A DNA stretch of 64,000 bases from an uncultured Chloroflexia bacterium. Its GTDB lineage: Bacteria > Chloroflexota > Limnocylindria > Limnocylindrales > CSP1-4. The notes below the pieces were generated by a model. It was given only the letters and a program-made list of their open reading frames with translations, did no database searches and was not told where the DNA came from. How positions within the stretch are numbered: the stretch's first letter is position 1; each line of letters opens with the position of its first letter. The stretch covers positions 608,001 to 672,000 of the forward strand of contig CAWFXA010000003.1 in NCBI GenBank assembly GCA_963819655.1. The letters run 5' to 3'. Of the stretch, positions 1-64,000 are shown in pieces. The position numbers and the translations under genes are program-made.

Positions 1-574
1 ACATCTGATCCGCGCGGCTTCGGCGGCCGGAGCGAAGCACCTCGTGTACATCTCGGTCGTCGGTGCCGACCTGATCCCGATGGCCGGTTGGATCGACCGC
101 GCGATGTTCGGCTACTTCGGGTCGAAGCACGCGGCCGAGCAGGCGGTGGCCGGTTCCGGCATCCCGTGGACGACACTGCGCGCGACCCAGTTCTTCGACC
201 TGACGCTGAAGACGGCGGAAGGGATGGCGAAGCTGCCCGTGATCCCGGTCCCGGCCGGCTTCCGGTTCCAGCCGGTCGACGCCGGCGAGGTGGCCGATCG
301 ACTCGCGGAGCTCGCCCTCGGCACACCCGCAGGCCTGGTGCCCTCGATCGGCGGCGCGCGGGCCTTCGACATGGCCGAGCTGGTCCAGAGCTATCTGCAG
401 GCCGCCGGCAAGCATCGTCCGATCGTGCGGATGCCGATCCCCGGCAAGGCGGCCGCCGCGATCCGCGATGGCGCGAACCTGGCGCCGGACCGGGCGGTCG
501 GCCGACGGACGTGGGAGGAGTTCCTTGCCGCGCGTGTGACCGGTCGACAGGAGCTCGCCGTCGATCGCCGCTGA
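1..574 (+). CDS. NmrA-like / atypical SDR NAD(P)-binding protein, 5' truncated by the window edge
   Basis: Frame open from the window start; HLVYISVVG, YFGSKHAAEQ (YxxxK), WTTLRATQF and FQPVDAGEVA are typical of NAD(P)H-binding atypical SDRs. Confidence 0.85.
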   Translation, partial: HLIRAASAAGAKHLVYISVVGADLIPMAGWIDRAMFGYFGSKHAAEQAVAGSGIPWTTLRATQFFDLTLKTAEGMAKLPVIPVPAGFRFQPVDAGEVADRLAELALGTPAGLVPSIGGARAFDMAELVQSYLQAAGKHRPIVRMPIPGKAAAAIRDGANLAPDRAVGRRTWEEFLAARVTGRQELAVDRR

Positions 575-607
575 GGCGACCGGCACGAGGTCGGTCCTCG
601 GCGACGC

Positions 608-1123
608 TCAGGGCGTCTCTTCGATCGACAGGTCGACCGGATCCGTCAAGCCTGCCGCCTTCTCGAATGCCAAGGCAAAGTCCTCCGATGGTCCGGAATG
701 ACCTTCAGACTCCTCGGCGGTATGCGTCCGGGCAAAGGCGAGGTGGGCGGCCTCGTGGCGCACGGTAACCCGAAGTTCCGCCGGCGACGTCCAATTCGCG
801 AACACCCAGATCATCGTCGGATAGTCGGTCGTGAAGGCACCCTTGAACCCGTAGCGCAGCCCGGAGGCCGGCGGCGGCACGACCGTGTCGACGAACGCGA
901 CGGATGCCTCCGGCACGTCGAGTTGCAGACACGCCTCGGCGAGAGCGACCAACGCCGTCTTGACATAGGCCTCGTCCGGGTTCGCGACCCTCACCTGTTC
1001 AGACTGGACGTGCACACCGACCTTCTCGAGGAAGGCGAACTGCGGAAATTCGTCCCGACCGATCTCGAACGTTCCGTCCGCCGAGTCGACGCTGATGCTG
1101 GCGACCGAAACGCGTGGCTTCAC
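608..1123 (-). CDS. Hypothetical protein with HExxH zinc-metallopeptidase motif
   Basis: 171-aa ORF with VRHEAAHL followed by SEDFALAF, a zincin-like third-ligand helix. Confidence 0.6.
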   Translation of the reverse strand: MKPRVSVASISVDSADGTFEIGRDEFPQFAFLEKVGVHVQSEQVRVANPDEAYVKTALVALAEACLQLDVPEASVAFVDTVVPPPASGLRYGFKGAFTTDYPTMIWVFANWTSPAELRVTVRHEAAHLAFARTHTAEESEGHSGPSEDFALAFEKAAGLTDPVDLSIEETP

Positions 1124-1214
1124 GCTCGTAGTGTCTCAGGCCGGTTGCAGCGTCACCGGTTGCCGTGCCTTGACGCACCGTCTACCGTGACCGCCAGTCG
1201 TCAGGGGATGGTCG

Positions 1215-2132
1215 ATGCGTCGCTTACCACGCCTCGTGCTCGTCGGTCTGATCGTTGTGGGATGCGGATCGGCGGGCCAGTCGTCGAACCCATCCGCCAC
1301 GGCCACCTTGGGGCCATCGCCTGTCGCCTCAGCGGGAGCCAGCGCGTCGAGCGACGGACCGTCGCCATCGCCTGTCGTCGCGCAGAGTCCGTCTCCAACC
1401 GGTCGACTGGCGCTCGAGTCCGTGGCCGAGGTCGTCACCGACGACCTGCGTGTTCGATCGGCTCCTGCTGTCAGCGAGACATCGATGGTGCTCGAGCCCC
1501 TGCTGCAGCCGGGGACGAAGTTGTACGTGATCGATGGTCCGGTGGGTGCCTCCGGCTACGAGTGGTACGAGGTCCTGACGTTCGATGTCGACCTGACGCC
1601 GCCCGGTGACATCGTCGATGAGGACATCGTCGAGGACGGCTGGGTGGCCGCAGCGGACAAGAACGGTGAGGCCTGGATCCAGGCGGCCGCTTTCGACTGT
1701 CCGCCGACGCCGACGGTCGTCGACGAGCTTGTCTCGATGGACGGTGTCACGGCACTTGCGTGCTTCGGTAGCAAGCCGCTGACGCTCGCCGCGCGCATCC
1801 TCGACTGTCAAGAGTCGCCCGAACTGCGCTCCGAGATGTGGTGCGAGGCCGACACCGGAGGAGAGTCCCTCCAGCCGGAGTGGTTCGACCGCAGCTTCGC
1901 ATTCCTGGTCCCCGAGGAAGGGTCGTTCAACGAGAACTCGATGCTGGAGCTCCATGCCGACCCGCTCGGCACATATCCGGATCGTATGCCCTACGGAGTC
2001 CCCGTGGACGTCACCGGCCAGTTCAACCACCCGGCGGCGAGCGCCTGCACGGTCTATCACTACTTCAAGAACGACACGCCGTCCGTCGGTTGCCGCCTCC
2101 AGTTCGCCGTGACCGCCGTCGCGACCCGCTGA
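1215..2132 (+). CDS. Lipoprotein with SH3-like domain
   Basis: Signal peptide ending IVVG-C, Ser/Pro linker, DDLRVRSAP...GPV...GYEWYEV...GWVAA SH3b-like pattern, Cys-containing C-terminal domain. Confidence 0.7.
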   Translation: MRRLPRLVLVGLIVVGCGSAGQSSNPSATATLGPSPVASAGASASSDGPSPSPVVAQSPSPTGRLALESVAEVVTDDLRVRSAPAVSETSMVLEPLLQPGTKLYVIDGPVGASGYEWYEVLTFDVDLTPPGDIVDEDIVEDGWVAAADKNGEAWIQAAAFDCPPTPTVVDELVSMDGVTALACFGSKPLTLAARILDCQESPELRSEMWCEADTGGESLQPEWFDRSFAFLVPEEGSFNENSMLELHADPLGTYPDRMPYGVPVDVTGQFNHPAASACTVYHYFKNDTPSVGCRLQFAVTAVATR

Positions 2133-3390
2133 CACACGTCACGCCTCGCTGGCGTGGACGATGTGGTCGAACTGGCGCCACAGCAGCGTCAACGAGCAGC
2201 GCCGAGCCGATGAACCCGAACCAGAACGGCGCCGTGATGCCGAACTCGCGCGCGAGCAGGCCGCCGATCGGCGTGCCGACCACGATGCCACCGACCACGC
2301 CGACGATGTAGATGCCGGTGACTCGGCCGAGAAGCTCGTCTGGCACCGCGCGCTGGCGCACGACCGTCGAGGTGGTGCCCCAGACGAACGCATGCGCACC
2401 GAAGACGACCATCGTCACCAGGGCGACGACCGGTGACGTCGTGAGCGCGAGGACCAGGTGGGTGAACGTCTCGATGAGAAGCCCGACGCGCATGATGTCG
2501 GCCAGGGCGAACCGTCTCTCGAGGCGGCCGTAGCTCGCCGTCCCGACGATCCCGCCGACGGCGACGGCGGTCGTGAGCAGCCCGAACCCCACAGCGTCCA
2601 TCCCGAGGCGTTCGCTGGCGTAGAGCACCAGCACGGCCCACGCTGCGCCATAGGTCACGTTGAACGCGATGATCGTGAGGGCCAACGTCCGCATCGGTGG
2701 GTGTGCCATAAGCCAGCGAAGGCCCTCGACCATCTCCGCCCGAAGGTTCCGCCCCTCCGCCGCCCGCTCGGTGGCGGTCTCAGCGATGTCCGTCACGACG
2801 CGCGTGACCAGCACAGCGCCGAGCGCGAAGCACGCTGCGTTCGCGGCGAATGGCAAGGCCATCCCGACGCTGAACATGAACGCGCCGATCGGTGGCCCCA
2901 GCAGCTGGTTGGTCAGGAGGAACGAGCTCGTCAGGCGTGCGTTGGCGACGCCCAGGTCCTCCCGCCCTACGACTCGTGGCAGCAGGCTGTTGCTCGCGAC
3001 GTCGGCGAAGATCTCCGCGGTCCCGAGGACGAACAGCGCCAGCAGCACGACCGCGATGCTCACGTTTCCGCCGACGATCGCCCCTGCGAGGATCGCCAGC
3101 ACGGCCGCCCGGGCCAGGTTGACGCCGGCGATGATGCGACGGCGGTCGAAGCGGTCGGCGATGGCACCGGCCGGGATGCCGAACAGCAGGTTCGGGAGCT
3201 GCTGGCTCAGGAGTGCCATCGACACCAGCAGCGGGTCGCGGGTCTGGGCGGCGACCAGGAGCGGACCGGCGGCGAGCGCGATCCCATCGCCCACGTTGGT
3301 GACGACGGACGACGCGAGGAGCCAGCGGAAGCTCCCCCCGAACCGGGACGGCGCGATCGTCTCAACGGCGAGGCCAGGATGGAGGCGCAC
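2065..3390 (-). CDS. MFS transporter; probable +1 frameshift near 2191, corrected stop at 2139
   Basis: About 12 hydrophobic helices, GAIADRFDRRR motif A, QRAVPDELLGRV; start GTG 3390 preceded by TATCCT. Confidence 0.85.
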   Translation of the reverse strand: MRLHPGLAVETIAPSRFGGSFRWLLASSVVTNVGDGIALAAGPLLVAAQTRDPLLVSMALLSQQLPNLLFGIPAGAIADRFDRRRIIAGVNLARAAVLAILAGAIVGGNVSIAVVLLALFVLGTAEIFADVASNSLLPRVVGREDLGVANARLTSSFLLTNQLLGPPIGAFMFSVGMALPFAANAACFALGAVLVTRVVTDIAETATERAAEGRNLRAEMVEGLRWLMAHPPMRTLALTIIAFNVTYGAAWAVLVLYASERLGMDAVGFGLLTTAVAVGGIVGTASYGRLERRFALADIMRVGLLIETFTHLVLALTTSPVVALVTMVVFGAHAFVWGTTSTVVRQRAVPDELLGRVTGIYIVGVVGGIVVGTPIGGLLAREFGITAPFWFGFIGSALLVDAAVAPVRPHRPRQRGVTCVSGSRRRSRRTGGGNRRTACRS

Positions 3391-3456
3391 CGGCCGGAGG
3401 ATAGCAACGCAGACCCTCGCAGGCGGGCTTGACATGCATGTCCTACGCTCGGGACA

Positions 3457-3899
3457 TGACCACGCCAAACGACCCGACCGGTCCTGACCCGGACGCCATC
3501 ACCGAGTACATCAGCACGACATATCCCGACGCAGACGTCGTTGCGATCGACGGAATGGCCTTCTTCTCGGTCGACCCCGAGAAGCACTGGCCGAACTTCG
3601 CGACTCTCGTCTGGAGCGACGACACCGACCGGGTCAGCGAGCTGTCGCGGCCGGGAGTGTTTCGGGTCAGTCTCGGTCTGAGCCGGGCGACCTTCGATCG
3701 CCTCGTCGGGTCGATCGCCGATCCGGACTTCACGGAGTTGGATCGACTCCTTCCGCATCCCGACTACGCGCGCCAGCATTGGGTGGCGATCCTCAGCCCG
3801 AGCGCAGCCACCTTCGCGGAGACCGTGGTGCCGCTCCTCGACGAAGCGCACGACCGCCTTGCAGCCCAGCGGGCCCGACACGCCCGTCCGGACGGCTAG
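3457..3899 (+). CDS. DUF6194-like protein
   Basis: FATLV...LSRPGVFRVSLG and DRLLPHPDYARQHWVAILSP; ATG preceded by TACGCT-N6. Confidence 0.75.
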
Positions 3900-5890
3900 C
3901 GCCAGTCGACGCTGCGCACCTCGACCGGCTCCTCGACGCCTTTCAAGCTGAGCTGACGCGGGTCTGACAGCCCGAAACGCGGCGACCCGATGCCGACCAT
4001 CGCCGCTTCGGAGACCAGGATCTCCTCGCCCGCCGCGGCCGCGCCGATACGGGCGGCGACATGCACGCCACGACCACTGTAGTCGCGGCCCTCGCGGGTA
4101 GCCTCCGTGGTGTGGAGACCGATCCGCACCCGCGGCGCGAACCCGTGCTCGCGGCGGTGCCGCGCCAGACGCCGCTGGATATCGACCCCGCACTCGATCG
4201 CATCGATCGCCCGCTCGAAGGCGATGAAGAACCCGTCGCCGGTCGAGTTGACCTCCTCGCCGCGGTGCTGCGCGAACGCCGACCGGAGCTCCCGGTCATG
4301 CCAGCGCAACAGCTCGCCCCAGGCGTCGTCGCCGATCAACCCCACAAGGTCAGTCGACGTGACGATGTCGGTGAACATGAACGTCTTCGTGACGCGCTTT
4401 GACGGGCTCGCGGACGCCGGCGCGCTGTCCCCCAGGAGCTCGTCGACACGCTTCAGGTCGAGCGTGGCGCCGAGCCGCTCGAACACGGTGCGGGCGGCGC
4501 GCAGGTCGCGGCGGGCGGTTTCCGGGTCCCCCTCGGCCGTTAGCGCCTCGGCGTACCGCAGCCGCGCTCGCGCGCTCTCGTACGGCAGGTCGGTCTCCTG
4601 CCACAGCCGCCACGACCGGCCCAGGATGGGCGAGGCCTCCGACGGCCGATCCTCTCCGAGGAGCAATTCGCCTCGACCCGTGAGGGCGCCGGCTTCGAAC
4701 ACGGGTCTCTGGAACTCGGCTGCGATCGATTCGAGCTCGTCGACCGCTGGACCCGCCGTCTCGAGATCGCCGGCGGCGAGGGCGATGTCCACCTGAGCGG
4801 GGAGCAGCCGGGCCCGGGTCGCTCGATCGGCGGGCCCTCCACTGCCTGCAGCCACGCCGAGCGCGCGACCGATCGACTTCGCCGCTTCGTCGACCTCTCC
4901 CCGGGCCAGGTGCAGCATCGACAGGCCGGGCTGGGCGTCGTGGCCGAACTCGTACGCCCGGTCGAATGCCTCGGCAGCCGCCTCGAGGTCGCCCATGCGC
5001 AGCCGGACCTCGCCGACCTGGTAGTGGGCGTAGCCGACGGCATCCAGGAGACCGAACCGCTCGAGCTCGTCGCAGGCCGCTCGTGCCTCCTGCTCGGCCT
5101 CGGGCCATCGTCCGCGGAGCATGTTGAGCTCGGCACGGTGGACGCGACAGATGCCCGGGTAGCCGCCGACCGACTGGCGACGCATCCAGCGTTCGCCTTC
5201 CTCGACCCACTGGGCCGCGCGCTTGTAGTCGCCGGCGTTCCGGCAGGCGGCGATCGTGTTGCACCAGATATCGCTCGCGACCCGGAGGTCGAGCTGGTTC
5301 GATGACGCCGCGGTCGCAGCCTCGTCGATGAGGGCGAGGCCCGCCTGCCAGTTGCCCGCGAAGACTTCGGCCATGCCCTTGAAGCTCATCGCCATATACA
5401 GGGCGCTCGGCTCGTCGTATTTTCGAGCCATCGCCATCGCCTGATCGGCGAGCTCGATCCCTTCGGCGATGCGGGTCTCCATCACTGCCCCGAAAGACTG
5501 GAAGACCAGGAACCGGGCATGCAACGCCGACTCCGGCTCCGATTCGAGCAGTCGCGCGGCCCGAGCGAGCCACCCACCGCCGATCGATCCGTTGCGGCGG
5601 CGGAAGGCTGTATACGCGAGGAGCATCGCCACACGGGCGGCGTCACTCGATCGGCCGGCGTCCGCGTAGCCGGAGAACGCGCGCTCCATGGCGTCCGAGG
5701 CTTCGTCGGGACGGCCCGCCCACCAGGCGGCCGTGCTCAGCAGCTCCAGATCGTCCGGCTCGAGCCCGCTGTCGCGATCGGCCGCGCCGAACACCTCCAC
5801 TGCCTCCGCCCATGCGTGGCGGTCGATCGCGTCGCGACCGAGCTCGAGGGTCTCGACCATCGTGGGACGCACCCGTTGACGTGGCCGCAC
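3896..5890 (-). CDS. TPR-repeat protein with C-terminal class III adenylate/guanylate cyclase domain
   Basis: Helical MalT-like TPR region, then TFMFTDIVTST, STGDGFF, VRIGLHT, GVHVAARI, LSLKGV. Confidence 0.9.
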   Translation of the reverse strand: MRPRQRVRPTMVETLELGRDAIDRHAWAEAVEVFGAADRDSGLEPDDLELLSTAAWWAGRPDEASDAMERAFSGYADAGRSSDAARVAMLLAYTAFRRRNGSIGGGWLARAARLLESEPESALHARFLVFQSFGAVMETRIAEGIELADQAMAMARKYDEPSALYMAMSFKGMAEVFAGNWQAGLALIDEAATAASSNQLDLRVASDIWCNTIAACRNAGDYKRAAQWVEEGERWMRRQSVGGYPGICRVHRAELNMLRGRWPEAEQEARAACDELERFGLLDAVGYAHYQVGEVRLRMGDLEAAAEAFDRAYEFGHDAQPGLSMLHLARGEVDEAAKSIGRALGVAAGSGGPADRATRARLLPAQVDIALAAGDLETAGPAVDELESIAAEFQRPVFEAGALTGRGELLLGEDRPSEASPILGRSWRLWQETDLPYESARARLRYAEALTAEGDPETARRDLRAARTVFERLGATLDLKRVDELLGDSAPASASPSKRVTKTFMFTDIVTSTDLVGLIGDDAWGELLRWHDRELRSAFAQHRGEEVNSTGDGFFIAFERAIDAIECGVDIQRRLARHRREHGFAPRVRIGLHTTEATREGRDYSGRGVHVAARIGAAAAGEEILVSEAAMVGIGSPRFGLSDPRQLSLKGVEEPVEVRSVDWR

Positions 5891-6035
5891 TCGTCGTGCG
5901 GCTGCGAGGATACGCTACGCCCGGGTGCCCGCCGACGCCAGCACCTGCTTTCATGACGACGGTTGCGAAGATTGAACTCACGCCGACCTACCGGCACTCG
6001 ATGTGGTGGACGCAACGAACGTGGAGGGGCCACGT

Positions 6036-7796
6036 ATGCGTGACTGGCTCCGCAGGCGCACACACGCTCTTCGGGGATCGGTCGGGTTCGTCCTGCTGAG
6101 CCTATTCGTCGCCGGGTGCGGCGGCCCACCGACGCCGAGCACGCCGCGAGTCGTCGTCATGGATGACTTCGAATCTGGGGACCTGGCCGCTTGGCGCGAG
6201 GTTGACAGTGGTGCCGGAGGCTGGTTCGTCTACAAGGAGGGCCAGCAGGGACGCGACCCGACGGTGTCAAGCGATCCGGGTAGCCCGGTCCGCCTCCCTG
6301 GCCCGCCGCAAGGCGAATTCGCGTTGGCCACAGAAGCGGACGGGCCTGGGACGCACATCCTCTACCGGGATCTCAAGTTGGACGGTCGGTTCACCCTGCA
6401 GATGACTGTCTTCTACACGGGCTCGAGCGCGTTCAGCACGCCCGAGACCCTGGCCCATGACGCGCTCGAAGCCAATCAGCAGTTCCGGATCGATGTCATG
6501 GATCCTTCCGCGCCCATCGACTCGGTAGCGACGAGCGATATCCTCGTCAACGTCTTCCGGACCTCGGCTGGCGACCCGTTCCGCCGCCAGCCGACGGAGG
6601 TCAGCGTGAACTTGGCGTCCCTCGAGAGCAAGACGGTGCGCCTCCGGATCGCCCAGACCGACAACCAGGGACCGATGCGCGTCGGCGTCGACGACATCCG
6701 CTTCCGATCGGTCGACACGGATGGCAACGCGACGCTCGAGCTCCTGCCGACCAAGGAGGCGTCGGATGCGATCGATCTCGTCCTCCACAGGATGACCGAG
6801 GCCGACGCGCTGGCGGCGCTGTCCACACGCGCGAAGGAGCTGCAGCGCGCGGACGAGTTCTCTGGAGCGTTTTTGGTGGCACGCGACGGAGAGGTCCTGC
6901 TCGAGGAGGCCCAGGGCCTTGCCGATCGGGAACGCGGTATGCGTAACACGCTCGACACGAAGTTCCGGATCGGCTCGATGAACAAGATGTTCACGGCGGT
7001 GGCGACGCTCCAACTGGTCGAGAACGGTGAGTTGGCCCTCGACGACCGGATCGGCAAACACCTGCCCGACTACCCGAACAAGGATGTCGCGTCGAAGGTG
7101 ACCGTGCGACACCTGCTCACCCACACGGGCGGCACCGGAGACTTCTTCGGTCCGGAGTTCGACCGGAACCGCGAGACCCTCCGCGACCACAGCGATTACG
7201 TGAAGCTCTTCGGCGCACGTGGGCCGCGCTTCGAGCCAGGCGCGCGCTTCGAATACTCGAACTACGGGTTCGTACTGCTTGGGGCGCTCATCGAGTCTGT
7301 GACCGGTCGGTCGTACTACGACGTGGTGCGCGAGAACGTGTTCGTGCCGTCGGGCATGACATCAACCGACTCGCTCCCAGAGTCCGAGGATGTCATGGAC
7401 CGTTCGACCGGATACACGCGCGAGTCGCCGGACGGTCGCTGGGCTCCGAACACGGACTCCCTCCCGTGGCGTGGCACTTCCGCGGGCGGTGGCTACTCGA
7501 CGGTCGGCGACCTCATGCGTTTCGGCGAAGCATTGCGCGCCGGTACGCTGATCTCGGACGCGACTCTCGCGGAGGCGACCAGCCCGCAGTCCGAGGTGCC
7601 CTACGGACATGGCCTGGACATGAGAGGAGAGGGCTCGTTGCGCAGCTACGGTCATGGCGGTGGAGCGCCCGGTATGAATGGCGAGCTGCGAGTGTTCCCC
7701 GCGCTCGGCTATGTCGTGGTGATCCTCAGCAACATGGATCCACCTGCGGCGGCGAGGCTCCTCGAATTCTTCGATCTTCGGATGCCGGACCGGTAG
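6036..7796 (+). CDS. Lipoprotein serine hydrolase (beta-lactamase/AmpC-like) with extra N-terminal beta-sandwich domain
   Basis: Lipobox VAG-C; FRIGSMNK (SxxK), LLTHTGG, YSNYGF, YGHGGG; GGAGG upstream of ATG 6036. Confidence 0.85.
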   Translation: MRDWLRRRTHALRGSVGFVLLSLFVAGCGGPPTPSTPRVVVMDDFESGDLAAWREVDSGAGGWFVYKEGQQGRDPTVSSDPGSPVRLPGPPQGEFALATEADGPGTHILYRDLKLDGRFTLQMTVFYTGSSAFSTPETLAHDALEANQQFRIDVMDPSAPIDSVATSDILVNVFRTSAGDPFRRQPTEVSVNLASLESKTVRLRIAQTDNQGPMRVGVDDIRFRSVDTDGNATLELLPTKEASDAIDLVLHRMTEADALAALSTRAKELQRADEFSGAFLVARDGEVLLEEAQGLADRERGMRNTLDTKFRIGSMNKMFTAVATLQLVENGELALDDRIGKHLPDYPNKDVASKVTVRHLLTHTGGTGDFFGPEFDRNRETLRDHSDYVKLFGARGPRFEPGARFEYSNYGFVLLGALIESVTGRSYYDVVRENVFVPSGMTSTDSLPESEDVMDRSTGYTRESPDGRWAPNTDSLPWRGTSAGGGYSTVGDLMRFGEALRAGTLISDATLAEATSPQSEVPYGHGLDMRGEGSLRSYGHGGGAPGMNGELRVFPALGYVVVILSNMDPPAAARLLEFFDLRMPDR

Positions 7797-7844
7797 CTTC
7801 CGTCCAGAGGATCCGGCACGGCGACCGCCGCGTATCGTTAGACG

Positions 7845-9206
7845 ATGCCGCCCAACGGATCCCGCGCGTGCGTGCTGACCGTCGCGATCATCGCCGTCAT
7901 CACCGCGTGCGGTGGGCCGGCGCCATCGGGCAGCCCGATCCCGACCGTCGCGGCGAGCGCGAGCCCCTCCCCAGCCTCGGCGACCGTCGCACCCACGAGC
8001 TCCCTGGCCTCCGACCGGCCGATCGCGACGTCGGGCTCGATCGCCGTTCGCACGCCCGATGGCTCGCTGACGATCGTCGACGCCGACGGACGGCCGACCC
8101 CGTTGTCCGACGCCGCGAACGGAACGTACGGGTTCCCGACATGGTCGCCCGACGGCTCGCGGATCGCGGCAGTCCGCGCGAGCGGGACGGGCACCGAGGT
8201 CGTCGTGTTCGACCCCGCCGCGTCAGGCGGCCCGGTCGAGCCTGTCGTCCTCCTCCACAACGAGCAGATCGCGCCGTTCTACCTGTTCTGGGCGCCCGAT
8301 GGCGAGGCCGTGTCGTTCCTCGCGACCGAGGGCGATGTCCTGGCGTTGCGCATCGCCCCGACCGACGGCAGTGCCCCCGTCGACGGCAGCGGGCCGGGCG
8401 CCACCGTCCGCACCGGCAACCCGTTCTACTACGACTGGATCGGGCGGGACCGGCTGGTCGCGCACATCGGCGTCGGCCCGGAGGCGTTCCTCGGCGAGAT
8501 CGGCCTTGACGGCGTCGCCGCGGGCGAAGCGTTGGCCGACCCCGGGGAGTTCCGCTCGGCCGTCGTGAACCGGGATAGGACATCGATCGCGTTCGTCCGT
8601 GGTCGCGATCGCACGGAGAGCGCCATCGTGGTCGCGGCGCGCGATGGGTCGAGCGAACATGTGATGACCGTGTTCGGCCCGTCGGCGATGGCGTTCGACC
8701 CGGCAGGCACGACGCTCGCGACGATCGGCCCGAACGAACCGGTCCCGCCTGACGTCGCCTTCCCGATCGGTCCGCTGCGCCTCATCGATGCGGCTTCAGG
8801 CGAGATCCGGACCCTGCTCGACGGCTTCGTGGTCGGCTTCTGGTGGTCGCCCGATGGTCAGACGATCGCCGCGCTCCGGGTGCAGCCGGCCATCGGCTCG
8901 GCATCGGGCGCGAGCCCGGCCCCCTCCCCCACGCCGGTCGACAACGAACCTCGCCTCGTGTTCGTCGATGTCGCGAGCGGCAAAGTCCGATCGCAGCCAG
9001 TCGTCCAACCCGGTCAGCGCTTCATCGATTCGTTCCTGATCTACTTCGACCAGTACGCTCTGAGCCATCGGATCTGGGCGCCTGACAGCTCGTCGTTCGT
9101 CCTGCCTGAGGCGCTCCCGGACGGCTCGACACAGCTGACGGTCCGTTTCCCGGACGGCGAGCCACCGGTCGCCCTCGACGGCGACATCGGCTTCTGGAGC
9201 CCGTAG
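7845..9206 (+). CDS. TolB-like (PD40/WD40) beta-propeller lipoprotein
   Basis: Lipobox ITA-C, repeated WSPDG/WAPDG/WAPDS motifs. Confidence 0.8.
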   Translation: MPPNGSRACVLTVAIIAVITACGGPAPSGSPIPTVAASASPSPASATVAPTSSLASDRPIATSGSIAVRTPDGSLTIVDADGRPTPLSDAANGTYGFPTWSPDGSRIAAVRASGTGTEVVVFDPAASGGPVEPVVLLHNEQIAPFYLFWAPDGEAVSFLATEGDVLALRIAPTDGSAPVDGSGPGATVRTGNPFYYDWIGRDRLVAHIGVGPEAFLGEIGLDGVAAGEALADPGEFRSAVVNRDRTSIAFVRGRDRTESAIVVAARDGSSEHVMTVFGPSAMAFDPAGTTLATIGPNEPVPPDVAFPIGPLRLIDAASGEIRTLLDGFVVGFWWSPDGQTIAALRVQPAIGSASGASPAPSPTPVDNEPRLVFVDVASGKVRSQPVVQPGQRFIDSFLIYFDQYALSHRIWAPDSSSFVLPEALPDGSTQLTVRFPDGEPPVALDGDIGFWSP

Positions 9207-9250
9207 CGGGGCCTGTTGCGCGGGGCCTGGTGCGGCGGCGCCGCGAGGCG

Positions 9251-11176
9251 CTAGAGCTGCGCGATCACCCCGAGCGCGACCCGGAAACCCGCACGCCGTT
9301 GGAGCGGTGGCATGACCGTGCATTGGCCCAGCGGGGCGTCGACCGGGAACCAGCGGACCCACTCCTCGTTGAACTCGTCGAAGTCGGTCGGGTCCTTCAG
9401 CGACCAGTTCGCCCACACGACCTTCTCGAGCGAGCTCCCGACGCCCTCGAGCCGGTCGCTCAGGTTGGCCATGCACCGGCGGGTCTGATCCTTGACCGAT
9501 CCCGTGACGACCTGGCCGGTGTCGTGGTCGACCGGGCCGATCGACGAGACGTAGACCATGCCGCCCGCGACGACCGTGCGCCCGTCGCCGACCGGCACGG
9601 CCGTGAGCTCGGCCTGTGACGACGTCCGCGCGCCGAACCGGCTCTTCTTGGGCCGTGTCGGGTTGGCGGGGTCCTCTGGCGGGATGCCGAACTCGCCGGG
9701 AGGCAGCTCGACACCGGCCCGCTTGAACTGGCCCATGAAGCTCGGGCGGATGCCGGTCGGCTTCAGGGCGCCTTCGATCTTGCCGTCCTTGTACCCGGTC
9801 TGGACGAACGTGAAGATGTCCTGGGTGAGGATCTCGTCGTCCTCGATTCCGTAGATCTCGGTGATGTTGACGATCTTGCGCGAGCCGTCCTTGAGCCGCG
9901 CTGTGTGGACGATCAGGTCGACGGCCGAGGCGGTCTGCTCGCGGATCGCCCGCAGCGGCAGCTGGTAGCCGGTCATCAGGACCATCGTCTCGAGACGACG
10001 GAGCATGTCCTTGGGGCTGTTGGCGTGTCCGGTCGACAGGGACCCGTCGTGGCCGGTCGTCATGGCCTGGAGCATGTCGAGCGCCTCACCCGCACGGCAC
10101 TCGCCGACGATGATCCGGTCGGGTCGCATGTGCATCGCGTTGCGAAGCAGGCTCCGGATCGTGATCTCGCCCTCGCCTTCGAGGTTGGGCGGCCGCGACT
10201 CGAGGGTGATGACGTGATCCTGGCGGAGCTGGAGTTCGGCAGCATCTTCGATGGTGACGATCCGTTCGTCGTTGGGGATGAACGACGACAGCACGTTGAG
10301 CGTGGTGGTCTTGCCGGACCCGGTGCCACCCGAGACGAACAGGTTGAGGCGTGCCTCGATGCATGCGTGGAGGAAGGCGAACATGTCGGGCGTGGCTGTG
10401 CCGAACTTGATCAGATCATCGACCGTGTACGGCGTCTGGGCGAACTTGCGGACGGTGATGACCGGACCGACCAGCGACAACGGCTCGATGACGGCATTCA
10501 CGCGCGAGCCGTCGGGCAGACGGGCATCGACCCGCGGGCTGCTCTCGTCGATCCGCCGGCCGAGCGGGGTGATGATCCGGTCGATGACGCGGAGGACGTG
10601 CTCGTCATTGAGGAAGACGCTATCGATGCGCTCGATCTTCCCGCGCCGTTCGATGTAGATGTGGCTCGCACCGTTGACCATGACCTCGGTGATGGTCGGA
10701 TCGGCAAGCAGGGGCTCGAGCGGCCCGAAACCGGTCACGTCGTGGACCATCTCGCCGACCAGGCGCGATCGCTCCTCGCCGGTGACGGCGAACCCGAACT
10801 GGCCGATGACACGATCGACCAGCCCTTCGATCTTGCCTTGGACGTCGGCTTCCTTGGCGTCGAGCAGCGTCGCAAACGCCCCGACGACCTCGGTTTGCAG
10901 ACGAAGCCGGACTTCCCGGATGAGGTCGTCACGGACAGGCGCGGGCGCCGGCCTCAGGCCGCTCTGCACCGGGTGGGCCATGGGCACGGGAGCCAGGGGC
11001 CGCGATTCGTCAGTGACGACCGGCGACACCGACTGTGCCGCGACGAGCGCCACGTCGGCCGGTTGCGCTTCGCGAGATTCGGTGTCAGGAGCGTCGGTGC
11101 CGGGCGGTGCCGCCGCGGCCGCTTCCGAAGCCTTGATCGCTTGCTGCGCGCGCTCCATCCGTTGAAGCAGCGACAT
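9251..11176 (-). CDS. cpaF: CpaF/TadA pilus assembly ATPase fused to a C-terminal Rid (YjgF/RidA)-like domain
   Basis: [24 protein letters not shown], Walker [29 protein letters not shown], His box [13 protein letters not shown]; last ~115 aa ([34 protein letters not shown]) is Rid-like. Confidence 0.9.
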
Positions 11177-11384
11177 GAACGGGACCTCCCCCTTGAGGCT
11201 GAGCCGAACATCCGGTATGCGTCGCCGGGCGTCCCCCCGACGGTCCTGGGTACTAGTGAGGATAGGCCAATCTTCCTATGCGGCGGGTTGCGCGAACGCA
11301 CCAAACAGCGGGAATGCGTTGCTCCGGGGAGACTCGTCGCCCGGTTAGGTGCAGCGTGATGCGGTTATCCCCTCCCCGAAGACG

Positions 11385-12365
11385 CTACGGCAGCACCACG
11401 ACCTTGCCGCGTGCGAGCCCGTCGTTGACGTGGCGGAGCGCCTCGACGACCTCGGTGAGCGGGTAGCGCCGGTCGATGAACGGCTTGAGGTGGCCGGCAG
11501 CGATCAGCTCCTTGAGCTTGTCCACGTCGGGCGGGTTGAATGGCTTCCACCACAGCACGAGCCCCGAGTAGCGGTCGCTGGCGAGTGACAGCGGCGGTCC
11601 CAGCAGCATCGCCTGGAGGAGCGGTCCTGACGTCCCGCCCAGCGTGACGTACACGCCGTCGGGCCGCAGCGCGCGACGCGCTCGGAGGATCGACTGATGG
11701 GAGTCCGTATCGAGGATCCAGTCGTACCGTTCGCCGGTCGTCGTGTAGTCGACCTGGGTGTAATCGATCACGTGGTCTGCGCCGAGCGAGCGGACGAAGT
11801 CCACTTTGGACGTACGGCACGCGCCGGTCACCTCGGCGCCCAACCACTTGGCGATCTGGACCGCGAACGGGCCGACGTTGCCCGATGCGCCGTTGATCAG
11901 CACCTTATCGCCAGGCCTAGGCGTTCGGCCCTTCCGCAGGCGCAGGCCTTGGAGAGCGAGGATCGCGGAATGCGGAAGCGTCGACGCGTCCTCGAAACTC
12001 ATGCCGACCGGCATCGACTCGAACTTCTTCTCCGGTGCGGACACGAACTCGGCGAATGTGCCCCCGACGTTGCCGAAGAGGTCGGCGAAGACCTCATCGC
12101 CCGGCTTGAAGCGGGTCACGTCTGGCCCGACAGCTTCGACCACGCCGGCGACGTCGATCCCGACGCTGGTGTTCCTCGGCGCTCGCAGGCCGATGAACAG
12201 ACGCACAAACCCTGGCCGCGGCGTCAGACCATCGAGGTCGGCCCGGTTGACCGACGCGGCGCGCACACGGACGAGCACCTGGTCATCGGTCGGTACGGGA
12301 CGCTCGACCTCCCGGATCTCGACGACCTCCGGCGGTCCGTAACGCTCGCAGATCGCGGCCTTCAT
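11385..12365 (-). CDS. NAD(P)-dependent alcohol dehydrogenase / quinone oxidoreductase (MDR family)
   Basis: MKAAICERYGPPE, VRAASVN, VLINGASGNVG, ARGKVVV. Confidence 0.9.
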   Translation of the reverse strand: MKAAICERYGPPEVVEIREVERPVPTDDQVLVRVRAASVNRADLDGLTPRPGFVRLFIGLRAPRNTSVGIDVAGVVEAVGPDVTRFKPGDEVFADLFGNVGGTFAEFVSAPEKKFESMPVGMSFEDASTLPHSAILALQGLRLRKGRTPRPGDKVLINGASGNVGPFAVQIAKWLGAEVTGACRTSKVDFVRSLGADHVIDYTQVDYTTTGERYDWILDTDSHQSILRARRALRPDGVYVTLGGTSGPLLQAMLLGPPLSLASDRYSGLVLWWKPFNPPDVDKLKELIAAGHLKPFIDRRYPLTEVVEALRHVNDGLARGKVVVLP

Positions 12366-13096
12366 GGTCTCTCCCAGACTGAGACGTGCTGACGGCTGTC
12401 GCTGGTGAACGGCTCGCGCTTCCAGCCGGCCCAGCGCTCGCGCACGCGCATGCCGGCCAGTTCCGCCATCAGGTCGAGCTCGGCGGGCCAGACGTAGCGG
12501 AAGGGGATCGACTGCAGCTCGATCCGTCCGTCGATGAGTCGGAAATGATGGGAGATCAGCCCCTGGTTCTCGATGTCGTACTCGTCGATCCCCCAGTGTT
12601 CGCCGCTCCAGTCGAAGACCTGGAACGTCTCGCCGGGCGGCAGGCGCTGAAGGCCGGGCACCCCGACCTCGATGACGAAACAGCCGCCGGGCTCGAGATG
12701 GGCAGCGACATTACGGAAGCAGGCCACCTGAGCGGCCTGGGTCGTCAGGTTCATGATGGTATTGCGGACGAGATAGGCGACCCTGAATGTGCCGTCGGCC
12801 TTTGCGGTCGCGAAGTCGCCGATCGTGACCGGGATCCGTGCCCCGTCTGGTTTCGCGTGCAGCCGCGCTGTCATCGCGCGCGACAGTTCGATCCCATGGA
12901 CCTCGACGCCGCGCTGTGCCAGCGGCAGCGCGATCCGACCGGTGCCGCTCCCGAGCTCCAGGGCGCGTCCGGTCCCGGCGAAGGCAGCGAGGAAGTCGAC
13001 GGCGGGCTCGACGACGGCCGGATCGAACAGGTGCGCCGTCGTCTCGTCGTAGGTCGCCGCAACACCCTCGCCGAAGTAGCCGTCCTGGTCCCGCAT
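12362..13096 (-). CDS. Class I SAM-dependent methyltransferase
   Basis: ALELGSGTGR motif I, HLEPGGCFVIE; ATGA overlap with the next gene. Confidence 0.9.
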   Translation of the reverse strand: MRDQDGYFGEGVAATYDETTAHLFDPAVVEPAVDFLAAFAGTGRALELGSGTGRIALPLAQRGVEVHGIELSRAMTARLHAKPDGARIPVTIGDFATAKADGTFRVAYLVRNTIMNLTTQAAQVACFRNVAAHLEPGGCFVIEVGVPGLQRLPPGETFQVFDWSGEHWGIDEYDIENQGLISHHFRLIDGRIELQSIPFRYVWPAELDLMAELAGMRVRERWAGWKREPFTSDSRQHVSVWERP

Positions 13097-13112
13097 CGGC
13101 CCGATCTACCCG

Positions 13113-14075
13113 CTAGCCGCGCGCGACTTCACGAAGGACTTTCCGTGGGTCCTTGCCGAGGTCGAAGCCCTTATACGCGGCCTGGCGAACGAGGCCGTCG
13201 CCCGTCCAGCCGGCGAACTCGGCGCGGATGACGAGCTCTGGTCGGAGCCAGAGGGCGTTCTTCGAGACGGCACGTGGCGGCGGCGATGCGAATGGTGGCC
13301 CGTCGGCCGCGAGGGGCGCCATCGCCGCGAGCAGCTCGGCGCGCCGGTCCTGCGTGAACCCGGCGCCGACCTTGCCGGCGTACTGCAACGCGCCGTCCTC
13401 GTAGACGCCGACAAGGAGCGCACCCAGATCGACCGCGGACCCGGTCCCGCGCGTCCAACCACCGACGACGAGTTCCTGCTCCGGCCGGATCTTGACCTTC
13501 TGCCACGTCATCGCGCGCTTCCCGGGGAGATATGGGGCGCGGCGATCCTTGGCCATGATCCCCTCGAGACCGCGTGGCTTGGCCGCTTCGAAGAACGCGA
13601 TCCCCTCCCCGGCGATGTCCTCGCTGAGCCGCACACGCGGATCGGGTCGAAGCACGTCCGCGAGGAGCCGGCGGCGGACCTCGAGGGGCTCGTCGAGCAG
13701 CGACCGACCGTCGAGGAACATCAGGTCGAAGACCTCGTAGACGAAAGGGTTGGCAGCGCCACCCCGCGAGCGGCCCTTGATCCGCTCCTGGAGAAGCGCG
13801 AAGTCGGGCTCGCCACGGTCGTCGAGGGCGATGACTTCGCCGTCCACGATGGCCTGCCTCGCGGAGATCCAGGTCGGAGGCTCGAGGAACGGCCCGAAGT
13901 ATCGCGTCGCGTCCTGCTGGCCCCGAGTCCACAGCCGGACATCGGTTCCGTCCACGACCGTCTCGACCCGGAAGCCGTCCCATTTGATCTCGAACGTCCA
14001 GTCGGGATCGTCGAATGGTGCGGCCACCAGGGTCGCCAACATTGGGGGGATGAAGTCGGGCATCGCGCTCTTCAC
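13113..14075 (-). CDS. ligD: ATP-dependent DNA ligase, LigD ligase domain (NHEJ)
   Basis: PMLATL, FEIKWDGFR (KxDG), IVDGEV, VFDL, LEGIMAKD, YAGKVGAGF; start GTG 14075 after TACCCT. Confidence 0.9.
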   Translation of the reverse strand: MKSAMPDFIPPMLATLVAAPFDDPDWTFEIKWDGFRVETVVDGTDVRLWTRGQQDATRYFGPFLEPPTWISARQAIVDGEVIALDDRGEPDFALLQERIKGRSRGGAANPFVYEVFDLMFLDGRSLLDEPLEVRRRLLADVLRPDPRVRLSEDIAGEGIAFFEAAKPRGLEGIMAKDRRAPYLPGKRAMTWQKVKIRPEQELVVGGWTRGTGSAVDLGALLVGVYEDGALQYAGKVGAGFTQDRRAELLAAMAPLAADGPPFASPPPRAVSKNALWLRPELVIRAEFAGWTGDGLVRQAAYKGFDLGKDPRKVLREVARG

Positions 14076-14165
14076 GTCGTCAGGGTAGTCCCGTCCACGT
14101 CGCTGTAGCAGACTCTGCAAACCGTGCGCGGTCAGCGAGGTTCGACCGCGCGCAAGGAGGTCGCC

Positions 14166-14600
14166 ATGTCTGGCCCGATCGTGTACGTCGACCGCTCGGA
14201 GATCGTGGAGGGTCGGCTCGATGAGTTGACGGCGCGGATCAGCGAGCTGGCAGCGCTAGTCGAGGCGGAGGAGCCGCGCATCATCTCGTACGCCGCGTAT
14301 CTCGATGAGGATCGCCGGGCGATCTCGGTGATCCATGTCCACGCCGACGCCGACTCGCTCACCACCCATTTCCGGGTGGCCGGCCCGGTGTTCCGGAACT
14401 TCGTCGAGCTCGTGCGGCTGCAGTCGATCGACGTGTACGGTGATCCGTCGGACGACGTCGTCGAACAGCTTCAGCAGAAGGCACGCCTGCTGGGCGGCGC
14501 CAGGGTCACCGTGCACCCGCAGCGAGACGGGCTTTGTCCGGCTTGGGCCCGTTGCGGTCCAGCGCGCGTCAGGAACCGTGTGACGCTGGAGGCGCAGTAG
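14166..14600 (+). CDS. ABM-like dimeric alpha/beta barrel protein; probable frameshift near 14530
   Basis: AAGGAGG RBS; VEAEEPRIISY...HVHADADSL...IDVYGDPS. Confidence 0.7.
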   Translation: MSGPIVYVDRSEIVEGRLDELTARISELAALVEAEEPRIISYAAYLDEDRRAISVIHVHADADSLTTHFRVAGPVFRNFVELVRLQSIDVYGDPSDDVVEQLQQKARLLGGARVTVHPQRDGLCPAWARCGPARVRNRVTLEAQ

Positions 14601-15481
14601 CCGAGGTCATCAAGCCACGGGCTGTGGCCCGCATCGGGCATGAGGACGAGCTCAGCGGTCCGGATCCGCGCCACGAGCCGCCGCGCCGTCTCGGCATCGC
14701 CGAACACGTCCCGTCCACCCCAGATGAAGAGCGTCGGGCAGGCCACCCGGGACAGGAGCTCGTCGCTCAGATCGAGAGCGGCGAGGCCGCGGATCGGCGA
14801 GATCAATGCTCGCGCTGGACCGATCTCATTGCGCATCGTGTCGGTGTGGCGAAGCATCGCGAGGTAGCAATCGAGATCTTCCTGGGTGATCCGGCCGTCC
14901 GTCAGCTTCGGCCCGTGGCCTAGCCGGCGGAACAACATGCGGACCGAGCGCTCGTTCGCCGGGAGCGAAGCCGCGAGACGACTCACGCCGGGAATGGTCA
15001 TCGCGCGCAGCGCCCACGGGAGATGTGCGATCGGGGCACCGACCGGCCAGCTGAACTGGACCATCCGGTCGATGCGGTCGGGAGTTGCCGCAGCCGTACG
15101 AAGCGCGATGTACCCGCCGAGTGACGTCGCCACGAGGTGGGTCGATGGCAGCTCGAGGGCGTCGAGGATGTCGACGACGAGCGTGTCGGCGATCTCGGGG
15201 AGGCTCGCCCGGTCGATGCGTCGTCGGATGGGCTGGCTCAGTCCGGTACCGGGTCGGTCGAGGATCAGGCAGCGAAAGCCATCGACCTTCGCCGCGAGCG
15301 TCGCCCAGCTCGCGCCGCTCGTGTTGGCACCGTGGATGAACAGGAGGGGCGGTCCGCTGCCGAGCTCCTGGATCCGCACATCGACGTCGTTGCGCTGGAG
15401 GTGGATCCACCGTTCGATCGGTTCGGCGTCGATGGATCGCCACAGCCGCTGCTCAGCCGCGCGGTAGGCAGGTTCATTCAC
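14471..15481 (-). CDS. Alpha/beta fold hydrolase
   Basis: LLFIHG, LDRPGTGLS, ATSLGG nucleophile elbow, IWGGRD, AGHSPW. Confidence 0.9.
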   Translation of the reverse strand: MNEPAYRAAEQRLWRSIDAEPIERWIHLQRNDVDVRIQELGSGPPLLFIHGANTSGASWATLAAKVDGFRCLILDRPGTGLSQPIRRRIDRASLPEIADTLVVDILDALELPSTHLVATSLGGYIALRTAAATPDRIDRMVQFSWPVGAPIAHLPWALRAMTIPGVSRLAASLPANERSVRMLFRRLGHGPKLTDGRITQEDLDCYLAMLRHTDTMRNEIGPARALISPIRGLAALDLSDELLSRVACPTLFIWGGRDVFGDAETARRLVARIRTAELVLMPDAGHSPWLDDLGYCASSVTRFLTRAGPQRAQAGQSPSRCGCTVTLAPPSRRAFC

Positions 15482-15485
15482 CGTG

Positions 15486-15872
15486 TCACGAGGCGCCGAG
15501 CGCCACGATCAGGCTGGTGACGAGCATCACGATCGCGACCGGGACCCAGATCCGTCGCTCCCCCGCGCTTGGTGTGATCGCATTGAGCACCAGGCTCAGG
15601 GCTGAGAAAGCGACCACAGCCCAGATCAGCCCGGGCAACGTGCGCGCCATCGATGGCAGGACGAGGCCCGCCGCGGACAGCACGTAGACCGCGAGGGCGG
15701 CGAGCAGGACTGCCTGCCCGAGCGCAGATACGCGCATCGCTCGCGGCATCGTGCCCGGATACCTGCCCCCCATCGCGTACTCGCCCCACGGAGCACCGAG
15801 CGCCAGTGCGAGTTGGAACACCACCACACCGAAGGTGACGAGCGCAAACAGGACCGCGGCGACGGTGGTCAC
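15486..15872 (-). CDS. Hypothetical 4-TM membrane protein
   Basis: FQLALALGAPWGEYAMGG...ERRIWVPV, four hydrophobic segments. Confidence 0.75.
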   Translation of the reverse strand: MTTVAAVLFALVTFGVVVFQLALALGAPWGEYAMGGRYPGTMPRAMRVSALGQAVLLAALAVYVLSAAGLVLPSMARTLPGLIWAVVAFSALSLVLNAITPSAGERRIWVPVAIVMLVTSLIVALGAS

Positions 15873-15914
15873 CTGCTCAGCGTAGCCGTCGGCATGAACG
15901 GCCGACGGGTGCCG

Positions 15915-16532
15915 TTAGCTCCGCTTCGTGCGTTTCGGGCGCCGACGCGCCGCCACGTCGTCGTTGGTGCGTCCCGTCTTGACGCTCTCCGGGTAGTCCT
16001 CGGGATCCCAGCCGGAGACGGCGTCGTCGTCGCGACGCTTGATGAGGAGCCACTGGTCCTTGCCGCCTTCGGACCATGCCATCCGGACGAGGACGAACGC
16101 GCCGCGCAGCTTGTCGCCCTCGAGGGTCACCTTCAGTTCGCCGTCCCGGATCGCCTTGGCCGCGTCCGGCGAATCGGGATCCGCGGTCCAGCGTCCCCAG
16201 TCCCAGACGATCACGTCGCCCGCACCGTATTGCTGGTTCGGGATGACGCCTTCGAAGTCGAAGTACTCGATCGGATGGTCCTCGACATGGACCGCCAGGC
16301 GGCGATGCCGCGGGTCCAGCGATGGACCACGCGGGATCGCCCACGACACCAGCACGCCGTCGATCTCGAGCCGGAAGTCGTAATGGAGACGGGTCGCTCG
16401 GTGGCGTTGGACGACGAAGCGTCCGCTCGTCGTCGCCGATCCGTCTTCACTGGAGCCGCCCTGGAGCGGCTCACCGCGCGGCTCGGGCGTCTGTCCGAAG
16501 CGACGCTTGCGCCGGTATGTGTCGAGCGGCAC
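15915..16532 (-). CDS. LigD 3'-phosphoesterase (PE) domain protein
   Basis: YRRKRRFGQTPEP, FVVQRHRATRLHYDFRLE, SWAIPRGPS, RLAVHVEDHP, QWLLIK. Confidence 0.9.
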   Translation of the reverse strand: MPLDTYRRKRRFGQTPEPRGEPLQGGSSEDGSATTSGRFVVQRHRATRLHYDFRLEIDGVLVSWAIPRGPSLDPRHRRLAVHVEDHPIEYFDFEGVIPNQQYGAGDVIVWDWGRWTADPDSPDAAKAIRDGELKVTLEGDKLRGAFVLVRMAWSEGGKDQWLLIKRRDDDAVSGWDPEDYPESVKTGRTNDDVAARRRPKRTKRS

Positions 16533-16534
16533 CG

Positions 16535-17377
16535 TCAGGCGGGTTCCGACTCGCTCGGGCGCGCAGGAGCAGGACCTGTGGCCTCCAGGCGTCGGTAACC
16601 CCCGAATGCGACGATCGCGATCGCGATCACGGGCCACACAACGCCCCGGACGGCCCACGCGAGTCCGGGCTCGACGCCGCCAGAGATCGGAACGAGGCCG
16701 TTGAACAGCGCGTGCACCAGGGCCGCCATGAGCACGCTCCGACCTGTGCCGAGATACACCCATACGAGGACGACCGACATCGACATGATCTGGGTTGCCA
16801 TCGACCAATAGGCCGCACCGGCATTCATCTGGCCGGGCAGGAAGAGTCCGATGTGGATCAGCGTCCATGGGACGCCGAGGACGAGCGCTGTTCTCAGCGG
16901 GGACATGGTCGTCAGCGCCCTCGGGACGGCGAACCCGCGCCATGCCAGCTCTTCGGTGATCGCGGGCAGGAGCACCACGAGTGGCACGATCAGGATCGCG
17001 GGGAACAGCCCGTCGAACAGGCCAGCGACCGGCTCGCCGAGGGCGATGGCGACGATGTCGACGGCGAGAAAGGCAGCGAGCGGGAGGAGGAGCACGGCAT
17101 ACCAGATCGGTCTGCCTGGGAGGACGGTCATCTGGCGCAGGAGTTGGCGGACCGCTCCTCTGCCCTCCCGCCAGGCCAGACCGATCGCGATGACCGCTGG
17201 CGCGAGCGCGAGGGGGAACGCGAGGAGGTTAGGGTTCGAGCCGGTCGCCACGACGGCCACCGTCGCCGCGAAGGAGAACCCGAGGGTGATGCCGACGAAC
17301 CAGATGACGCTGGTGAACAGGTCGCGGCTGGACGGAACGGCATCGCCGCGCGCCGCGGTTGCGGTGTTCGTCGCCAT
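16535..17377 (-). CDS. CPBP (CAAX/Abi) family intramembrane metalloprotease
   Basis: EELAWRG, WTLIH, HALFN motifs, multiple TM helices. Confidence 0.85.
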   Translation of the reverse strand: MATNTATAARGDAVPSSRDLFTSVIWFVGITLGFSFAATVAVVATGSNPNLLAFPLALAPAVIAIGLAWREGRGAVRQLLRQMTVLPGRPIWYAVLLLPLAAFLAVDIVAIALGEPVAGLFDGLFPAILIVPLVVLLPAITEELAWRGFAVPRALTTMSPLRTALVLGVPWTLIHIGLFLPGQMNAGAAYWSMATQIMSMSVVLVWVYLGTGRSVLMAALVHALFNGLVPISGGVEPGLAWAVRGVVWPVIAIAIVAFGGYRRLEATGPAPARPSESEPA

Positions 17378-17491
17378 GACGGGACCCTCCCCGGCCAAGC
17401 CGACTCGTCATCGAACGAGCCGGTGACGCACACCCAGCGTACGCTCCCGGTTCCACTCCACTCTGATCAACCAAGGAAGGATGGTTCGACG

Positions 17492-18085
17492 GTGAGGAGG
17501 ATCCACGTCAACAACAACGTCACGCTCGACGGCGTCATGCAGGCGCCCGGCCGGCCGGATGAGGACACGCGCGGCGGGTTCGAGTTCGGCGGGTGGGCTG
17601 GGCCCTATTTCGACCCGGTCATGGCGGAATCGGCCGGTGAAGGCATGGCCGGCCGTGGCGCCATGCTGTTCGGGCGACGCACGTACGAGGACTTCGCAAC
17701 GGTGTGGCCGAACATGCCGGACGACAACCCGTTCGCCACGTTCCTCAACGAGTCCGAGAAGTTCGTCGTATCGCGCAGCCTCAAGGAGCCCCTCCCGTGG
17801 GCGCATTCGACGCTGCTCGAGGGAAACGCTGTCGAGTCGGTGGCGCGTCTGAAGGACAGCGACGGTCCGGACCTCGTGATCCTCGGCAGCGGCGAGCTGA
17901 TCCGGTCGCTCTTGCCCCATCGCCTGATCGATGAGATCCGGTTGCTGATCCACCCGCTCGTGCTCGGGAAAGGACGCCGCCTGTTCGAGGACGGCGACAC
18001 CTACGCCCGGTTCGAGCTCGTCGACACGAAGCCGACGACGACAGGCGTGATCATCGCGACGTATCGACCCGAGACCGCCGCCTAG
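17492..18085 (+). CDS. Dihydrofolate reductase / RibD C-terminal family protein
   Basis: VTLDGVMQAPG, LFGRRTYE, GSGELIRSL, HPLVLGKGRRLF; AAGGAAGG RBS. Confidence 0.9.
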   Translation: MRRIHVNNNVTLDGVMQAPGRPDEDTRGGFEFGGWAGPYFDPVMAESAGEGMAGRGAMLFGRRTYEDFATVWPNMPDDNPFATFLNESEKFVVSRSLKEPLPWAHSTLLEGNAVESVARLKDSDGPDLVILGSGELIRSLLPHRLIDEIRLLIHPLVLGKGRRLFEDGDTYARFELVDTKPTTTGVIIATYRPETAA

Positions 18086-19014
18086 ATCGAGGCGGCCTCA
18101 CGCGCGGAATCGATCGCCTGACGAGCTTCGGCGGCTCCGGTGGTGATCCGATCGACCGCGTGGTCGACGCCCTGCCGACCGAAGACGACCGACTCGGCAC
18201 GGCCGTAGGCGGCGAGCATGTTGCGGACGAGTCGTGCCGGCTCGCTCGGGACGTGCCCGATCATCGCGAACGTCTTCTCGGCCTGGATGCCGTGCTCGCG
18301 GAGATGCGAAGCCCAGCGGCCCAGACGGAAGCCGACCGTCACGGGGAAACCCGACCACCGGGCGCCGCGCTCGAGCCGATCGTCCGGCAGGCCGGCCAGG
18401 CGCTCGGCGCTGAGATCGAGGATCGCGTCAAGGCGCGCACGTAGGTCGTCCAGGGCGCCTCTGGCCTCGGTCGTGGCCTCGTCGGGCAGCGCGGCCCAGA
18501 AGGCGTCGGGTGCGCCCTTCGGTAGTGCCGGGTCGTTCGCGTCGTGGTCGTGCGTCTGCCACCAGGCCGTGCCCCAGCCATATGCGCGCTGGCTGGAGAT
18601 GACATGCCCGAGGGTCAGGCGGATCGACCACTCCCCTCCCCCTGGATCGGCGTCGAGCAGCGCGTCGTCGAGCGGCAGCAGGATCCCGTGGAGATCCCAC
18701 CGTGCCGCCGTCGCCGGACCGACGATCCGCGCAGCGTGTCGCTCGCTAGCCTCCGTGGCAGCGACTACGCTACGAGCCTCGAGCTCGGCCTGCTCGAGCG
18801 CCTCGGCAGCCCGGTAGGCCCCGTATCGCACCTCCTCCTCGCTGCCACCTTTCCACGTCCAGGTCTTCGTCAGCGCCTCCTCCGGGATGGTCAACAGATC
18901 GCGAGCGGCGGCGAGGATGTCGCTCCTGGCGGCGGTCAGACCGGGTGGCAGGCGTCGCGCGAGCGACGGATCGGTGTTGTCGAGCAGCGGGGCGTCGAGG
19001 GTCGTATCGGTCAT
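18082..19014 (-). CDS. DinB/YfiT-like four-helix bundle protein
   Basis: GEWSIRLTLGHVI and SHLREHGIQ metal-ligand His pattern; TACACT-N7-ATG. Confidence 0.7.
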   Translation of the reverse strand: MTDTTLDAPLLDNTDPSLARRLPPGLTAARSDILAAARDLLTIPEEALTKTWTWKGGSEEEVRYGAYRAAEALEQAELEARSVVAATEASERHAARIVGPATAARWDLHGILLPLDDALLDADPGGGEWSIRLTLGHVISSQRAYGWGTAWWQTHDHDANDPALPKGAPDAFWAALPDEATTEARGALDDLRARLDAILDLSAERLAGLPDDRLERGARWSGFPVTVGFRLGRWASHLREHGIQAEKTFAMIGHVPSEPARLVRNMLAAYGRAESVVFGRQGVDHAVDRITTGAAEARQAIDSAREAASI

Positions 19015-19077
19015 GTGTCGGAGTGTACGGACTGCGATGCGACCACGACGACACGGCCATGCGGCACCATGAGCACC

Positions 19078-19791
19078 ATGACGACGCAGATCGAGCCGGC
19101 TCATATCGCCGCCTCGCCGGTCCCACCGGCCAGTCCGGCATCACCTCCGACGCCGGCCGATGTCGCATGGGTGGCCGCCATCACCGCGGCCAAGGCGTGC
19201 GTCGTCGCACTGGCCCTCGACGCGTTCCTCAACTCGAGCTCTCCGCGGTACAGCGGCAAGGCGATGCGCATCAGGGCCATCGGCTACGCCGGGGGAATGC
19301 TGCTCGTGCCGATCGCCTGGCGGCTGCGCGGCCGTCCCCAACCATATCCGCGCGAGCTCGACATGGCCGTGACACTGCCGCTGCTGGTCGATGCCGGGGG
19401 AAACGCGATCGGCATCTACCAGCGCGCGCACGTCGACGACCTGATCCACTTCGCCGACGGCGCCACAGTGGCGTCAGTAGTCGGTGCGCTCGCGACACCA
19501 CGGGTGAAGACCTCGTGGGAAGCGGCCGGGGTCGCGACCATGGCCGGCATCGCGGCCGCCGGGCTGTGGGAGATCGGCGAGTGGGTCGGCTTGAAACTCG
19601 GCGCGAAAGGCATGGACCTGACGTACGACGACACCATCACCGACCTCGCCGAGACCGCGGCCGGAGCGCTGCTCGGCGGCGTCGTGACGCTACTTCGGCA
19701 CCCGTCGCGCCTGCGCAAGGTGCCGGGGCGTCCCACGGACCCCGTTGTGAAACTCTCCAAGGACGGCGAGCCGGCTCCTAACGAAAAGTGA
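19078..19791 (+). CDS. Hypothetical membrane protein (DUF2238/VanZ-like)
   Basis: DDLIHF, LWEIGEW, YDDTITDL motifs in TM context. Confidence 0.65.
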   Translation: MTTQIEPAHIAASPVPPASPASPPTPADVAWVAAITAAKACVVALALDAFLNSSSPRYSGKAMRIRAIGYAGGMLLVPIAWRLRGRPQPYPRELDMAVTLPLLVDAGGNAIGIYQRAHVDDLIHFADGATVASVVGALATPRVKTSWEAAGVATMAGIAAAGLWEIGEWVGLKLGAKGMDLTYDDTITDLAETAAGALLGGVVTLLRHPSRLRKVPGRPTDPVVKLSKDGEPAPNEK

Positions 19792-19842
19792 ACCATGTCG
19801 GTTCCTGAAGCGCCTAACCATGTGGGACACGGAGGTGACGGC

Positions 19843-20544
19843 ATGACCACAGACGCTGCACTGATGGACCGTGCGGATTGGCTGGCTGAGCGTCGCGCTG
19901 CAGTCAAGGCCCAGTACGACTCAGAGGCGCCCGACTACGACGACAACCCCTACCCCACGACTTCCCACGCCGCGTTCGTCGCCCGTCTGCTCGACACCTG
20001 CCCGCCCGACGGCCTCGTGCTGGATGCGCCATGCGGCACCGGGCCGTACTTCGCCCAGGTCCGCGCTGCCGGTCGGCGCGTCGTCGGCATCGACCAATCA
20101 GCCGGCATGCTCGAACAGGCCCGCTCGAAGGGCCTTGCCGACCGACTCGAGAACGTGGGGCTCCAGGAGATGTCGTTCACGGGTGACTTCGACGGGTCGA
20201 TGACGATCGACGCCATGGAGAACGTGTCACCCGAGGACTGGCCGGTCGTCCTGGCCAGCCTGCATCGAGCCGTCAAGCCCAGTGGGCATCTGTACATCAC
20301 GGTCGAAGAGGTTCCCGACGCGGACATCGACGCAGGCTTCGCCGACGGCCGGTCGAAGCGCCTTCCGCTCGTTCGCGGTGAAGTCATCGAAGGCGACACG
20401 GCCGGCTACCACTACTACCCGGGTCGCGCCCAGGTGGGCGCGTGGCTGATGGCCGAGGGCCTGGAGATGGTCGCCGAGGCGTCCGACTGGGAGGATGGCT
20501 GGGGCTACTGGCACCTTCTCGTGCGATCCCGCGCGCCTGGGTAG
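19843..20544 (+). CDS. Class I SAM-dependent methyltransferase
   Basis: VLDAPCGTG, GIDQSAGML, VKPSGHLYI; GGAGGT RBS. Confidence 0.85.
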   Translation: MTTDAALMDRADWLAERRAAVKAQYDSEAPDYDDNPYPTTSHAAFVARLLDTCPPDGLVLDAPCGTGPYFAQVRAAGRRVVGIDQSAGMLEQARSKGLADRLENVGLQEMSFTGDFDGSMTIDAMENVSPEDWPVVLASLHRAVKPSGHLYITVEEVPDADIDAGFADGRSKRLPLVRGEVIEGDTAGYHYYPGRAQVGAWLMAEGLEMVAEASDWEDGWGYWHLLVRSRAPG

Positions 20545-20555
20545 TCTTCACGCGG

Positions 20556-21065
20556 CTAGGTCGACCGGAAGGGGTCGAATTCTGTAGCGCGGGCCATCGC
20601 TTCCACGTACTCCGGCATCGCCCACCGACGCTCGAGATCAGCCGGGTCGACGTCCTCGATGCGGGCCATCACCCACCACAGGTTGCCGAGCGGGTCGCGG
20701 ATCCGGCCGGCGCGGTCGCCCCATGGCATGTTCCCCAGGGCTGTGACCGATTCGCCGCCCGCGCGGATCGCCCGCTCGAAGGTCGCGTCGGCGTCAGGCA
20801 CATAGATCCGGAGGAAGGCAGGCGTCTCGGGCCAGTGCGGCCGCGCGTCGAACGCGAGCACAACCGATTCACCGACGAAGAATTCGGCATGGCCGATCGA
20901 GCCATCTTCGTTCGTGACGCGGCCGATCTCCTTGGCGCCGAATGCCGACTCGGCGAATCGGATCACCCTCTCCGTATCGCGCGAGATGATCCACGGGCAG
21001 ATCGTTCCGTAGGGCTCCGGGACGCTCGGGTCGCGCGCGGGCTTGGTCGTTTCTGGGGTGCCCAT
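20556..21065 (-). CDS. VOC family (PhnB-like glyoxalase) protein
   Basis: GSIGHAEF, IYVPDADATF, PWGDRAGRIRDPLGNLWW; GAAGGAG RBS. Confidence 0.85.
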   Translation of the reverse strand: MGTPETTKPARDPSVPEPYGTICPWIISRDTERVIRFAESAFGAKEIGRVTNEDGSIGHAEFFVGESVVLAFDARPHWPETPAFLRIYVPDADATFERAIRAGGESVTALGNMPWGDRAGRIRDPLGNLWWVMARIEDVDPADLERRWAMPEYVEAMARATEFDPFRST

Positions 21066-21111
21066 CTGGCTCCTTCGATGAGGTCGATTTGACACTCCGG
21101 ATGCTATCGGC

Positions 21112-21138
21112 TAACTAGGTCAGATTCGGTCCTAGTTA
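21112..21138. promoter_or_regulatory. Inverted-repeat operator between the divergent VOC and WYL regulator genes
   Basis: TAACTAGG-N11-CCTAGTTA, perfect 8-bp arms. Confidence 0.65.
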
Positions 21139-21155
21139 TCGTGGAGAATCTGTCT

Positions 21156-22181
21156 ATGAGCACGTCTTCCCGGCTGCTCGCCCTCCTCTCGCTGCTCCAG
21201 ACACCGCGCTCGTGGTCGGGCGGCGAGCTCGCAGCCCGGCTGGAGGTGAGTCGACGCACCGTGCGTCGCGACGTGGATCGGCTTCGCGATCTGGGCTATC
21301 CCGTCGAGGGCACCCTCGGCGCTGACGGGGGTTATCGCCTGGGGGCTGGGAGCGACGTGCCGCCGCTCCTGCTCGATGACGACGAGGCGGTCGCGATCGT
21401 CATCGGGCTTCGGACGGCTGCGATCCAGGCAGTCGCTGGGATCGATGAGGCCTCCGCCCGGGCGCTGGCCAAGCTCGAGCAGGTGCTGCCCGCCCGGCTT
21501 CGAACTCGGTTCGAGGGGCTGCGCGCGGCGACATCGCACATCGACTGGTCGCAGGCTCCGAGCGTCGACCCGGCCGTCCTGACGGTCGCCGCCCGGGCCA
21601 TCAGCGGCCGAGAGCAGCTCCGATTCACCTACCTGACCCCGACCAGAGCGTCCGGACGGCGGTCGGTCGAGCCGCGCGCACTGGTCGTCCTCGGGCGGCG
21701 TTGGTATCTCGTCGCGTGGGACCAGGATCGCCAGGACTGGCGGATCTTCCGGGTCGACCGGATGATGGATCCATGGTCGACGGGCAGGCCGCTGCCGGAG
21801 CGCGAGCTACCCGGCGGAGCGGATCCCGCGACGTACGTCAGGGACAACCAGCTCAGCCTGGCGCCGACCTATCGGATGGTGGCGACACTCGATGCGCCCA
21901 TGAGGCGCGTCGCGGCTGCGGCCGGTGGCGCTGCCGAACTCGAGCCGGTCGACGCCAGTCGCACCCGGATCACCATCGACGGCGACACGCTCGAGTGGCT
22001 GGCGTTCCGGCTCATCCTCCTCGACTGCGACTTCGAGATCCACGAGCCGCCCGAGCTCGAGGAGTACCTGGGAAGGCTGGCTCAGCGGCTGGCCAGGCGA
22101 GGCTCGCAGACCGGGCGCCCTAGGCGGGGACGCCCTCGTAGGCCTCGCGCAGCTTCTCCACGTCGATCTTCTCCATCTTGA
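21156..22181 (+). CDS. YafY-family HTH-WYL transcriptional regulator; C-terminus possibly frameshifted, natural stop 22123
   Basis: RLLALLSLLQ, RTVRRDVDRLRDLGYPV, GGYRL, RRWYLVAWD, WRIFRVDR. Confidence 0.9.
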   Translation: MSTSSRLLALLSLLQTPRSWSGGELAARLEVSRRTVRRDVDRLRDLGYPVEGTLGADGGYRLGAGSDVPPLLLDDDEAVAIVIGLRTAAIQAVAGIDEASARALAKLEQVLPARLRTRFEGLRAATSHIDWSQAPSVDPAVLTVAARAISGREQLRFTYLTPTRASGRRSVEPRALVVLGRRWYLVAWDQDRQDWRIFRVDRMMDPWSTGRPLPERELPGGADPATYVRDNQLSLAPTYRMVATLDAPMRRVAAAAGGAAELEPVDASRTRITIDGDTLEWLAFRLILLDCDFEIHEPPELEEYLGRLAQRLARRGSQTGRPRRGRPRRPRAASPRRSSPS

Positions 22182-22605
22182 GCATGGCTTCCATCGCTCG
22201 GGCCGCGGCTGCTCGGTCGTCGCTCTCGAGCATCTCGTTGAGCTGGCGCGGGACGACCTGCCACGAGACACCGAACCGGTCCTTGAGCCAGCCGCAGACG
22301 CTGTGCTCGCCGCCGCCCTGGACGAGAGCGTCCCAGTAGCGATCGACTTCCGCTTGGTCCTTGCAATCGATCGTAAAGGACACGGCTTCGTTGAACGTGA
22401 ACTCGGGGCCCCCGTTCAGGCCGATGAATGGGGAGCCATCGAGGGTGTACTCGACGGTGAGGACGGCACCCGCCGGCGTGCTCGGGTTGTCGGCCGCGGA
22501 GCGAACGACCTTGTCGATCCTGCTGTTCGGGAACAGGGACGTGTAGAAGCTAGCGGCGTCCTCCGCTTGGTTATCGAACCAGAGGCATGGAGTGATCGTG
22601 GGCAT
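22120..22605 (-). CDS. VOC family protein (3-demethylubiquinone-9 3-methyltransferase-like / PhnB)
   Basis: ITPCLWFDNQAEDAA, LNGGPEFTFNEAVS, CGWLKDRFGVSWQVVP. Confidence 0.9.
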   Translation of the reverse strand: MPTITPCLWFDNQAEDAASFYTSLFPNSRIDKVVRSAADNPSTPAGAVLTVEYTLDGSPFIGLNGGPEFTFNEAVSFTIDCKDQAEVDRYWDALVQGGGEHSVCGWLKDRFGVSWQVVPRQLNEMLESDDRAAAARAMEAMLKMEKIDVEKLREAYEGVPA

Positions 22606-22742
22606 CGGGCTTCCTCCTTCAGCGATATCGAGGGCGGACTGTAAGCCTGAACGATGGATCGTCGAGGTTGCGCCAGCGCCCTGCGGCGGCGGGGTTGCAG
22701 GTCCCTTTCGGGTGCATCGCAACTGCTTCCGTCGGGCATGCT

Positions 22743-22947
22743 GCTGACCGGGAGTCAACGTTCTCCGTACGAGGCCGCGTTGGAGCTACTCCCGGTCGCC
22801 AACCGCTGACTGGGAGTCAACGATCGCGTCGTCGAGGCGGCGAACCAGACCGGTTACGGCCCAAAACGATGACCGACGGTCAGCGCCAGCCCGCCAAGGT
22901 CCGATCGGATCCGCCATACGGCCCAAAACGATGACCGACGGTCAGCG
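22743..22947. repeat. Cluster of four REP-like units (two direct on +, two direct on -)
   Basis: GCTGAC[C/T]GGGAGTCAACG at 22743 and 22805; identical 31-mer TACGGCCCAAAACGATGACCGACGGTCAGCG at 22855-22885 and 22917-22947. Confidence 0.75.
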
Positions 22948-25207
22948 TTGCGCCGCGGCCGGCTCCCGCCCCCGGAGATACTCCCCGGTGAGTGACCCCG
23001 GCGCGTCGAGCAGCTCGGTGGGCGTGCCGGTGAAGACGATCTGGCCTCCCCGGCTGCCGCCTTCGGGCCCCAAATCGATGATCCAGTCGGCATTGCGGAT
23101 GACGTCGAGGTTGTGCTCGATGACGATCACGGTGTTGCCGCCGTCGACCAGGCGATCGAGCATCGCCAGCAGGTGGCTCGTGTCGGACATATGGAGCCCG
23201 GTCGTCGGCTCGTCCAGGACGTAGATGTTGCCCTTCCTGTGGAGCTCGCTGGCCATCTTGATGCGCTGGCACTCGCCGCCCGACAGCGTGCTGAGCGGCT
23301 GGCCGAGCGTGAGGTAGTCGAGACCGACGTCGCTCATGGCCTGCAGCTTGCGGACGATCTCGCGCTGGGTGAACGCGTCGAGGGCGTGCGCCACTGTCAG
23401 CCCGAGGACTTCGCTCACGTTCCGCCCGTCCAGCCTGTACTCGAGGACCTCGTCCTTGAACCGCCGGCCCTGACAGACCTCGCACGGGGTCTTGATGCCG
23501 TCGAAGAACCCGAGATCGGTGTAGATCACGCCCGAGCCCTTGCAGTTCTCGCAGGCGCCCTTCGAGTTGAAGCTGAATAGCCCGGCATCGACCTTGTTGG
23601 CCGTCGCGAACGCCTTGCGGATGTCGTCCATGACGCCGGTGTATGTCGCAGGGTTCGAGCGCGACGAGACGCCGACGGCCGACTGATCGATGACGATCGC
23701 CTCGGGGCGATCGGGCAGGAACACGCCGTCGATGAGCGAGCTCTTGCCGGAGCCGGCAACGCCGGTCACGACCGTGAGGACCGCCGTCGGGATATCGACA
23801 TCGACGCCCTTGAGGTTGTTCTCGCGCGCGTCGCGGATCGGCAGCCAGTCCGTCGGCGTGCGGACCCGCTCCTTGATCGGCAGCGAGCGATCGAGGTACC
23901 GGCCGGTCAGCGTGTCGGTGTGGCGGAGGTCGGCGAACGAGCCTTCGAACACGACCTCGCCCCCGGCGTCGCCGGCGCCTGGGCCCATGTCGATGAGGTG
24001 GTCGGCGACACGCATCACGTCCGGATCGTGCTCGACGACGATCACGGTGTTGCCCTTGTCGCGCAGCTTCTGGAGCAGTTCGTTCAGCCGATGCACGTCC
24101 CGCGGATGAAGGCCGATGCTGGGCTCGTCGAGGATGTACATCGCGTCGACCAGGCTGCTGCCAAGGTGCTTCACCATCTTGATGCGCTGCGACTCGCCGC
24201 CCGACAGCGTGTCGGTCTCGCGGTCGAGGCTGAGATAGTCGAGCCCGATGTCGACCATGGCCTGGAGGCGCTCGACGAGACTGGCGACGATCGGCTCGGC
24301 GACCGGATCGGTGAACAAGCGCACAAGAGCGATCAGGTCGCCCACCTCCATGGAGGCGAGCTCGGCGATGTTGTGGCCGTCGATCTTGGACCCGAGGGCC
24401 GCCTGGCTGAGGCGGGCGCCGTGGCATAGCGGACACGTCCTGAGGCGGAGGTACGGCGCGACGGCCTTCTGGGTCCGCTCGGGTCGGGTCTTGATGTCGC
24501 GCCGGACGTAGTCGCGCTCGAACTTCTCGAGGACGCCGAGGTACGAGGCGTTCATCGTCTTGTCGCCGATCCGCAACTTGTACTTGCGGTCCTTCCCCCA
24601 CAGCAGGAGGTCCATCTCCTCAGCACGTGAAATCGGACAGCTTCTTGTCGTTGTCGAAGAAGCCCGACGCGGTGTACTGCCCGACCTCCCAGTCGCCCCA
24701 CACGGGGACCTGGACGGCTCCCTCGTTGAGCGACTTCGACATATCGAGGAAGTCGTCCGACACGACGCCGACCTTCCTGCCGAGGCCATTGCACTCGGGG
24801 CACATGCCTTGCGGATCGTTGAAGGAGAACGCGTTCGAATAGCCGACGGACGGCTTGCCCACGCGTGAGAACAGCAGCCGCAGCAGCGTGAAGATGTCGG
24901 TGATCGTCCCGACTGTCGAGGTCGAGCCACCGCCGAGCCGCTTCTGGTCGACGATGACCGCCATGCTCAGGTTCTCGATCGCGTCGGCCTCGGGCTGTGG
25001 ATACCGCGGCAGGAAGCTGCGGACGAAGAACGTAAAGTTCTCGTACAGCTGGCGCTGCGCCTCGGTGGCGATCGTGTCGAACACGACCGAAGACTTCCCG
25101 GAGCCCGACACACCGGTGAAGATCGTGATCTCGCGCTTCGGGATGCGCAGCGAGATGTCCTTGAGGTTGTTCTCGCGGGCGCCGCGAACCTGGATGTACT
25201 CGGTCAT
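22942..25207 (-). pseudogene. uvrA: UvrA-like (class II UvrA / DrrC-type) ABC ATPase, split by a +1 frameshift near 24625 (probably a sequencing indel)
   Basis: GARENNLK, TGVSGSGKSS, CPECNG, LSGGESQRIK, DEPSIGLH, TGVAGSGKSS, LSGGECQR, DEPTTGLH across ORFs 24620-25207 and 22942-24930. Confidence 0.85.
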
Positions 25208-25349
25208 GGCCTAAGGCTACCGAACTTGGGTTTGCCCGGGCGGCAGGTTCGCGGCGGTAGTGCCAAGGCCCCCCGACCTGCAACGCCGCCGTGACGGGCC
25301 GATCCGTCACGAACCTCCGCACCGCCGAGATTGGCGCTACGGTGGACGG

Positions 25350-27062
25350 GTGAGCCGGATCGCACCATCGGATCTGCGCGCGCTCGTCGATCGCCTGGGG
25401 GCCCTCTCGGAGCGCCGGATGGCCACGCTGCCGCGCACCGAGTCGGCCGCGGCGAGAGCACGGCAGCTTGCCGATCACCTCGCCGGGCACGTCCGGGTTC
25501 GCGCCGCGACCCTCGACGCGCCGCTGCTCGTGGTGCTGGTCGGACCGACCGGCGCCGGCAAGAGCACGGTCTTCAACACGATCGCCGGTCGGTCGGCGAG
25601 CGAGACCGGCGTCCTGCGCCCGACGACCCGGGTCGCGGTCGTCCTCGTCCATCCCGAGGATCGCGAAGCCGTGGTCGCCGGAGCCTTCGCACGGATCCCG
25701 CCGGGTCAGATGCGGTTCGTCGAGGACCCGTCGATCGAGCCGGGGCTGGTGCTGGTCGACGCGCCCGACATCGATTCGGTCGAGCACGCCAATCGTGAGC
25801 TCGCCGATCGCCTGGTCGAGGCGGCCGATCTGTGCCTCTTCGTGACGACCGCGACCCGCTATGCGGACCGCGTACCGTGGGCAGTGCTCGACCGCGTCCG
25901 CGAGCGGGGTCTCCCGCTGCAGGTGATCGTCAACCGGATGCCCGCCGACGCCACGGATCAGGCCGAGGTCCTGGCCGACGTCCGTCGGATGCTGATCGAC
26001 GCCAGACTCGACGAGGCCCAGACGGTGGGCGAGGACGCCCCGCCGCGTGAGGTGATCGCGGTCAGCGAGGGTGCGCTCGACGACACTGGCGACCAGCTGG
26101 AGCGATCCACGATCGCGCCCGTTCTCGATGAGATCGGTCGGCTCCGGGCGGACCGCGATGCGCGGCTGGCGCTGGCTCTCCGGGCGCTGACCGGGTCGCT
26201 GACCGGTCTCGGCGAGAGCCTGGACCGGATCGCCGACGACGCCGAGCACGAAGCGATCGACACGGAGGCGCTCCGCCGCACCGCCGATCGCGCCTACGAG
26301 AGCTCCATGACCTCCCTTCGTCAGGAGGTCGGTCGCGGGACCTTCTTGCGCGAGGAGGCCCTGCGCCACTGGCAGGACTTCGTGGGTGCTGACCAGATGA
26401 CGCGCTTCTTCTCGGAAGGCATCGGCCGGATCCGGGGGGCGATCGCGGCCGTGTTCCGGCCTGTCACGGCGCCCGTTGCCGAGGTCCGTGCGGCCACGAC
26501 CGAGGACCTCATCGCGGTCGCGCGGCTGCAGGCGGCCGAAGCCGCACGGCGGACGGCGACGGCCTGGTCCGATGCACCGGCCGTCGGCCGGGCACTCGCC
26601 GAACGACCGGAGCTGTGGGTCCCCTCCCCCGATTTCGGGGCCCGCTTGAGCGCTCGCCTCCAGGCATGGATCGAGGGCATCGTGATCGACATCCAGACAC
26701 ACGGCCGTCCGAAACGCCTGCTCGCTCGCGGTGCCGCGGTCGGTGTCAACGCGATGGGGACCGGCGTGATGCTCGCCACGTTCATCCACACCGGCGGGAT
26801 CACCGGGACGGAGCTCGGGGTTGCCGCGGCCACGGCGTTCCTCAATCAGAAGCTGCTCGCAGCCCTGTTCGGCGAAGCGGCCATGGCCGAGCTCGTTGCC
26901 GACGCGAAGCGCCGGCTGGACGAGGCGTTGAGCACGACATTCGACGAGGAGCGGGCGCGCTACGACCAGCTCCTGCCGGGCCCGGGCGTACTGAGCGACA
27001 TCGCCGAGGGTCTGCGCGCGGCCGCGGCCGAGGTGCGAGCGCTGCCCAGTCCGGCCGGATGA
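25350..27062 (+). CDS. Dynamin-like / TRAFAC GTPase (partner 1)
   Basis: GPTGAGKST, LRPTT, LVDAPDIDS, IVNRM, long helical stalk with a hydrophobic segment; TACGGT-N6-GTG. Confidence 0.8.
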   Translation: MSRIAPSDLRALVDRLGALSERRMATLPRTESAAARARQLADHLAGHVRVRAATLDAPLLVVLVGPTGAGKSTVFNTIAGRSASETGVLRPTTRVAVVLVHPEDREAVVAGAFARIPPGQMRFVEDPSIEPGLVLVDAPDIDSVEHANRELADRLVEAADLCLFVTTATRYADRVPWAVLDRVRERGLPLQVIVNRMPADATDQAEVLADVRRMLIDARLDEAQTVGEDAPPREVIAVSEGALDDTGDQLERSTIAPVLDEIGRLRADRDARLALALRALTGSLTGLGESLDRIADDAEHEAIDTEALRRTADRAYESSMTSLRQEVGRGTFLREEALRHWQDFVGADQMTRFFSEGIGRIRGAIAAVFRPVTAPVAEVRAATTEDLIAVARLQAAEAARRTATAWSDAPAVGRALAERPELWVPSPDFGARLSARLQAWIEGIVIDIQTHGRPKRLLARGAAVGVNAMGTGVMLATFIHTGGITGTELGVAAATAFLNQKLLAALFGEAAMAELVADAKRRLDEALSTTFDEERARYDQLLPGPGVLSDIAEGLRAAAAEVRALPSPAG

Positions 27063-28714
27063 CACGCAAACAGGTGACGCCGCCCCTCGCCGAGGCGGCA
27101 GATCCCCTCCGGCGATGCCTCGCGACCCTCATCGACGCGGCCGACGCGGCCGACGTTTTCGGCGTCTCGAGCGACCGGGCACGGGCGGTCCACGCGGACG
27201 CCTCCCAGCGGCTTGGCTTCCCGTCGGACGCCTACGTGCTGGCATTGGTCGGCGGGACGGGCGTCGGGAAATCGAGCCTGCTGAATGCCCTGGCCGGTAC
27301 GACGGTGAGCACAGCGTCGGTCCGGCGGCCGACGACGAACGAACCTGTCGCATGGGTCCCGGCAGCTGATCGCGATGGGCTCGTGCCACTGCTCGCCTGG
27401 CTCGGCGTCGACGACATCCGCGAGCATGAGGCCGACGGCCTGCGTTCGGTCGCCATCCTGGACCTCCCGGACATGGATTCGGTCGAGACCACGCACAGGG
27501 AACGGGTCGAAGCCGTCCTCCCGAAGGTCGATGCCGTCGCATGGGTGACAGACCTCGAGAAATACCACGACGCCGTTCTGCACGACACTTTCCTCCGAAC
27601 GTGGGTCCCGCGGCTGGACCGTCAGGCCGTGATCGTCAACAAGGCCGACCGACTTGCCGACGACGACCGGTCGCGGATCCGACGCGACCTCGAAGCTGAT
27701 ATGGGCCGACGCCTGACCGCGGGCGGTCGAGAGGCCGTGCCGGTCCTCTTGACGACCGCCGCTCCGGCGCCGGATGTCGACGAACTCCGGGCGTGGCTGG
27801 TGGAGGGGGCGGCCGCCAAGGCCGTCGTGCGGGCGCGGGTCGCGGCGACGATCGTGGACCTGGCACGCGAACTGGCCGCCGACGCCGGCATCGACCCGGA
27901 CAGACCCGTCACGCCGTTCTTGTCCCCGGATGCACGAACGAAGGCGACCGAGGACGCCATCCGCGCGGTCCTGCGGGCCGTGGATCTGCCTGGCCTGGAG
28001 CGCCAGGCCGTGGCGGCGACGCGGGCCCGCGCCAGGGCGCGCGGCACCGGTCCGATGGGCCGCCTGACATCGCTCGTCTACCAGCTCTCAGGGCGCGAGA
28101 CCAAAGTGGCCGATCCGACCGGCTTCCTCGTGCGCTGGCGGGACCGGGGGCCGCTCTCCCCCGCCGTCGAATCACTCAGGGGCGCACTCGGTTCAGCGCT
28201 CGCGGATGCGAGCCCGACCGTGCGACCGGCACTCGCCGCGTCGCTGGAGCCCAACGAGCTTCGGCAGGGGCTCGAGCGGTCGGTCGACCGCGCCCTCGCC
28301 AATCTCGATCGTCTCGAGGCGCCGTCGAGTCGTTGGTGGTCGCTCTTCGGCCTGCTGCAGACACTCGCGACCGTTGCGATCGCCGTCTCCGCGGCGTGGG
28401 TCGTCCTGTGGATCCTGGCGCGGCCACCGGTCGACTCCGTTGATCTGCCGCTCATCGGGACCGTGCCGATCCCGTTCGTGGCGCTGATCGCCTCGATCTT
28501 CGTGGGCTACGTCCTCGCCCGCGCACTGGGTCTGCACGCCGGCTGGGTGGGCCGGCGCTGGGCGCATCGAGTGCGCGACCGAGTCGCCACCTCCGTCCGC
28601 CGCGAGATCAGGGAACGAGGATTGGGCCCGCTCGATGCACTCGAAGACGCTCGGAAGCGGTTGTCGACTGCTGTCGCGTTGCTGATCGGGGAGTGCGGCC
28701 GCTCACGAGGCTAG
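27059..28714 (+). CDS. Dynamin-like GTPase (partner 2) with two C-terminal TM helices
   Basis: GGTGVGKSS, RRPTT, ILDLPDMDS, IVNKAD; ATGA overlap with partner 1. Confidence 0.8.
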   Translation: MTRKQVTPPLAEAADPLRRCLATLIDAADAADVFGVSSDRARAVHADASQRLGFPSDAYVLALVGGTGVGKSSLLNALAGTTVSTASVRRPTTNEPVAWVPAADRDGLVPLLAWLGVDDIREHEADGLRSVAILDLPDMDSVETTHRERVEAVLPKVDAVAWVTDLEKYHDAVLHDTFLRTWVPRLDRQAVIVNKADRLADDDRSRIRRDLEADMGRRLTAGGREAVPVLLTTAAPAPDVDELRAWLVEGAAAKAVVRARVAATIVDLARELAADAGIDPDRPVTPFLSPDARTKATEDAIRAVLRAVDLPGLERQAVAATRARARARGTGPMGRLTSLVYQLSGRETKVADPTGFLVRWRDRGPLSPAVESLRGALGSALADASPTVRPALAASLEPNELRQGLERSVDRALANLDRLEAPSSRWWSLFGLLQTLATVAIAVSAAWVVLWILARPPVDSVDLPLIGTVPIPFVALIASIFVGYVLARALGLHAGWVGRRWAHRVRDRVATSVRREIRERGLGPLDALEDARKRLSTAVALLIGECGRSRG

Positions 28715-28779
28715 ATACGTAAGAGCGGCGCTTCGGGTCCTCCCGAGCAACGCCGCCTCGGTCCAGGTTCGCGGCGCGA

Positions 28780-29172
28780 TCAGCAGTTGGAGGCGGCGAA
28801 CGCCACGACGTCGTTGAACGCGGAGGTGACGTCGGGCGGCGGGCTGGCGACCGTTCCGGCCGTCGCAGCGCTCGCGAGCCAGGTCCCGATCGTCTTGACG
28901 TCGCCTGCGACCGCCTCCAACGCGGGATCCATCGACCACGCGGACACGACGGTCGAGAGCGACGCCGCGGTCGTCGAGTCGACATTCGGCCAGTCGGCCT
29001 GTAGCTCCGAGGCGAAGTCCTGGCAGAAGCCTTCGAGACCTTCGGTCGAGATGCTCGCGGGCACCGACGGGATCGCGACCGACGGCACCGACGAGGCTGT
29101 GGCTCCTGAGCACGCGGTCAGCGCGACGGCCGCCACGGCGACAAGACCGAGGATGGAACGGCGAACGGACAT
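28780..29172 (-). CDS. Hypothetical lipoprotein
   Basis: Lipobox LTA-C, Ser/Pro linker, small helical domain with a Cys pair. Confidence 0.7.
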   Translation of the reverse strand: MSVRRSILGLVAVAAVALTACSGATASSVPSVAIPSVPASISTEGLEGFCQDFASELQADWPNVDSTTAASLSTVVSAWSMDPALEAVAGDVKTIGTWLASAATAGTVASPPPDVTSAFNDVVAFAASNC

Positions 29173-29288
29173 GGGGCACCTCTGGTGGACATAAGTCGTG
29201 GTGACCCTATTCCGTCGGTGGTGGCGTCAAGCTTCGGCCGTTCCCCGCCCGCGTGACGTCTGCCTTGCAGGTCCGCTGCTACTGGCTG

Positions 29289-29705
29289 TCAGTCGGTCGG
29301 AGCCGCGCCCCGCGTGCGCAGGCGATCCGTCAGCGCCGTGACAAGGTCGTAGCGGATCACCGGGAACTCATCCATGAGCCGCCTGAACCCGGATCGATCG
29401 ATCACGAGGGCTTCGATCGGCTCGTCCACGGTGACCGTTGCCGTCCGCGGGCGCCCGTCGATCAGGGCGATCTCACCGAGGAAGTCACCGGCCCCCAGCC
29501 GCCGGACGGTCCCGCCGCCCTGCGTGACGGTGGCCGACCCGCTGCGGATCACGATCAGCGAATCGCCCTCGTCCCCCTCCCGGACCAGGACCTCGCCGGC
29601 CGGGAAGCTCGCATCGCGGGCGATCCCGGCGATGATCTCGATGGATCGATCGCTGCAGCTCCGAAACAGCGGGATCGCGCGGATGGGATCGATGCTCGTG
29701 ACCAT
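29289..29705 (-). CDS. Stand-alone cyclic-nucleotide-binding domain protein
   Basis: IPLF, REGDEGDSL, GDFLGEIAL, PRTATV; GGAGG RBS. Confidence 0.9.
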   Translation of the reverse strand: MVTSIDPIRAIPLFRSCSDRSIEIIAGIARDASFPAGEVLVREGDEGDSLIVIRSGSATVTQGGGTVRRLGAGDFLGEIALIDGRPRTATVTVDEPIEALVIDRSGFRRLMDEFPVIRYDLVTALTDRLRTRGAAPTD

Positions 29706-29814
29706 GGCCTCCTCGTCGTGACGGACGCGACGACTCTAGGAACGAACCGTTAACGCCGCATCAACGACGACGATGGTGGGCATCGCATACTGGACGGCAG
29801 GAGGGCGACCGACC

Positions 29815-30327
29815 ATGACCGACAGCTCGACCCTGACCGACACTCAGATCGTGGGGCTCCAGCCCCAGGCGACCGCGGCGGTCCGCATCCAGCAGCCGAT
29901 GACGGAGCTCGACCTGGCAAAGGCGTTCGACCGCTTCATGGCGATGGTCGCATCGACGATCGAGGCACGTGGCGGTGAGATCGGTGGGCCACCGTTCGGC
30001 CGATACCATCGGTTCGGACCGGACGTCGTCGACGTCGAGATCGGGTTCCCAGTGGCGAAAGCTCCGGACCTGCCGCCCTTGATATCCGTCGAGGCCGGCG
30101 AGGTCGGGATCTCGGAGCTTCCGGGCGGCCCGGTCGCGCGAACGGTCCATCGGGGCACGTACGATGGCCTCGCGGCGACCTACGACGCCCTGCATGAGTG
30201 GATCCACGCTCAGCCGGGCTATGACGACGGCGTCGGCCCGTGGGAGTCGTATGTCGACGATCCGAGCTCCGCCGCCGATCCGTCGCAGCTGCGCACCGAG
30301 GTGATCTGGCCGCTCGTTCGCGGTTGA
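29815..30327 (+). CDS. GyrI-like small-molecule-binding protein
   Basis: GPPFGRY, VEIGFPV, LPGGPVARTVHRGTYDGL, WESYVDDP, LRTEVIWP. Confidence 0.85.
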   Translation: MTDSSTLTDTQIVGLQPQATAAVRIQQPMTELDLAKAFDRFMAMVASTIEARGGEIGGPPFGRYHRFGPDVVDVEIGFPVAKAPDLPPLISVEAGEVGISELPGGPVARTVHRGTYDGLAATYDALHEWIHAQPGYDDGVGPWESYVDDPSSAADPSQLRTEVIWPLVRG

Positions 30328-30334
30328 CAGACGC

Positions 30335-30586
30335 TCAGGCGCGCCGCTCCTCGTTCGTCTCGATGAGCTTGTCGATGACGCGCTCGATCTGACGGTCCGA
30401 GAGCTTTCGGCCGGCCTCGGCCGCGATCCGTGCGCGGGCCAGCCGGATCGCTTCGGCTTTCGGGATCCGAAAGCCCGACGGGATGCGGATCCCCTCGATC
30501 TCGCCGTCGCGGATCATGTCGCGCACCGTCCCCGGCGACCGTTCCAGGATCCAACTCACCTGTTCCGTCGAGAGATGCTCGTCCAT
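30335..30586 (-). CDS. Small excisionase-like (HTH_17) DNA-binding protein
   Basis: LSTEQVS...SPGTVRDMIRDGEIEGIR...FRIP. Confidence 0.7.
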   Translation of the reverse strand: MDEHLSTEQVSWILERSPGTVRDMIRDGEIEGIRIPSGFRIPKAEAIRLARARIAAEAGRKLSDRQIERVIDKLIETNEERRA

Positions 30587-30620
30587 CGCATCGACGCCGC
30601 GCGACAGCGCGTTCTGACGA

Positions 30621-31031
30621 CTAGGCCCTCGTCGGCTCCATGCGCTCGACGAAGTCTGCTCTCCAGGCTGGCGCGTCGAACGGGTTGGCGAAGTACTCGG
30701 TCAGCTTGGCGACCTTCCCGTCGCGGACCTCGCCGATGCCGACGTAGCTCACCGGGACGCCATCGCCGTAGTCGATCGCGCCCTCGATGACGAAGACGTC
30801 GCCGCCGCCGAGCATCCGCTTGTACGTGAACTTCGGGCTCGTCCCGGAACGCTCCGCATACGCCTCGTTCAGTCGCATCGAGGAGTCCTTGGTCAGGCGT
30901 TCCCCGGACTGCGGCCACTCTTGCGCGAAGTCGTCCGCTGCGTATTCCTTGACAAGCTCCGTCAGGCGACCGAAGTCCCCGGTCTTGAGGCCTTCTTCGA
31001 ACTTTGCAGCCATTTCCATGTTGTCGCCCAT
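30621..31031 (-). CDS. SnoaL/NTF2-like protein
   Basis: EWPQSGER, DGKVAKLTEYFANPFDAPAWRA. Confidence 0.85.
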   Translation of the reverse strand: MGDNMEMAAKFEEGLKTGDFGRLTELVKEYAADDFAQEWPQSGERLTKDSSMRLNEAYAERSGTSPKFTYKRMLGGGDVFVIEGAIDYGDGVPVSYVGIGEVRDGKVAKLTEYFANPFDAPAWRADFVERMEPTRA

Positions 31032-31134
31032 CCCGGCGCCCTCCTATATCCGTGGACGCCCAGCTTGGACCTGCCAGCCATGGACGGCAAGCGCACCTAC
31101 GCAAGTGACGGCATGCCCAGGCTCGCCTCCTTCG

Positions 31135-31791
31135 TCAGCCGCGCTCCAGCGCATCGGTGACGAGCGGGATGGGGCGACCCTCGCCGTCTACCAGACGCCA
31201 CCGCACACCCAGGTCGTTGTCGCGACCGTCGGCCAGGAGATCCGCGACGTCGGCAGGCGACGCGTCTGGGCCGAGTGCCCCGATCGCCTGCGCGAGCGCG
31301 AAACCCGCGACAGCGGGAACCGCGCCGACCAGATCGCGCCGGACCATTCCCTCCGGGTCGGACACGCCTGCCTTGGCCAGGTGCGAGATGAGCTTGGTGG
31401 CCCGCCGACGTTCGGCCGGCTCGAGGTCGCGCATCCAGCGCGGTTCGGCGGGTCGGGCGGGTTCGGGCTCCCTCGCCTCGGCCTCGGCCTTGGCGGCTTT
31501 CGACCCGCTCGCCGCCTTGGCCGGTGTGGGAGCAGGTGCGGCCGCCGCCCGGTCCTTCAGCTTCGACGTCGGCGCAACGGTGCCGCGCGCGGCCTCGATC
31601 GCCCCCTTGGCAGCGCCCAGGCTCTTGAATGGACCGCGGACGAGCGGCAGCCCAAGGTCATCGGTCTGTTCCGAGTCCACGACGGCCCAGGTCCCTGACT
31701 GCGGCTCGATCGTGAACCGCTCATCGCGTGTCTGCCAGCGTCCTCCGCCGAGCCGCTTGAGACCCTCGTCCTTGTCCGGCGCCGCAGCCAT
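31135..31791 (-). CDS. Hypothetical protein
   Basis: Coupled (TGATG) to the upstream peptidase; GRWQTRDERFTIE N-domain, Ala/Pro/Lys linker, helical C-domain. Confidence 0.65.
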   Translation of the reverse strand: MAAAPDKDEGLKRLGGGRWQTRDERFTIEPQSGTWAVVDSEQTDDLGLPLVRGPFKSLGAAKGAIEAARGTVAPTSKLKDRAAAAPAPTPAKAASGSKAAKAEAEAREPEPARPAEPRWMRDLEPAERRRATKLISHLAKAGVSDPEGMVRRDLVGAVPAVAGFALAQAIGALGPDASPADVADLLADGRDNDLGVRWRLVDGEGRPIPLVTDALERG

Positions 31792-33017
31792 CAAGCGCGC
31801 CCACGGACCAGATCGATCAGCCGCCCGAGCACCCGTTCGCCGTCAGCCCGCAGCCCGTTGTGCTCGAACTCGTCGGTCTGCCAGGTGCGGATGCCGCGGA
31901 TCGTCGCGGCGGTCTCCTCGGCGAAGTCGCGTTCGACATAAAGGTCGTTGACGTAGATGGTCGCCGCCACCGGCACGTCGTTCCGCCGCAGGCGTTCGGC
32001 GTCGTACAGCCGCGGCCACGGATGTTCCGCGAGCAGGTCGGCGGCCTCGCGGTGACCGCGCAGACCGGCGTAGTCGTCCCACATCCACGGGAAGATGTGC
32101 TCGGCCGTGAAATAGCCCTCCCTCGTCACCTCCTCCGGCAGGAGGCGGTCGGCGGACCAGCGGGTCGGGACCCCATCCGCGTACGACGATTCGTGGAGCG
32201 TGGCGTAGATCGGGTTCCGGTCGAATCTGACCCCAGCGGCGGCATCGTCGAGGAAGGCCGTCGACCCGAACGGCAGCTCGACGACGTGATGCAGGAGCTC
32301 GAAGCCGGCGCTGTCTCCGAGCCACATCCCAAGCTGGCGGAACCGTCGTGCGGTCAGGCGGTCTCCGTTCGGCAGCCGCACGTCCTCGCCGTCGAGCCGG
32401 CGGAGGATCTCGCTCACACGCTGGCGGTCACCCGGGTATCGGTCGAAATAGCGCCGGTTCTGCACGATCAATCGTCGATAGGTCGCGCCGTAGATGTCAT
32501 CGACGTCCCGCCCGATCGGTGACAGGCCACCCGTGATGAAGGCCTCGCGCAGCCCATGGGGAGCGATCGACAGGTAAGACATCGATGTGAACCCGCCAAA
32601 GCTCTGGCCGAGGACACTCCACTGCTCGACCCCGAGCTCCCGCCGGATGGCCTCGCAGTCGCGGACGATCGAATCGGCTCGGAAATGGGTCAGGTAGTCG
32701 GCCTGTGCCTGCGGGGTATCACCCGGGATCGTGGGTCCAACCGGCGTCGACCGACCGGTGCCGCGCTGATCGAGCAACAACACGCGATAGTCCTGCAGCG
32801 CGCGCTTCATCCAGCCCGTGGGCGGGCTGGTGGGTCGCGTCGCTTCGAAGCCGGGACCGCCCTGGAGGAAGACGAGGTACGGGTGGTCGCCACCGTCCGG
32901 CGAGGCCACCTCGCGGGTGAAGACCGTGATCCGCGCCCCATCGGGCGCGCCGTGATCCAGCGGGACCTGGTGCTCGCGCTCCTCGAAGACCGCGCCGGGC
33001 GCCCGGTAGATGGTCAT
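31791..33017 (-). CDS. pip: Proline iminopeptidase (alpha/beta hydrolase, S33)
   Basis: VPLDH, FLQGGPGF, LDQRGTGRS, HFRADSIV, GQSFGG, EHNGLR. Confidence 0.85.
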   Translation of the reverse strand: MTIYRAPGAVFEEREHQVPLDHGAPDGARITVFTREVASPDGGDHPYLVFLQGGPGFEATRPTSPPTGWMKRALQDYRVLLLDQRGTGRSTPVGPTIPGDTPQAQADYLTHFRADSIVRDCEAIRRELGVEQWSVLGQSFGGFTSMSYLSIAPHGLREAFITGGLSPIGRDVDDIYGATYRRLIVQNRRYFDRYPGDRQRVSEILRRLDGEDVRLPNGDRLTARRFRQLGMWLGDSAGFELLHHVVELPFGSTAFLDDAAAGVRFDRNPIYATLHESSYADGVPTRWSADRLLPEEVTREGYFTAEHIFPWMWDDYAGLRGHREAADLLAEHPWPRLYDAERLRRNDVPVAATIYVNDLYVERDFAEETAATIRGIRTWQTDEFEHNGLRADGERVLGRLIDLVRGRA

Positions 33018-33634
33018 CCTGGAGTCGCCCATGGCGATCGCGCCATCGAGCCCTCGAGATCGCTCTCGTTCAGGAGCCGCGCGCTCTGACAGGTCGGGCG
33101 GACCGCGGCCTCGCGACGGATCGCGCGCAGGAAATGCCGATCGAACGGCCCGCGTGGGTACTTGCGCAGCACCGAGGCGCGCACGCCCTCGATCACGTCG
33201 AACTCGACACCGCGCACGTCGACCGCGGTCGCCCGGTCGAGCAGCAACGCTTCGATTCCATCCTCGGGTGTCACTCGCGGCTGCATATGGAGGATGATCG
33301 CGCTGGCTGCTCGGTCGGCGGCCTCCGCCGACATCCCCTGGTCCTCGAGGAATCGGCGCGCGATCTCCGCACCCTCGACCTCGAAGCACATCGTGTTCCG
33401 CGGGATCCGGGTGAGCCCGACGTCGTGGAACAGGGCGGCGGCCCATAGAACCTGTGCATCGAACGTGCGCCCTTCCCACGCGGCGATCTGTGTGCCCCAG
33501 CAGTACGACCGGACGGAATGCGTGAACAGGTAGCGCGGGAGCGTCGACTGCGCCCAGCGCCATGTCTCGGCGGAGATCGCGTCCTGGGGCACCGGAAGAC
33601 CGGCGATCGAGCTCGGCAGCGGCGTCGCACGCAT
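33014..33634 (-). CDS. HD-domain protein (cyanamide hydratase-like)
   Basis: HSVRSY, AALFHDVGL, FEVEGA, IILHM. Confidence 0.85.
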   Translation of the reverse strand: MRATPLPSSIAGLPVPQDAISAETWRWAQSTLPRYLFTHSVRSYCWGTQIAAWEGRTFDAQVLWAAALFHDVGLTRIPRNTMCFEVEGAEIARRFLEDQGMSAEAADRAASAIILHMQPRVTPEDGIEALLLDRATAVDVRGVEFDVIEGVRASVLRKYPRGPFDRHFLRAIRREAAVRPTCQSARLLNESDLEGSMARSPWATPG

Positions 33635-33666
33635 CCGACGATGGTAGCGGGGTCATACTTCGGCCG

Positions 33667-34017
33667 ATGGCCAGATATGAGGTCAACCCACGGGCCGTGG
33701 CCCACGCGGAGCGCCTCATCCGTGCGCGGCAGTACGTGTTGCGGAGCGATTGGGGGGAGGCGCAGCCGACCGCCGACGATGAGAACCGATACCTCGAGTC
33801 GCACACGTGGGACGAGTACGCCGAGTGGCACCTTGGTCTGACGGTCGGTGCCAACGACGGCACCAAGACGCGGTACGCCTTCGTCTGCGGCGATCTCCGC
33901 CGCGTTCACCGTTCCGGGATCATCGCGTGCCACTTCCGCGCGGCGGAATGGAGGCACAAGGAGGTCGAGCTGGCCGCGCACGACCTGCTCCAGCTCATCG
34001 ACAAGGTGAGTGCCTGA
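33667..34017 (+). CDS. Hypothetical protein
   Basis: Coding-like 116-aa ORF, CATACT-N7-ATG, divergent from the HD gene. Confidence 0.7.
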   Translation: MARYEVNPRAVAHAERLIRARQYVLRSDWGEAQPTADDENRYLESHTWDEYAEWHLGLTVGANDGTKTRYAFVCGDLRRVHRSGIIACHFRAAEWRHKEVELAAHDLLQLIDKVSA

Positions 34018-34018
34018 C

Positions 34019-34267
34019 TCAGACCGCGTCGGTCCCCGCGTCCTCGTCGCCGGAGCGTCGCTCGCCACCCTCGTCGGGCGGTTGCCAGGAATACTGGGCG
34101 TACCGGAGCTGGCGCAGTCTCAGCTCGTCCATCCGCCCCTGCTCCTCGCGGAGCAGCTCGAGGTCGCGCGCTCGCTCCTCGGCGTCGATCTCGGCCGGAT
34201 CGACCGCCGGCGCCGCGGGCTCCTCGGTGCCGCCAGCGCCGCCGAGCAGCTTCCGCAGGAACCCCAT
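34019..34267 (-). CDS. Small hypothetical protein
   Basis: MGFLRKLLGG amphipathic start, acidic coiled region; directly follows the upstream gene. Confidence 0.6.
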   Translation of the reverse strand: MGFLRKLLGGAGGTEEPAAPAVDPAEIDAEERARDLELLREEQGRMDELRLRQLRYAQYSWQPPDEGGERRSGDEDAGTDAV

Positions 34268-34270
34268 GCC

Positions 34271-34993
34271 CTATTCCTGACGCAGGACGCGCGGGTCGAA
34301 CTCGAACGGGAGGACGAGGACGTACTTCCCCGAAAGTGAGCCGAATCGCGACGACGACCGGCGCCGAACGAACTGCCGGCCAAGCTCGGAGATCGACAGC
34401 GTCGAGCCGGGCGCCGGACTGACTCCCCACACGCTCGAGCCGCCATGCGGGTACAGCGGATCCTCGACGATCGCGGCCGTGACCTTGGCCCCCCTGAGCA
34501 GCGGGTCCCGCGTTGCCTTGAACCCGCTCATCACCCACGCGTGGCGCCCGCGCCAGACGAGCAGGCCGACCGGCCGGCCCGTCCTGCGCATCGCCTTGGC
34601 CGCCGTGACCATGGCCTCCTGGATCGTCGGGAAGCCGACGACCCGATATGGCCCGGCACCCATCATCGTCAGGCCGGCCGCCCACCCTCGGACGCTCGCG
34701 CCCTGCCGAACGCGACCGTTCCTCGACGGGCCGCTCCAGGCCCTGGCCAGGTTCTGAAGACGCAGTTGTGTGGAGGCGCTGCGGTCGGCGCCAGGGCGGA
34801 CCATGTTGAGCATCATCTGCATGCTCGCGCCGACACATTGGACGAGATTCGTCTGCGCGACGTAGTCAGAGCGGGCGCCGAGGTCGAGCCGGAACGCCTT
34901 CGGGGCGGCCGCCTCGGTCACCGGCGCGAATGACAGCACCAGCAACCCGGCCAATGCGAGACCAACGGACCGTTGCGCGCGCACCGACTTCAT
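34271..34993 (-). CDS. Secreted protein, papain/C39-like peptidase fold candidate
   Basis: Signal peptide (..TEA-AAP); Q...C (AQTNLVQCVGAS), H (GRHAWV), D (VEDP) in papain-like order. Confidence 0.6.
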   Translation of the reverse strand: MKSVRAQRSVGLALAGLLVLSFAPVTEAAAPKAFRLDLGARSDYVAQTNLVQCVGASMQMMLNMVRPGADRSASTQLRLQNLARAWSGPSRNGRVRQGASVRGWAAGLTMMGAGPYRVVGFPTIQEAMVTAAKAMRRTGRPVGLLVWRGRHAWVMSGFKATRDPLLRGAKVTAAIVEDPLYPHGGSSVWGVSPAPGSTLSISELGRQFVRRRSSSRFGSLSGKYVLVLPFEFDPRVLRQE

Positions 34994-35093
34994 GGAAACA
35001 CGGTACGCCAAATGCGCAATATCGGATGCGATTGAAGGTTCCTGGCGCCCCGATTGTCATGTCATCGTGATGCGACCTTCCGAGGCAGAGGCC

Positions 35094-35633
35094 ATGAGCG
35101 GCATAGAGGCGACCACGCTTGATCGACACGCTGGGCCCGCGGTCGACTTCGAGCGCTTGGCCGATGAGCATCTCGAGACCGCATATCGATTGGCCTACGC
35201 GATCCTCCACGACCCGTCCGAGGCGCAGGACGCCACCCACGACGCGTTCATCCAGGCGTGGCGGGCCTGGACGACGCTCCGAGACCCCGCCCGTTTCGAG
35301 GCGTGGTTCGACCGGATCCTTGTGAATACCTGCCGCAACAGGCTGCAGCGGCGATCCCGGTGGCAAGCGCGCGACATCTCGGACGAGGTCGTTGTCGCCT
35401 CAGGCGATCCCTTTACCCAGACCCACGACCGCGATGTCCTCGGGCCGGCTCTAGTCCAGCTCTCCCCGGACCACCGGGTCGTGGTCGCGCTCCGGTTCTA
35501 CCGGGACCTCACGGTCGATCAGATCGCGGCGCGACTGGGCATCCCCGCCGGCACGGTGCACTCCCGACTCCATTACGCCCTCCGGCACCTCCATGAGCTC
35601 ATCGACGACGAGCGCAAGGGAACCAAGCGATGA
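35094..35633 (+). CDS. ECF RNA polymerase sigma factor
   Basis: AQDATHDAFIQAW, FEAWFDRILVN, LSPDHRVVVALRF, GTVHSRLH; start uncertain (35067-35094). Confidence 0.9.
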   Translation: MSGIEATTLDRHAGPAVDFERLADEHLETAYRLAYAILHDPSEAQDATHDAFIQAWRAWTTLRDPARFEAWFDRILVNTCRNRLQRRSRWQARDISDEVVVASGDPFTQTHDRDVLGPALVQLSPDHRVVVALRFYRDLTVDQIAARLGIPAGTVHSRLHYALRHLHELIDDERKGTKR

Positions 35634-37054
35634 ACGAGCAAGACCTGGACCTCGAGCCGCAGCTGCGCGCGTGGTATCGCGCAGAGGTCGACGCGATCCC
35701 GATGCCCGATCAGCTCCGACGCGATGTGCGCGCGGTGCCGAGCCGGTTTGCGCGCGTGGAGCCGCGGATCGGCCGCACCGGGCTGACGCTCCTTGCCGCT
35801 GCGGCCCTCGTGACGCTGGTCGGTGGCGCCGTTCTGTCCGGCACCCGTCCTGCCCCCTCCCCTACGCCGAGCGACCTGGCGGTCGCACCCTCCGTCGATC
35901 CGTTCGCGGCCCCGCCGACCTCGACGATCGTGGCGATCGACCCGACGTGGCGTCCCGCCGGGGCCATGGCATCCGGGCGCTCCGTGCACACCGCGACGCT
36001 TTTGCCCGACGGACGCATCCTTGTCGTCGGTGGCACATCCGTCGACCGCGGGGTGCTCTCGGCCGCCGAGGTCTGGGACCCGGCGACGCGATCCTTCTCT
36101 TCCGCCGGCAACGCGATCTCGGCGCGGATCGGACATGCGGCGACGCTCCTGCTCGACGGCCGCGTCTTCATCGTCGGCGGCGATGCCGAAGGGGGTAAGA
36201 CGGCGGAGACCTGGGATCCGGCCACCGGCACGTTCTCTGCGGCCGGCACCATGACGGCGCTCCGTAAGGGGGGCCTGAGCGCAACGACGCTTCCGAGTGG
36301 TCGTGTCCTCGTCATCGGCGCCATCGAGTGCAGTTACTTCGTCAAGACCCTGCCGCGGTGCCAGGAGGCGGACAGGGGATCATCGGAGATCTGGGACCCG
36401 GCAACGAACGACTTCACCCGCGGCCCGAAGGTCCATATCGATCGAGACTGGCATACCGCGACGCTCCTTCCCGACGGACGCGTGCTGGTCGTTGGTGGCA
36501 CGGGTCTCGCAAGTGACACACCGGAGTCCGCCGAGGTGTGGGATCCGACGTCCGGAGGGTTCACGGAGGTCGACGAGCCGCTGGAGTACCGCGCCGACAG
36601 CCACACCGCCACCCTGATGCCCGATGGCCGCGTCCTGATCGCCGGCGGCGGCACCATGAGTCTCGAGGACGAGACGTCGGGCGGGTCGCTCGCCTCGGCC
36701 GAGCTCTGGGACCCGGTCACGGAGGCCTTCGAACCGGCGGGCAGCATGGCCGAGATCCGGAGCAGGCACCAGGCGGCACGTCTGCCAGACGGTCGCGTGC
36801 TTGTCACGGGAGGAAGCGCCGCGCGCTTCACGGACGTGATAGATGACGCCTACGCGTCGACCGAGTTTTGGGATCCCGCCACGCAGACCTTCAGTGCGGG
36901 GCCCTCGATGATCCACGCACGTCGAAGCTTCACTCTGACCGTGCTCCAGGACGGGAGCGTCGTGGTCATCGGCGGCTGGTCGCGCACGGAGGCCGCCGAG
37001 ATCGTGACGGAGGTCGCGACGGCGGAGATCTGGGGCGCGCCGGTCAGTCCCTAG
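35630..37054 (+). CDS. Putative membrane anti-sigma factor with extracellular kelch beta-propeller
   Basis: ATGA overlap with sigma; short cytoplasmic helix, one TM, about 7 repeats of HTATLLPDGRVLVVGG...AEVWDP. Confidence 0.85.
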   Translation: MNEQDLDLEPQLRAWYRAEVDAIPMPDQLRRDVRAVPSRFARVEPRIGRTGLTLLAAAALVTLVGGAVLSGTRPAPSPTPSDLAVAPSVDPFAAPPTSTIVAIDPTWRPAGAMASGRSVHTATLLPDGRILVVGGTSVDRGVLSAAEVWDPATRSFSSAGNAISARIGHAATLLLDGRVFIVGGDAEGGKTAETWDPATGTFSAAGTMTALRKGGLSATTLPSGRVLVIGAIECSYFVKTLPRCQEADRGSSEIWDPATNDFTRGPKVHIDRDWHTATLLPDGRVLVVGGTGLASDTPESAEVWDPTSGGFTEVDEPLEYRADSHTATLMPDGRVLIAGGGTMSLEDETSGGSLASAELWDPVTEAFEPAGSMAEIRSRHQAARLPDGRVLVTGGSAARFTDVIDDAYASTEFWDPATQTFSAGPSMIHARRSFTLTVLQDGSVVVIGGWSRTEAAEIVTEVATAEIWGAPVSP

Positions 37055-37089
37055 GCCCGGGTCCATCCATCCGGCGGTACAGTCAAGCG

Positions 37090-38253
37090 GTGACATCGAC
37101 CCGCGGACCATCGCCGCTCGGCGCGGCTCTCACGCTGCAGGACTTCGAGATGGAGCCCTACGCCGAGCTGGCGCGCCTGCGCGAGCGCGAGCCCGTGTCG
37201 TGGGTCCCGGTCCTCGACGGCTGGGTGGTAACACGGCGTGACCTGTGCATCGACGTTATGCGCGACGCCGCACGATTCACGGTCGACGATCCGCGCTTCT
37301 CGACGGCCCGTGTGGTCGGCCCGAGCATGCTGTCCCTCGACGGCGAGGAGCATCGGCGCCATCGCGACCCCTTCGCGGCAGCCTTCCGTCGAGCGGACGT
37401 CATGGAACGGTTCGCCCAGCGAGTGGAGAGCGAGGCCCTTGATCTTGTCGGTGCGCTGACCCCGACGGGCAGCGCCGAAGTGCGTCGCGAGCTGGCCGGT
37501 CCCCTGGCGGTTCGCGTCGTCGCGGCCGCGCTCGAGCTCATCGACGTCGAGCCGACGGTCGTTCTCGGCTGGTACGACGAGATCGTGGCCGCCGTGGATC
37601 GCGTGTCGGCCGGTGGCGAGATCGGACAGCGCGCGCCTGAGGCGGTGGCTGCCCTGGACCGGCATGTCGGCGCGACGATCGGCCACCGACACGGTGTCCT
37701 GCACAGGGCGACGGCGACGCTCTCGCAGACGGAGGTCGTGTCCAACGCCGCCGTGATGATGTTCGGCGGCATCGAGACGAGTGAGGGCATGACGACCTCG
37801 CTGTTCTGGCACGTGCTGACGACGCCGGGCGCGCTCGACGCCGTCATGACCGACCGCTCGCTGATCGCGAACGCGGTCGAGGAATCCTTGCGGCTCGAGC
37901 CCGCGGCGGCCCGCGTCGACCGCTACGCGACGGCCGATGTAGAGCTCGGTGGGGCGTCTATCCGCCGCGGCGATCTCGTCATCGCGTCACTGACGGCGGC
38001 CAATCGCGACCCGCAAACGTTCCCGGACCCGGACGCGTTCGACATCGCGCGACCGAACGCCCGCTCGCACGTCGCTTTCGCGCAGGGACCGCACGCGTGC
38101 GTCGGGCTGCACCTGGCACGCCTCGAGACGCAGGCCGCCCTCGAGTCCGCGCTGGATGGCTGGCCGGGACTCAGGCTCCAGGACGGCGCCACCGCCCCGA
38201 CCGGCGTCGTGTTCCGCAAGCCTCGCTCGTTACCGGTCGCCTGGGACGCCTGA
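37090..38253 (+). CDS. Cytochrome P450
   Basis: GGIETS I-helix, EESLR (ExxR), AANRDP, FAQGPHACVG heme motif; TACAGT-N6-GTG. Confidence 0.92.
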   Translation: MTSTRGPSPLGAALTLQDFEMEPYAELARLREREPVSWVPVLDGWVVTRRDLCIDVMRDAARFTVDDPRFSTARVVGPSMLSLDGEEHRRHRDPFAAAFRRADVMERFAQRVESEALDLVGALTPTGSAEVRRELAGPLAVRVVAAALELIDVEPTVVLGWYDEIVAAVDRVSAGGEIGQRAPEAVAALDRHVGATIGHRHGVLHRATATLSQTEVVSNAAVMMFGGIETSEGMTTSLFWHVLTTPGALDAVMTDRSLIANAVEESLRLEPAAARVDRYATADVELGGASIRRGDLVIASLTAANRDPQTFPDPDAFDIARPNARSHVAFAQGPHACVGLHLARLETQAALESALDGWPGLRLQDGATAPTGVVFRKPRSLPVAWDA

Positions 38254-38643
38254 CTAGAAGTCCCGACGACCCTCGAAACTCGCCTCGACACCCGGGCGCG
38301 TTCGCTCGTAGATCGCGAGTCGCTGGCCGCCAGGTCCGGCGAACGAGCGCACCGGGCCTTGTGGGATCTCCAGGCCGTGGCCCTCGTCCCAGCCTCGCGA
38401 CCGGAGTTCCGTTCGCACCCGCTCGAGGTCATCGACGCGATAGACGAGGATCGGTCGATCGCCCTCGAGGTGGTCGGCGAGCAGGATGCGCGGCGGGCCC
38501 TCGGTCAGCTCGATCATCGCGACGCGGGTGCCCATCCCATCGATCGCAAAGATCAGCCGTCCGCCGAGGACCTCGGTGAAGTACGCGACGTCAGCGGGCA
38601 CGTCCCGGCTGGGCATGTAGACGTAGTCGAGCGCTTCGAACAT
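38254..38643 (-). CDS. VOC family protein
   Basis: LDYVYMP, LVYRVDDL, GPGGQRLAIYE. Confidence 0.8.
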   Translation of the reverse strand: MFEALDYVYMPSRDVPADVAYFTEVLGGRLIFAIDGMGTRVAMIELTEGPPRILLADHLEGDRPILVYRVDDLERVRTELRSRGWDEGHGLEIPQGPVRSFAGPGGQRLAIYERTRPGVEASFEGRRDF

Positions 38644-38672
38644 CGGTGCCAGCGTACTGCCGTCCTATCGAT

Positions 38673-40055
38673 TCACATCGGTGGCGGCTGCCACCCGCCC
38701 GACGCCGACTCGACGATCCGGGCCGCTGCGAGCGCGACATCGTCGCGCCACGGCCCGGCGACCAGCTGCACGCCGATCGGGAGACCCTCCGGTGATGTCC
38801 CGCCACGGACGACGACGGCCGGCCAGCCGGTCAGGTTGTGGACGTCGCTGTAGGTGTCCCCGAACCAGTCGGCCGTGCTCTCACCGTGGCGGATCGCGGG
38901 CTGCGGCATCGCCGGGCACACGATCACATCGACGTTACGCATCCAGGTGGACAGTCGGGCCCGGATCGCATCCGCACGCTCGACCAGGGCCGTCAGCTGG
39001 TCGCCGGGTAGCGCCGGGCCGACCGTCACCCAGCCGCGCCTGTCGTACGAGCCCATGCCGGCGGTGCCCGCCTCGGTGATGAGGCGCTGGAGCCACGCGA
39101 ACCCGTCCGCGCGGATGAGGGCGTCCCAAGCCGCCCAGGCCTCGCCCAGCCCCGGCGGCAGCCGCTCCTCGACGGTCGCGCCGGCGTCGGCCAGGCTCCG
39201 CGCAGCCGACTGCACGGCTGTCACGGTCTCCCGTGTGGGAGTCCGGATCGCGTTGTCGGTGAAGGTCACGATCCGGAGCGAGGCGAGATCCACGTCCCCG
39301 CGACGCCCGAGAGCGACAGGGGCGATGTGCGGGTCCTCCCCATCCGGACCGACGATGATCGGCAGCACGAGCTCGAGGTCCTCGACGCGACGGGCGATCG
39401 GTCCGAGCTGCGTGAACGATTCGAAGAGGCCGCCGAACCCCGGCCAGTGACCCGTCCGCGGCACGCGACCGCTGGTCGGTTTGATCCCTGCCACTCCACA
39501 GACGTGGGCGGGTTGCCGGATGCTGTCCCCGGTGTCGCTGCCGATGTCGAACGGGGATCCGCCGGCGGCCACGATGGCGGCCGCTCCCCCGCTGCTGCCG
39601 CCCGGCGTTCGCGCGACGTCGTACGGGTTCGACGTGCGTCCATAGACGTCGTTGTCGGTCTCGTCGGACCAGGTGAATTCGGGTGTGTTCGTCTTGCCGA
39701 GCAGGATCGCGCCCGCGGTCTTGAGTCGCGCCACGACCGTCGCGTCCCGGGCAGGGACACGCTGCCGCCACCCAACGGTCCCGGCCGTCGTCACGACGCC
39801 CGCCGTGTCGAAGGAATCCTTGATCGTGAAGGGGACGCCGTGGAGCGGTCCGAGGACCATTCCGGCCGCCCGCGTGGCATCCGCCTCGCGCGCCAGGTCC
39901 ATCGCATCATCGGCGAATCGCACGACAGCGTTGATCCGGGGGTTCACCTCGGCGATCCGATCGAGACACGCTGAGACGATGTCCACGGACGACGCCCGAC
40001 CCGAGCGGATCGTCTCAGCCAGCTGCGTCGCGGACAGCGCGGCGAGGTCGTCCAC
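38673..40055 (-). CDS. Amidase (amidase signature family)
   Basis: GVPFTIKD, GKTNTPE, PGGSSGG, GSDTGDSIRQP, GLPIGVQL. Confidence 0.92.
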   Translation of the reverse strand: MDDLAALSATQLAETIRSGRASSVDIVSACLDRIAEVNPRINAVVRFADDAMDLAREADATRAAGMVLGPLHGVPFTIKDSFDTAGVVTTAGTVGWRQRVPARDATVVARLKTAGAILLGKTNTPEFTWSDETDNDVYGRTSNPYDVARTPGGSSGGAAAIVAAGGSPFDIGSDTGDSIRQPAHVCGVAGIKPTSGRVPRTGHWPGFGGLFESFTQLGPIARRVEDLELVLPIIVGPDGEDPHIAPVALGRRGDVDLASLRIVTFTDNAIRTPTRETVTAVQSAARSLADAGATVEERLPPGLGEAWAAWDALIRADGFAWLQRLITEAGTAGMGSYDRRGWVTVGPALPGDQLTALVERADAIRARLSTWMRNVDVIVCPAMPQPAIRHGESTADWFGDTYSDVHNLTGWPAVVVRGGTSPEGLPIGVQLVAGPWRDDVALAAARIVESASGGWQPPPM

Positions 40056-40072
40056 GGGTCAGCGTCCCTCGA

Positions 40073-40627
40073 TCACCATACGTCGCCCGGTCGCCATTCG
40101 CAGCTGATCGGTGCACTGATGTCGAGCTCGGGCGATGTCGGAGTGGGAAGCACGAGGATGGACCCATCGTCGCCCGCCGTCCGCACGAGGCCGTCTCGGG
40201 TCCGGACTGAGGTGGGCCCGCGCCACGTGAGCCAGCCGAGCCGCTCGTAGAAATGATGCGCACCTGTGCCGAGCCCCCCGAGCTCGAAACCGTCGCGAAT
40301 GTAGCCCGTCGCGTCACGCATCACGATGGTCCCGTGACCCCGACCCTGGAGCGCCGGGTCGGTGGCGACAGCCTCGACGTACCCGGTCCGCAACGGCCGA
40401 TCGGCGATACGGAGCTCGCGCTCGACGACCGATGCGTGCGACACGATCCGGCCGTCGATCTCCAGTACGACGTGCGTGCCGCCGAGAGCGTGCTCCCAAT
40501 CATCCTCGGTGAAGCCGTCCTCGCCGGGCGGGAACGCCGCCCACAGCAGGTCGCGGAGTGCCGCGATCTCGCGTGGGGTCAGGTCCGCCGTGGGAATGCG
40601 CCGAAGACCGCTCCCTGCGCCCGTCAC
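40073..40627 (-). CDS. GNAT acetyltransferase, AAC(2')-I-like
   Basis: DWEHALGG, TGYVEAVAT, QGRGHG, FYERLGW, WRPGDVW terminus typical of AAC(2'). Confidence 0.8.
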   Translation of the reverse strand: MTGAGSGLRRIPTADLTPREIAALRDLLWAAFPPGEDGFTEDDWEHALGGTHVVLEIDGRIVSHASVVERELRIADRPLRTGYVEAVATDPALQGRGHGTIVMRDATGYIRDGFELGGLGTGAHHFYERLGWLTWRGPTSVRTRDGLVRTAGDDGSILVLPTPTSPELDISAPISCEWRPGDVW

Positions 40628-40636
40628 TGTCCTCGC

Positions 40637-41161
40637 CTACGCCGCAAATCGCCACCGGGTCGCGCCGTGGGGTTCGGCGCCCGCGACCCCATAGACCGTG
40701 TCGTACCCGAGCCGGTAGAGGTTCCACGGCGGCGGCCCGGCGCTCGGGGCACTGAACGGGGCCGTCAGCGCGTCGCCTTCGACGGTCGCCGGCCAGCCGC
40801 CTTCGTTGTACTTCTTCGCGAGGGCGTCGAGCGTCGGGCGATCGGTCACCCGGGCCACGCCGCCTTCGAAGACGAGATCGATGCCGCTCAAGCTGACGGA
40901 GATGGTCGCCGCTGGATTGCTCGCGAGGTCGCGCGACTTCCGCGTCGCGTCACCGCTGGTGAAGTACAGGTCGCCGTCGTACCACATCGCACCGACCCCT
41001 GCGGCGTGTGGCCGTCCGTCGCTCCGGGCGGTCCCGAGGAACCAAGTCACGAGCGCCGACGGGTCGAGCGCCTCCAGCACATTCCGCGCCCGGCTCCACG
41101 GCAGTGCCTCGTTCCCATAGCGGTCGAGGTTGGTCGTCTCGATGGGATCTCGTTCGGTCAC
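40637..41161 (-). CDS. Pyridoxamine 5'-phosphate oxidase family (FMN/F420 split barrel)
   Basis: LGTARSDGRPH, TRKSRDLASNP, GATRWRF; GTGA overlap with alkD. Confidence 0.85.
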   Translation of the reverse strand: MTERDPIETTNLDRYGNEALPWSRARNVLEALDPSALVTWFLGTARSDGRPHAAGVGAMWYDGDLYFTSGDATRKSRDLASNPAATISVSLSGIDLVFEGGVARVTDRPTLDALAKKYNEGGWPATVEGDALTAPFSAPSAGPPPWNLYRLGYDTVYGVAGAEPHGATRWRFAA

Positions 41162-41895
41162 GGTGTCGCCGCCTTTCTCAGGCCCATGTAGTGGGCTCGC
41201 TCCTGGTCGTCGAAATGTTCGAGCGCGTAGCGCAGCGTGGTCCGCGGCATCGTCGCCGCGTGACGATCGAGGAACGCTCGCAGTCGAGCACGGTCGCTGT
41301 CGCCGGCGGCGCGCAGCGCCCACCCGATGGCCTTATGGATCAGATCCTGCTCATCGGTGAGGAGCGCCTCCGCGATGCGGAAGGTGTCGTCGACCTCGCC
41401 GCCACGGATGAACGCCATCGTCGCAAGGATCGCGGTGCGGCGCTCCCACATGTTCGATGACCGGGCGAGCTCGTCGAGCACGTCGTGCGGTTTGTCGACG
41501 AGCCACCGACCGACAACGTCCCAGGCGCCGAGGTCGACGAGGTCCCAGTCGTTGATCCGGTCGTGGCGCCGGAGATACAGCTCATAGAGCGCCCGCCGCT
41601 GCGCGTCCGGGGTGCGCTTGCCGCGGGCCTGCGTCGCCATGATGCGCACGGCGCCTGCGCGCGGTTCGTGGAAGGGTTCGTCGAGGAGCGCCTCGATCCC
41701 CGCAAGGTCCATGTCCGCGAACTCCTTGGCGAGAGCGAAGACCTGGCCCATGCGGACGCCCATGAACACATCGCCTTCGCCGTATTCACCAGGCCCGGTC
41801 TTGAAGTATCGCTTGTACTTCTGCAACTCCTCGGGCGACCGGAGAGTCTCCAGCCGCCCGAGGAATTCGCGTGCCGTGTGCGGTTCGGTCGCCAT
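41158..41895 (-). CDS. DNA alkylation repair protein (AlkD-like HEAT glycosylase)
   Basis: YFKTGPGEYGEGDVFMGV, INDWDLVD, WERRTAI, DLIHKAIGWALR, MPRTTLRYALE. Confidence 0.9.
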   Translation of the reverse strand: MATEPHTAREFLGRLETLRSPEELQKYKRYFKTGPGEYGEGDVFMGVRMGQVFALAKEFADMDLAGIEALLDEPFHEPRAGAVRIMATQARGKRTPDAQRRALYELYLRRHDRINDWDLVDLGAWDVVGRWLVDKPHDVLDELARSSNMWERRTAILATMAFIRGGEVDDTFRIAEALLTDEQDLIHKAIGWALRAAGDSDRARLRAFLDRHAATMPRTTLRYALEHFDDQERAHYMGLRKAATP

Positions 41896-41896
41896 C

Positions 41897-42298
41897 TCAG
41901 TCGGCGGGTCGCTCCTGGAGCGCCCAGCCGTTGCCGTCCGGATCGTCGAAGAAGGCGAAGGAGTTCCAGCGCCCTCCCTTCCCGTCGACCCAGGTGCCGT
42001 TGTCGAAATGGCGGATGGGGCTGATCTCGAGACCTCGCCCGACGAGCTCGGCGTGCGCAGCCTCGATGTCGTCGACGACCAGCTGGAGGCCCTGGACCGA
42101 TCCCGGGGCCGTTTTGATCGCCCCCTTGCCGACCATGATCGAGCAGCCAGAGCCCGGCGGCGTGAGCTGGACGATCCGGAACTCGTCGCTCGGCTGGTGA
42201 TCGACGTCGATGTTGAAGCCGACCTTCTCACTGTAGAAGGCCTTCGCCCGGTCGACATCGGCGACCGGGATCGGCACGAGCTCCAGCTTGTAGTCCAT
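41897..42298 (-). CDS. VOC family protein
   Basis: VADVDRAKAFY, VQLTPPGSGCSI, FDDPDGNGW. Confidence 0.9.
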   Translation of the reverse strand: MDYKLELVPIPVADVDRAKAFYSEKVGFNIDVDHQPSDEFRIVQLTPPGSGCSIMVGKGAIKTAPGSVQGLQLVVDDIEAAHAELVGRGLEISPIRHFDNGTWVDGKGGRWNSFAFFDDPDGNGWALQERPAD

Positions 42299-42299
42299 C

Positions 42300-42785
42300 T
42301 CAGGCGACCGGCTGCGCGAGCCTGGCCAAGAGGTCGTCGAGGCGATCGAAGCCGTCGTTCATCCCCTCCTCCATGCCGCTCTCGACCATCGCGTCGCGGG
42401 CCTCGACCGACTGGTAGACGGAATGGTTGCGCATGACCGTCTTGCCGTTCTTCTCCTCGAGGGAGAGCGACTCGAGGGCGACATGGCCCGGAGCCCCTTC
42501 GAACTCGAATGTCTGGACCATGCTGTCAGGGGTCTGGGTGCCGTGGAAGACGCCGTGGAAGCCCCACGCATTGCCTTCGTCGTCGCTGTGGACGTAGCGC
42601 CACTTGCCGCCGTCCTGCGTGTCCCATCGCTCGACGGTCATCTTGTACTTGCGTGGGCCGAGCCACTGGACGAGCAGCTCGGGATCGGTGTAGGCCTTGA
42701 ACACGAGGTCGCGCGGGGCGTCGAACTCTCGCGTGATGTCGATGAAGGGCGCACCGGCCGGGGTATCGATCTGGGTTGTGGACAT
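42300..42785 (-). CDS. SRPBCC / AHSA1-like protein
   Basis: ITREFDAPRDLVF, QTFEFEG, SGMEEG. Confidence 0.9.
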   Translation of the reverse strand: MSTTQIDTPAGAPFIDITREFDAPRDLVFKAYTDPELLVQWLGPRKYKMTVERWDTQDGGKWRYVHSDDEGNAWGFHGVFHGTQTPDSMVQTFEFEGAPGHVALESLSLEEKNGKTVMRNHSVYQSVEARDAMVESGMEEGMNDGFDRLDDLLARLAQPVA

Positions 42786-43135
42786 CAGGGCTTCCTTTCG
42801 TTGGTGGTGACCTGGAGGGCTGCGAGCAGCGCGTCCAGGCGATCGTGGCTCTCCTCCCAGTACTCGCGATAGCTGACGAGCCACTCGGTCGCCTGCCGGA
42901 GGGGATCCGCCTCCAGATGGCTGAGCCGTGCCGTCGCCTTGCGGGTACGCGAGATGAGACCGGCCGACTCGAGCACCTTGAGGTGCCGCGAGATGGCCGG
43001 TTGGGAGACCTTGAATGGCGCCGTCAGCTCGAGGACGTTCGCGTCCCCTTCCGCGAGGCGGGCGAGGATCGCCCGTCGGGTCGGGTCCGCGAGAGCGCCG
43101 AAAACGGCATCGAGCTGGTCGTTCATGACATTCAT
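42785..43135 (-). CDS. ArsR/SmtB family transcriptional regulator
   Basis: FGALADPTRRAIL, SQPAISRHLKVLE; start at 43126 or 43135. Confidence 0.9.
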   Translation of the reverse strand: MNVMNDQLDAVFGALADPTRRAILARLAEGDANVLELTAPFKVSQPAISRHLKVLESAGLISRTRKATARLSHLEADPLRQATEWLVSYREYWEESHDRLDALLAALQVTTNERKP

Positions 43136-43165
43136 AACAATATGGTTATGAACGTCGTTTGTCAA
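43127..43165 (-). promoter_or_regulatory. Sigma70 promoter with overlapping palindromic ArsR operator
   Basis: Minus strand TTGACA-17 nt-TATTGT; palindrome TTCATAAC-N6-GTTATGAA at 43131-43152. Confidence 0.75.
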
Positions 43166-43201
43166 CCCCTCTGTGAGGGATCGTGCGCCCGATCGGTCGG
43201 A

Positions 43202-43627
43202 TCAGGCCGCCCTAGTCGGCGTCAGGCGCACGACGGGGATCACGCGCCCCGTCTGGGCCGGGTAGTCAGCGAACCAGGGCAGGGCCTTGACGTGATCGTC
43301 CCAGAGGAGGTCACGCTCTTCCCGCCCCACGATCGTCGCCGTCACGTCGAGGCGCTGATCGTCCGCCTCGATGGTCACATGGGGATCAACCTCCAGGTTG
43401 TGCACCCAACTTGGGTCGGTCCTGGCGCCTCCCGCGGTTCCAGCGACGATGTAGTCGGCCCCGTCGCGGTGGTAGGTGAGGATCGCGCGACGCGGCTCCC
43501 CGGTCTTCGATCCTTTGCTGGTCATGATCAGGAGCGGATGGCCGGCGAGCGGGCCGCTCACGACCTTCCCGCTGTTCGACCGCATCTCGGCGATGAGCTG
43601 ATCCTCGAAGGGGTTGTCGTCCGGCAT
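43202..43627 (-). CDS. Deazaflavin (F420)-dependent nitroreductase family protein
   Basis: LIMTSKGSKTGEPR, PSWVHNL, TGRVIPVVRL. Confidence 0.9.
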   Translation of the reverse strand: MPDDNPFEDQLIAEMRSNSGKVVSGPLAGHPLLIMTSKGSKTGEPRRAILTYHRDGADYIVAGTAGGARTDPSWVHNLEVDPHVTIEADDQRLDVTATIVGREERDLLWDDHVKALPWFADYPAQTGRVIPVVRLTPTRAA

Positions 43628-43649
43628 GGTGCGTCCTCCGCTGGCTATC

Positions 43650-43667
43650 TCGTTGCAGACGCAACGA
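43650..43667. promoter_or_regulatory. Palindromic operator candidate upstream of the F420 nitroreductase
   Basis: TCGTTGC-AGAC-GCAACGA. Confidence 0.5.
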
Positions 43668-43703
43668 TGCCACGGATGGGCCGAGCTTGCCTCCGCCGCG
43701 ACC

Positions 43704-44084
43704 TCAGCGCTTCTTCGCGGCGGCGTCCGTCTCGGCCATGCGCGTCTGGACGACGGTCGCGACCAACGCCTTCGGCAAGGGCCTGTCGGGTTGGAAGCGG
43801 ATGGCGCCCTTCGTCGTGTCGTAGCCCGCGAGCAGGGACTTGTGGGCCTCCATGGCGGCCGGGCTCATGACGTAGAACGCGACATGGGACTTCGCGGCTC
43901 CGAAGGAGACCAGGGGTCGGCCGCGGTACCTGAACGCCGGGAGCGAGTAGCTGATCGCCTCGACAGCCTCCGGTGCTGCGGCGGCGATGGTCTCCCGCAG
44001 GGACTGGAGGGCGAGTCGCTGGTCGTCGGGCAGGCCGGCGAGGATCGCGTCGATCTGCGCGGATGCCAATTCGTCATTCGCCAA
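43704..44084 (-). CDS. DUF1801 / YdhG-like protein
   Basis: LRETIAAAAPEAVEAISYSLPAF, KGAIRF. Confidence 0.85.
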   Translation of the reverse strand: MANDELASAQIDAILAGLPDDQRLALQSLRETIAAAAPEAVEAISYSLPAFRYRGRPLVSFGAAKSHVAFYVMSPAAMEAHKSLLAGYDTTKGAIRFQPDRPLPKALVATVVQTRMAETDAAAKKR

Positions 44085-44174
44085 CGTCTACGACCTACGC
44101 GAACAGCTGCGGATCCGCGGCAGGGCGCCGTGCGCGAGCACAATCGGACATCGGCGACGTGATCGTCGTCACGG

Positions 44175-44621
44175 TCAGACCCGGCCTTCGTGGAGCTGGC
44201 TCACGAACTTGTCGATGCGCCGGGTTCGCGTCTCGTCGGTCTTGGCGTCATCGATGGCGAGCGTGAGCCGACGCTTGTTGCTGTAGGACAGGCCATCGAA
44301 CGTCGCGCGCGCCTTCGGATCGGCGTCGAGCGCGGCGGAGAAGTCGGCCGGAACATCGACCTCCCGAGGTGCCGTATCGAGCTCGAGCTCGACCTCGATC
44401 TCGTCGCCGGCCTTGAGACCTGTGGCCGCCCGATGCTCGGCCGCGACCCCGACCATGTAGGTGTCGCCATAGACCGCTACCGTGTTGCGGTAGGTGTAAC
44501 CGTTGACGGTGACGAGAACCGGGGGACGCTTGCCCTTGCCGAGAGCCTCGACGACGTCCTCGGGGATCCGGAACCCTGTCGCGGTCTTGCCACCGAGCTC
44601 GAGGGTGGTCTTGAATCGCAT
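44175..44621 (-). CDS. DUF1905 plus YdeI/OmpD-associated domain protein
   Basis: KRPPVLVTVNGYTYR, VPADF, LSYSNKR, AKTDETRTRRI. Confidence 0.9.
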   Translation of the reverse strand: MRFKTTLELGGKTATGFRIPEDVVEALGKGKRPPVLVTVNGYTYRNTVAVYGDTYMVGVAAEHRAATGLKAGDEIEVELELDTAPREVDVPADFSAALDADPKARATFDGLSYSNKRRLTLAIDDAKTDETRTRRIDKFVSQLHEGRV

Positions 44622-44659
44622 CGGATGATCAGTATGGCATCGACAGACAGACCAACCCG

Positions 44660-45046
44660 ATGACACGGCCGCGGACGGCTTGGCTTCGACCGTTCACGAA
44701 CCGGATCGTCAACCCGATCAGTCGCCGCGTGGCAGGCCACCTTCCGTGGTTCGGCATCATCGTCGTGCCGGGACGGACTTCCGGCCTGACGAGGCGCGTG
44801 CCGATGAACGTCTTCCGCGACGGCGAGGATTACGTGTTCGCTCTCACGTATGGCACGGATGTGGACTGGGTGAAGAACGTGCTCGCCGCGGACGGCTGCC
44901 AGCTCGAGACCCGCGGCCGGATCGTCGCGTTGCGCGACCCGGTCGTCATCCACGATCCGAGCCGGCGGCTCATGCCGTGGCTTGTTCGGACGTTCCTCGG
45001 CGTGATGCGGGTGACCGACTTCGTGCGGATGCGACCGGCCGCATAG
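44660..45046 (+). CDS. Deazaflavin-dependent oxidoreductase (nitroreductase family)
   Basis: GRTSG, ALTYG, DWVKNVLAA. Confidence 0.85.
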   Translation: MTRPRTAWLRPFTNRIVNPISRRVAGHLPWFGIIVVPGRTSGLTRRVPMNVFRDGEDYVFALTYGTDVDWVKNVLAADGCQLETRGRIVALRDPVVIHDPSRRLMPWLVRTFLGVMRVTDFVRMRPAA

Positions 45047-45079
45047 GCGCGCGCCGCGCGATATCCGAGGCCGGTCGCG

Positions 45080-46117
45080 TCAGGCGTGGAAGGCCTCGAG
45101 GGCCTCTCGTTCGCGTTCCACGGCGCGCTCGTCACGGGCCGTCAGGTCCTTGAACGGATCGAGGACGATCCGCCCGTCCTTGAGCGACCACCCCCCGGCG
45201 ACGACGCCGTCGACGAGGTACGTCCCCACCGAGAACGGGTTCTTCGTCGAGAAGACGCGCGGTCGGTACGGCTCTGGCAGCAGCCCGGTCCGTCGCGCAT
45301 GGACCAGCAGGTTCGCATCCCAGTGCGGCAGGAACCGCACGGGCGCTGGCGAGTCGGGATCCGGCAGCTGGCCGTCGGGCAGATCCACCAACTCGCCGCC
45401 GTCCTCGTCGCGGAAGGACCGCAGATCCAGGCTGCGCGCGGCCTCCTTGGCGGTCGTGATCGAGATCCCGGCCCATGATGCGATGTCTCGCCACGCCCCT
45501 GGTCCGAATGCCCGCAGGTACGCTCGAACGAGGTGCGCCAGGCCATCGGCTTCCGTCGCCGTGGTCGGACCGATCCAGTCCTCCGCGAGGCCCAGGCGGT
45601 CGGCTCGGCGACGCTCCCACGTGCCGGCCGGTGGCACACGCACAAGATCCACCCACAGGCCCAGGGTCCCGACGAAGCCAGTGGCGAGATCGCCCAGCTC
45701 CTTGACGGATCGCGGACCGTCCGCCAGTGCGGCATGGATGCGGTCCGCCGCCGCCTGCATGTCCTCCTCCCCTGCCCCGGTCAGCCGTCCCACGGTCTTC
45801 CGCCATTGCTCGCGCCGAGCCTCGCGAACACCGAGCGCATAGAGCCAGTACTCATGCCGTGAGACGACGTGGATCGTCACCCGCATCAGCGTGGCCTGGA
45901 TCACCGCTCGATCCTCCAACGCACGCGTGAGCGCGGGACGTTCGAAGCCGTCAAGCCTCGTCCACAGGCCGACATACCCGGACGGCGCGTACTGCGTCTG
46001 CAGGCCGCCGACCTGGTCCACGGCGTCCGGGATCGACAGTGTCGAACGTTCAAGCAACAGCTGTCGCGCCAGGAGCGCGCGGTTCAGGGCGCGCTGCGTC
46101 AGGATCTTGTCAGCCAC
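45080..46117 (-). CDS. AlkZ/YcaQ (HTH_42) family DNA glycosylase
   Basis: LNRALLARQLLL, GLQTQ (QxQ), LMRVTIH, YLRAFGP, VRFLPHWD, LVDGVVAG. Confidence 0.85.
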   Translation of the reverse strand: MADKILTQRALNRALLARQLLLERSTLSIPDAVDQVGGLQTQYAPSGYVGLWTRLDGFERPALTRALEDRAVIQATLMRVTIHVVSRHEYWLYALGVREARREQWRKTVGRLTGAGEEDMQAAADRIHAALADGPRSVKELGDLATGFVGTLGLWVDLVRVPPAGTWERRRADRLGLAEDWIGPTTATEADGLAHLVRAYLRAFGPGAWRDIASWAGISITTAKEAARSLDLRSFRDEDGGELVDLPDGQLPDPDSPAPVRFLPHWDANLLVHARRTGLLPEPYRPRVFSTKNPFSVGTYLVDGVVAGGWSLKDGRIVLDPFKDLTARDERAVEREREALEAFHA

Positions 46118-46166
46118 CGGGCGATGATGGCATCTCGAGCGATCGGGGCGGTCGTATGCTGCGTGG

Positions 46167-47798
46167 ATGGCGACCGACGTCCGGGCCAGGACCGGGCTCG
46201 CGGGCATCTCGTGGTCGATCGCCGTCGCGATCGTCCTCCCGCTGGCCGGACTTGGGCTGCTCCTCGCTCGCCCAGAGCTCGACCACGAGTGGGAGCACCA
46301 TCCGAGTCATTTCTGGCTCGTCCTGATCACGGCCGGCGTCAGCGTCGTCCTGGCGTATGTGACCAACGTCGCGGCCGGTCGCTACCGCGACGCGCGCCTG
46401 GTGCTGATCTCGCTCGCGTTCCTGTCCGCCGCCGGGTTCCTCGGCCTGCACGCGCTCGCGACACCCGGCGTCCTGCTCGAGCAGCCGAATGCCGGGTTCG
46501 TCATCGCCACCCCGGTCGGGCTGATCCTCGCATCGATATTCGCCGCCGCGTCGACCAGCGCGATCGCCGGGCCTCGCGCACGCGAGGTGCTCCGCATCCG
46601 ACCGGTGCTGCTCGGCGGTCTCATCGTCTTCATGGTGGTCTGGGGGGTCTTCTCCCTCGCCCGGCTGCCACCCCTGGATGGGCCGCCTCCTGTCAAGGAG
46701 GGAGTCGGCCCGCTGACGGTCCTCGGGGGCGTCGCGGTCGCCCTGTATGCCTTCGCTGCATGGCGCACGATCCGCATGTATCTCGATCGGGGCGGCGCGC
46801 TCCTGCTGTCCGTGGCGATCGCGCTCATCCTGCTTGCCGAGGCGATGATCGCCGTCGTCCTGAGCCGGAACTGGCGCTTGAGCTGGTGGGAATGGCACAT
46901 CCTGATGCTCGCCGCGTTCGCGCTGATCGCGCTCGGAGCCCGTGCCGAGTACCGCCGGAGCGGCTCCCTCACGGGCGCGTTCGGCGGGCTCTATCTCGAG
47001 CAGACGCTCGCCCAGATCGACCGATGGAATGCGGGAGCGATCGCGGCTGTCGCCGCGGCCGATGCGAAGGGCGGCTCCATCGACCGAGTGCTGTCCCAAC
47101 TCCGCACGGAAGGCGCCTCCAGCGACGAGGTCGCGCTCCTGGCCGGCGCCGCGCACGAGCTGCGCCGGCTCGACGCGTCCTTCCAGCCGTATCTGCCCTC
47201 GGTCGTCGCGGAGCGGATCCGGCGCGAGGGCACGGGTGCCGCCATCCCCGGAGAAGAGCGTGTCGTCAGCGTGGTCTTCGCAGACCTCGCCGGTTTCACG
47301 ACCTTCAGCGAGAGACGCCCACCGACCGAGGTCCTCGCCATGCTCAACGCGTTCTGGGGAGTGGTCGTCCCGGGGATCGACCGCGCCGGCGGCGTCATCG
47401 AGCATTTCGCCGGCGACGGGGTGATGGCCATCTTCAACGCGGGCGGCGATCAGCCCGACCACGCGCGGCGTGCCGCGCAGGCGGCAACGGCCATCGTGGA
47501 CGCCGCGCGACCACTGGCCGCCGACCATCCGGGCTGGCCGATCTTCCGGGTCGGCGTCAACACAGGGCCAGCCGTCGTCGGGGATGTCGGTGCCGCGGAA
47601 CGCCGGAGCTTCGCGGTCATCGGCGACACGATCAACACGGCTGCGCGGCTCATGACCGCGGCGGAGCCGGGGCAGATCGTCGTCGGCCGCGCCACATGGG
47701 AAGCGCTCGGCCCGGATCGCGTCGGCGCCGAGCTCGGAGCCGTGCGCGTCAAGGGCAAGCGCGAAGCTGTCGAGGCGTGGCGACTCGGGCCGTCGTGA
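46167..47798 (+). CDS. Membrane-bound class III adenylate/guanylate cyclase
   Basis: About 8-9 N-terminal TM helices; VVFADLAGFT, AGDGVM, RVGVNTG, IGDTINTAARL, VKGK. Confidence 0.9.
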   Translation: MATDVRARTGLAGISWSIAVAIVLPLAGLGLLLARPELDHEWEHHPSHFWLVLITAGVSVVLAYVTNVAAGRYRDARLVLISLAFLSAAGFLGLHALATPGVLLEQPNAGFVIATPVGLILASIFAAASTSAIAGPRAREVLRIRPVLLGGLIVFMVVWGVFSLARLPPLDGPPPVKEGVGPLTVLGGVAVALYAFAAWRTIRMYLDRGGALLLSVAIALILLAEAMIAVVLSRNWRLSWWEWHILMLAAFALIALGARAEYRRSGSLTGAFGGLYLEQTLAQIDRWNAGAIAAVAAADAKGGSIDRVLSQLRTEGASSDEVALLAGAAHELRRLDASFQPYLPSVVAERIRREGTGAAIPGEERVVSVVFADLAGFTTFSERRPPTEVLAMLNAFWGVVVPGIDRAGGVIEHFAGDGVMAIFNAGGDQPDHARRAAQAATAIVDAARPLAADHPGWPIFRVGVNTGPAVVGDVGAAERRSFAVIGDTINTAARLMTAAEPGQIVVGRATWEALGPDRVGAELGAVRVKGKREAVEAWRLGPS

Positions 47799-48915
47799 CC
47801 ACGCGATCCTGGAACGTCGTCTCCGTGCGGTGCGACGCGCCGTCCTCGATGGAGGCGTACGCCTTCACGATCACGTCGAGGACATGGCGGGCGTGCTCGG
47901 CCGTCAGGACCGGGTCGGCCCTCCCGCGCAGGCAGTCGACGAAATGGCGGACGCCGGTCTCGACGACTTCGTGATCGTCCGTCGGGACCTCGACGTCGTC
48001 TCGCCAGCCCTCCAGCGCCGACGGCGAGTCGTCGTCGACGTAGATGCTGACAGGCGCGTGGCGGTCGTGCGACTGGCCGCCGAAGCTGATCGTCGCCTTG
48101 GTGAGGTGCACTTCGAGCCACGGAGCCCGGGTGCTCGCCGTCCCGAAGCTCGCAAGGAGCTGCCCGAGCGCGCCGTTCGCGAACTCCAGGTTGATCAGAA
48201 CGTGGTCCGGGGTCGTGACCGCGATCTCCTCGCCGGTCAACGGCCCGCCGCGGACGATCCGCGTCGGCGCGCCGACGCCGCCCATCGCCTGCACACGGGC
48301 GACGGGACCGAGCAGAGCCGTCATCGCGTGGAGTCGATAGACCCCGTGGTCGATGACCGGGCCGACACCAGGCCCGTAGAAGGGCCGCGGGTCGCCGGTG
48401 TACTCGCGCCAGGCCGCCGGCCCCGGATCGGCGTGGTGAGCGACGACCAGGGTCGCGGGCCCGTATCGCCGCGAGTCGACGAGGTCCCTCAGCCACTGGA
48501 CACGCCGCGTCGCCGCGACGCCCGGGGCGCACAGGAACGTGAGGCCGCGGTCGGTGGCCGTCGCGATGAGCCGGTCTGCCTCCGCGACGGTACTGGCGAT
48601 CGGCTTCTCCGAGTAGAGGTTCAGCCCCGCGTCCAGGATCGCCTGGTTGACCGTCGCATGCCGGGGTGCCGGCGCGAGGTCGATCACCGCATCAAGCCCG
48701 CCCGCCCCGAGCATCGCATCGAGATCATCGAACGCGGCGGCGCCCGGCGACCATCCGGCGATCGCCTGCGCCCTGCCACGTGCCGCGTCGAGCCGGACGT
48801 CCATGAGCGCGGCGACCCGGACGTCGCCGGCCATGTCGGCGAGCGCCGGCAGGTAATGGCGTGCGGCGACATCGCCGCAGCCGACGATGCCGATCCTCAA
48901 CCGGTCTGTAGCCAC
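47749..48915 (-). CDS. Gfo/Idh/MocA family oxidoreductase
   Basis: IGIVGCG, SEKPIA, DHGVY. Confidence 0.9.
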   Translation of the reverse strand: MATDRLRIGIVGCGDVAARHYLPALADMAGDVRVAALMDVRLDAARGRAQAIAGWSPGAAAFDDLDAMLGAGGLDAVIDLAPAPRHATVNQAILDAGLNLYSEKPIASTVAEADRLIATATDRGLTFLCAPGVAATRRVQWLRDLVDSRRYGPATLVVAHHADPGPAAWREYTGDPRPFYGPGVGPVIDHGVYRLHAMTALLGPVARVQAMGGVGAPTRIVRGGPLTGEEIAVTTPDHVLINLEFANGALGQLLASFGTASTRAPWLEVHLTKATISFGGQSHDRHAPVSIYVDDDSPSALEGWRDDVEVPTDDHEVVETGVRHFVDCLRGRADPVLTAEHARHVLDVIVKAYASIEDGASHRTETTFQDRVVTTARVATPRQLRACP

Positions 48916-48954
48916 CCGCCGATAGTAGTCAGCGACGGGTGGCGCCGCTGAGCG

Positions 48955-50286
48955 CTAGGCCGCGTACACGTCCCGCGGCGTCACCACGTCGGGTACGCCC
49001 ACTTCGATCGGGTTGTTGGCGGGATCCTGGCTCCACTCGAACCAGCCGCCGTCGTACACCGCGATGCGTGGCCAGTCCTGGAGAAAGGCGTAGAACCACG
49101 TCTCGCTGGCCCGCCAGCCGGTGCCGCAATAGAACGCGACCCACTTGTCCGGCACGATCCCCGCTTCGGCCCAGTTGGCCGTGATCTCGGGATAGGCGCG
49201 CATCGTGTTGTCGACGTTCCGGTAGTGCTGCATGTGGTAGGCGTCCGTGCCGCAGTTGCCCCACACGTCACCCTTGATCCGGCCGGCCGGGCCGATGTAG
49301 TTGTAGCCACTGACGTTGCCGATGTGCTCGCGCCATGTGCGGACGCTGACCAGAGCCGCGCCGTCGGTGTCGGCGATGATCTCCTTGGCCTCGTCGATGT
49401 CGACGATGACCTCCGGACGGACCGGGATGACCGCGCCGAAGTCGGTGACCGGCGACGGCTCGCGCAGGACCGTCTCGACCGGGTTGCCGGCGCGGACCCA
49501 CCAGTCGTACCCGCCGTCGAGCAGTCGGACGTCCTCGACGCCTGCGTAGGTCAGGATCATCAGCGCCCGGGTGGCAGCGATCTGGCCCGCCCGACGACCG
49601 GGCCATTTCTCGTTGGCCTGCCCCTCCGTGTCACGCCCGTACACGACGACGGTCGTGTCCTTGGTGATGCCGAGCCCGCGGATCGCCGCATCGAGGACGT
49701 CGGGAGACCGCCGGTTCCAGTCGGCGGGGTCTTCGAGCACATTCGTGTCCAGGTACAGGGCACCGGGGATGTGCGCCTCGGCGTACTCCTCGGGAACCCC
49801 GAAGTTGACGTGGAACAACAGGAAGTCGCCCCTCGGCGCGGCCTCCGGGCGCTCGCCGGCGAGGACCTGGCGCAGCCAGTCGATGTGCACGAGCCGGTCG
49901 TACTTCGGGAGCCGCTCGACCGGCAACTCCGGGTCGGCCGCCCAGGCCGCGAACCCGTCGGCGTAGATCCGAGCCGCCGGGATGCCGAGCGACTCGAGCC
50001 TGGTGACAAGGGCCGAGGCGTCGTCGGGCCCGTTGCCGTAGACCACCACATCGCGGTCGGCGGTCACACCCTTGCCGGCAAGCAGGCGGGCGATCTCAGG
50101 CTCGTCGACCGTTCGGAGCCAGTCGATCGGGAACCCGACTGCTCCCGGGATGTGGCCGCCGCGAAGTTCGCCGTTCAGGCGCCACCCGTTATAGGCGGTC
50201 AGCGATCGGACGTCGACGACCGTCACGGACGGATCGGCGAGTCGATCGCGGAGTTCGGCGGTGCTGATCGTGGCGGTTGTCGTCAT
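48955..50286 (-). CDS. Three-domain rhodanese sulfurtransferase (YnjE-like)
   Basis: GGHIPGA, AHIPGA, LLDGG, active loop FYCGTGWRAS, YDGGWFEWS. Confidence 0.9.
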   Translation of the reverse strand: MTTTATISTAELRDRLADPSVTVVDVRSLTAYNGWRLNGELRGGHIPGAVGFPIDWLRTVDEPEIARLLAGKGVTADRDVVVYGNGPDDASALVTRLESLGIPAARIYADGFAAWAADPELPVERLPKYDRLVHIDWLRQVLAGERPEAAPRGDFLLFHVNFGVPEEYAEAHIPGALYLDTNVLEDPADWNRRSPDVLDAAIRGLGITKDTTVVVYGRDTEGQANEKWPGRRAGQIAATRALMILTYAGVEDVRLLDGGYDWWVRAGNPVETVLREPSPVTDFGAVIPVRPEVIVDIDEAKEIIADTDGAALVSVRTWREHIGNVSGYNYIGPAGRIKGDVWGNCGTDAYHMQHYRNVDNTMRAYPEITANWAEAGIVPDKWVAFYCGTGWRASETWFYAFLQDWPRIAVYDGGWFEWSQDPANNPIEVGVPDVVTPRDVYAA

Positions 50287-50315
50287 CGGGATCGTCCCCT
50301 CGTGGTGGGTCGGGA

Positions 50316-50344
50316 TAACAAGAAACCCCTGCGCCTGCAGGGGT
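50316..50344 (-). terminator. Intrinsic terminator in the sulfurtransferase leader (attenuator)
   Basis: Minus strand ACCCCTGC-AGGC-GCAGGGGT followed by TTCTTGTTA, 30 nt upstream of the start codon. Confidence 0.8.
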
Positions 50345-50386
50345 CCGGGGTGAGGGCCGGCGTGCGGGTCTACGTCGAACGCACGC

Positions 50387-50452
50387 CTAGCGACACCACC
50401 TGCCCTGCTCGGCAGCGGCATGACACATGCAGTGGTGGTGCGTGCGGGTCAT
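50387..50452 (-). CDS. Cys/His-rich leader peptide MTRTHHHCMCHAAAEQGRWCR (21 aa)
   Basis: ATG ACC CGC ACG CAC CAC CAC TGC ATG TGT CAT ... TGG TGT CGC TAG, placed between the promoter and the terminator. Confidence 0.7.
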   Translation of the reverse strand: MTRTHHHCMCHAAAEQGRWCR

Positions 50453-50460
50453 CGCGGCGC

Positions 50461-50489
50461 ATTGTCCACTAATCGACTAGGGATTGCAA
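50461..50489 (-). promoter_or_regulatory. Sigma70-type promoter for the leaderless leader peptide, with a palindromic spacer
   Basis: TTGCAA-17 nt-GACAAT, 8 nt before the ATG; spacer contains the near-palindrome CTAGTCGATTAG. Confidence 0.55.
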
Positions 50490-50534
50490 GGCCTGGCAAC
50501 GAACGCAGCCACGGGCTGGGAACGAGGCCTGGCC

Positions 50535-51731
50535 TCACGCCTGCGTGGTCTCGGGCGCATCCCGATTGACCCCGCGTCGCAGGCGAGCGGGCGACAGCGG
50601 CAGACACGACACGACGAGGACCACGGCGATGGCGACGAGCATCCAGAGGCTTGCGCCGAAATCCCCCGTCAGGTCTCGAGCGGCGCCGAGGATGACCGGG
50701 CCGCTCGACGACACGATGTAGCCGCCGAGCAGCATCAGGGCCGCGACCGATCCCACGCGCGCGGGATCGTCGGCGACGTCCAGCGGCAGCGTCAGCACCA
50801 GCGGGAATACCGCGCCGAGCGACAGACCGAGGACCACCATCCACGCGAACGCGAGCTCCGGCGCCACGATGATCCCGACCAGCCCACCGACCGCGATCGC
50901 CGACGACACGAGGAGCTGCGGCCGGCGCGGTCCGAGCCGATCCGCGATGAGCGGGACACCGATGGTGGTGATCAGGCCGATGCCGTTGAACACGCCGATC
51001 AACGCACCGGCATCGGTCGTGTTCCAGCCGCGCTCAACGAATGCATTCGGCAACCAGGACACGATCCCGTAGAAGAGCACCGACTGCAGGCCGAAGACTG
51101 CGACCAGCAGCCACGCCGTCGCGTCCCCCCACGGCAGCCGCCGAGCGGTGGTCGCCCTGTCGGCGGGGCGCCGATCGAGTCCGCCCAGGACGACCCAGGC
51201 GACCACGGAGAGGATCGACAGAGTCGAGATGACCAGGAGGGCCTGGCGCCAGTCGTCCCCGGCGGCCAGCGGCACGGCGAACCCGGCGGCCAGCGTCGAG
51301 CCGGCGACGATGCCGCCGGCATAGGCGCCGGTGCCGAGGGCCGGACGGTCGGGCATGCGTCGCGACACGATCATCGAGGGGATCGCCCCGGCCGTCCCGA
51401 TCCCGATGCCGATGCCGAGCGTCGCGAGGAGCACGAGCGGCACCGTCGGAGCGAACGCCCGGGCGAGCCCGAAGGCGACGATCGCCACGAGGCAGGCCGC
51501 GAAGGCCACGCCGGATCCGAAGCGCGCGGCCAGACGCGGACCCACGGGTGCGAACAGACCCATGCACAGGACCGGGATGGTGGTGAGCAGACCGGCGATG
51601 CCCGCCGACAGCCCGAGATCCTCGCGGATGAGTGGCAGCAGCGGCCCGATCGCGAGGATCTGCGGTCGCATCGCCAGCGACGCCACGAACAGGCCGGCGA
51701 TGACGCCCAGCGGGATCGCGGCGCGACTCAC
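50535..51731 (-). CDS. MFS transporter, CynX/NimT-like
   Basis: AMRPQILAIGPLL, LLTTIPVLCMG, FGLQSVLFY, VSWLP; about 12 TM. Confidence 0.85.
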   Translation of the reverse strand: MSRAAIPLGVIAGLFVASLAMRPQILAIGPLLPLIREDLGLSAGIAGLLTTIPVLCMGLFAPVGPRLAARFGSGVAFAACLVAIVAFGLARAFAPTVPLVLLATLGIGIGIGTAGAIPSMIVSRRMPDRPALGTGAYAGGIVAGSTLAAGFAVPLAAGDDWRQALLVISTLSILSVVAWVVLGGLDRRPADRATTARRLPWGDATAWLLVAVFGLQSVLFYGIVSWLPNAFVERGWNTTDAGALIGVFNGIGLITTIGVPLIADRLGPRRPQLLVSSAIAVGGLVGIIVAPELAFAWMVVLGLSLGAVFPLVLTLPLDVADDPARVGSVAALMLLGGYIVSSSGPVILGAARDLTGDFGASLWMLVAIAVVLVVSCLPLSPARLRRGVNRDAPETTQA

Positions 51732-51902
51732 GGCTTCGTGCCGTCCCCTCGGCCCGGCGGGCACGCACCGATATGGGGCCGGGAATCGGGCATCCGCGAA
51801 CTCTAGCCGACCGGCGGCGCCTGCCCGGCCCGATCACGCGTACCTAGGAACGGCGCCGCTACTACCTTGGCACCGCCAGTTCGTGCGTGCATACTCCTCG
51901 GT

Positions 51903-52337
51903 ATGGCACGTCCTCGTACGACCGCCGGCCTCCGCGTCGGCCAGGCCGCGGAGATGCTCCAGGTGTCCGTTGACACTCTGCGGCGCTGGGAGGCCGACGG
52001 GCGGCTGCGGGTCGACCGATCGGCGGGTGGGCAACGAGTGATCGCCATCGAGGAAGTCAGCCGGCTGCTCACCGAGCGACGGGTGAGCGGATCGGACCGG
52101 CCCATCGTGGCGCAGTCCGCGCGCAACCGTTTCCATGGCATCGTCACGCGCGTCGAGAAGGATCGCGTGGCTGCCGTGGTCGAAGTGATGGCCGGACCCC
52201 ACCGCCTGGTGAGCCTGATGACGGCCGAGGCCGTCGATGAACTGCGCCTGAAGGTAGGCGACGAGGCCGTGTGTGTGGTCAAGGCGACCAATGTCATCGT
52301 CGAGATGCCGGCCGGCGGTCGTGGTGGTGGCGGATGA
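51903..52337 (+). CDS. MerR-like HTH plus TOBE molybdate-binding regulator
   Basis: VSVDTLRRW, SARNRFHG, VVKATNV; CATACT-N7-ATG. Confidence 0.9.
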   Translation: MARPRTTAGLRVGQAAEMLQVSVDTLRRWEADGRLRVDRSAGGQRVIAIEEVSRLLTERRVSGSDRPIVAQSARNRFHGIVTRVEKDRVAAVVEVMAGPHRLVSLMTAEAVDELRLKVGDEAVCVVKATNVIVEMPAGGRGGGG

Positions 52338-53157
52338 CCCTGGTCGCGCCGGCGGCGTGATCGGGCGCCGTGCCGTGCTCGGCGCGGCCCTCCTGTTCGC
52401 GCTGTTCCTTGGCCTGCCGATCCTCGTCCTGGTCGGGCGGGCCGTCGTCGGTGGCTCGCTTGCGCAGTCACTCGGCACGCCCGCCGTGCTCGATGCGATC
52501 GCGCTGAGCCTCGTCACGACGTCGGCCTCGCTCGCGATCACGGTCGCGTTCGGGTTGCCGCTGGCCTACGTCCTGGCGCGTCGGACGTTCCCGGGCAAGC
52601 GTCTTGCCGAGATCGTCATCGACCTGCCGATCGTGCTGCCGCCGGCGGTCGCCGGGCTCGGACTGTTGCTGGTCTTCGGCAACCGCGGGCTGCTTGGAGG
52701 CCCATTGAACGCGCTGGGATTGAGCATCCCGTTCACGACGGCCGCGGTCATCCTCGCCCAGACATTCGTGTCGGCACCGTTCTTCGTCCGCTCTGCGCGC
52801 ACGGGCATCGCCGGCGTCGACCGTCACCTTGAGGACGCTGCGCGAGTCGATGGGGCTTCGGAATCCCATCTGTTCCGGACCATCACCGCCCCGCTCGCGA
52901 GCTCCGCACTGGCCGCCGGGTTGGTGATGAGCTGGGCGCGGGCGCTCGGTGAGTTCGGCGCGACGATCATGTTCGCGGGCAATGTGGCAGGACGGACCCA
53001 GACCCTACCGCTTGTGGTCTACGCCGAGTTCGGGGCGGGTGACCTCGATGCGTCGATCGCGGCCGCCGGCGTGCTGGTGCTGGCAGCCTTCGGCGTGCTC
53101 GCCGCTGTCCGTGTGTTCCACTGGGGCCGGGCGCTGGACACCCGGGGACTCGCCTGA
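52327..53157 (+). CDS. modB: Molybdate ABC transporter permease
   Basis: DLPIVLPPAVAG, LEDAARVDGA (EAA loop), WARALGEFGAT, TQTLPL. Confidence 0.9.
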   Translation: MADDPGRAGGVIGRRAVLGAALLFALFLGLPILVLVGRAVVGGSLAQSLGTPAVLDAIALSLVTTSASLAITVAFGLPLAYVLARRTFPGKRLAEIVIDLPIVLPPAVAGLGLLLVFGNRGLLGGPLNALGLSIPFTTAAVILAQTFVSAPFFVRSARTGIAGVDRHLEDAARVDGASESHLFRTITAPLASSALAAGLVMSWARALGEFGATIMFAGNVAGRTQTLPLVVYAEFGAGDLDASIAAAGVLVLAAFGVLAAVRVFHWGRALDTRGLA

Positions 53158-53164
53158 ATCGAGG

Positions 53165-54173
53165 TCAGCCTTCGGGACTTCCCAGCGGCGTGGTCTGCAC
53201 CAGATGCGCCGGCGCGTTGTGGACGGCAGGGATGCTGCCCAACCGGCCGGCCTGGTAGTCGGCGACAGCCTGCATTACCTCCTCGCGCGTGTTCATGACG
53301 AATGGCCCGAGCCAGGCCACGGGCTCGCGGATCGGGCGACCGCCCAGGACCAGGACGTCCATCGACGGACTGCGACTCTCCTGCTGGCGCGCTGCCTCGA
53401 TCGTGATGGTGTCACCCGGCCCGAAAACGACCAGCTGACCCGTCTCGATCGGCCGGCCCTCGGCTCCGACCGAGCCCTGACCGTTCATCACGTAGACGAG
53501 CGCGTTGTAATCGGGCCGCCACGGCAGCCGGAGGCGTGCGCCGGGACCCAGCGTGGCGTGGACCAGGGTCATGGGGCTGTACGTCGAGCCCGGGCCGGCC
53601 TGACCCGCGACGTCTCCCGCGATCACGCGGACCAGTGCCCCGCCGTCGGGGGACGAGAGGAGCGACACCTCGCTCGCGCGGATGTCCTGGTAGCGCGGGG
53701 CAGCCCACTTTCTGGAGAGCCGGCAGGTTGACCCACAGCTGGAAACCGTGGAACAGGCCCCCGCTGGCCACGAGGGCGTCGGGAGGCCGCTCGATGTGGA
53801 GGATGCCCGAGCCGGCCGTCATCCACTGCGTATCGCCGTTGGTGATGACGCCACCCCCGCCGTTCGAGTCGCTGTGCTCGAAGACGCCGTCGATCATGTA
53901 CGTGACGGTCTCGAAACCGCGGTGTGGATGCCACGGCGTGCCCTTGGCCTCGCCGGGCGCGTATTGCACCTCGCCCATCTGATCGAGATGGATGAATGGA
54001 TCCAGGTCCTCGAGCGCGACGCCGGCGAATGCCCGCCGAACGGGGAAGCCCTCCCCTTCCACGCCGTGCGGGGCGTTCGACACGCCGCGGACCGGGCGCT
54101 CACGCGCGATGGCGAGATCCGGTTCAAGGATGCGCGGGAGGACGGACAGATCTTCGACGACGACTGCGGGCAT
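53165..54173 (-). pseudogene. Pirin family protein split by a +1 frameshift near 53710 (probably a homopolymer sequencing indel)
   Basis: DPFIHLD, HPHRGFETVTY, WMTAGSGILHIE, QLWVNLP, then in another frame APRYQDI...GPFVMNT. Confidence 0.85.
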
Positions 54174-54202
54174 GCGAGCTGGACTCCTTCGGTTGTGCCG
54201 AC

Positions 54203-54235
54203 ACGCTACCCGCAGGTAGTTGCGTTGTCAACCAC
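54203..54235 (-). promoter_or_regulatory. Sigma70 promoter of pirin with a palindromic operator over the -35
   Basis: TTGACA-17 nt-TAGCGT; GTAGTTG-N6-CAACCAC; GAAGGAG RBS downstream. Confidence 0.7.
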
Positions 54236-54249
54236 TGGCGCGATGCGCC

Positions 54250-56106
54250 CTATGCTGTGGCGGGCTGGTCGACCGACACCCACGCTCGATCCAGCGCCAG
54301 GTGGATGACCGTCGAGCGCTCTTCTGCGAGGGCCTGCCGCAGGGCGGGCTCGACGTCGGCGTCCCGGTCGATGCGGACACCGCGAGCGCCGAGACCCCGG
54401 GCGATCGCCGCGAAGTCGATCGTGCCGAGCTCCGTTGCGATCGCCAGCCCCGCCCCGCGCCTCGACTGCCACATCCGGATCGTCCCGTATTGCTCGTTGT
54501 CGAACACGAGGACGATGATGCGGGCACCCTCGCGCGTCGCCGTCTCCAGCTCGGCCATGGTCATCGCCATCCCGCCATCGCCCGCCAGCGCCACGACTGG
54601 CCGATCACGGTGGACGAGAGCCGCCGCGATCGCGGCGGGCACCGCGTAACCCATGGCCCCGGACGTCGGCCCGATGAAAGTCCCGGGTCGACGGAACCGG
54701 AAGCCGCGACCGGCCCAGCCGGCGAAGTTGCCAGCGTCCGTGGTGAGGATCGCGTCGTCGGGGAGGACGTGCCGCAGGGTCGTGATCACCCGTCCAGGAT
54801 GGACACCTGGGCCCGTCCAGTCGTCGGCATTCGCGTCGACCGTGGCGGCCTCTTCCCAGGCGGCCCGGTCCGTCACGTTGTTGGCCTGCCGGCGCCGGAC
54901 AAGGTCGGCATCGAGCACCGCCTTGCCGACCAGCCGATCGTTGGCCGCGCGCAGGAACGTGCGGGCGTCGGCGGCGACCGTGATGTCCGCGGGGCGTGGA
55001 CCGGACGAACGATGTGGCTCGATGTCGACGTGGGCCCAGCGCGTCGCGACCGCCGGGATCGTGTCATCCCATGACGTCGGCTCGCTCAACCGGCAGCCGA
55101 TGACGAGCATCGCGTCGGCCGTGGCAAGCCGCTCGCGGATCGTCGGTGCGGCACCCAACCCGGCCATCCCGAGATACAGCTCGTGGTCGTTGGAGATCAC
55201 GTCGGCGCGTCGCCACGAGGCGACGATCGGCACCTGGAGAAGCTCGGCGAAGCGCAGGAGGTCGGTCGAGGTGCGCGCCCGGAGGATGCCGCCGCCGGCG
55301 AGGATGACCGGTCGTTCAGCGGACGCGAGGAGCTCGATGACTGCTCGGATGTCGCCATCGGACGGACGTCCGCCGGTGGGGCGCTCCGCGACGACGCGCG
55401 CGTCCTCAGGGACCGGCTCGTCGAGCAGGTCCTCCGGCAGTGACAGGAGCACAGGGCCCGGGCGGCCGCCCGAGACCTGGCGCAGGGCCTCGCCGAGGAT
55501 GGTGGCGACATCGGCGGCGTCCGTCGGCTCTGCGGCCCATTTCGCGAGCCCGCCTATGGTGCCGACCTGATCGATCTCCTGGAATGCCTCGTGACCTCGG
55601 TGCGCCCGCTCGACCTGCCCCACGAGCGCGAACATCGGGGTCGAGTCCTGGCGTGCCGTGTGGATGCCGATCGCGAGGTTGGCCGCGCCGACCGCGCGGG
55701 TCCCGATGCATGCCGCCGGTCGACCGGTCAGGTTCCCGTGGGCCTCAGCCATGAACGCCGCTCCGCCCTCGTGGCGGGTGGCGACGACCCGGATCCCCAC
55801 CTCGTCCAGGGCCTCGAGCAGACCCAGGAAGGACTCGCCCGGCACCGTGAACGCGTAGCGCACCCCGGCCATCCGGAGCGCATCCGCCACGAGCCTGGCG
55901 ACCGTGCGCGGTCCCGTCGGCTCGGCGGGTGAGGCATCGGCCTCGGCCGGAGCCTCGTCTGCGGGCAAGGTCTCGATCTCGGCTACGGGTGGGCTCTCGG
56001 TCTCGGCGGCGGTCTCGGGCGGGCTCTCAGTCTCGGCCGCGGGCTCGATGTCCGAGCTGACGGCCGCCTCGTCCTCGGCCGCCGTTCGCGCGACGTCGTC
56101 GGTCAT
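54250..56106 (-). CDS. Thiamine pyrophosphate-dependent enzyme (acetolactate synthase large-subunit-like)
   Basis: FTVPGESF, RHEGGAAFMA, FQEID, GRPGPV, SGAMGY, GDGG...N TPP motif; acidic N-terminal extension. Confidence 0.9.
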   Translation of the reverse strand: MTDDVARTAAEDEAAVSSDIEPAAETESPPETAAETESPPVAEIETLPADEAPAEADASPAEPTGPRTVARLVADALRMAGVRYAFTVPGESFLGLLEALDEVGIRVVATRHEGGAAFMAEAHGNLTGRPAACIGTRAVGAANLAIGIHTARQDSTPMFALVGQVERAHRGHEAFQEIDQVGTIGGLAKWAAEPTDAADVATILGEALRQVSGGRPGPVLLSLPEDLLDEPVPEDARVVAERPTGGRPSDGDIRAVIELLASAERPVILAGGGILRARTSTDLLRFAELLQVPIVASWRRADVISNDHELYLGMAGLGAAPTIRERLATADAMLVIGCRLSEPTSWDDTIPAVATRWAHVDIEPHRSSGPRPADITVAADARTFLRAANDRLVGKAVLDADLVRRRQANNVTDRAAWEEAATVDANADDWTGPGVHPGRVITTLRHVLPDDAILTTDAGNFAGWAGRGFRFRRPGTFIGPTSGAMGYAVPAAIAAALVHRDRPVVALAGDGGMAMTMAELETATREGARIIVLVFDNEQYGTIRMWQSRRGAGLAIATELGTIDFAAIARGLGARGVRIDRDADVEPALRQALAEERSTVIHLALDRAWVSVDQPATA

Positions 56107-56210
56107 CAGAACGCGAGCGGGTACGCCACGGTCGACAGCACGAGCCCGAGCACGATGATGACGATCACCGCGATCATGACGGCCTTCGCGAAACGCGATC
56201 CAGGCAGCAA
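56106..56210 (-). CDS. Unannotated 34-aa single-pass membrane protein
   Basis: TTG-start (M)LPGSRFAKAVMIAVIVIIVLGLVLSTVAYPLAF; fills the yajQ-TPP gap, TGATG coupling. Confidence 0.6.
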   Translation of the reverse strand: MLPGSRFAKAVMIAVIVIIVLGLVLSTVAYPLAF

Positions 56211-56220
56211 CGTCCAACCC

Positions 56221-56712
56221 TTAGCGGTAGTTCTGGAACTGGAGCGGGACCGGCTCGTCGAGCTCGCGCAAGCGTGTGATGACCTTCTGGAGCTCGTCCT
56301 TGCTCTTACCCGAGACGCGGACCGCGTCGCCCTGGATCTGCGACTTGACCTTCGGGAACTCGTCGCGGATGAGCTTGGTCAGCCGTTTGGCGATCTCGTC
56401 GGTCAGGCCGCGGCGCAACTTGATCTCCTGGCGGACCTTGTTGCCGCCGGCGGGTTCCACCTTGCCCCAGTCGAAGATCTTGAGTGACAGGTTGCGCCGG
56501 ATCGCCTTCGACTCGACCAGGTCCTTGATCGCCGCGGCCCGGTACTCATCATCGGTCACGAGCACGATCTCGTCCTTCGCCTGCGTCAGGTCGACCGTGA
56601 CGCCCTTGAAGTCGTAGCGCTGACCGACCTCGCGACGCACCTGGTCGAGCGCGTTGCGCAGCTCCTGCTCATCGAAGTCGCTTACGACGTCGAACGAGAC
56701 ATCGCCTGCCAT
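56221..56712 (-). CDS. yajQ: YajQ family nucleotide (c-di-GMP)-binding protein
   Basis: SFDVVS, RYDFKG, QIQGDAVRVSGKSKDELQ, PLQFQNYR; AGGAGG RBS. Confidence 0.95.
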   Translation of the reverse strand: MAGDVSFDVVSDFDEQELRNALDQVRREVGQRYDFKGVTVDLTQAKDEIVLVTDDEYRAAAIKDLVESKAIRRNLSLKIFDWGKVEPAGGNKVRQEIKLRRGLTDEIAKRLTKLIRDEFPKVKSQIQGDAVRVSGKSKDELQKVITRLRELDEPVPLQFQNYR

Positions 56713-56737
56713 GAATCCTCCTTGCGTTACGCGGCTT

Positions 56738-57127
56738 TTACGCGCCGGCCGACGACTCGCGTCGATGCCACCATTCGCGGAAGCGGGCGATCCGCCCATC
56801 CGCCGCGATCTCCATCGTTAGAAAGCCGGCGAGGCGCACCCGGGCCCGATCGGCGCGGTTCACGTAGCTCGCGTGCCACGCCGCCAGCACGGTCGAGCCG
56901 GAGACCCAGTGACGCTCCACGGTGAATTCGACGTCCTGCTGGCGATCGGACTCTTCCAGAAGGTATGCCCGCACGGCATTGTGACCGACGACCGGCGGCT
57001 CGAACGGGTCCTCGCGGTACTCGACGTCGTCCGTGAACAGCTCAGTCCAGGCATCGCCATCGAACGACTCCCAGGCGCGGCCGTATCGCGCGAGCAGATC
57101 CTCGGCGGCGGCGTGATCCAGGTCCAT
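56738..57127 (-). CDS. SnoaL/NTF2-like protein
   Basis: LFTDDVEYREDPF, DGRIARFREWW. Confidence 0.85.
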   Translation of the reverse strand: MDLDHAAAEDLLARYGRAWESFDGDAWTELFTDDVEYREDPFEPPVVGHNAVRAYLLEESDRQQDVEFTVERHWVSGSTVLAAWHASYVNRADRARVRLAGFLTMEIAADGRIARFREWWHRRESSAGA

Positions 57128-57129
57128 CG

Positions 57130-58653
57130 TCAGGCCGTCTCCTCCAATCGTCGCAGCAGACCGGTCGCGATCCGGTAGCTGTGGCCTCCACCCATCACGA
57201 GGACGGCATCCCCGGGCCGAACCTCGCCGGCAAGCCATTCGGCCGTCGCGTCCACCGATCCGGGTGCTGCCACCGGGATGGCCCGTCCGAGTCGTGTCAC
57301 AGCCGCGGCCAGGTCCCCTGCCGACGCGATCGTCGTGTCCGGATCGCGGCCGGGCCAGATGTCTGCGATCGCGACCGCATCCGCGGTTGCAAGCGCATGA
57401 GCGAAATCGCTCGCCAGCGCTGCCGTCCGATGGTACGTCAGCGGCTCATAGACCGCCCACAGACGCCTGCTGGGCTCGCGCTGGCGGAGCGCGGCGATCG
57501 TCGCCCGGATGGCCGTCGGGTGGTGACCGTAATCGTCGTAGACGACGACTCCACCGGCCTCCCCCTTGCGTTCGAGTCGACGGCCGACACCCTCGAAGGT
57601 CTCGAGACCGCGCACGATCGCGTCCGGTGGTACCCCCAGCGTCGAAGCTGCCGCGGCCACGCCGAGAGCGTTCGCGGCGTTGTGGCGGCCGGCCGTCGGC
57701 AGGCGCGCGATGAGCGGCCGGGGCTGCGTCCCCAGTCCGTCGAGCTGCAGTGTCGTTCCGCCCGGGTCCTCGGCGATGATCCGGCCAGTCACGGCGAACG
57801 ACTGAGGCGCGGCCGATGCGGGGACCGGGTCTCCGTCGGCGAGCGCGACCGCGACCAACGCGCCGTGCGTGTCAGCCAGGCCATCGACGATCGTGGCGAC
57901 ACCTGGATCGGCCACGTTCGCGATGACCGTTCCGCCAGGTGGCATGCCGCGCAGCCACTCTCGGAACGCGTCGCGTACGGCGGCGGCGTCGGCGAAGATG
58001 TCGGGGTGGTCCCACTCCGCACTCGTGAGCACGGCGATGTCCGGCCGGTACGCGTCGAAGTTCCCGGCATACTCGTCGGCCTCGACGACGAACGGGGCGC
58101 CACGGCCGATCCGCGCAGTAGCCGCTGCACCCCCGGTCACCGTGCGCGGCAGCAGCGCACCGACGAACGCCGACGGATCGAGGCCGGCCCCCACGAGCAC
58201 GTGCACAAGCCAGCCCGCGGTCGTGCTCTTGCCGTGCGTCCCGGCGACGGCGACCAGAGTCCGCCCCGAGGCCGCGTCGGCGATGACCTGCTGCCACGCC
58301 TCGACCGGGATGCCGCGCTCGCGCGCGGCTCGCAGCTCCGGGTTGTCCGGGTCGATCGCGGTGAGCGCCTTCGTGACGGCCAGCCGTTCTGGCGACGGCT
58401 CCTTCGTGATATGGCTCGGATCGTGGAAGGTCGCGACCTCGATGCCGGCCTCCTCGATCGCGACGGTGTAGGGCGAAGCACCACCGGAGTCACACGCCGT
58501 GACGTCGGCCCCCGCCGCACGTGCGAGGAGAGCGGCCGCACTGGCACCCGCGCCACCGGCGCCGATCACATGGATGCGTTCGCCCTCTCGGATCGGGCGA
58601 GCGGCACGTACCGGGTCGAGGCCGGCTCCGATGGCCGCCGCGTCGCGGGTCAC
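57130..58653 (-). CDS. murC: UDP-N-acetylmuramate--L-alanine ligase (MurC/Mpl-type)
   Basis: IHVIGAGGAG, AGTHGKSTT, VEADEY, WDHPD, GVGRRLE, DDYGHHPTA, MGGG. Confidence 0.85.
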   Translation of the reverse strand: MTRDAAAIGAGLDPVRAARPIREGERIHVIGAGGAGASAAALLARAAGADVTACDSGGASPYTVAIEEAGIEVATFHDPSHITKEPSPERLAVTKALTAIDPDNPELRAARERGIPVEAWQQVIADAASGRTLVAVAGTHGKSTTAGWLVHVLVGAGLDPSAFVGALLPRTVTGGAAATARIGRGAPFVVEADEYAGNFDAYRPDIAVLTSAEWDHPDIFADAAAVRDAFREWLRGMPPGGTVIANVADPGVATIVDGLADTHGALVAVALADGDPVPASAAPQSFAVTGRIIAEDPGGTTLQLDGLGTQPRPLIARLPTAGRHNAANALGVAAAASTLGVPPDAIVRGLETFEGVGRRLERKGEAGGVVVYDDYGHHPTAIRATIAALRQREPSRRLWAVYEPLTYHRTAALASDFAHALATADAVAIADIWPGRDPDTTIASAGDLAAAVTRLGRAIPVAAPGSVDATAEWLAGEVRPGDAVLVMGGGHSYRIATGLLRRLEETA

Positions 58654-59153
58654 GTCGGCTGTCCGGTCAGACGGCTCAGGACGAGCTCCAGGGCTGCCGC
58701 GGCGCTCAGCCGCTTGTTCCCCGATCGATCGCTGTCCCACACGAAGCGACGCACGTCGCCGCCGTCGGCGTCCACGACAGCGACATAGGTCAACCCGACG
58801 GGCTTCGCGGCCGTCCCGCCGTCGGGTCCGGCTACCCCTGTGACAGAGACGGCGACATCGACCGAGAGCCGGCGGCGAACGCCCTCGGCCATCGCGCGCG
58901 CGACCTGTGCCGATACGGCGCCGTGTGCCTCGAGGACGTCCGCCGGCACGTCGACCAGACCGATCTTGACCTCGTTGGCGTACGTCACGAAGCCGCCGAT
59001 GAAATAGTCGCTCGAGCCCGGGACCTCGGTGATCAGGTGGGCGACCAGGCCGCCGGTGCAACTCTCGCCCGTCGCGAGCCGCACGCCCCGTTCCCGACAC
59101 GCAGCCCCGACGCGGGCGGCCAGGTCCACGAGATCTTGGTCCGAGGGTGGCAC
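58650..59153 (-). CDS. cinA: CinA C-terminal domain / NMN deamidase (PncC)
   Basis: ESCTGG, PGSS, TYANEVK, HGAVS, MAEG, TGVAGPDGG, KPVGL. Confidence 0.9.
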   Translation of the reverse strand: MPPSDQDLVDLAARVGAACRERGVRLATGESCTGGLVAHLITEVPGSSDYFIGGFVTYANEVKIGLVDVPADVLEAHGAVSAQVARAMAEGVRRRLSVDVAVSVTGVAGPDGGTAAKPVGLTYVAVVDADGGDVRRFVWDSDRSGNKRLSAAAALELVLSRLTGQPT

Positions 59154-59156
59154 CCG

Positions 59157-60509
59157 CTAACGGCGCTTGGTCATCACCGGCTCGTCAGGCGGTGCGAAGA
59201 GCCAGGTCTCCGGGGTGCCACGGCGGCCAAGGGCGCCGAGTGGCGTGCCGTTCAGCGTGAACTTCGTCGCACCCGACGAGCCCGTCCGCACCTCGATCGA
59301 CTCCTTGCCTGTGAAGGTCAGGGTCTTGCCGTCGGCGAGGACCTTGCCCGCCGGTCCGGTCTTAGGATCGAGCTTGCCATCGACCCAGACCTTCAGCCAC
59401 GCTCGGCCGCCGTCGATCGAGACCACCAGGTTGACGCCCTTGAACGCCACCGTGACAGCGCGCGTCAGAGATGTGGTCTTCCCTTCCGGGCTCGACGCAG
59501 TGACCGTGATGGCCCATTTGCCGGCCGTCAGCTCGAGTGGCGCACTGAACGTCCCGTCCTCGCCGACCTCGACCGTGACCGGCTTCGGCTGGGCGGGCGG
59601 GGCCGGGGTCGCGCCGCCCGCGGCCGCCGCAGCCGGCCCGGTGTAGGCGGCGCTGACCACCACGGAGCCGGCATTCGTCGTGCGGCCCTGGATGGGGATC
59701 GCCCCGTTCTCGTACGTGGCGCCGTCGGCGGGTTGCTCGACCGTGAGCGTCGGCGCCTCGATGACGCGGAACGGGACGGTGATGACCCGTTCGACCGGCG
59801 CCTCGGCCACCTTGCCCGTGGCCGGGTCGGTCGCTGAGATCGTGAACAGGTTCTCGCCGCGGCGGAGGTCGACATTGAGGGTCCAGCGCCCGGCGGAGTC
59901 GGCATTCGCGCGTGCCTCGACGTCCGCTGTCTTGATCGACACGGAGCCGCCCGGGATCGTCGTTCCCTCGAGCAGATACGACGTCGCATCCTCATCGACC
60001 TCGAGGACGGCCACGGCCGGGTCGCTGACGGCGATCGTGGGCGGCTTCGAGAAGCGGAGGAGCTGCATGCCGAGGTACCCCGCGAAGCCCAGCACGAATA
60101 GCGCCAGCAAGGCGAACACGATCAGGCTGGGCGAGAACGTCAGTCCGCGGCGTGGCGCGGCGATCGGCCGCGGCACCGAGATGACCTGTTGCGGCTCGCG
60201 CGGGTCGCCTCGTTCACGGCGCCACTGGAGCAGGACCTCGTCCGGATCGAGGCCGAGGTACAACGCGTAGTTGCGCAGGAAGCCCTTCGTGTAGACGGCC
60301 CCGGGCAGCTCGCGGTAATCGCCCCGTTCCAGGGCGGCCAGATACCGCGCCCGAATCTTGGTGTCACGTTCCGCGCGGTACAGGTCGACGCCCTTGCGCT
60401 CGCGCGCGGCGAGGAGGCGTTCGGGGAGCCCGGGCGCGCTGTCGCTGGCAGGAACGCGCGGCTCGCGTTCCGCCTCGACCCCTCGGCGGACATGATCCCT
60501 CGTCGTCAC
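59157..60509 (-). CDS. rodZ: RodZ-like protein (HTH_25, TM, two Ig-like domains, DUF4115-like)
   Basis: TKIRARYLAALE, GFLRNYALYLGLD, one TM, AWLKVWVDG...VRTGSSG...LNG. Confidence 0.8.
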   Translation of the reverse strand: MTTRDHVRRGVEAEREPRVPASDSAPGLPERLLAARERKGVDLYRAERDTKIRARYLAALERGDYRELPGAVYTKGFLRNYALYLGLDPDEVLLQWRRERGDPREPQQVISVPRPIAAPRRGLTFSPSLIVFALLALFVLGFAGYLGMQLLRFSKPPTIAVSDPAVAVLEVDEDATSYLLEGTTIPGGSVSIKTADVEARANADSAGRWTLNVDLRRGENLFTISATDPATGKVAEAPVERVITVPFRVIEAPTLTVEQPADGATYENGAIPIQGRTTNAGSVVVSAAYTGPAAAAAGGATPAPPAQPKPVTVEVGEDGTFSAPLELTAGKWAITVTASSPEGKTTSLTRAVTVAFKGVNLVVSIDGGRAWLKVWVDGKLDPKTGPAGKVLADGKTLTFTGKESIEVRTGSSGATKFTLNGTPLGALGRRGTPETWLFAPPDEPVMTKRR

Positions 60510-60641
60510 TCGGTCGTCCCGTCCTGCTCGCGCTCGGGTCCGGCGCGGTCGATCGGCTCCCGCGCCGCCCGAGCGACCGTTGTCGCGACAGGATACCCCA
60601 GCCCTCCAGCAGGCCCCGGACCAGGGCGTCGTACGGCGGCC

Positions 60642-63041
60642 TCAGTCGCCCGGATCATCGATGTCGTCGTGCGAGCGGAACCAGTTGTCCGGTCCGTAGA
60701 TCAGGCGCGGCGTCGCAGGATTCCGCGGATCCTGCGGCCCGATGATCCCGTAGCGCTCGAGCTCGTCCATCACCCGGCTCGCGCGCGCGAAGCCAAGCTT
60801 CAGCTTCGTCTGGAGCATCGAGGTGCTGGCACGCTGGCTGGTCGTGATGAGCTCTGCCGCCGGGACCGTCATCTCATCGACGCCGAGCTTGCGCAGCCAG
60901 GCGAACTGGCTGCCGTCGGAGCCATTCCCGTCCTCCGGGTCGGCGAAGGCGAGGATGCCCTCGTCGTAGAACGTCCGATCGCCCGTCTGGTCGAGCCAAT
61001 GCTGGGTGATCGCGCCGACCTCGCGATCGCTCACGAACACGCCTTGCATCCGGACCGGCCGCGGCAGGTCGACCGGCTGGTACAGCATGTCGCCACGACC
61101 GATCAGGTCCTCTGCACCCTGCGCGTCGAGCACGGTCCGTGAGTCCACGTTCGAGGCCATCGCGAACGCGATCCGGGACGGGACGTTGGCCTTGATGAGA
61201 CCGGTCACGACGTTCACGGACGGTCGCTGCGTCGCGAGGACGAGGTGGATGCCGACCGCGCGGGCCTTCTGGGCGATCTTCACCACGGGATCCTCGACCT
61301 TGCGACCCTCACGCATGATCAGGTCGGCCAGCTCGTCGATGATGAGCACGATGAACGGCATCCGCTCGCCGTCGTCGCTCGCCCCGCCACCCTCTGCGTC
61401 ATGGCGGGCATTGAACGCGGTGATGTTGCGCACACCGTGTGCGGCGAGGAGCTTGTAGCGATCCTCCATCTCGCGCACGGCCCAGTTCAGCACCGCCTTT
61501 GCCTCGTGTGGCTCGACGATGACGTGCTGGAGGAGGTGCGGCAGCCCGTTGTAGGGCGCCAGCTCGACGCGCTTGAGATCGACCAGGATCAGCCTCACCT
61601 CGTCGGGCCGGGCCCGCATGAGGAGGCTGGTGATGAGCGCGTTGACGCACACGCTCTTGCCCGATCCCGTGGCCCCGGCGATCAGCAGATGCGGCATCTT
61701 CGCCAGATCGACGGAGTACGCCTTGCCCGACACGTCACGACCGAGCGCGAACGTGAGCGGACTCGTCGAGTCGAGCATCACGCTCTCGTCGACGAGCGGC
61801 TTGAACCCGACGACCTCGCTGACCGAGTTCGGGATCTCGATGCCGACGACGTCCTTGCCCGGGATCGGTGCCTCGATACGGATCGATCGAGCGGCGAGGG
61901 CCATCGCGAGGTCGTCAGCGAGTGCCTCGATGCGCGACACCTTCACGTGATGCTCCGGCCGGACCTCGTACTGGGTGACGACCGGCCCCGAGTTGACCGC
62001 GACGACCTTGGCGGGGATCGAGAAGCTCAGCAGCTTCTCCTCGATCCGGCGCTTGTTCGATTCGTGGTCGACGCCGGCGCCGACGCGGCCGGCGGCACGT
62101 GGCTCGAGCAGGTCCGTGCCGGGCAGCACCCAGTCGATCGCGCTGAGCGACTCCAGAGCGGTCGGCTGTTCGGTGGCCACGGCCGTCGCGACGCGCGTCG
62201 CGCCGTTGCCGCTCGAGAGTCGCGCGGCCGTTCCACCCGACCCGCCGTCGAGCGGGCCGGTCCAGACCGTCTGGCTGACCGGCGACTGGCTGTGCACAGG
62301 CGCCGGTTCGTCGAGGATGCTCCGGGCAGCGGCGAGATCGCTGCCCGTCGCCATCGGGACCGGGGCAGGAGCCTTTGCGGGCGCCTCGCGGCGCCGGCCG
62401 TTGGTCGGAGGCGTCGCGGGCTTGGTCGGTCGCGCCTCGGCGACACGGCGCATGGACGCCGCGGTCGTCGCGCCAAGCCATCGCGCCGTCCCTGTCAGCG
62501 GGGAGAACAGCTCGCGCAGCTGCAGGTTGAACGCGAGCATCAGCCCCAGGCCGGCGATCGCCGCGAGCAGCACGAACGTGCCTGGGCCGGTCAGCAGAGG
62601 TTCGAGCGTCCCGGCCAGGAAGCGACCGATACGGCCGCCTCCGCGTTCGGCGTCGAACAGCTCGACCTTCAGGACCTCGAACGCGCCCAGTGCGGCCACG
62701 TACGCGAGCCCGAGACCGGCCAGCGTCATCCCCCAGCCCGAGCCGGGCTGGCGGCCGGGCCCGCCTGCCACGTACCACCCGCCGCCGAGCAGCAGGAACG
62801 GCAGCAGCCAGCGGCCGGTCTCAAACCACGGTGCGATCGAGTCCCGCCACCAGTCGGTGAGCGCACCTTGGCCGGGCAGGATCAGGGCGATCAGCGTGAT
62901 CGCGCCCAATGCCATCATCGTCGTCCCCACGATCGATCGGACGACCTCCGGTGTGAAGATCCTGGCCAGGTCCCGCGAGATGCGGCGCCGCGAACTACGG
63001 CTCCCGGACCGGGGAGCGGCCGAGCGACGGGGTTTGGCCAC
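60642..63041 (-). CDS. ftsK: DNA translocase FtsK/SpoIIIE
   Basis: 4-TM N-terminus, GPVVTQYE, RIEAPIPGK, PHLLIAGATGSGKS, IIDELADL, ATQRPS, gamma domain. Confidence 0.95.
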   Translation of the reverse strand: MAKPRRSAAPRSGSRSSRRRISRDLARIFTPEVVRSIVGTTMMALGAITLIALILPGQGALTDWWRDSIAPWFETGRWLLPFLLLGGGWYVAGGPGRQPGSGWGMTLAGLGLAYVAALGAFEVLKVELFDAERGGGRIGRFLAGTLEPLLTGPGTFVLLAAIAGLGLMLAFNLQLRELFSPLTGTARWLGATTAASMRRVAEARPTKPATPPTNGRRREAPAKAPAPVPMATGSDLAAARSILDEPAPVHSQSPVSQTVWTGPLDGGSGGTAARLSSGNGATRVATAVATEQPTALESLSAIDWVLPGTDLLEPRAAGRVGAGVDHESNKRRIEEKLLSFSIPAKVVAVNSGPVVTQYEVRPEHHVKVSRIEALADDLAMALAARSIRIEAPIPGKDVVGIEIPNSVSEVVGFKPLVDESVMLDSTSPLTFALGRDVSGKAYSVDLAKMPHLLIAGATGSGKSVCVNALITSLLMRARPDEVRLILVDLKRVELAPYNGLPHLLQHVIVEPHEAKAVLNWAVREMEDRYKLLAAHGVRNITAFNARHDAEGGGASDDGERMPFIVLIIDELADLIMREGRKVEDPVVKIAQKARAVGIHLVLATQRPSVNVVTGLIKANVPSRIAFAMASNVDSRTVLDAQGAEDLIGRGDMLYQPVDLPRPVRMQGVFVSDREVGAITQHWLDQTGDRTFYDEGILAFADPEDGNGSDGSQFAWLRKLGVDEMTVPAAELITTSQRASTSMLQTKLKLGFARASRVMDELERYGIIGPQDPRNPATPRLIYGPDNWFRSHDDIDDPGD

Positions 63042-63043
63042 GC

Positions 63044-64000
63044 TCAGACCTCGACCACGACCGGGAACACCATCGGACGGCGCTTGGTCTGTTCATAGAG
63101 GTACCTCGAGACCCCGTCCTTGATCTGGGTCTTGAGCAGGCCGATCTCGCTGATGTGGTCACCCGGCGTGTCGATCGCAGCGATGACGCGCTCGACGGCC
63201 TCGTCCATCAGCGGATCGCGCTCGTTGAGGTGGACGAAACCGCGCGTGACGATCTCAGGGCGACCGACCACCGAACCCGTCTGTTTGTCGACCGTGACGA
63301 CGATCATGAACATGCCGTCGTTCGCCAGGGAGCGGCGATCGCGCAGGACGATCTCCCCGACATCGCCGACCGACAGACCGTCGACGAACACGTAACCGGC
63401 GGTGACCGGGCTCCCGCGCCGGGCCGAGCCATCGGCATACAGCTCGATCGGCGTCCCGTTCTCGATGATGAAGACGTTCGACGGGTCGACGCCGGTCTCG
63501 ATCGCGAGCCGCCCGTGCTGGACCTGCATCCGGAACTCGCCGTGGATCGGGATGAAGTACTTGGGCTTCGTCAGGCCGAGCATCAGCTTGAGCTCCTCCT
63601 GGCTGGCGTGCCCGGAAACGTGCGCGCGCTTGATCGTGTGGTAGTACACGTTGGCGCCCGCCTTGAACAGGTTGTCGATGGTCCTGGAGACGTACTCCTC
63701 GTTGCCGGGGATCGGGCTCGCGCTCACGATCACGGTATCGCCCGGCTGGATCTCGACGAAGCGGTGATCGCGATTGGCCATCCTCGCGAGACCCGCCATC
63801 GGCTCGCCCTGGGCACCCGTCGTGGCGATCACCAACTGGGCGTCGGGGTGGTCCTTGATGCGGTCCTTCGAGACGATCCGCGACGGCTCATAGGTCAGGT
63901 ATCCGAGATCTGTGGCGATCCGGAAGTTCTGCTCCATCGAGCGACCGATCACCGACACACTGCGGTTCATGTCGGCGGCGGCGTCCAGGACCTGCTGGAT
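63044..64000 (-). CDS. rnj: Ribonuclease J, 5' part outside the window
   Basis: TTGAQGEP, PIPGNE, HVSGHA, PIHGE, LRDRR, KRRPMVFP. Confidence 0.95.
   Translation of the reverse strand: MQQVLDAAADMNRSVSVIGRSMEQNFRIATDLGYLTYEPSRIVSKDRIKDHPDAQLVIATTGAQGEPMAGLARMANRDHRFVEIQPGDTVIVSASPIPGNEEYVSRTIDNLFKAGANVYYHTIKRAHVSGHASQEELKLMLGLTKPKYFIPIHGEFRMQVQHGRLAIETGVDPSNVFIIENGTPIELYADGSARRGSPVTAGYVFVDGLSVGDVGEIVLRDRRSLANDGMFMIVVTVDKQTGSVVGRPEIVTRGFVHLNERDPLMDEAVERVIAAIDTPGDHISEIGLLKTQIKDGVSRYLYEQTKRRPMVFPVVVEV

Follow-up and report, generated by a model that had tools for sequence, protein, structure and literature searches.

A candidate cysteine-sensing leader-peptide attenuator upstream of a rhodanese gene in Limnocylindria-type Chloroflexota

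In the 64,000-nt stretch of Chloroflexota DNA analyzed here (the window), a leader upstream of a rhodanese gene probably acts as a ribosome-mediated transcription attenuator. It would sense the supply of charged tRNA-Cys, such that the rhodanese is switched on when cysteine is short. An original prediction had proposed a Cys-sensing leader-peptide transcription attenuator at this site, and comparison with relatives bears this out at the level of sequence: the ATG, frame, C-x-C motif, stop codon, hairpin and terminator are conserved in ∼90 leaders before the same gene. The anatomy of the leader, its conservation, codon bias and geometry, and two competing folds can all be read from the DNA. Promoter, ORF, hairpin, terminator and the GCAGGG element lie on the minus strand where they had been placed, base for base (Table 1).

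Table 1. Elements of the candidate attenuator and its downstream gene, in coordinates of the 64,000-nt window
Feature	Position	Strand	Basis or remark
-35 box TTGCAA	50484..50489	minus	read directly
-10 box GACAAT	50461..50466	minus	read directly; 17-nt spacer from -35
Leader ORF MTRTHHHCMCHAAAEQGRWCR, 21 codons + TAG	50387..50452	minus	ORF listing
Sensor codons Cys8-Met9-Cys10 = TGC ATG TGT	50423..50431	minus	
Antiterminator 5' strand GCAGGGCAGGTGGTGT, codons Q-G-R-W-C	50393..50408	minus	
GCAGGG, complement of terminator 5' arm CCCUGC	50408-50403	minus	
Hairpin P: GGCGTGCG 50387-50380 / CGCACGCC 50366-50359	50359..50387	minus	
C-rich linker GGCCCTCACCCCGG, second half of antiterminator 3' strand	50345..50358	minus	
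Terminator ACCCCTGC 50344-50337, loop AGGC, GCAGGGGT 50332-50325	50325..50344	minus	consensus scan
U tract TTCTTGTT	50317..50324	minus	
Shine-Dalgarno GAGGGGAC of rhodanese gene	50293..50300	minus	read directly
Three-domain rhodanese sulfurtransferase, 443 aa	48955..50286	minus	Pfam Rhodanese, 3 stretches

About 90 distinct leaders were found in Limnocylindria-type Chloroflexota, one copy per genome, upstream of orthologous rhodanese genes. The conserved unit covers ∼135 nt and comprises a promoter, an ATG, a C-x-C ORF of 21–24 codons, a hairpin that begins on the stop codon, and a GC stem followed by a U tract. Among same-genus orthologue loci, 24 of 29 have the leader ORF. A covariance model trained on 24 orthologous leaders detected a single strong copy in the window's genome (E 4e-35), well beyond chance expectation. 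Of 151 genomes of the family, 34 have one copy each, spread over 15 of 49 genera; this tally counts the window's own genome as well as G140, an unpublished genome of which the sequence was not used. The window's genome also yielded two weak matches (E 0.03 and 0.08); both fall within coding sequence, rpoA-like in one case, and were discarded. In a class sample of 151 genomes, with the window's own genome left out, the leader was present in 10 of 44 genomes of the window's family and in 2 of 49, 1 of 50, 0 of 6 and 0 of 1 genomes of other families. A pattern scan of ∼186,000 species genomes retrieved 80 loci; 68 carried the leader, and in 67 of these a rhodanese was visible downstream. All known carriers are soil Chloroflexota represented solely by metagenome-assembled genomes.

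The association with the rhodanese is tight. An orthologous rhodanese follows 31 of 32 model matches, the remaining match being at a contig end, and GAGGG-like Shine–Dalgarno (SD) motifs like that of the window also occur in orthologous leaders. The upstream neighbor is variable. We considered the terminator as the 3' end of an upstream MFS gene and rejected this, since an MFS gene lies within 1.5 kb in just 13 of 60 loci, on either side, and the leader always precedes the rhodanese. A genome-wide scan for promoter-proximal Cys-rich short ORFs gave eight matches including the window's, none of the others convincing; five of the other seven were inspected, and these overlap or abut coding frames or precede infC. 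Judged from these searches, the Cys leader is one locus in the genome and not a regulon.

The promoter of the window scored 8/12, under the threshold of the promoter scan, and promoter-like -35/spacer/-10 arrangements were found in 87 of 90 related leaders. These have a TTGnnn -35 element, a spacer of 17–19 nt (17–18 nt in 86 of the 87) and -10 boxes of the form nAnnnT, such as GACAAT, CACAAT, CAGAAT and CACACT. In the window, 8 nt separate the -10 box from the leader ATG at 50452; in 82 of the 87 related leaders, the ATG lies 8–10 nt past the -10 box. An SD-like 4-mer precedes the leader ATG in just 9 of 90 cases. Together, this short distance and the rarity of SD elements suggest a leaderless or nearly leaderless transcript. 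One contig from an RNA library, X1, includes 17 nt or more of sequence before the leader ATG, which does not fit a strictly leaderless start but is also explicable by DNA carry-over or by read-through from upstream. Contigs from four RNA libraries (four studies) cover the leader, three of them spanning the terminator and two ending at 50277. As these contigs do not show strand, ends or level, they are no evidence for or against termination.

Of 93 leaders, 90 contain a homologous ORF, and 81 of these 90 ORFs are 21–24 codons long. Thus the Cys-rich upstream ORF that was to be sought before related genes is conserved. Leader ORFs typically have 3–5 Cys among ∼23 codons, and at least three in 83 of 90. 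Cys accounts for 0.94% of codons across the window's genome, so that the ORFs are enriched ∼15-fold or more over this background. Codon choice is skewed as well. TGT, the Cys codon read by wobble, makes up 244 of 314 (78%) of the Cys codons in leader ORFs, versus 24% genome-wide; the three Cys codons of the window's ORF are TGC, TGT and TGT. The genome has a single tRNA-Cys(GCA). The C-x-C motif occurs in 86 of 90 ORFs, and two of the four ORFs that lack it have only one Cys in the cluster. Adjacent Cys codons (CC, CCC) are seen in some leaders and a long run in none, and the third conserved Cys codon sits where a stall would favor termination. Both the C-x-C arrangement in place of a long Cys run and the location of this third codon weaken the attenuator reading.

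Spacing between the ORF and the RNA elements is well conserved. In 68 of 89 leaders, GCAGGG lies 17 nt past the final Cys codon of the cluster; the antiterminator 5' strand ends 19 nt before the stop codon in 84 of 92, and hairpin P opens on the final base of that codon. Hairpin P covaries, as a check on relatives' upstream regions had been meant to establish: across 95 rows, 5 of its 7 pairs show compensatory double changes (e.g. UA to CG in 24 rows). Rather than a competing arm, the GGCGTGCG hairpin is a constant element that the antiterminator encloses. The terminator stem pairs in 99.2% of alignment cells and is almost invariant, with a median hairpin free energy of -14.6 kcal/mol. At least five T are found in the 9 nt past the stem in 91 of 93 leaders (the genome is 69% G+C).

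The proposed antiterminator pairing, GCAGGG with CCCUGC, is possible in 98.4% of alignment cells. No compensatory changes were found in this helix in the alignment, where helix and terminator stem are almost invariant, and the antiterminator rests therefore on conserved complementarity and one-sided G.U changes. In minimum-energy folds, the C-rich linker pairs with GGUGG. Shuffling of the linker gave weak support for this second antiterminator helix (mean z -0.68), and a compensated linker change is seen in leader L150. A pairing of CACCACTGC (His/Cys codons) with GCAGGTGGTG, originally put forward as one of two exclusive pairings (the '1:2' pairing), proved peculiar to the His-rich clade of the window and is not conserved. 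More generally, no conserved anti-antiterminator (1:2) hairpin was found among the leaders; RNAalifold proposes no more than a weak CUGCC/GGUGG hairpin. When the full leader of the window, a single sequence, is folded to minimum energy, its Cys codons pair locally and not with GAGGGGAC.

From these features we infer a transcription start, ORF translation, stalling, termination and a cysteine response that would fit together as follows. Transcription would begin at or within a few bases of the leader ATG, so that a ribosome could load on the emerging 5' end. With Cys-tRNA in ample supply, the ribosome would pass the C-x-C codons and reach the stop codon overlapping the first base of P, covering on its way the G-rich stretch GCAGGGCAGGUGGUGU. 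With this stretch covered, the terminator 5' arm CCCCUGC would be left with its own 3' arm as sole partner; the terminator hairpin and U tract would form, and RNA polymerase would halt 30–40 nt short of the rhodanese gene. Under a shortage of Cys-tRNA, the ribosome would stall with a Cys codon in the A site and its front edge a few bases short of GCAGGG. The freed G-rich stretch could then pair with the C-rich linker and terminator 5' arm, enclosing hairpin P. This antiterminator would form before the terminator 3' arm exists, and polymerase would read into the sulfurtransferase gene. Because the translating ribosome would itself play the anti-antiterminator part, untranslated RNA would default to read-through. 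Masking of GCAGGGCAGGUGGUG would be expected to raise termination at the U tract.

Folding with and without a ribosome mask, a check that had been proposed at the outset, agrees with this scheme in part. With a stalled ribosome and the terminator 3' arm not yet made, 88 of 89 leaders have the antiterminator as their minimum-energy fold; placing the ribosome at the stop codon instead yields the terminator, again in 88 of 89. Free untranslated RNA adopts the antiterminator fold in 75 of 89. The full-length RNA with a stalled ribosome does not conform: in 64 of 89 leaders its lowest-energy structure is the terminator, so read-through would need kinetic trapping. The two folds are nearly isoenergetic, with a median free-energy difference of +2.4 kcal/mol. 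When the G-rich stretch is shuffled, the fold difference becomes 8.1 kcal/mol, and 9.5% of shuffles perform as well as the real sequence.

The regulated gene starts at the ATG at 50286-50284. A 488-aa ORF from the ATG at 50421 was rejected as the gene start, as orthologue alignments begin at residues 2–6 of the 443-aa form. The gene had been described as a YnjE-like sulfurtransferase. It is indeed a rhodanese, but YnjE (E 1.7e-90) is not its nearest relative; the closest PDB structures are 6h98 and 6ktv (E 1e-123; for 6h98, 1.7e-123 over residues 7–432), which we take to be EanB. In the open literature, we found no paper tying these PDB codes to EanB. The active-site loop C-G-T-G-W-R is present, as FYCGTGWR aligned to 6h98. 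YnjE has the same kind of active-site loop. EanB-type ergothioneine synthase is supplied with trimethylhistidine by a histidine methyltransferase (EanA/EgtD), and a search for this family (PF10017) found nothing in the genome of the window (91% complete). A role of the enzyme in ergothioneine synthesis is not supported, given the absence of PF10017 from the genome.

Other explanations for the leader were weighed against attenuation by cysteine. The short ORF could be a gene for a Cys-rich micropeptide, such as a metal-binding, redox or sulfur-carrier partner of the rhodanese, with a leaky terminator setting the peptide:enzyme ratio and cysteine regulation absent or secondary. This would account for an ORF that always adjoins the rhodanese and widely keeps its Cys positions and a C-terminal QGRWC motif, and the available text of Canestrari et al. 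(bioRxiv 10.1101/834739) raises the point that conserved non-Cys residues could serve an independent small protein. Yet in the C-terminal part it is the bases that are fixed. Across the Q-G-R-W region they are near-invariant while the amino acids vary (E to R/G/M, R to K/G, W to R), and rare codons are used, namely TGT and AGG, the latter only 3.9% of the genome's Arg codons. Precisely the bases that can pair with the terminator 5' arm are the ones conserved. Moreover, the N-terminal half is hypervariable, being free to change in sequence and length, and the fixed spacing of Cys codons, GCAGGG and stop would be meaningless for a peptide. We regard the micropeptide explanation as unlikely.

Even less weight is given to an attenuator driven by general translation speed (stress, antibiotics, other amino acids, or His in the window's clade), comparable to whiB7-type uORFs. 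It would be in keeping with the antiterminator fold predicted for untranslated or slowly translated RNA in those 75 of 89 leaders, with the presence of HH(H) directly before C-x-C in 27 of 90 ORFs, and with the mere two or three Cys codons at the sensor position. But the x residue of C-x-C and the residue past the motif both vary, and Cys alone is conserved at the sensor position across genera. The degree of Cys enrichment, the preference for TGT against genomic bias, and the identity of the regulated gene as a sulfur-transfer enzyme also speak against a general sensor. Very improbable, in our estimate, is a riboswitch-like or protein-bound RNA that senses a ligand directly and whose reading frame is incidental. 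Although the nucleotides of the GCAGGGCAGGUGGUGU stretch and of the terminator stem show extreme conservation, and a constant hairpin P is present, the ATG keeps a fixed distance from the -10 box, and 90 of 93 leaders retain the frame, the Cys codons and a P-abutting stop even though the variable part has indels. Apart from P, there is no conserved multi-helix junction or pocket. Searches against Rfam gave nothing above noise in the region, and in five variant loci only a tRNA matched.

If the leader is a cysteine attenuator, it would matter in several ways. Textbook leader-peptide attenuation has no known classical terminator-based cysteine case, a gap that this family would fill, and the only tested Cys-sensing short ORFs, those of mycobacteria, work on translation. 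The family would add Chloroflexota to the range of ribosome-mediated attenuation and of leaderless sensory ORFs, mark a class of unannotated ORFs missed by gene callers, and link a three-domain rhodanese in abundant soil bacteria to cysteine status. A compact element of ∼135 nt without a 1:2 hairpin would also suit study of how a ribosome alone chooses between near-isoenergetic folds. In literature outside subscription journals, we found neither a terminator-type Cys attenuator nor a Chloroflexota leader peptide. We lean slightly toward regarding this as the first of both, a family that would be leaderless and class-wide (Limnocylindria-type), with the ribosome as sole anti-antiterminator, a stop-codon hairpin coupling translation termination to polymerase fate, and control over an EanB-like C–S bond-forming enzyme. 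In the boldest form of this proposal, the HHHCMCH peptide encoded in the window's clade would sense three amino acids at once, namely His, Met and Cys, which would then be the three precursors of a thiohistidine product.

The trp, his, phe, thr and leu attenuators of Proteobacteria use a codon-enriched short ORF and mutually exclusive antiterminator and terminator folds, with ribosome position deciding between them. The Chloroflexota leader, as proposed, resembles them in all three respects. To our knowledge, no classical leader-peptide attenuator of Proteobacteria senses cysteine. The Proteobacteria systems also have a 1:2 anti-antiterminator/pause hairpin, untranslated RNA that terminates, and ORFs with an SD; here, no 1:2 hairpin is conserved, the predicted default is read-through, and the ATG lies just past the -10 box. 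The 1:2 hairpin is typical of trp and his, and is not universal. The ilvB1 attenuator of Mtb is described without one in the available portion of Eckartt et al. (2026, PMC13236596). In that system, as would be the case here, the antiterminator strand is covered once the ribosome has reached the stop codon, and a Rho-independent terminator forms; the strand is exposed by a stall at the regulatory codons. The ilvB1 leader differs in that it senses branched-chain amino acids (LVVI codons) and is 166 nt long (PMC13236596, same portion); it also belongs to another phylum and has no sequence in common with the leader described here.

The nearest parallels in amino acid specificity come from Actinobacteria. 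Leaderless poly-Cys ORFs of mycobacteria (Ms5788A / Rv0815A and five further loci) precede sulfur/cysteine genes, and a poly-Cys ORF controls an operon that includes the rhodanese cysA2, according to the available text of Canestrari et al. (2020, bioRxiv 10.1101/834739); this agrees with the earlier statement that such ORFs control sulfur genes. The same text states that uORF attenuation for cysteine had not previously been described. Common to both systems are an unannotated, Cys-rich short ORF at the 5' end, ahead of sulfur or cysteine genes, and a ribosome stalled at Cys codons that is taken to remodel the RNA downstream. As described there, however, the mycobacterial ORFs act on translation, with a Cys tract that pairs with the SD of the next gene and no terminator, whereas the Chloroflexota leader has a terminator and a candidate antiterminator. 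They also have a run of consecutive Cys codons at the ORF 3' end, in contrast to C-x-C in mid-ORF, and they form a regulon in another phylum, in contrast to a single locus per genome in Chloroflexota. Earlier candidates for Cys leaders in Actinobacteria, which precede cys or cbs operons, likewise have Cys codons near the stop and were predicted by comparative genomics (Seliverstov et al. 2005, PMC1262725, in the part available). For these, the same part of the paper reports no conserved terminator hairpins and proposes Rho dependence, whereas in the leader described here, the terminator is the best conserved part.

The element, a leader with a Cys-rich short ORF and a terminator, lies on the minus strand upstream of a gene for a three-domain rhodanese. 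On re-reading the sequence, we located every part of it that the original prediction had described. A consensus scan of the window detected the terminator and missed the promoter, which scored 8/12 against a threshold of 9. An Rfam search at the leader returned no match.

Parts of the leader upstream of the rhodanese gene (window positions)
Feature	Position	Strand	Remark
-35 box TTGCAA	50489-50484	minus	read directly
Spacer, 17 nt, between TTGCAA and GACAAT		minus	read directly
-10 box GACAAT	50466-50461	minus	then 8 nt to ATG
Leader ORF, 21 codons, MTRTHHHCMCHAAAEQGRWCR	ATG at 50452; stop TAG 50389-50387	minus	also in ORF listing
Hairpin P, GGCGTGCG/CGCACGCC	50387-50359	minus	first G doubles as the final stop-codon base
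Terminator stem, ACCCCTGC-AGGC-GCAGGGGT	50344-50325	minus	found by consensus scan
U tract, TTCTTGTT		minus	directly after terminator stem; read directly
GAGGGGAC, between U tract and rhodanese start		minus	read directly
Rhodanese start ATG	50286	minus	backed by orthologue alignments

The rhodanese frame is open upstream to an ATG at 50421, which adds 45 codons and gives a 488-aa ORF (48955-50421). This ATG was ruled out, and 50286 taken as the real start, because orthologue alignments begin at residues 2-6 of the shorter, 443-aa version. The spurious frame crosses the terminator and hairpin, and a gene caller could choose it and hide the leader. An inverted repeat, GCCACCCG...CGGGTGGC (48915-48950), directly follows the end of the rhodanese gene; it lacks a U tract and precedes a GFO/IDH/MocA oxidoreductase gene.

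A protein search with the rhodanese in 61 related genomes yielded 28 further same-genus loci (L002-L029). When the upstream regions were aligned, the Cys ORF proved to be conserved, with a homologous short ORF at the same place in 24 of 29 same-genus loci, the window's own counted. These 24 leaders (alignment A1) share the ATG, a C-x-C motif, the near-invariant block GCCGAGCAGGGCAGGTGGTGT, a stop codon that adjoins the hairpin, and the terminator plus U tract. With a covariance model derived from A1, the window's genome yielded a single strong match (E 4e-35); two weak matches there both lie inside coding sequence and were rejected. Across the family, 34 of 151 genomes, in 15 of 49 genera, carry one copy each, a tally that includes the window's own genome and an unpublished one (G140), which contributed nothing beyond this count. 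In a class sample (151 genomes, own genome excluded), the model matched 10/44 genomes of the window's family and 2/49, 1/50, 0/6 and 0/1 genomes of other families. Because related genomes are not independent, such counts overstate statistical weight.

A pattern scan for the G-rich block joined to the terminator, using one genome per species (∼186,000 species), gave 82 stretches. Eighty were fetched, and 68 of these contain the leader, with a rhodanese within 450 nt in 67. The other 12 have neither leader nor rhodanese and are chance matches in other phyla. Most true matches bear the titles uncultured Chloroflexia, Candidatus Limnocylindrales or Chloroflexota, which bears out the phylum originally guessed, Chloroflexota. 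Six loci (L087, L088, L089, L095, L115 and L134) have a typical leader and rhodanese on contigs whose titles name Verrucomicrobiia, Methylomirabilota, Patescibacteria, Deltaproteobacteria or Saccharimonadales; mislabelling or mis-binning of MAG contigs is a likelier cause than inter-phylum transfer.

The hairpin and U tract might merely mark the end of the gene upstream, here a CynX/NimT-type MFS gene (50535-51764). We ruled this out, since that gene occurs within 1.5 kb, on either side, in only 13 of 60 related loci. An orthologous rhodanese (58-86% identity) follows 31 of 32 model matches from the family and class searches, the remaining match being at a contig end. Because the rhodanese is constant downstream and the upstream neighbour varies, the leader belongs to the rhodanese. 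In some of the 13 loci the MFS gene is upstream of the rhodanese and in others downstream; their adjacency may reflect a functional link, such as substrate import. No second Cys-rich leader was found in the window's genome.

Leader statistics were taken from 93 distinct leaders (the larger alignment A2, minus one antisense and one truncated row). An ATG-initiated ORF ending at the hairpin-adjacent stop codon is present in 90, with a length of 21-24 codons in 81 of these. Its N-terminal half varies in sequence and length, and Cys is the sole conserved residue of the sensor region. At least three Cys are encoded in 83/90 ORFs and C-x-C in 86/90, the middle residue (M, L, S, P, R and others) and the next one (H, P, R, C and others) being variable. 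TGT makes up 244 of the 314 Cys codons in leader ORFs versus 24% genome-wide, and Cys accounts for 0.94% of codons in the genome's long open frames, the source of our genome codon figures and a proxy that may take in some non-coding frames. The one tRNA-Cys of the genome carries the anticodon GCA, and TGT is therefore a wobble-read codon.

A -35/-10 pair is present in 87/90 leaders, and in 82 of these 87 the ATG follows the -10 box by 8-10 nt. An SD-like 4-mer precedes the leader ATG in only 9/90. This arrangement suggests that the message is leaderless or almost so. Contigs from RNA libraries of four studies cover the leader, three bridge the terminator, and one extends at least 17 nt upstream of the leader ATG, although such contigs show neither strand, ends nor level. 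In five leaders (L012, L088, L094, L105 and L115), the ORF has lost its usual stop codon and extends 3-6 codons into hairpin P; in three cases it then ends ..ACC, giving two extra Cys codons.

Hairpin P shows double changes in 5 of 7 pairs (e.g. UA to CG in 24 rows), and in the aligned sequences this covariation is real. The terminator stem is near-invariant (99.2% of alignment cells paired), with a median hairpin free energy of -14.6 kcal/mol and at least five T in 9 nt of the U tract in 91/93 leaders, in a genome of 69% G+C. GCAGGG is also near-invariant. Its proposed pairing with CCCUGC of the terminator 5' arm is conserved, being possible in 98.4% of cells, with departures that are one-sided G.U changes only and none compensatory. 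Such freezing is expected because the segment must pair with two partners, one of them also coding; near-invariance thus leaves the antiterminator without compensatory proof. At the Q-G-R-W codons, amino acids change and bases are kept, and this region uses AGG, which makes up 3.9% of the genome's Arg codons; as judged from the alignment, the constraint here is on RNA, not peptide. One leader's antisense strand also matches the covariance model (last A2 row), so the 3' third of the ORF approximates the reverse complement of the C-rich linker (between P and the terminator) plus the terminator 5' arm, around the palindromic P.

On evidence that is wholly comparative and computational, the element is most likely a Cys-tRNA-sensing, ribosome-mediated switch, as proposed. 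With ample Cys-tRNA, the ribosome would pass C-x-C, cover the G-rich stretch (GCAGGG...GGUGG) and reach the P-fused stop codon, and the terminator would form. With scarce Cys-tRNA, it would stall at C-x-C; the G-rich stretch would then pair with the linker and terminator 5' arm ahead of synthesis of the 3' arm, letting polymerase enter the rhodanese gene. Speculatively, P could be a pause hairpin released by the terminating ribosome. Counted from the first base of the last clustered Cys codon, GCAGGG starts after 17 nt in 68/89 leaders (other spacings, 14, 11, 8 and 23 nt), and in 84/92 its end lies 19 nt upstream of the stop codon. Since a ribosome with the Cys codon in its A site protects ∼12 nt downstream, GCAGGG falls just past the ribosome edge.

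Minimum-energy folds were computed for 89 leaders in four modelled states, with and without ribosome-masked codons. With the ribosome stalled at the Cys codon and the RNA ending before the terminator 3' arm, 88/89 gave the antiterminator; with the ribosome at the stop codon, 88/89 gave the terminator. Full-length RNA with a stalled ribosome formed the terminator in 64/89 and the antiterminator in 25/89, and ribosome-free RNA ending before the 3' arm formed the antiterminator in 75/89. In the antiterminator fold, GCAGGG pairs with CCCUGC and GGUGG with the linker, enclosing P. The median fold energy difference was +2.4 kcal/mol for stalled and -0.4 kcal/mol for free RNA. Shuffling the G-rich stretch raised the median difference to 8.1 kcal/mol, with 9.5% of shuffles performing as well as the real sequence; shuffling the linker alone gave weak support (mean z -0.68). 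A distant member, L150, has a compensated linker helix, GGUGCA with UGCACC. RNAalifold found only a weak CUGCC/GGUGG hairpin in the leader alignment. A further suggested pairing, of the His/Cys codons with GCAGGTGGTG, is present in the window and did not extend beyond its His-rich clade. HH or HHH stands right before C-x-C in the window (50432-50440) and in 27/90 leader ORFs of the whole related set, and the window's clade also has Met between the Cys codons (HHHCMCH). A stall at the His codons would free the antiterminator strand too, of interest if the enzyme really makes thiohistidine.

The regulated product has 443 aa and three rhodanese domains. It had been called a YnjE-like sulfurtransferase; the sulfurtransferase assignment stands, but YnjE (E 1.7e-90) comes next after the closest solved relatives, 'Sulfurtransferase' entries 6h98 and 6ktv (E ∼1e-123, residues 7-432), with which the active-site loop FYCGTGWR aligns. 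We take these entries to be EanB, which in Chlorobium limicola acts as an anaerobic ergothioneine synthase. Ergothioneine synthesis was not assigned to the enzyme, because no EgtD/EanA-type methyltransferase was found in the window's genome (91% complete). Despite this, that genome (G000) encodes an FGE-sulfatase/EgtB-type domain protein (PF03781, E 1.5e-81) at C1:575827-576735. NCBIfam has no fitting model for the rhodanese, and no other sulfur gene lies near it. Many EanB-like enzymes have unknown functions, according to a review (PMC9516567).

Another leader type, unrelated to the first, stands upstream of the more divergent rhodanese orthologues (63-66% identity; L026, L028, L029 and L151-L156). 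It has its own TTG...TAGGGT promoter with a start codon a few bases on, an ORF with only 1-2 Cys (..RDMC[M/T]..), a hairpin GGCGGCCCCGCC...GGGGTCC and a separate covarying terminator. Its motif occurs in 6/401 family genomes, and Rfam gave no match. At another locus (L015, genome G009), the leader ∼120 nt upstream of the rhodanese retains promoter and terminator but lacks the Cys ORF and hairpin P; the terminator is instead crossed by a GTG ORF that has Cys codons in both the 5' arm and the U tract. This leader may have arisen by deletion or may follow another design.

In the literature outside subscription journals, we found neither a terminator-type Cys attenuator nor a Chloroflexota leader peptide. 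Naville and Gautheret (PMC2965389) knew of leader peptides in Proteobacteria and Actinobacteria only, to which their own study added Firmicutes. Seliverstov et al. (PMC1262725) predict actinobacterial Cys leader peptides 'without obvious terminators'. Canestrari et al. (bioRxiv 10.1101/834739) showed that mycobacterial leaderless poly-Cys ORFs, which involve no terminator, attenuate translation through occlusion of the Shine-Dalgarno site; an operon containing the rhodanese gene cysA2 is under the control of one of them, and cysteine upstream-ORF attenuation is said there not to have been described before. The M. tuberculosis ilvB1 leader, as described (PMC13236596), follows the same logic as the element here, a ribosome at the stop codon masking the antiterminator. 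The trp case is the opposite, whereas here the modelled folds predict that untranslated RNA reads through.
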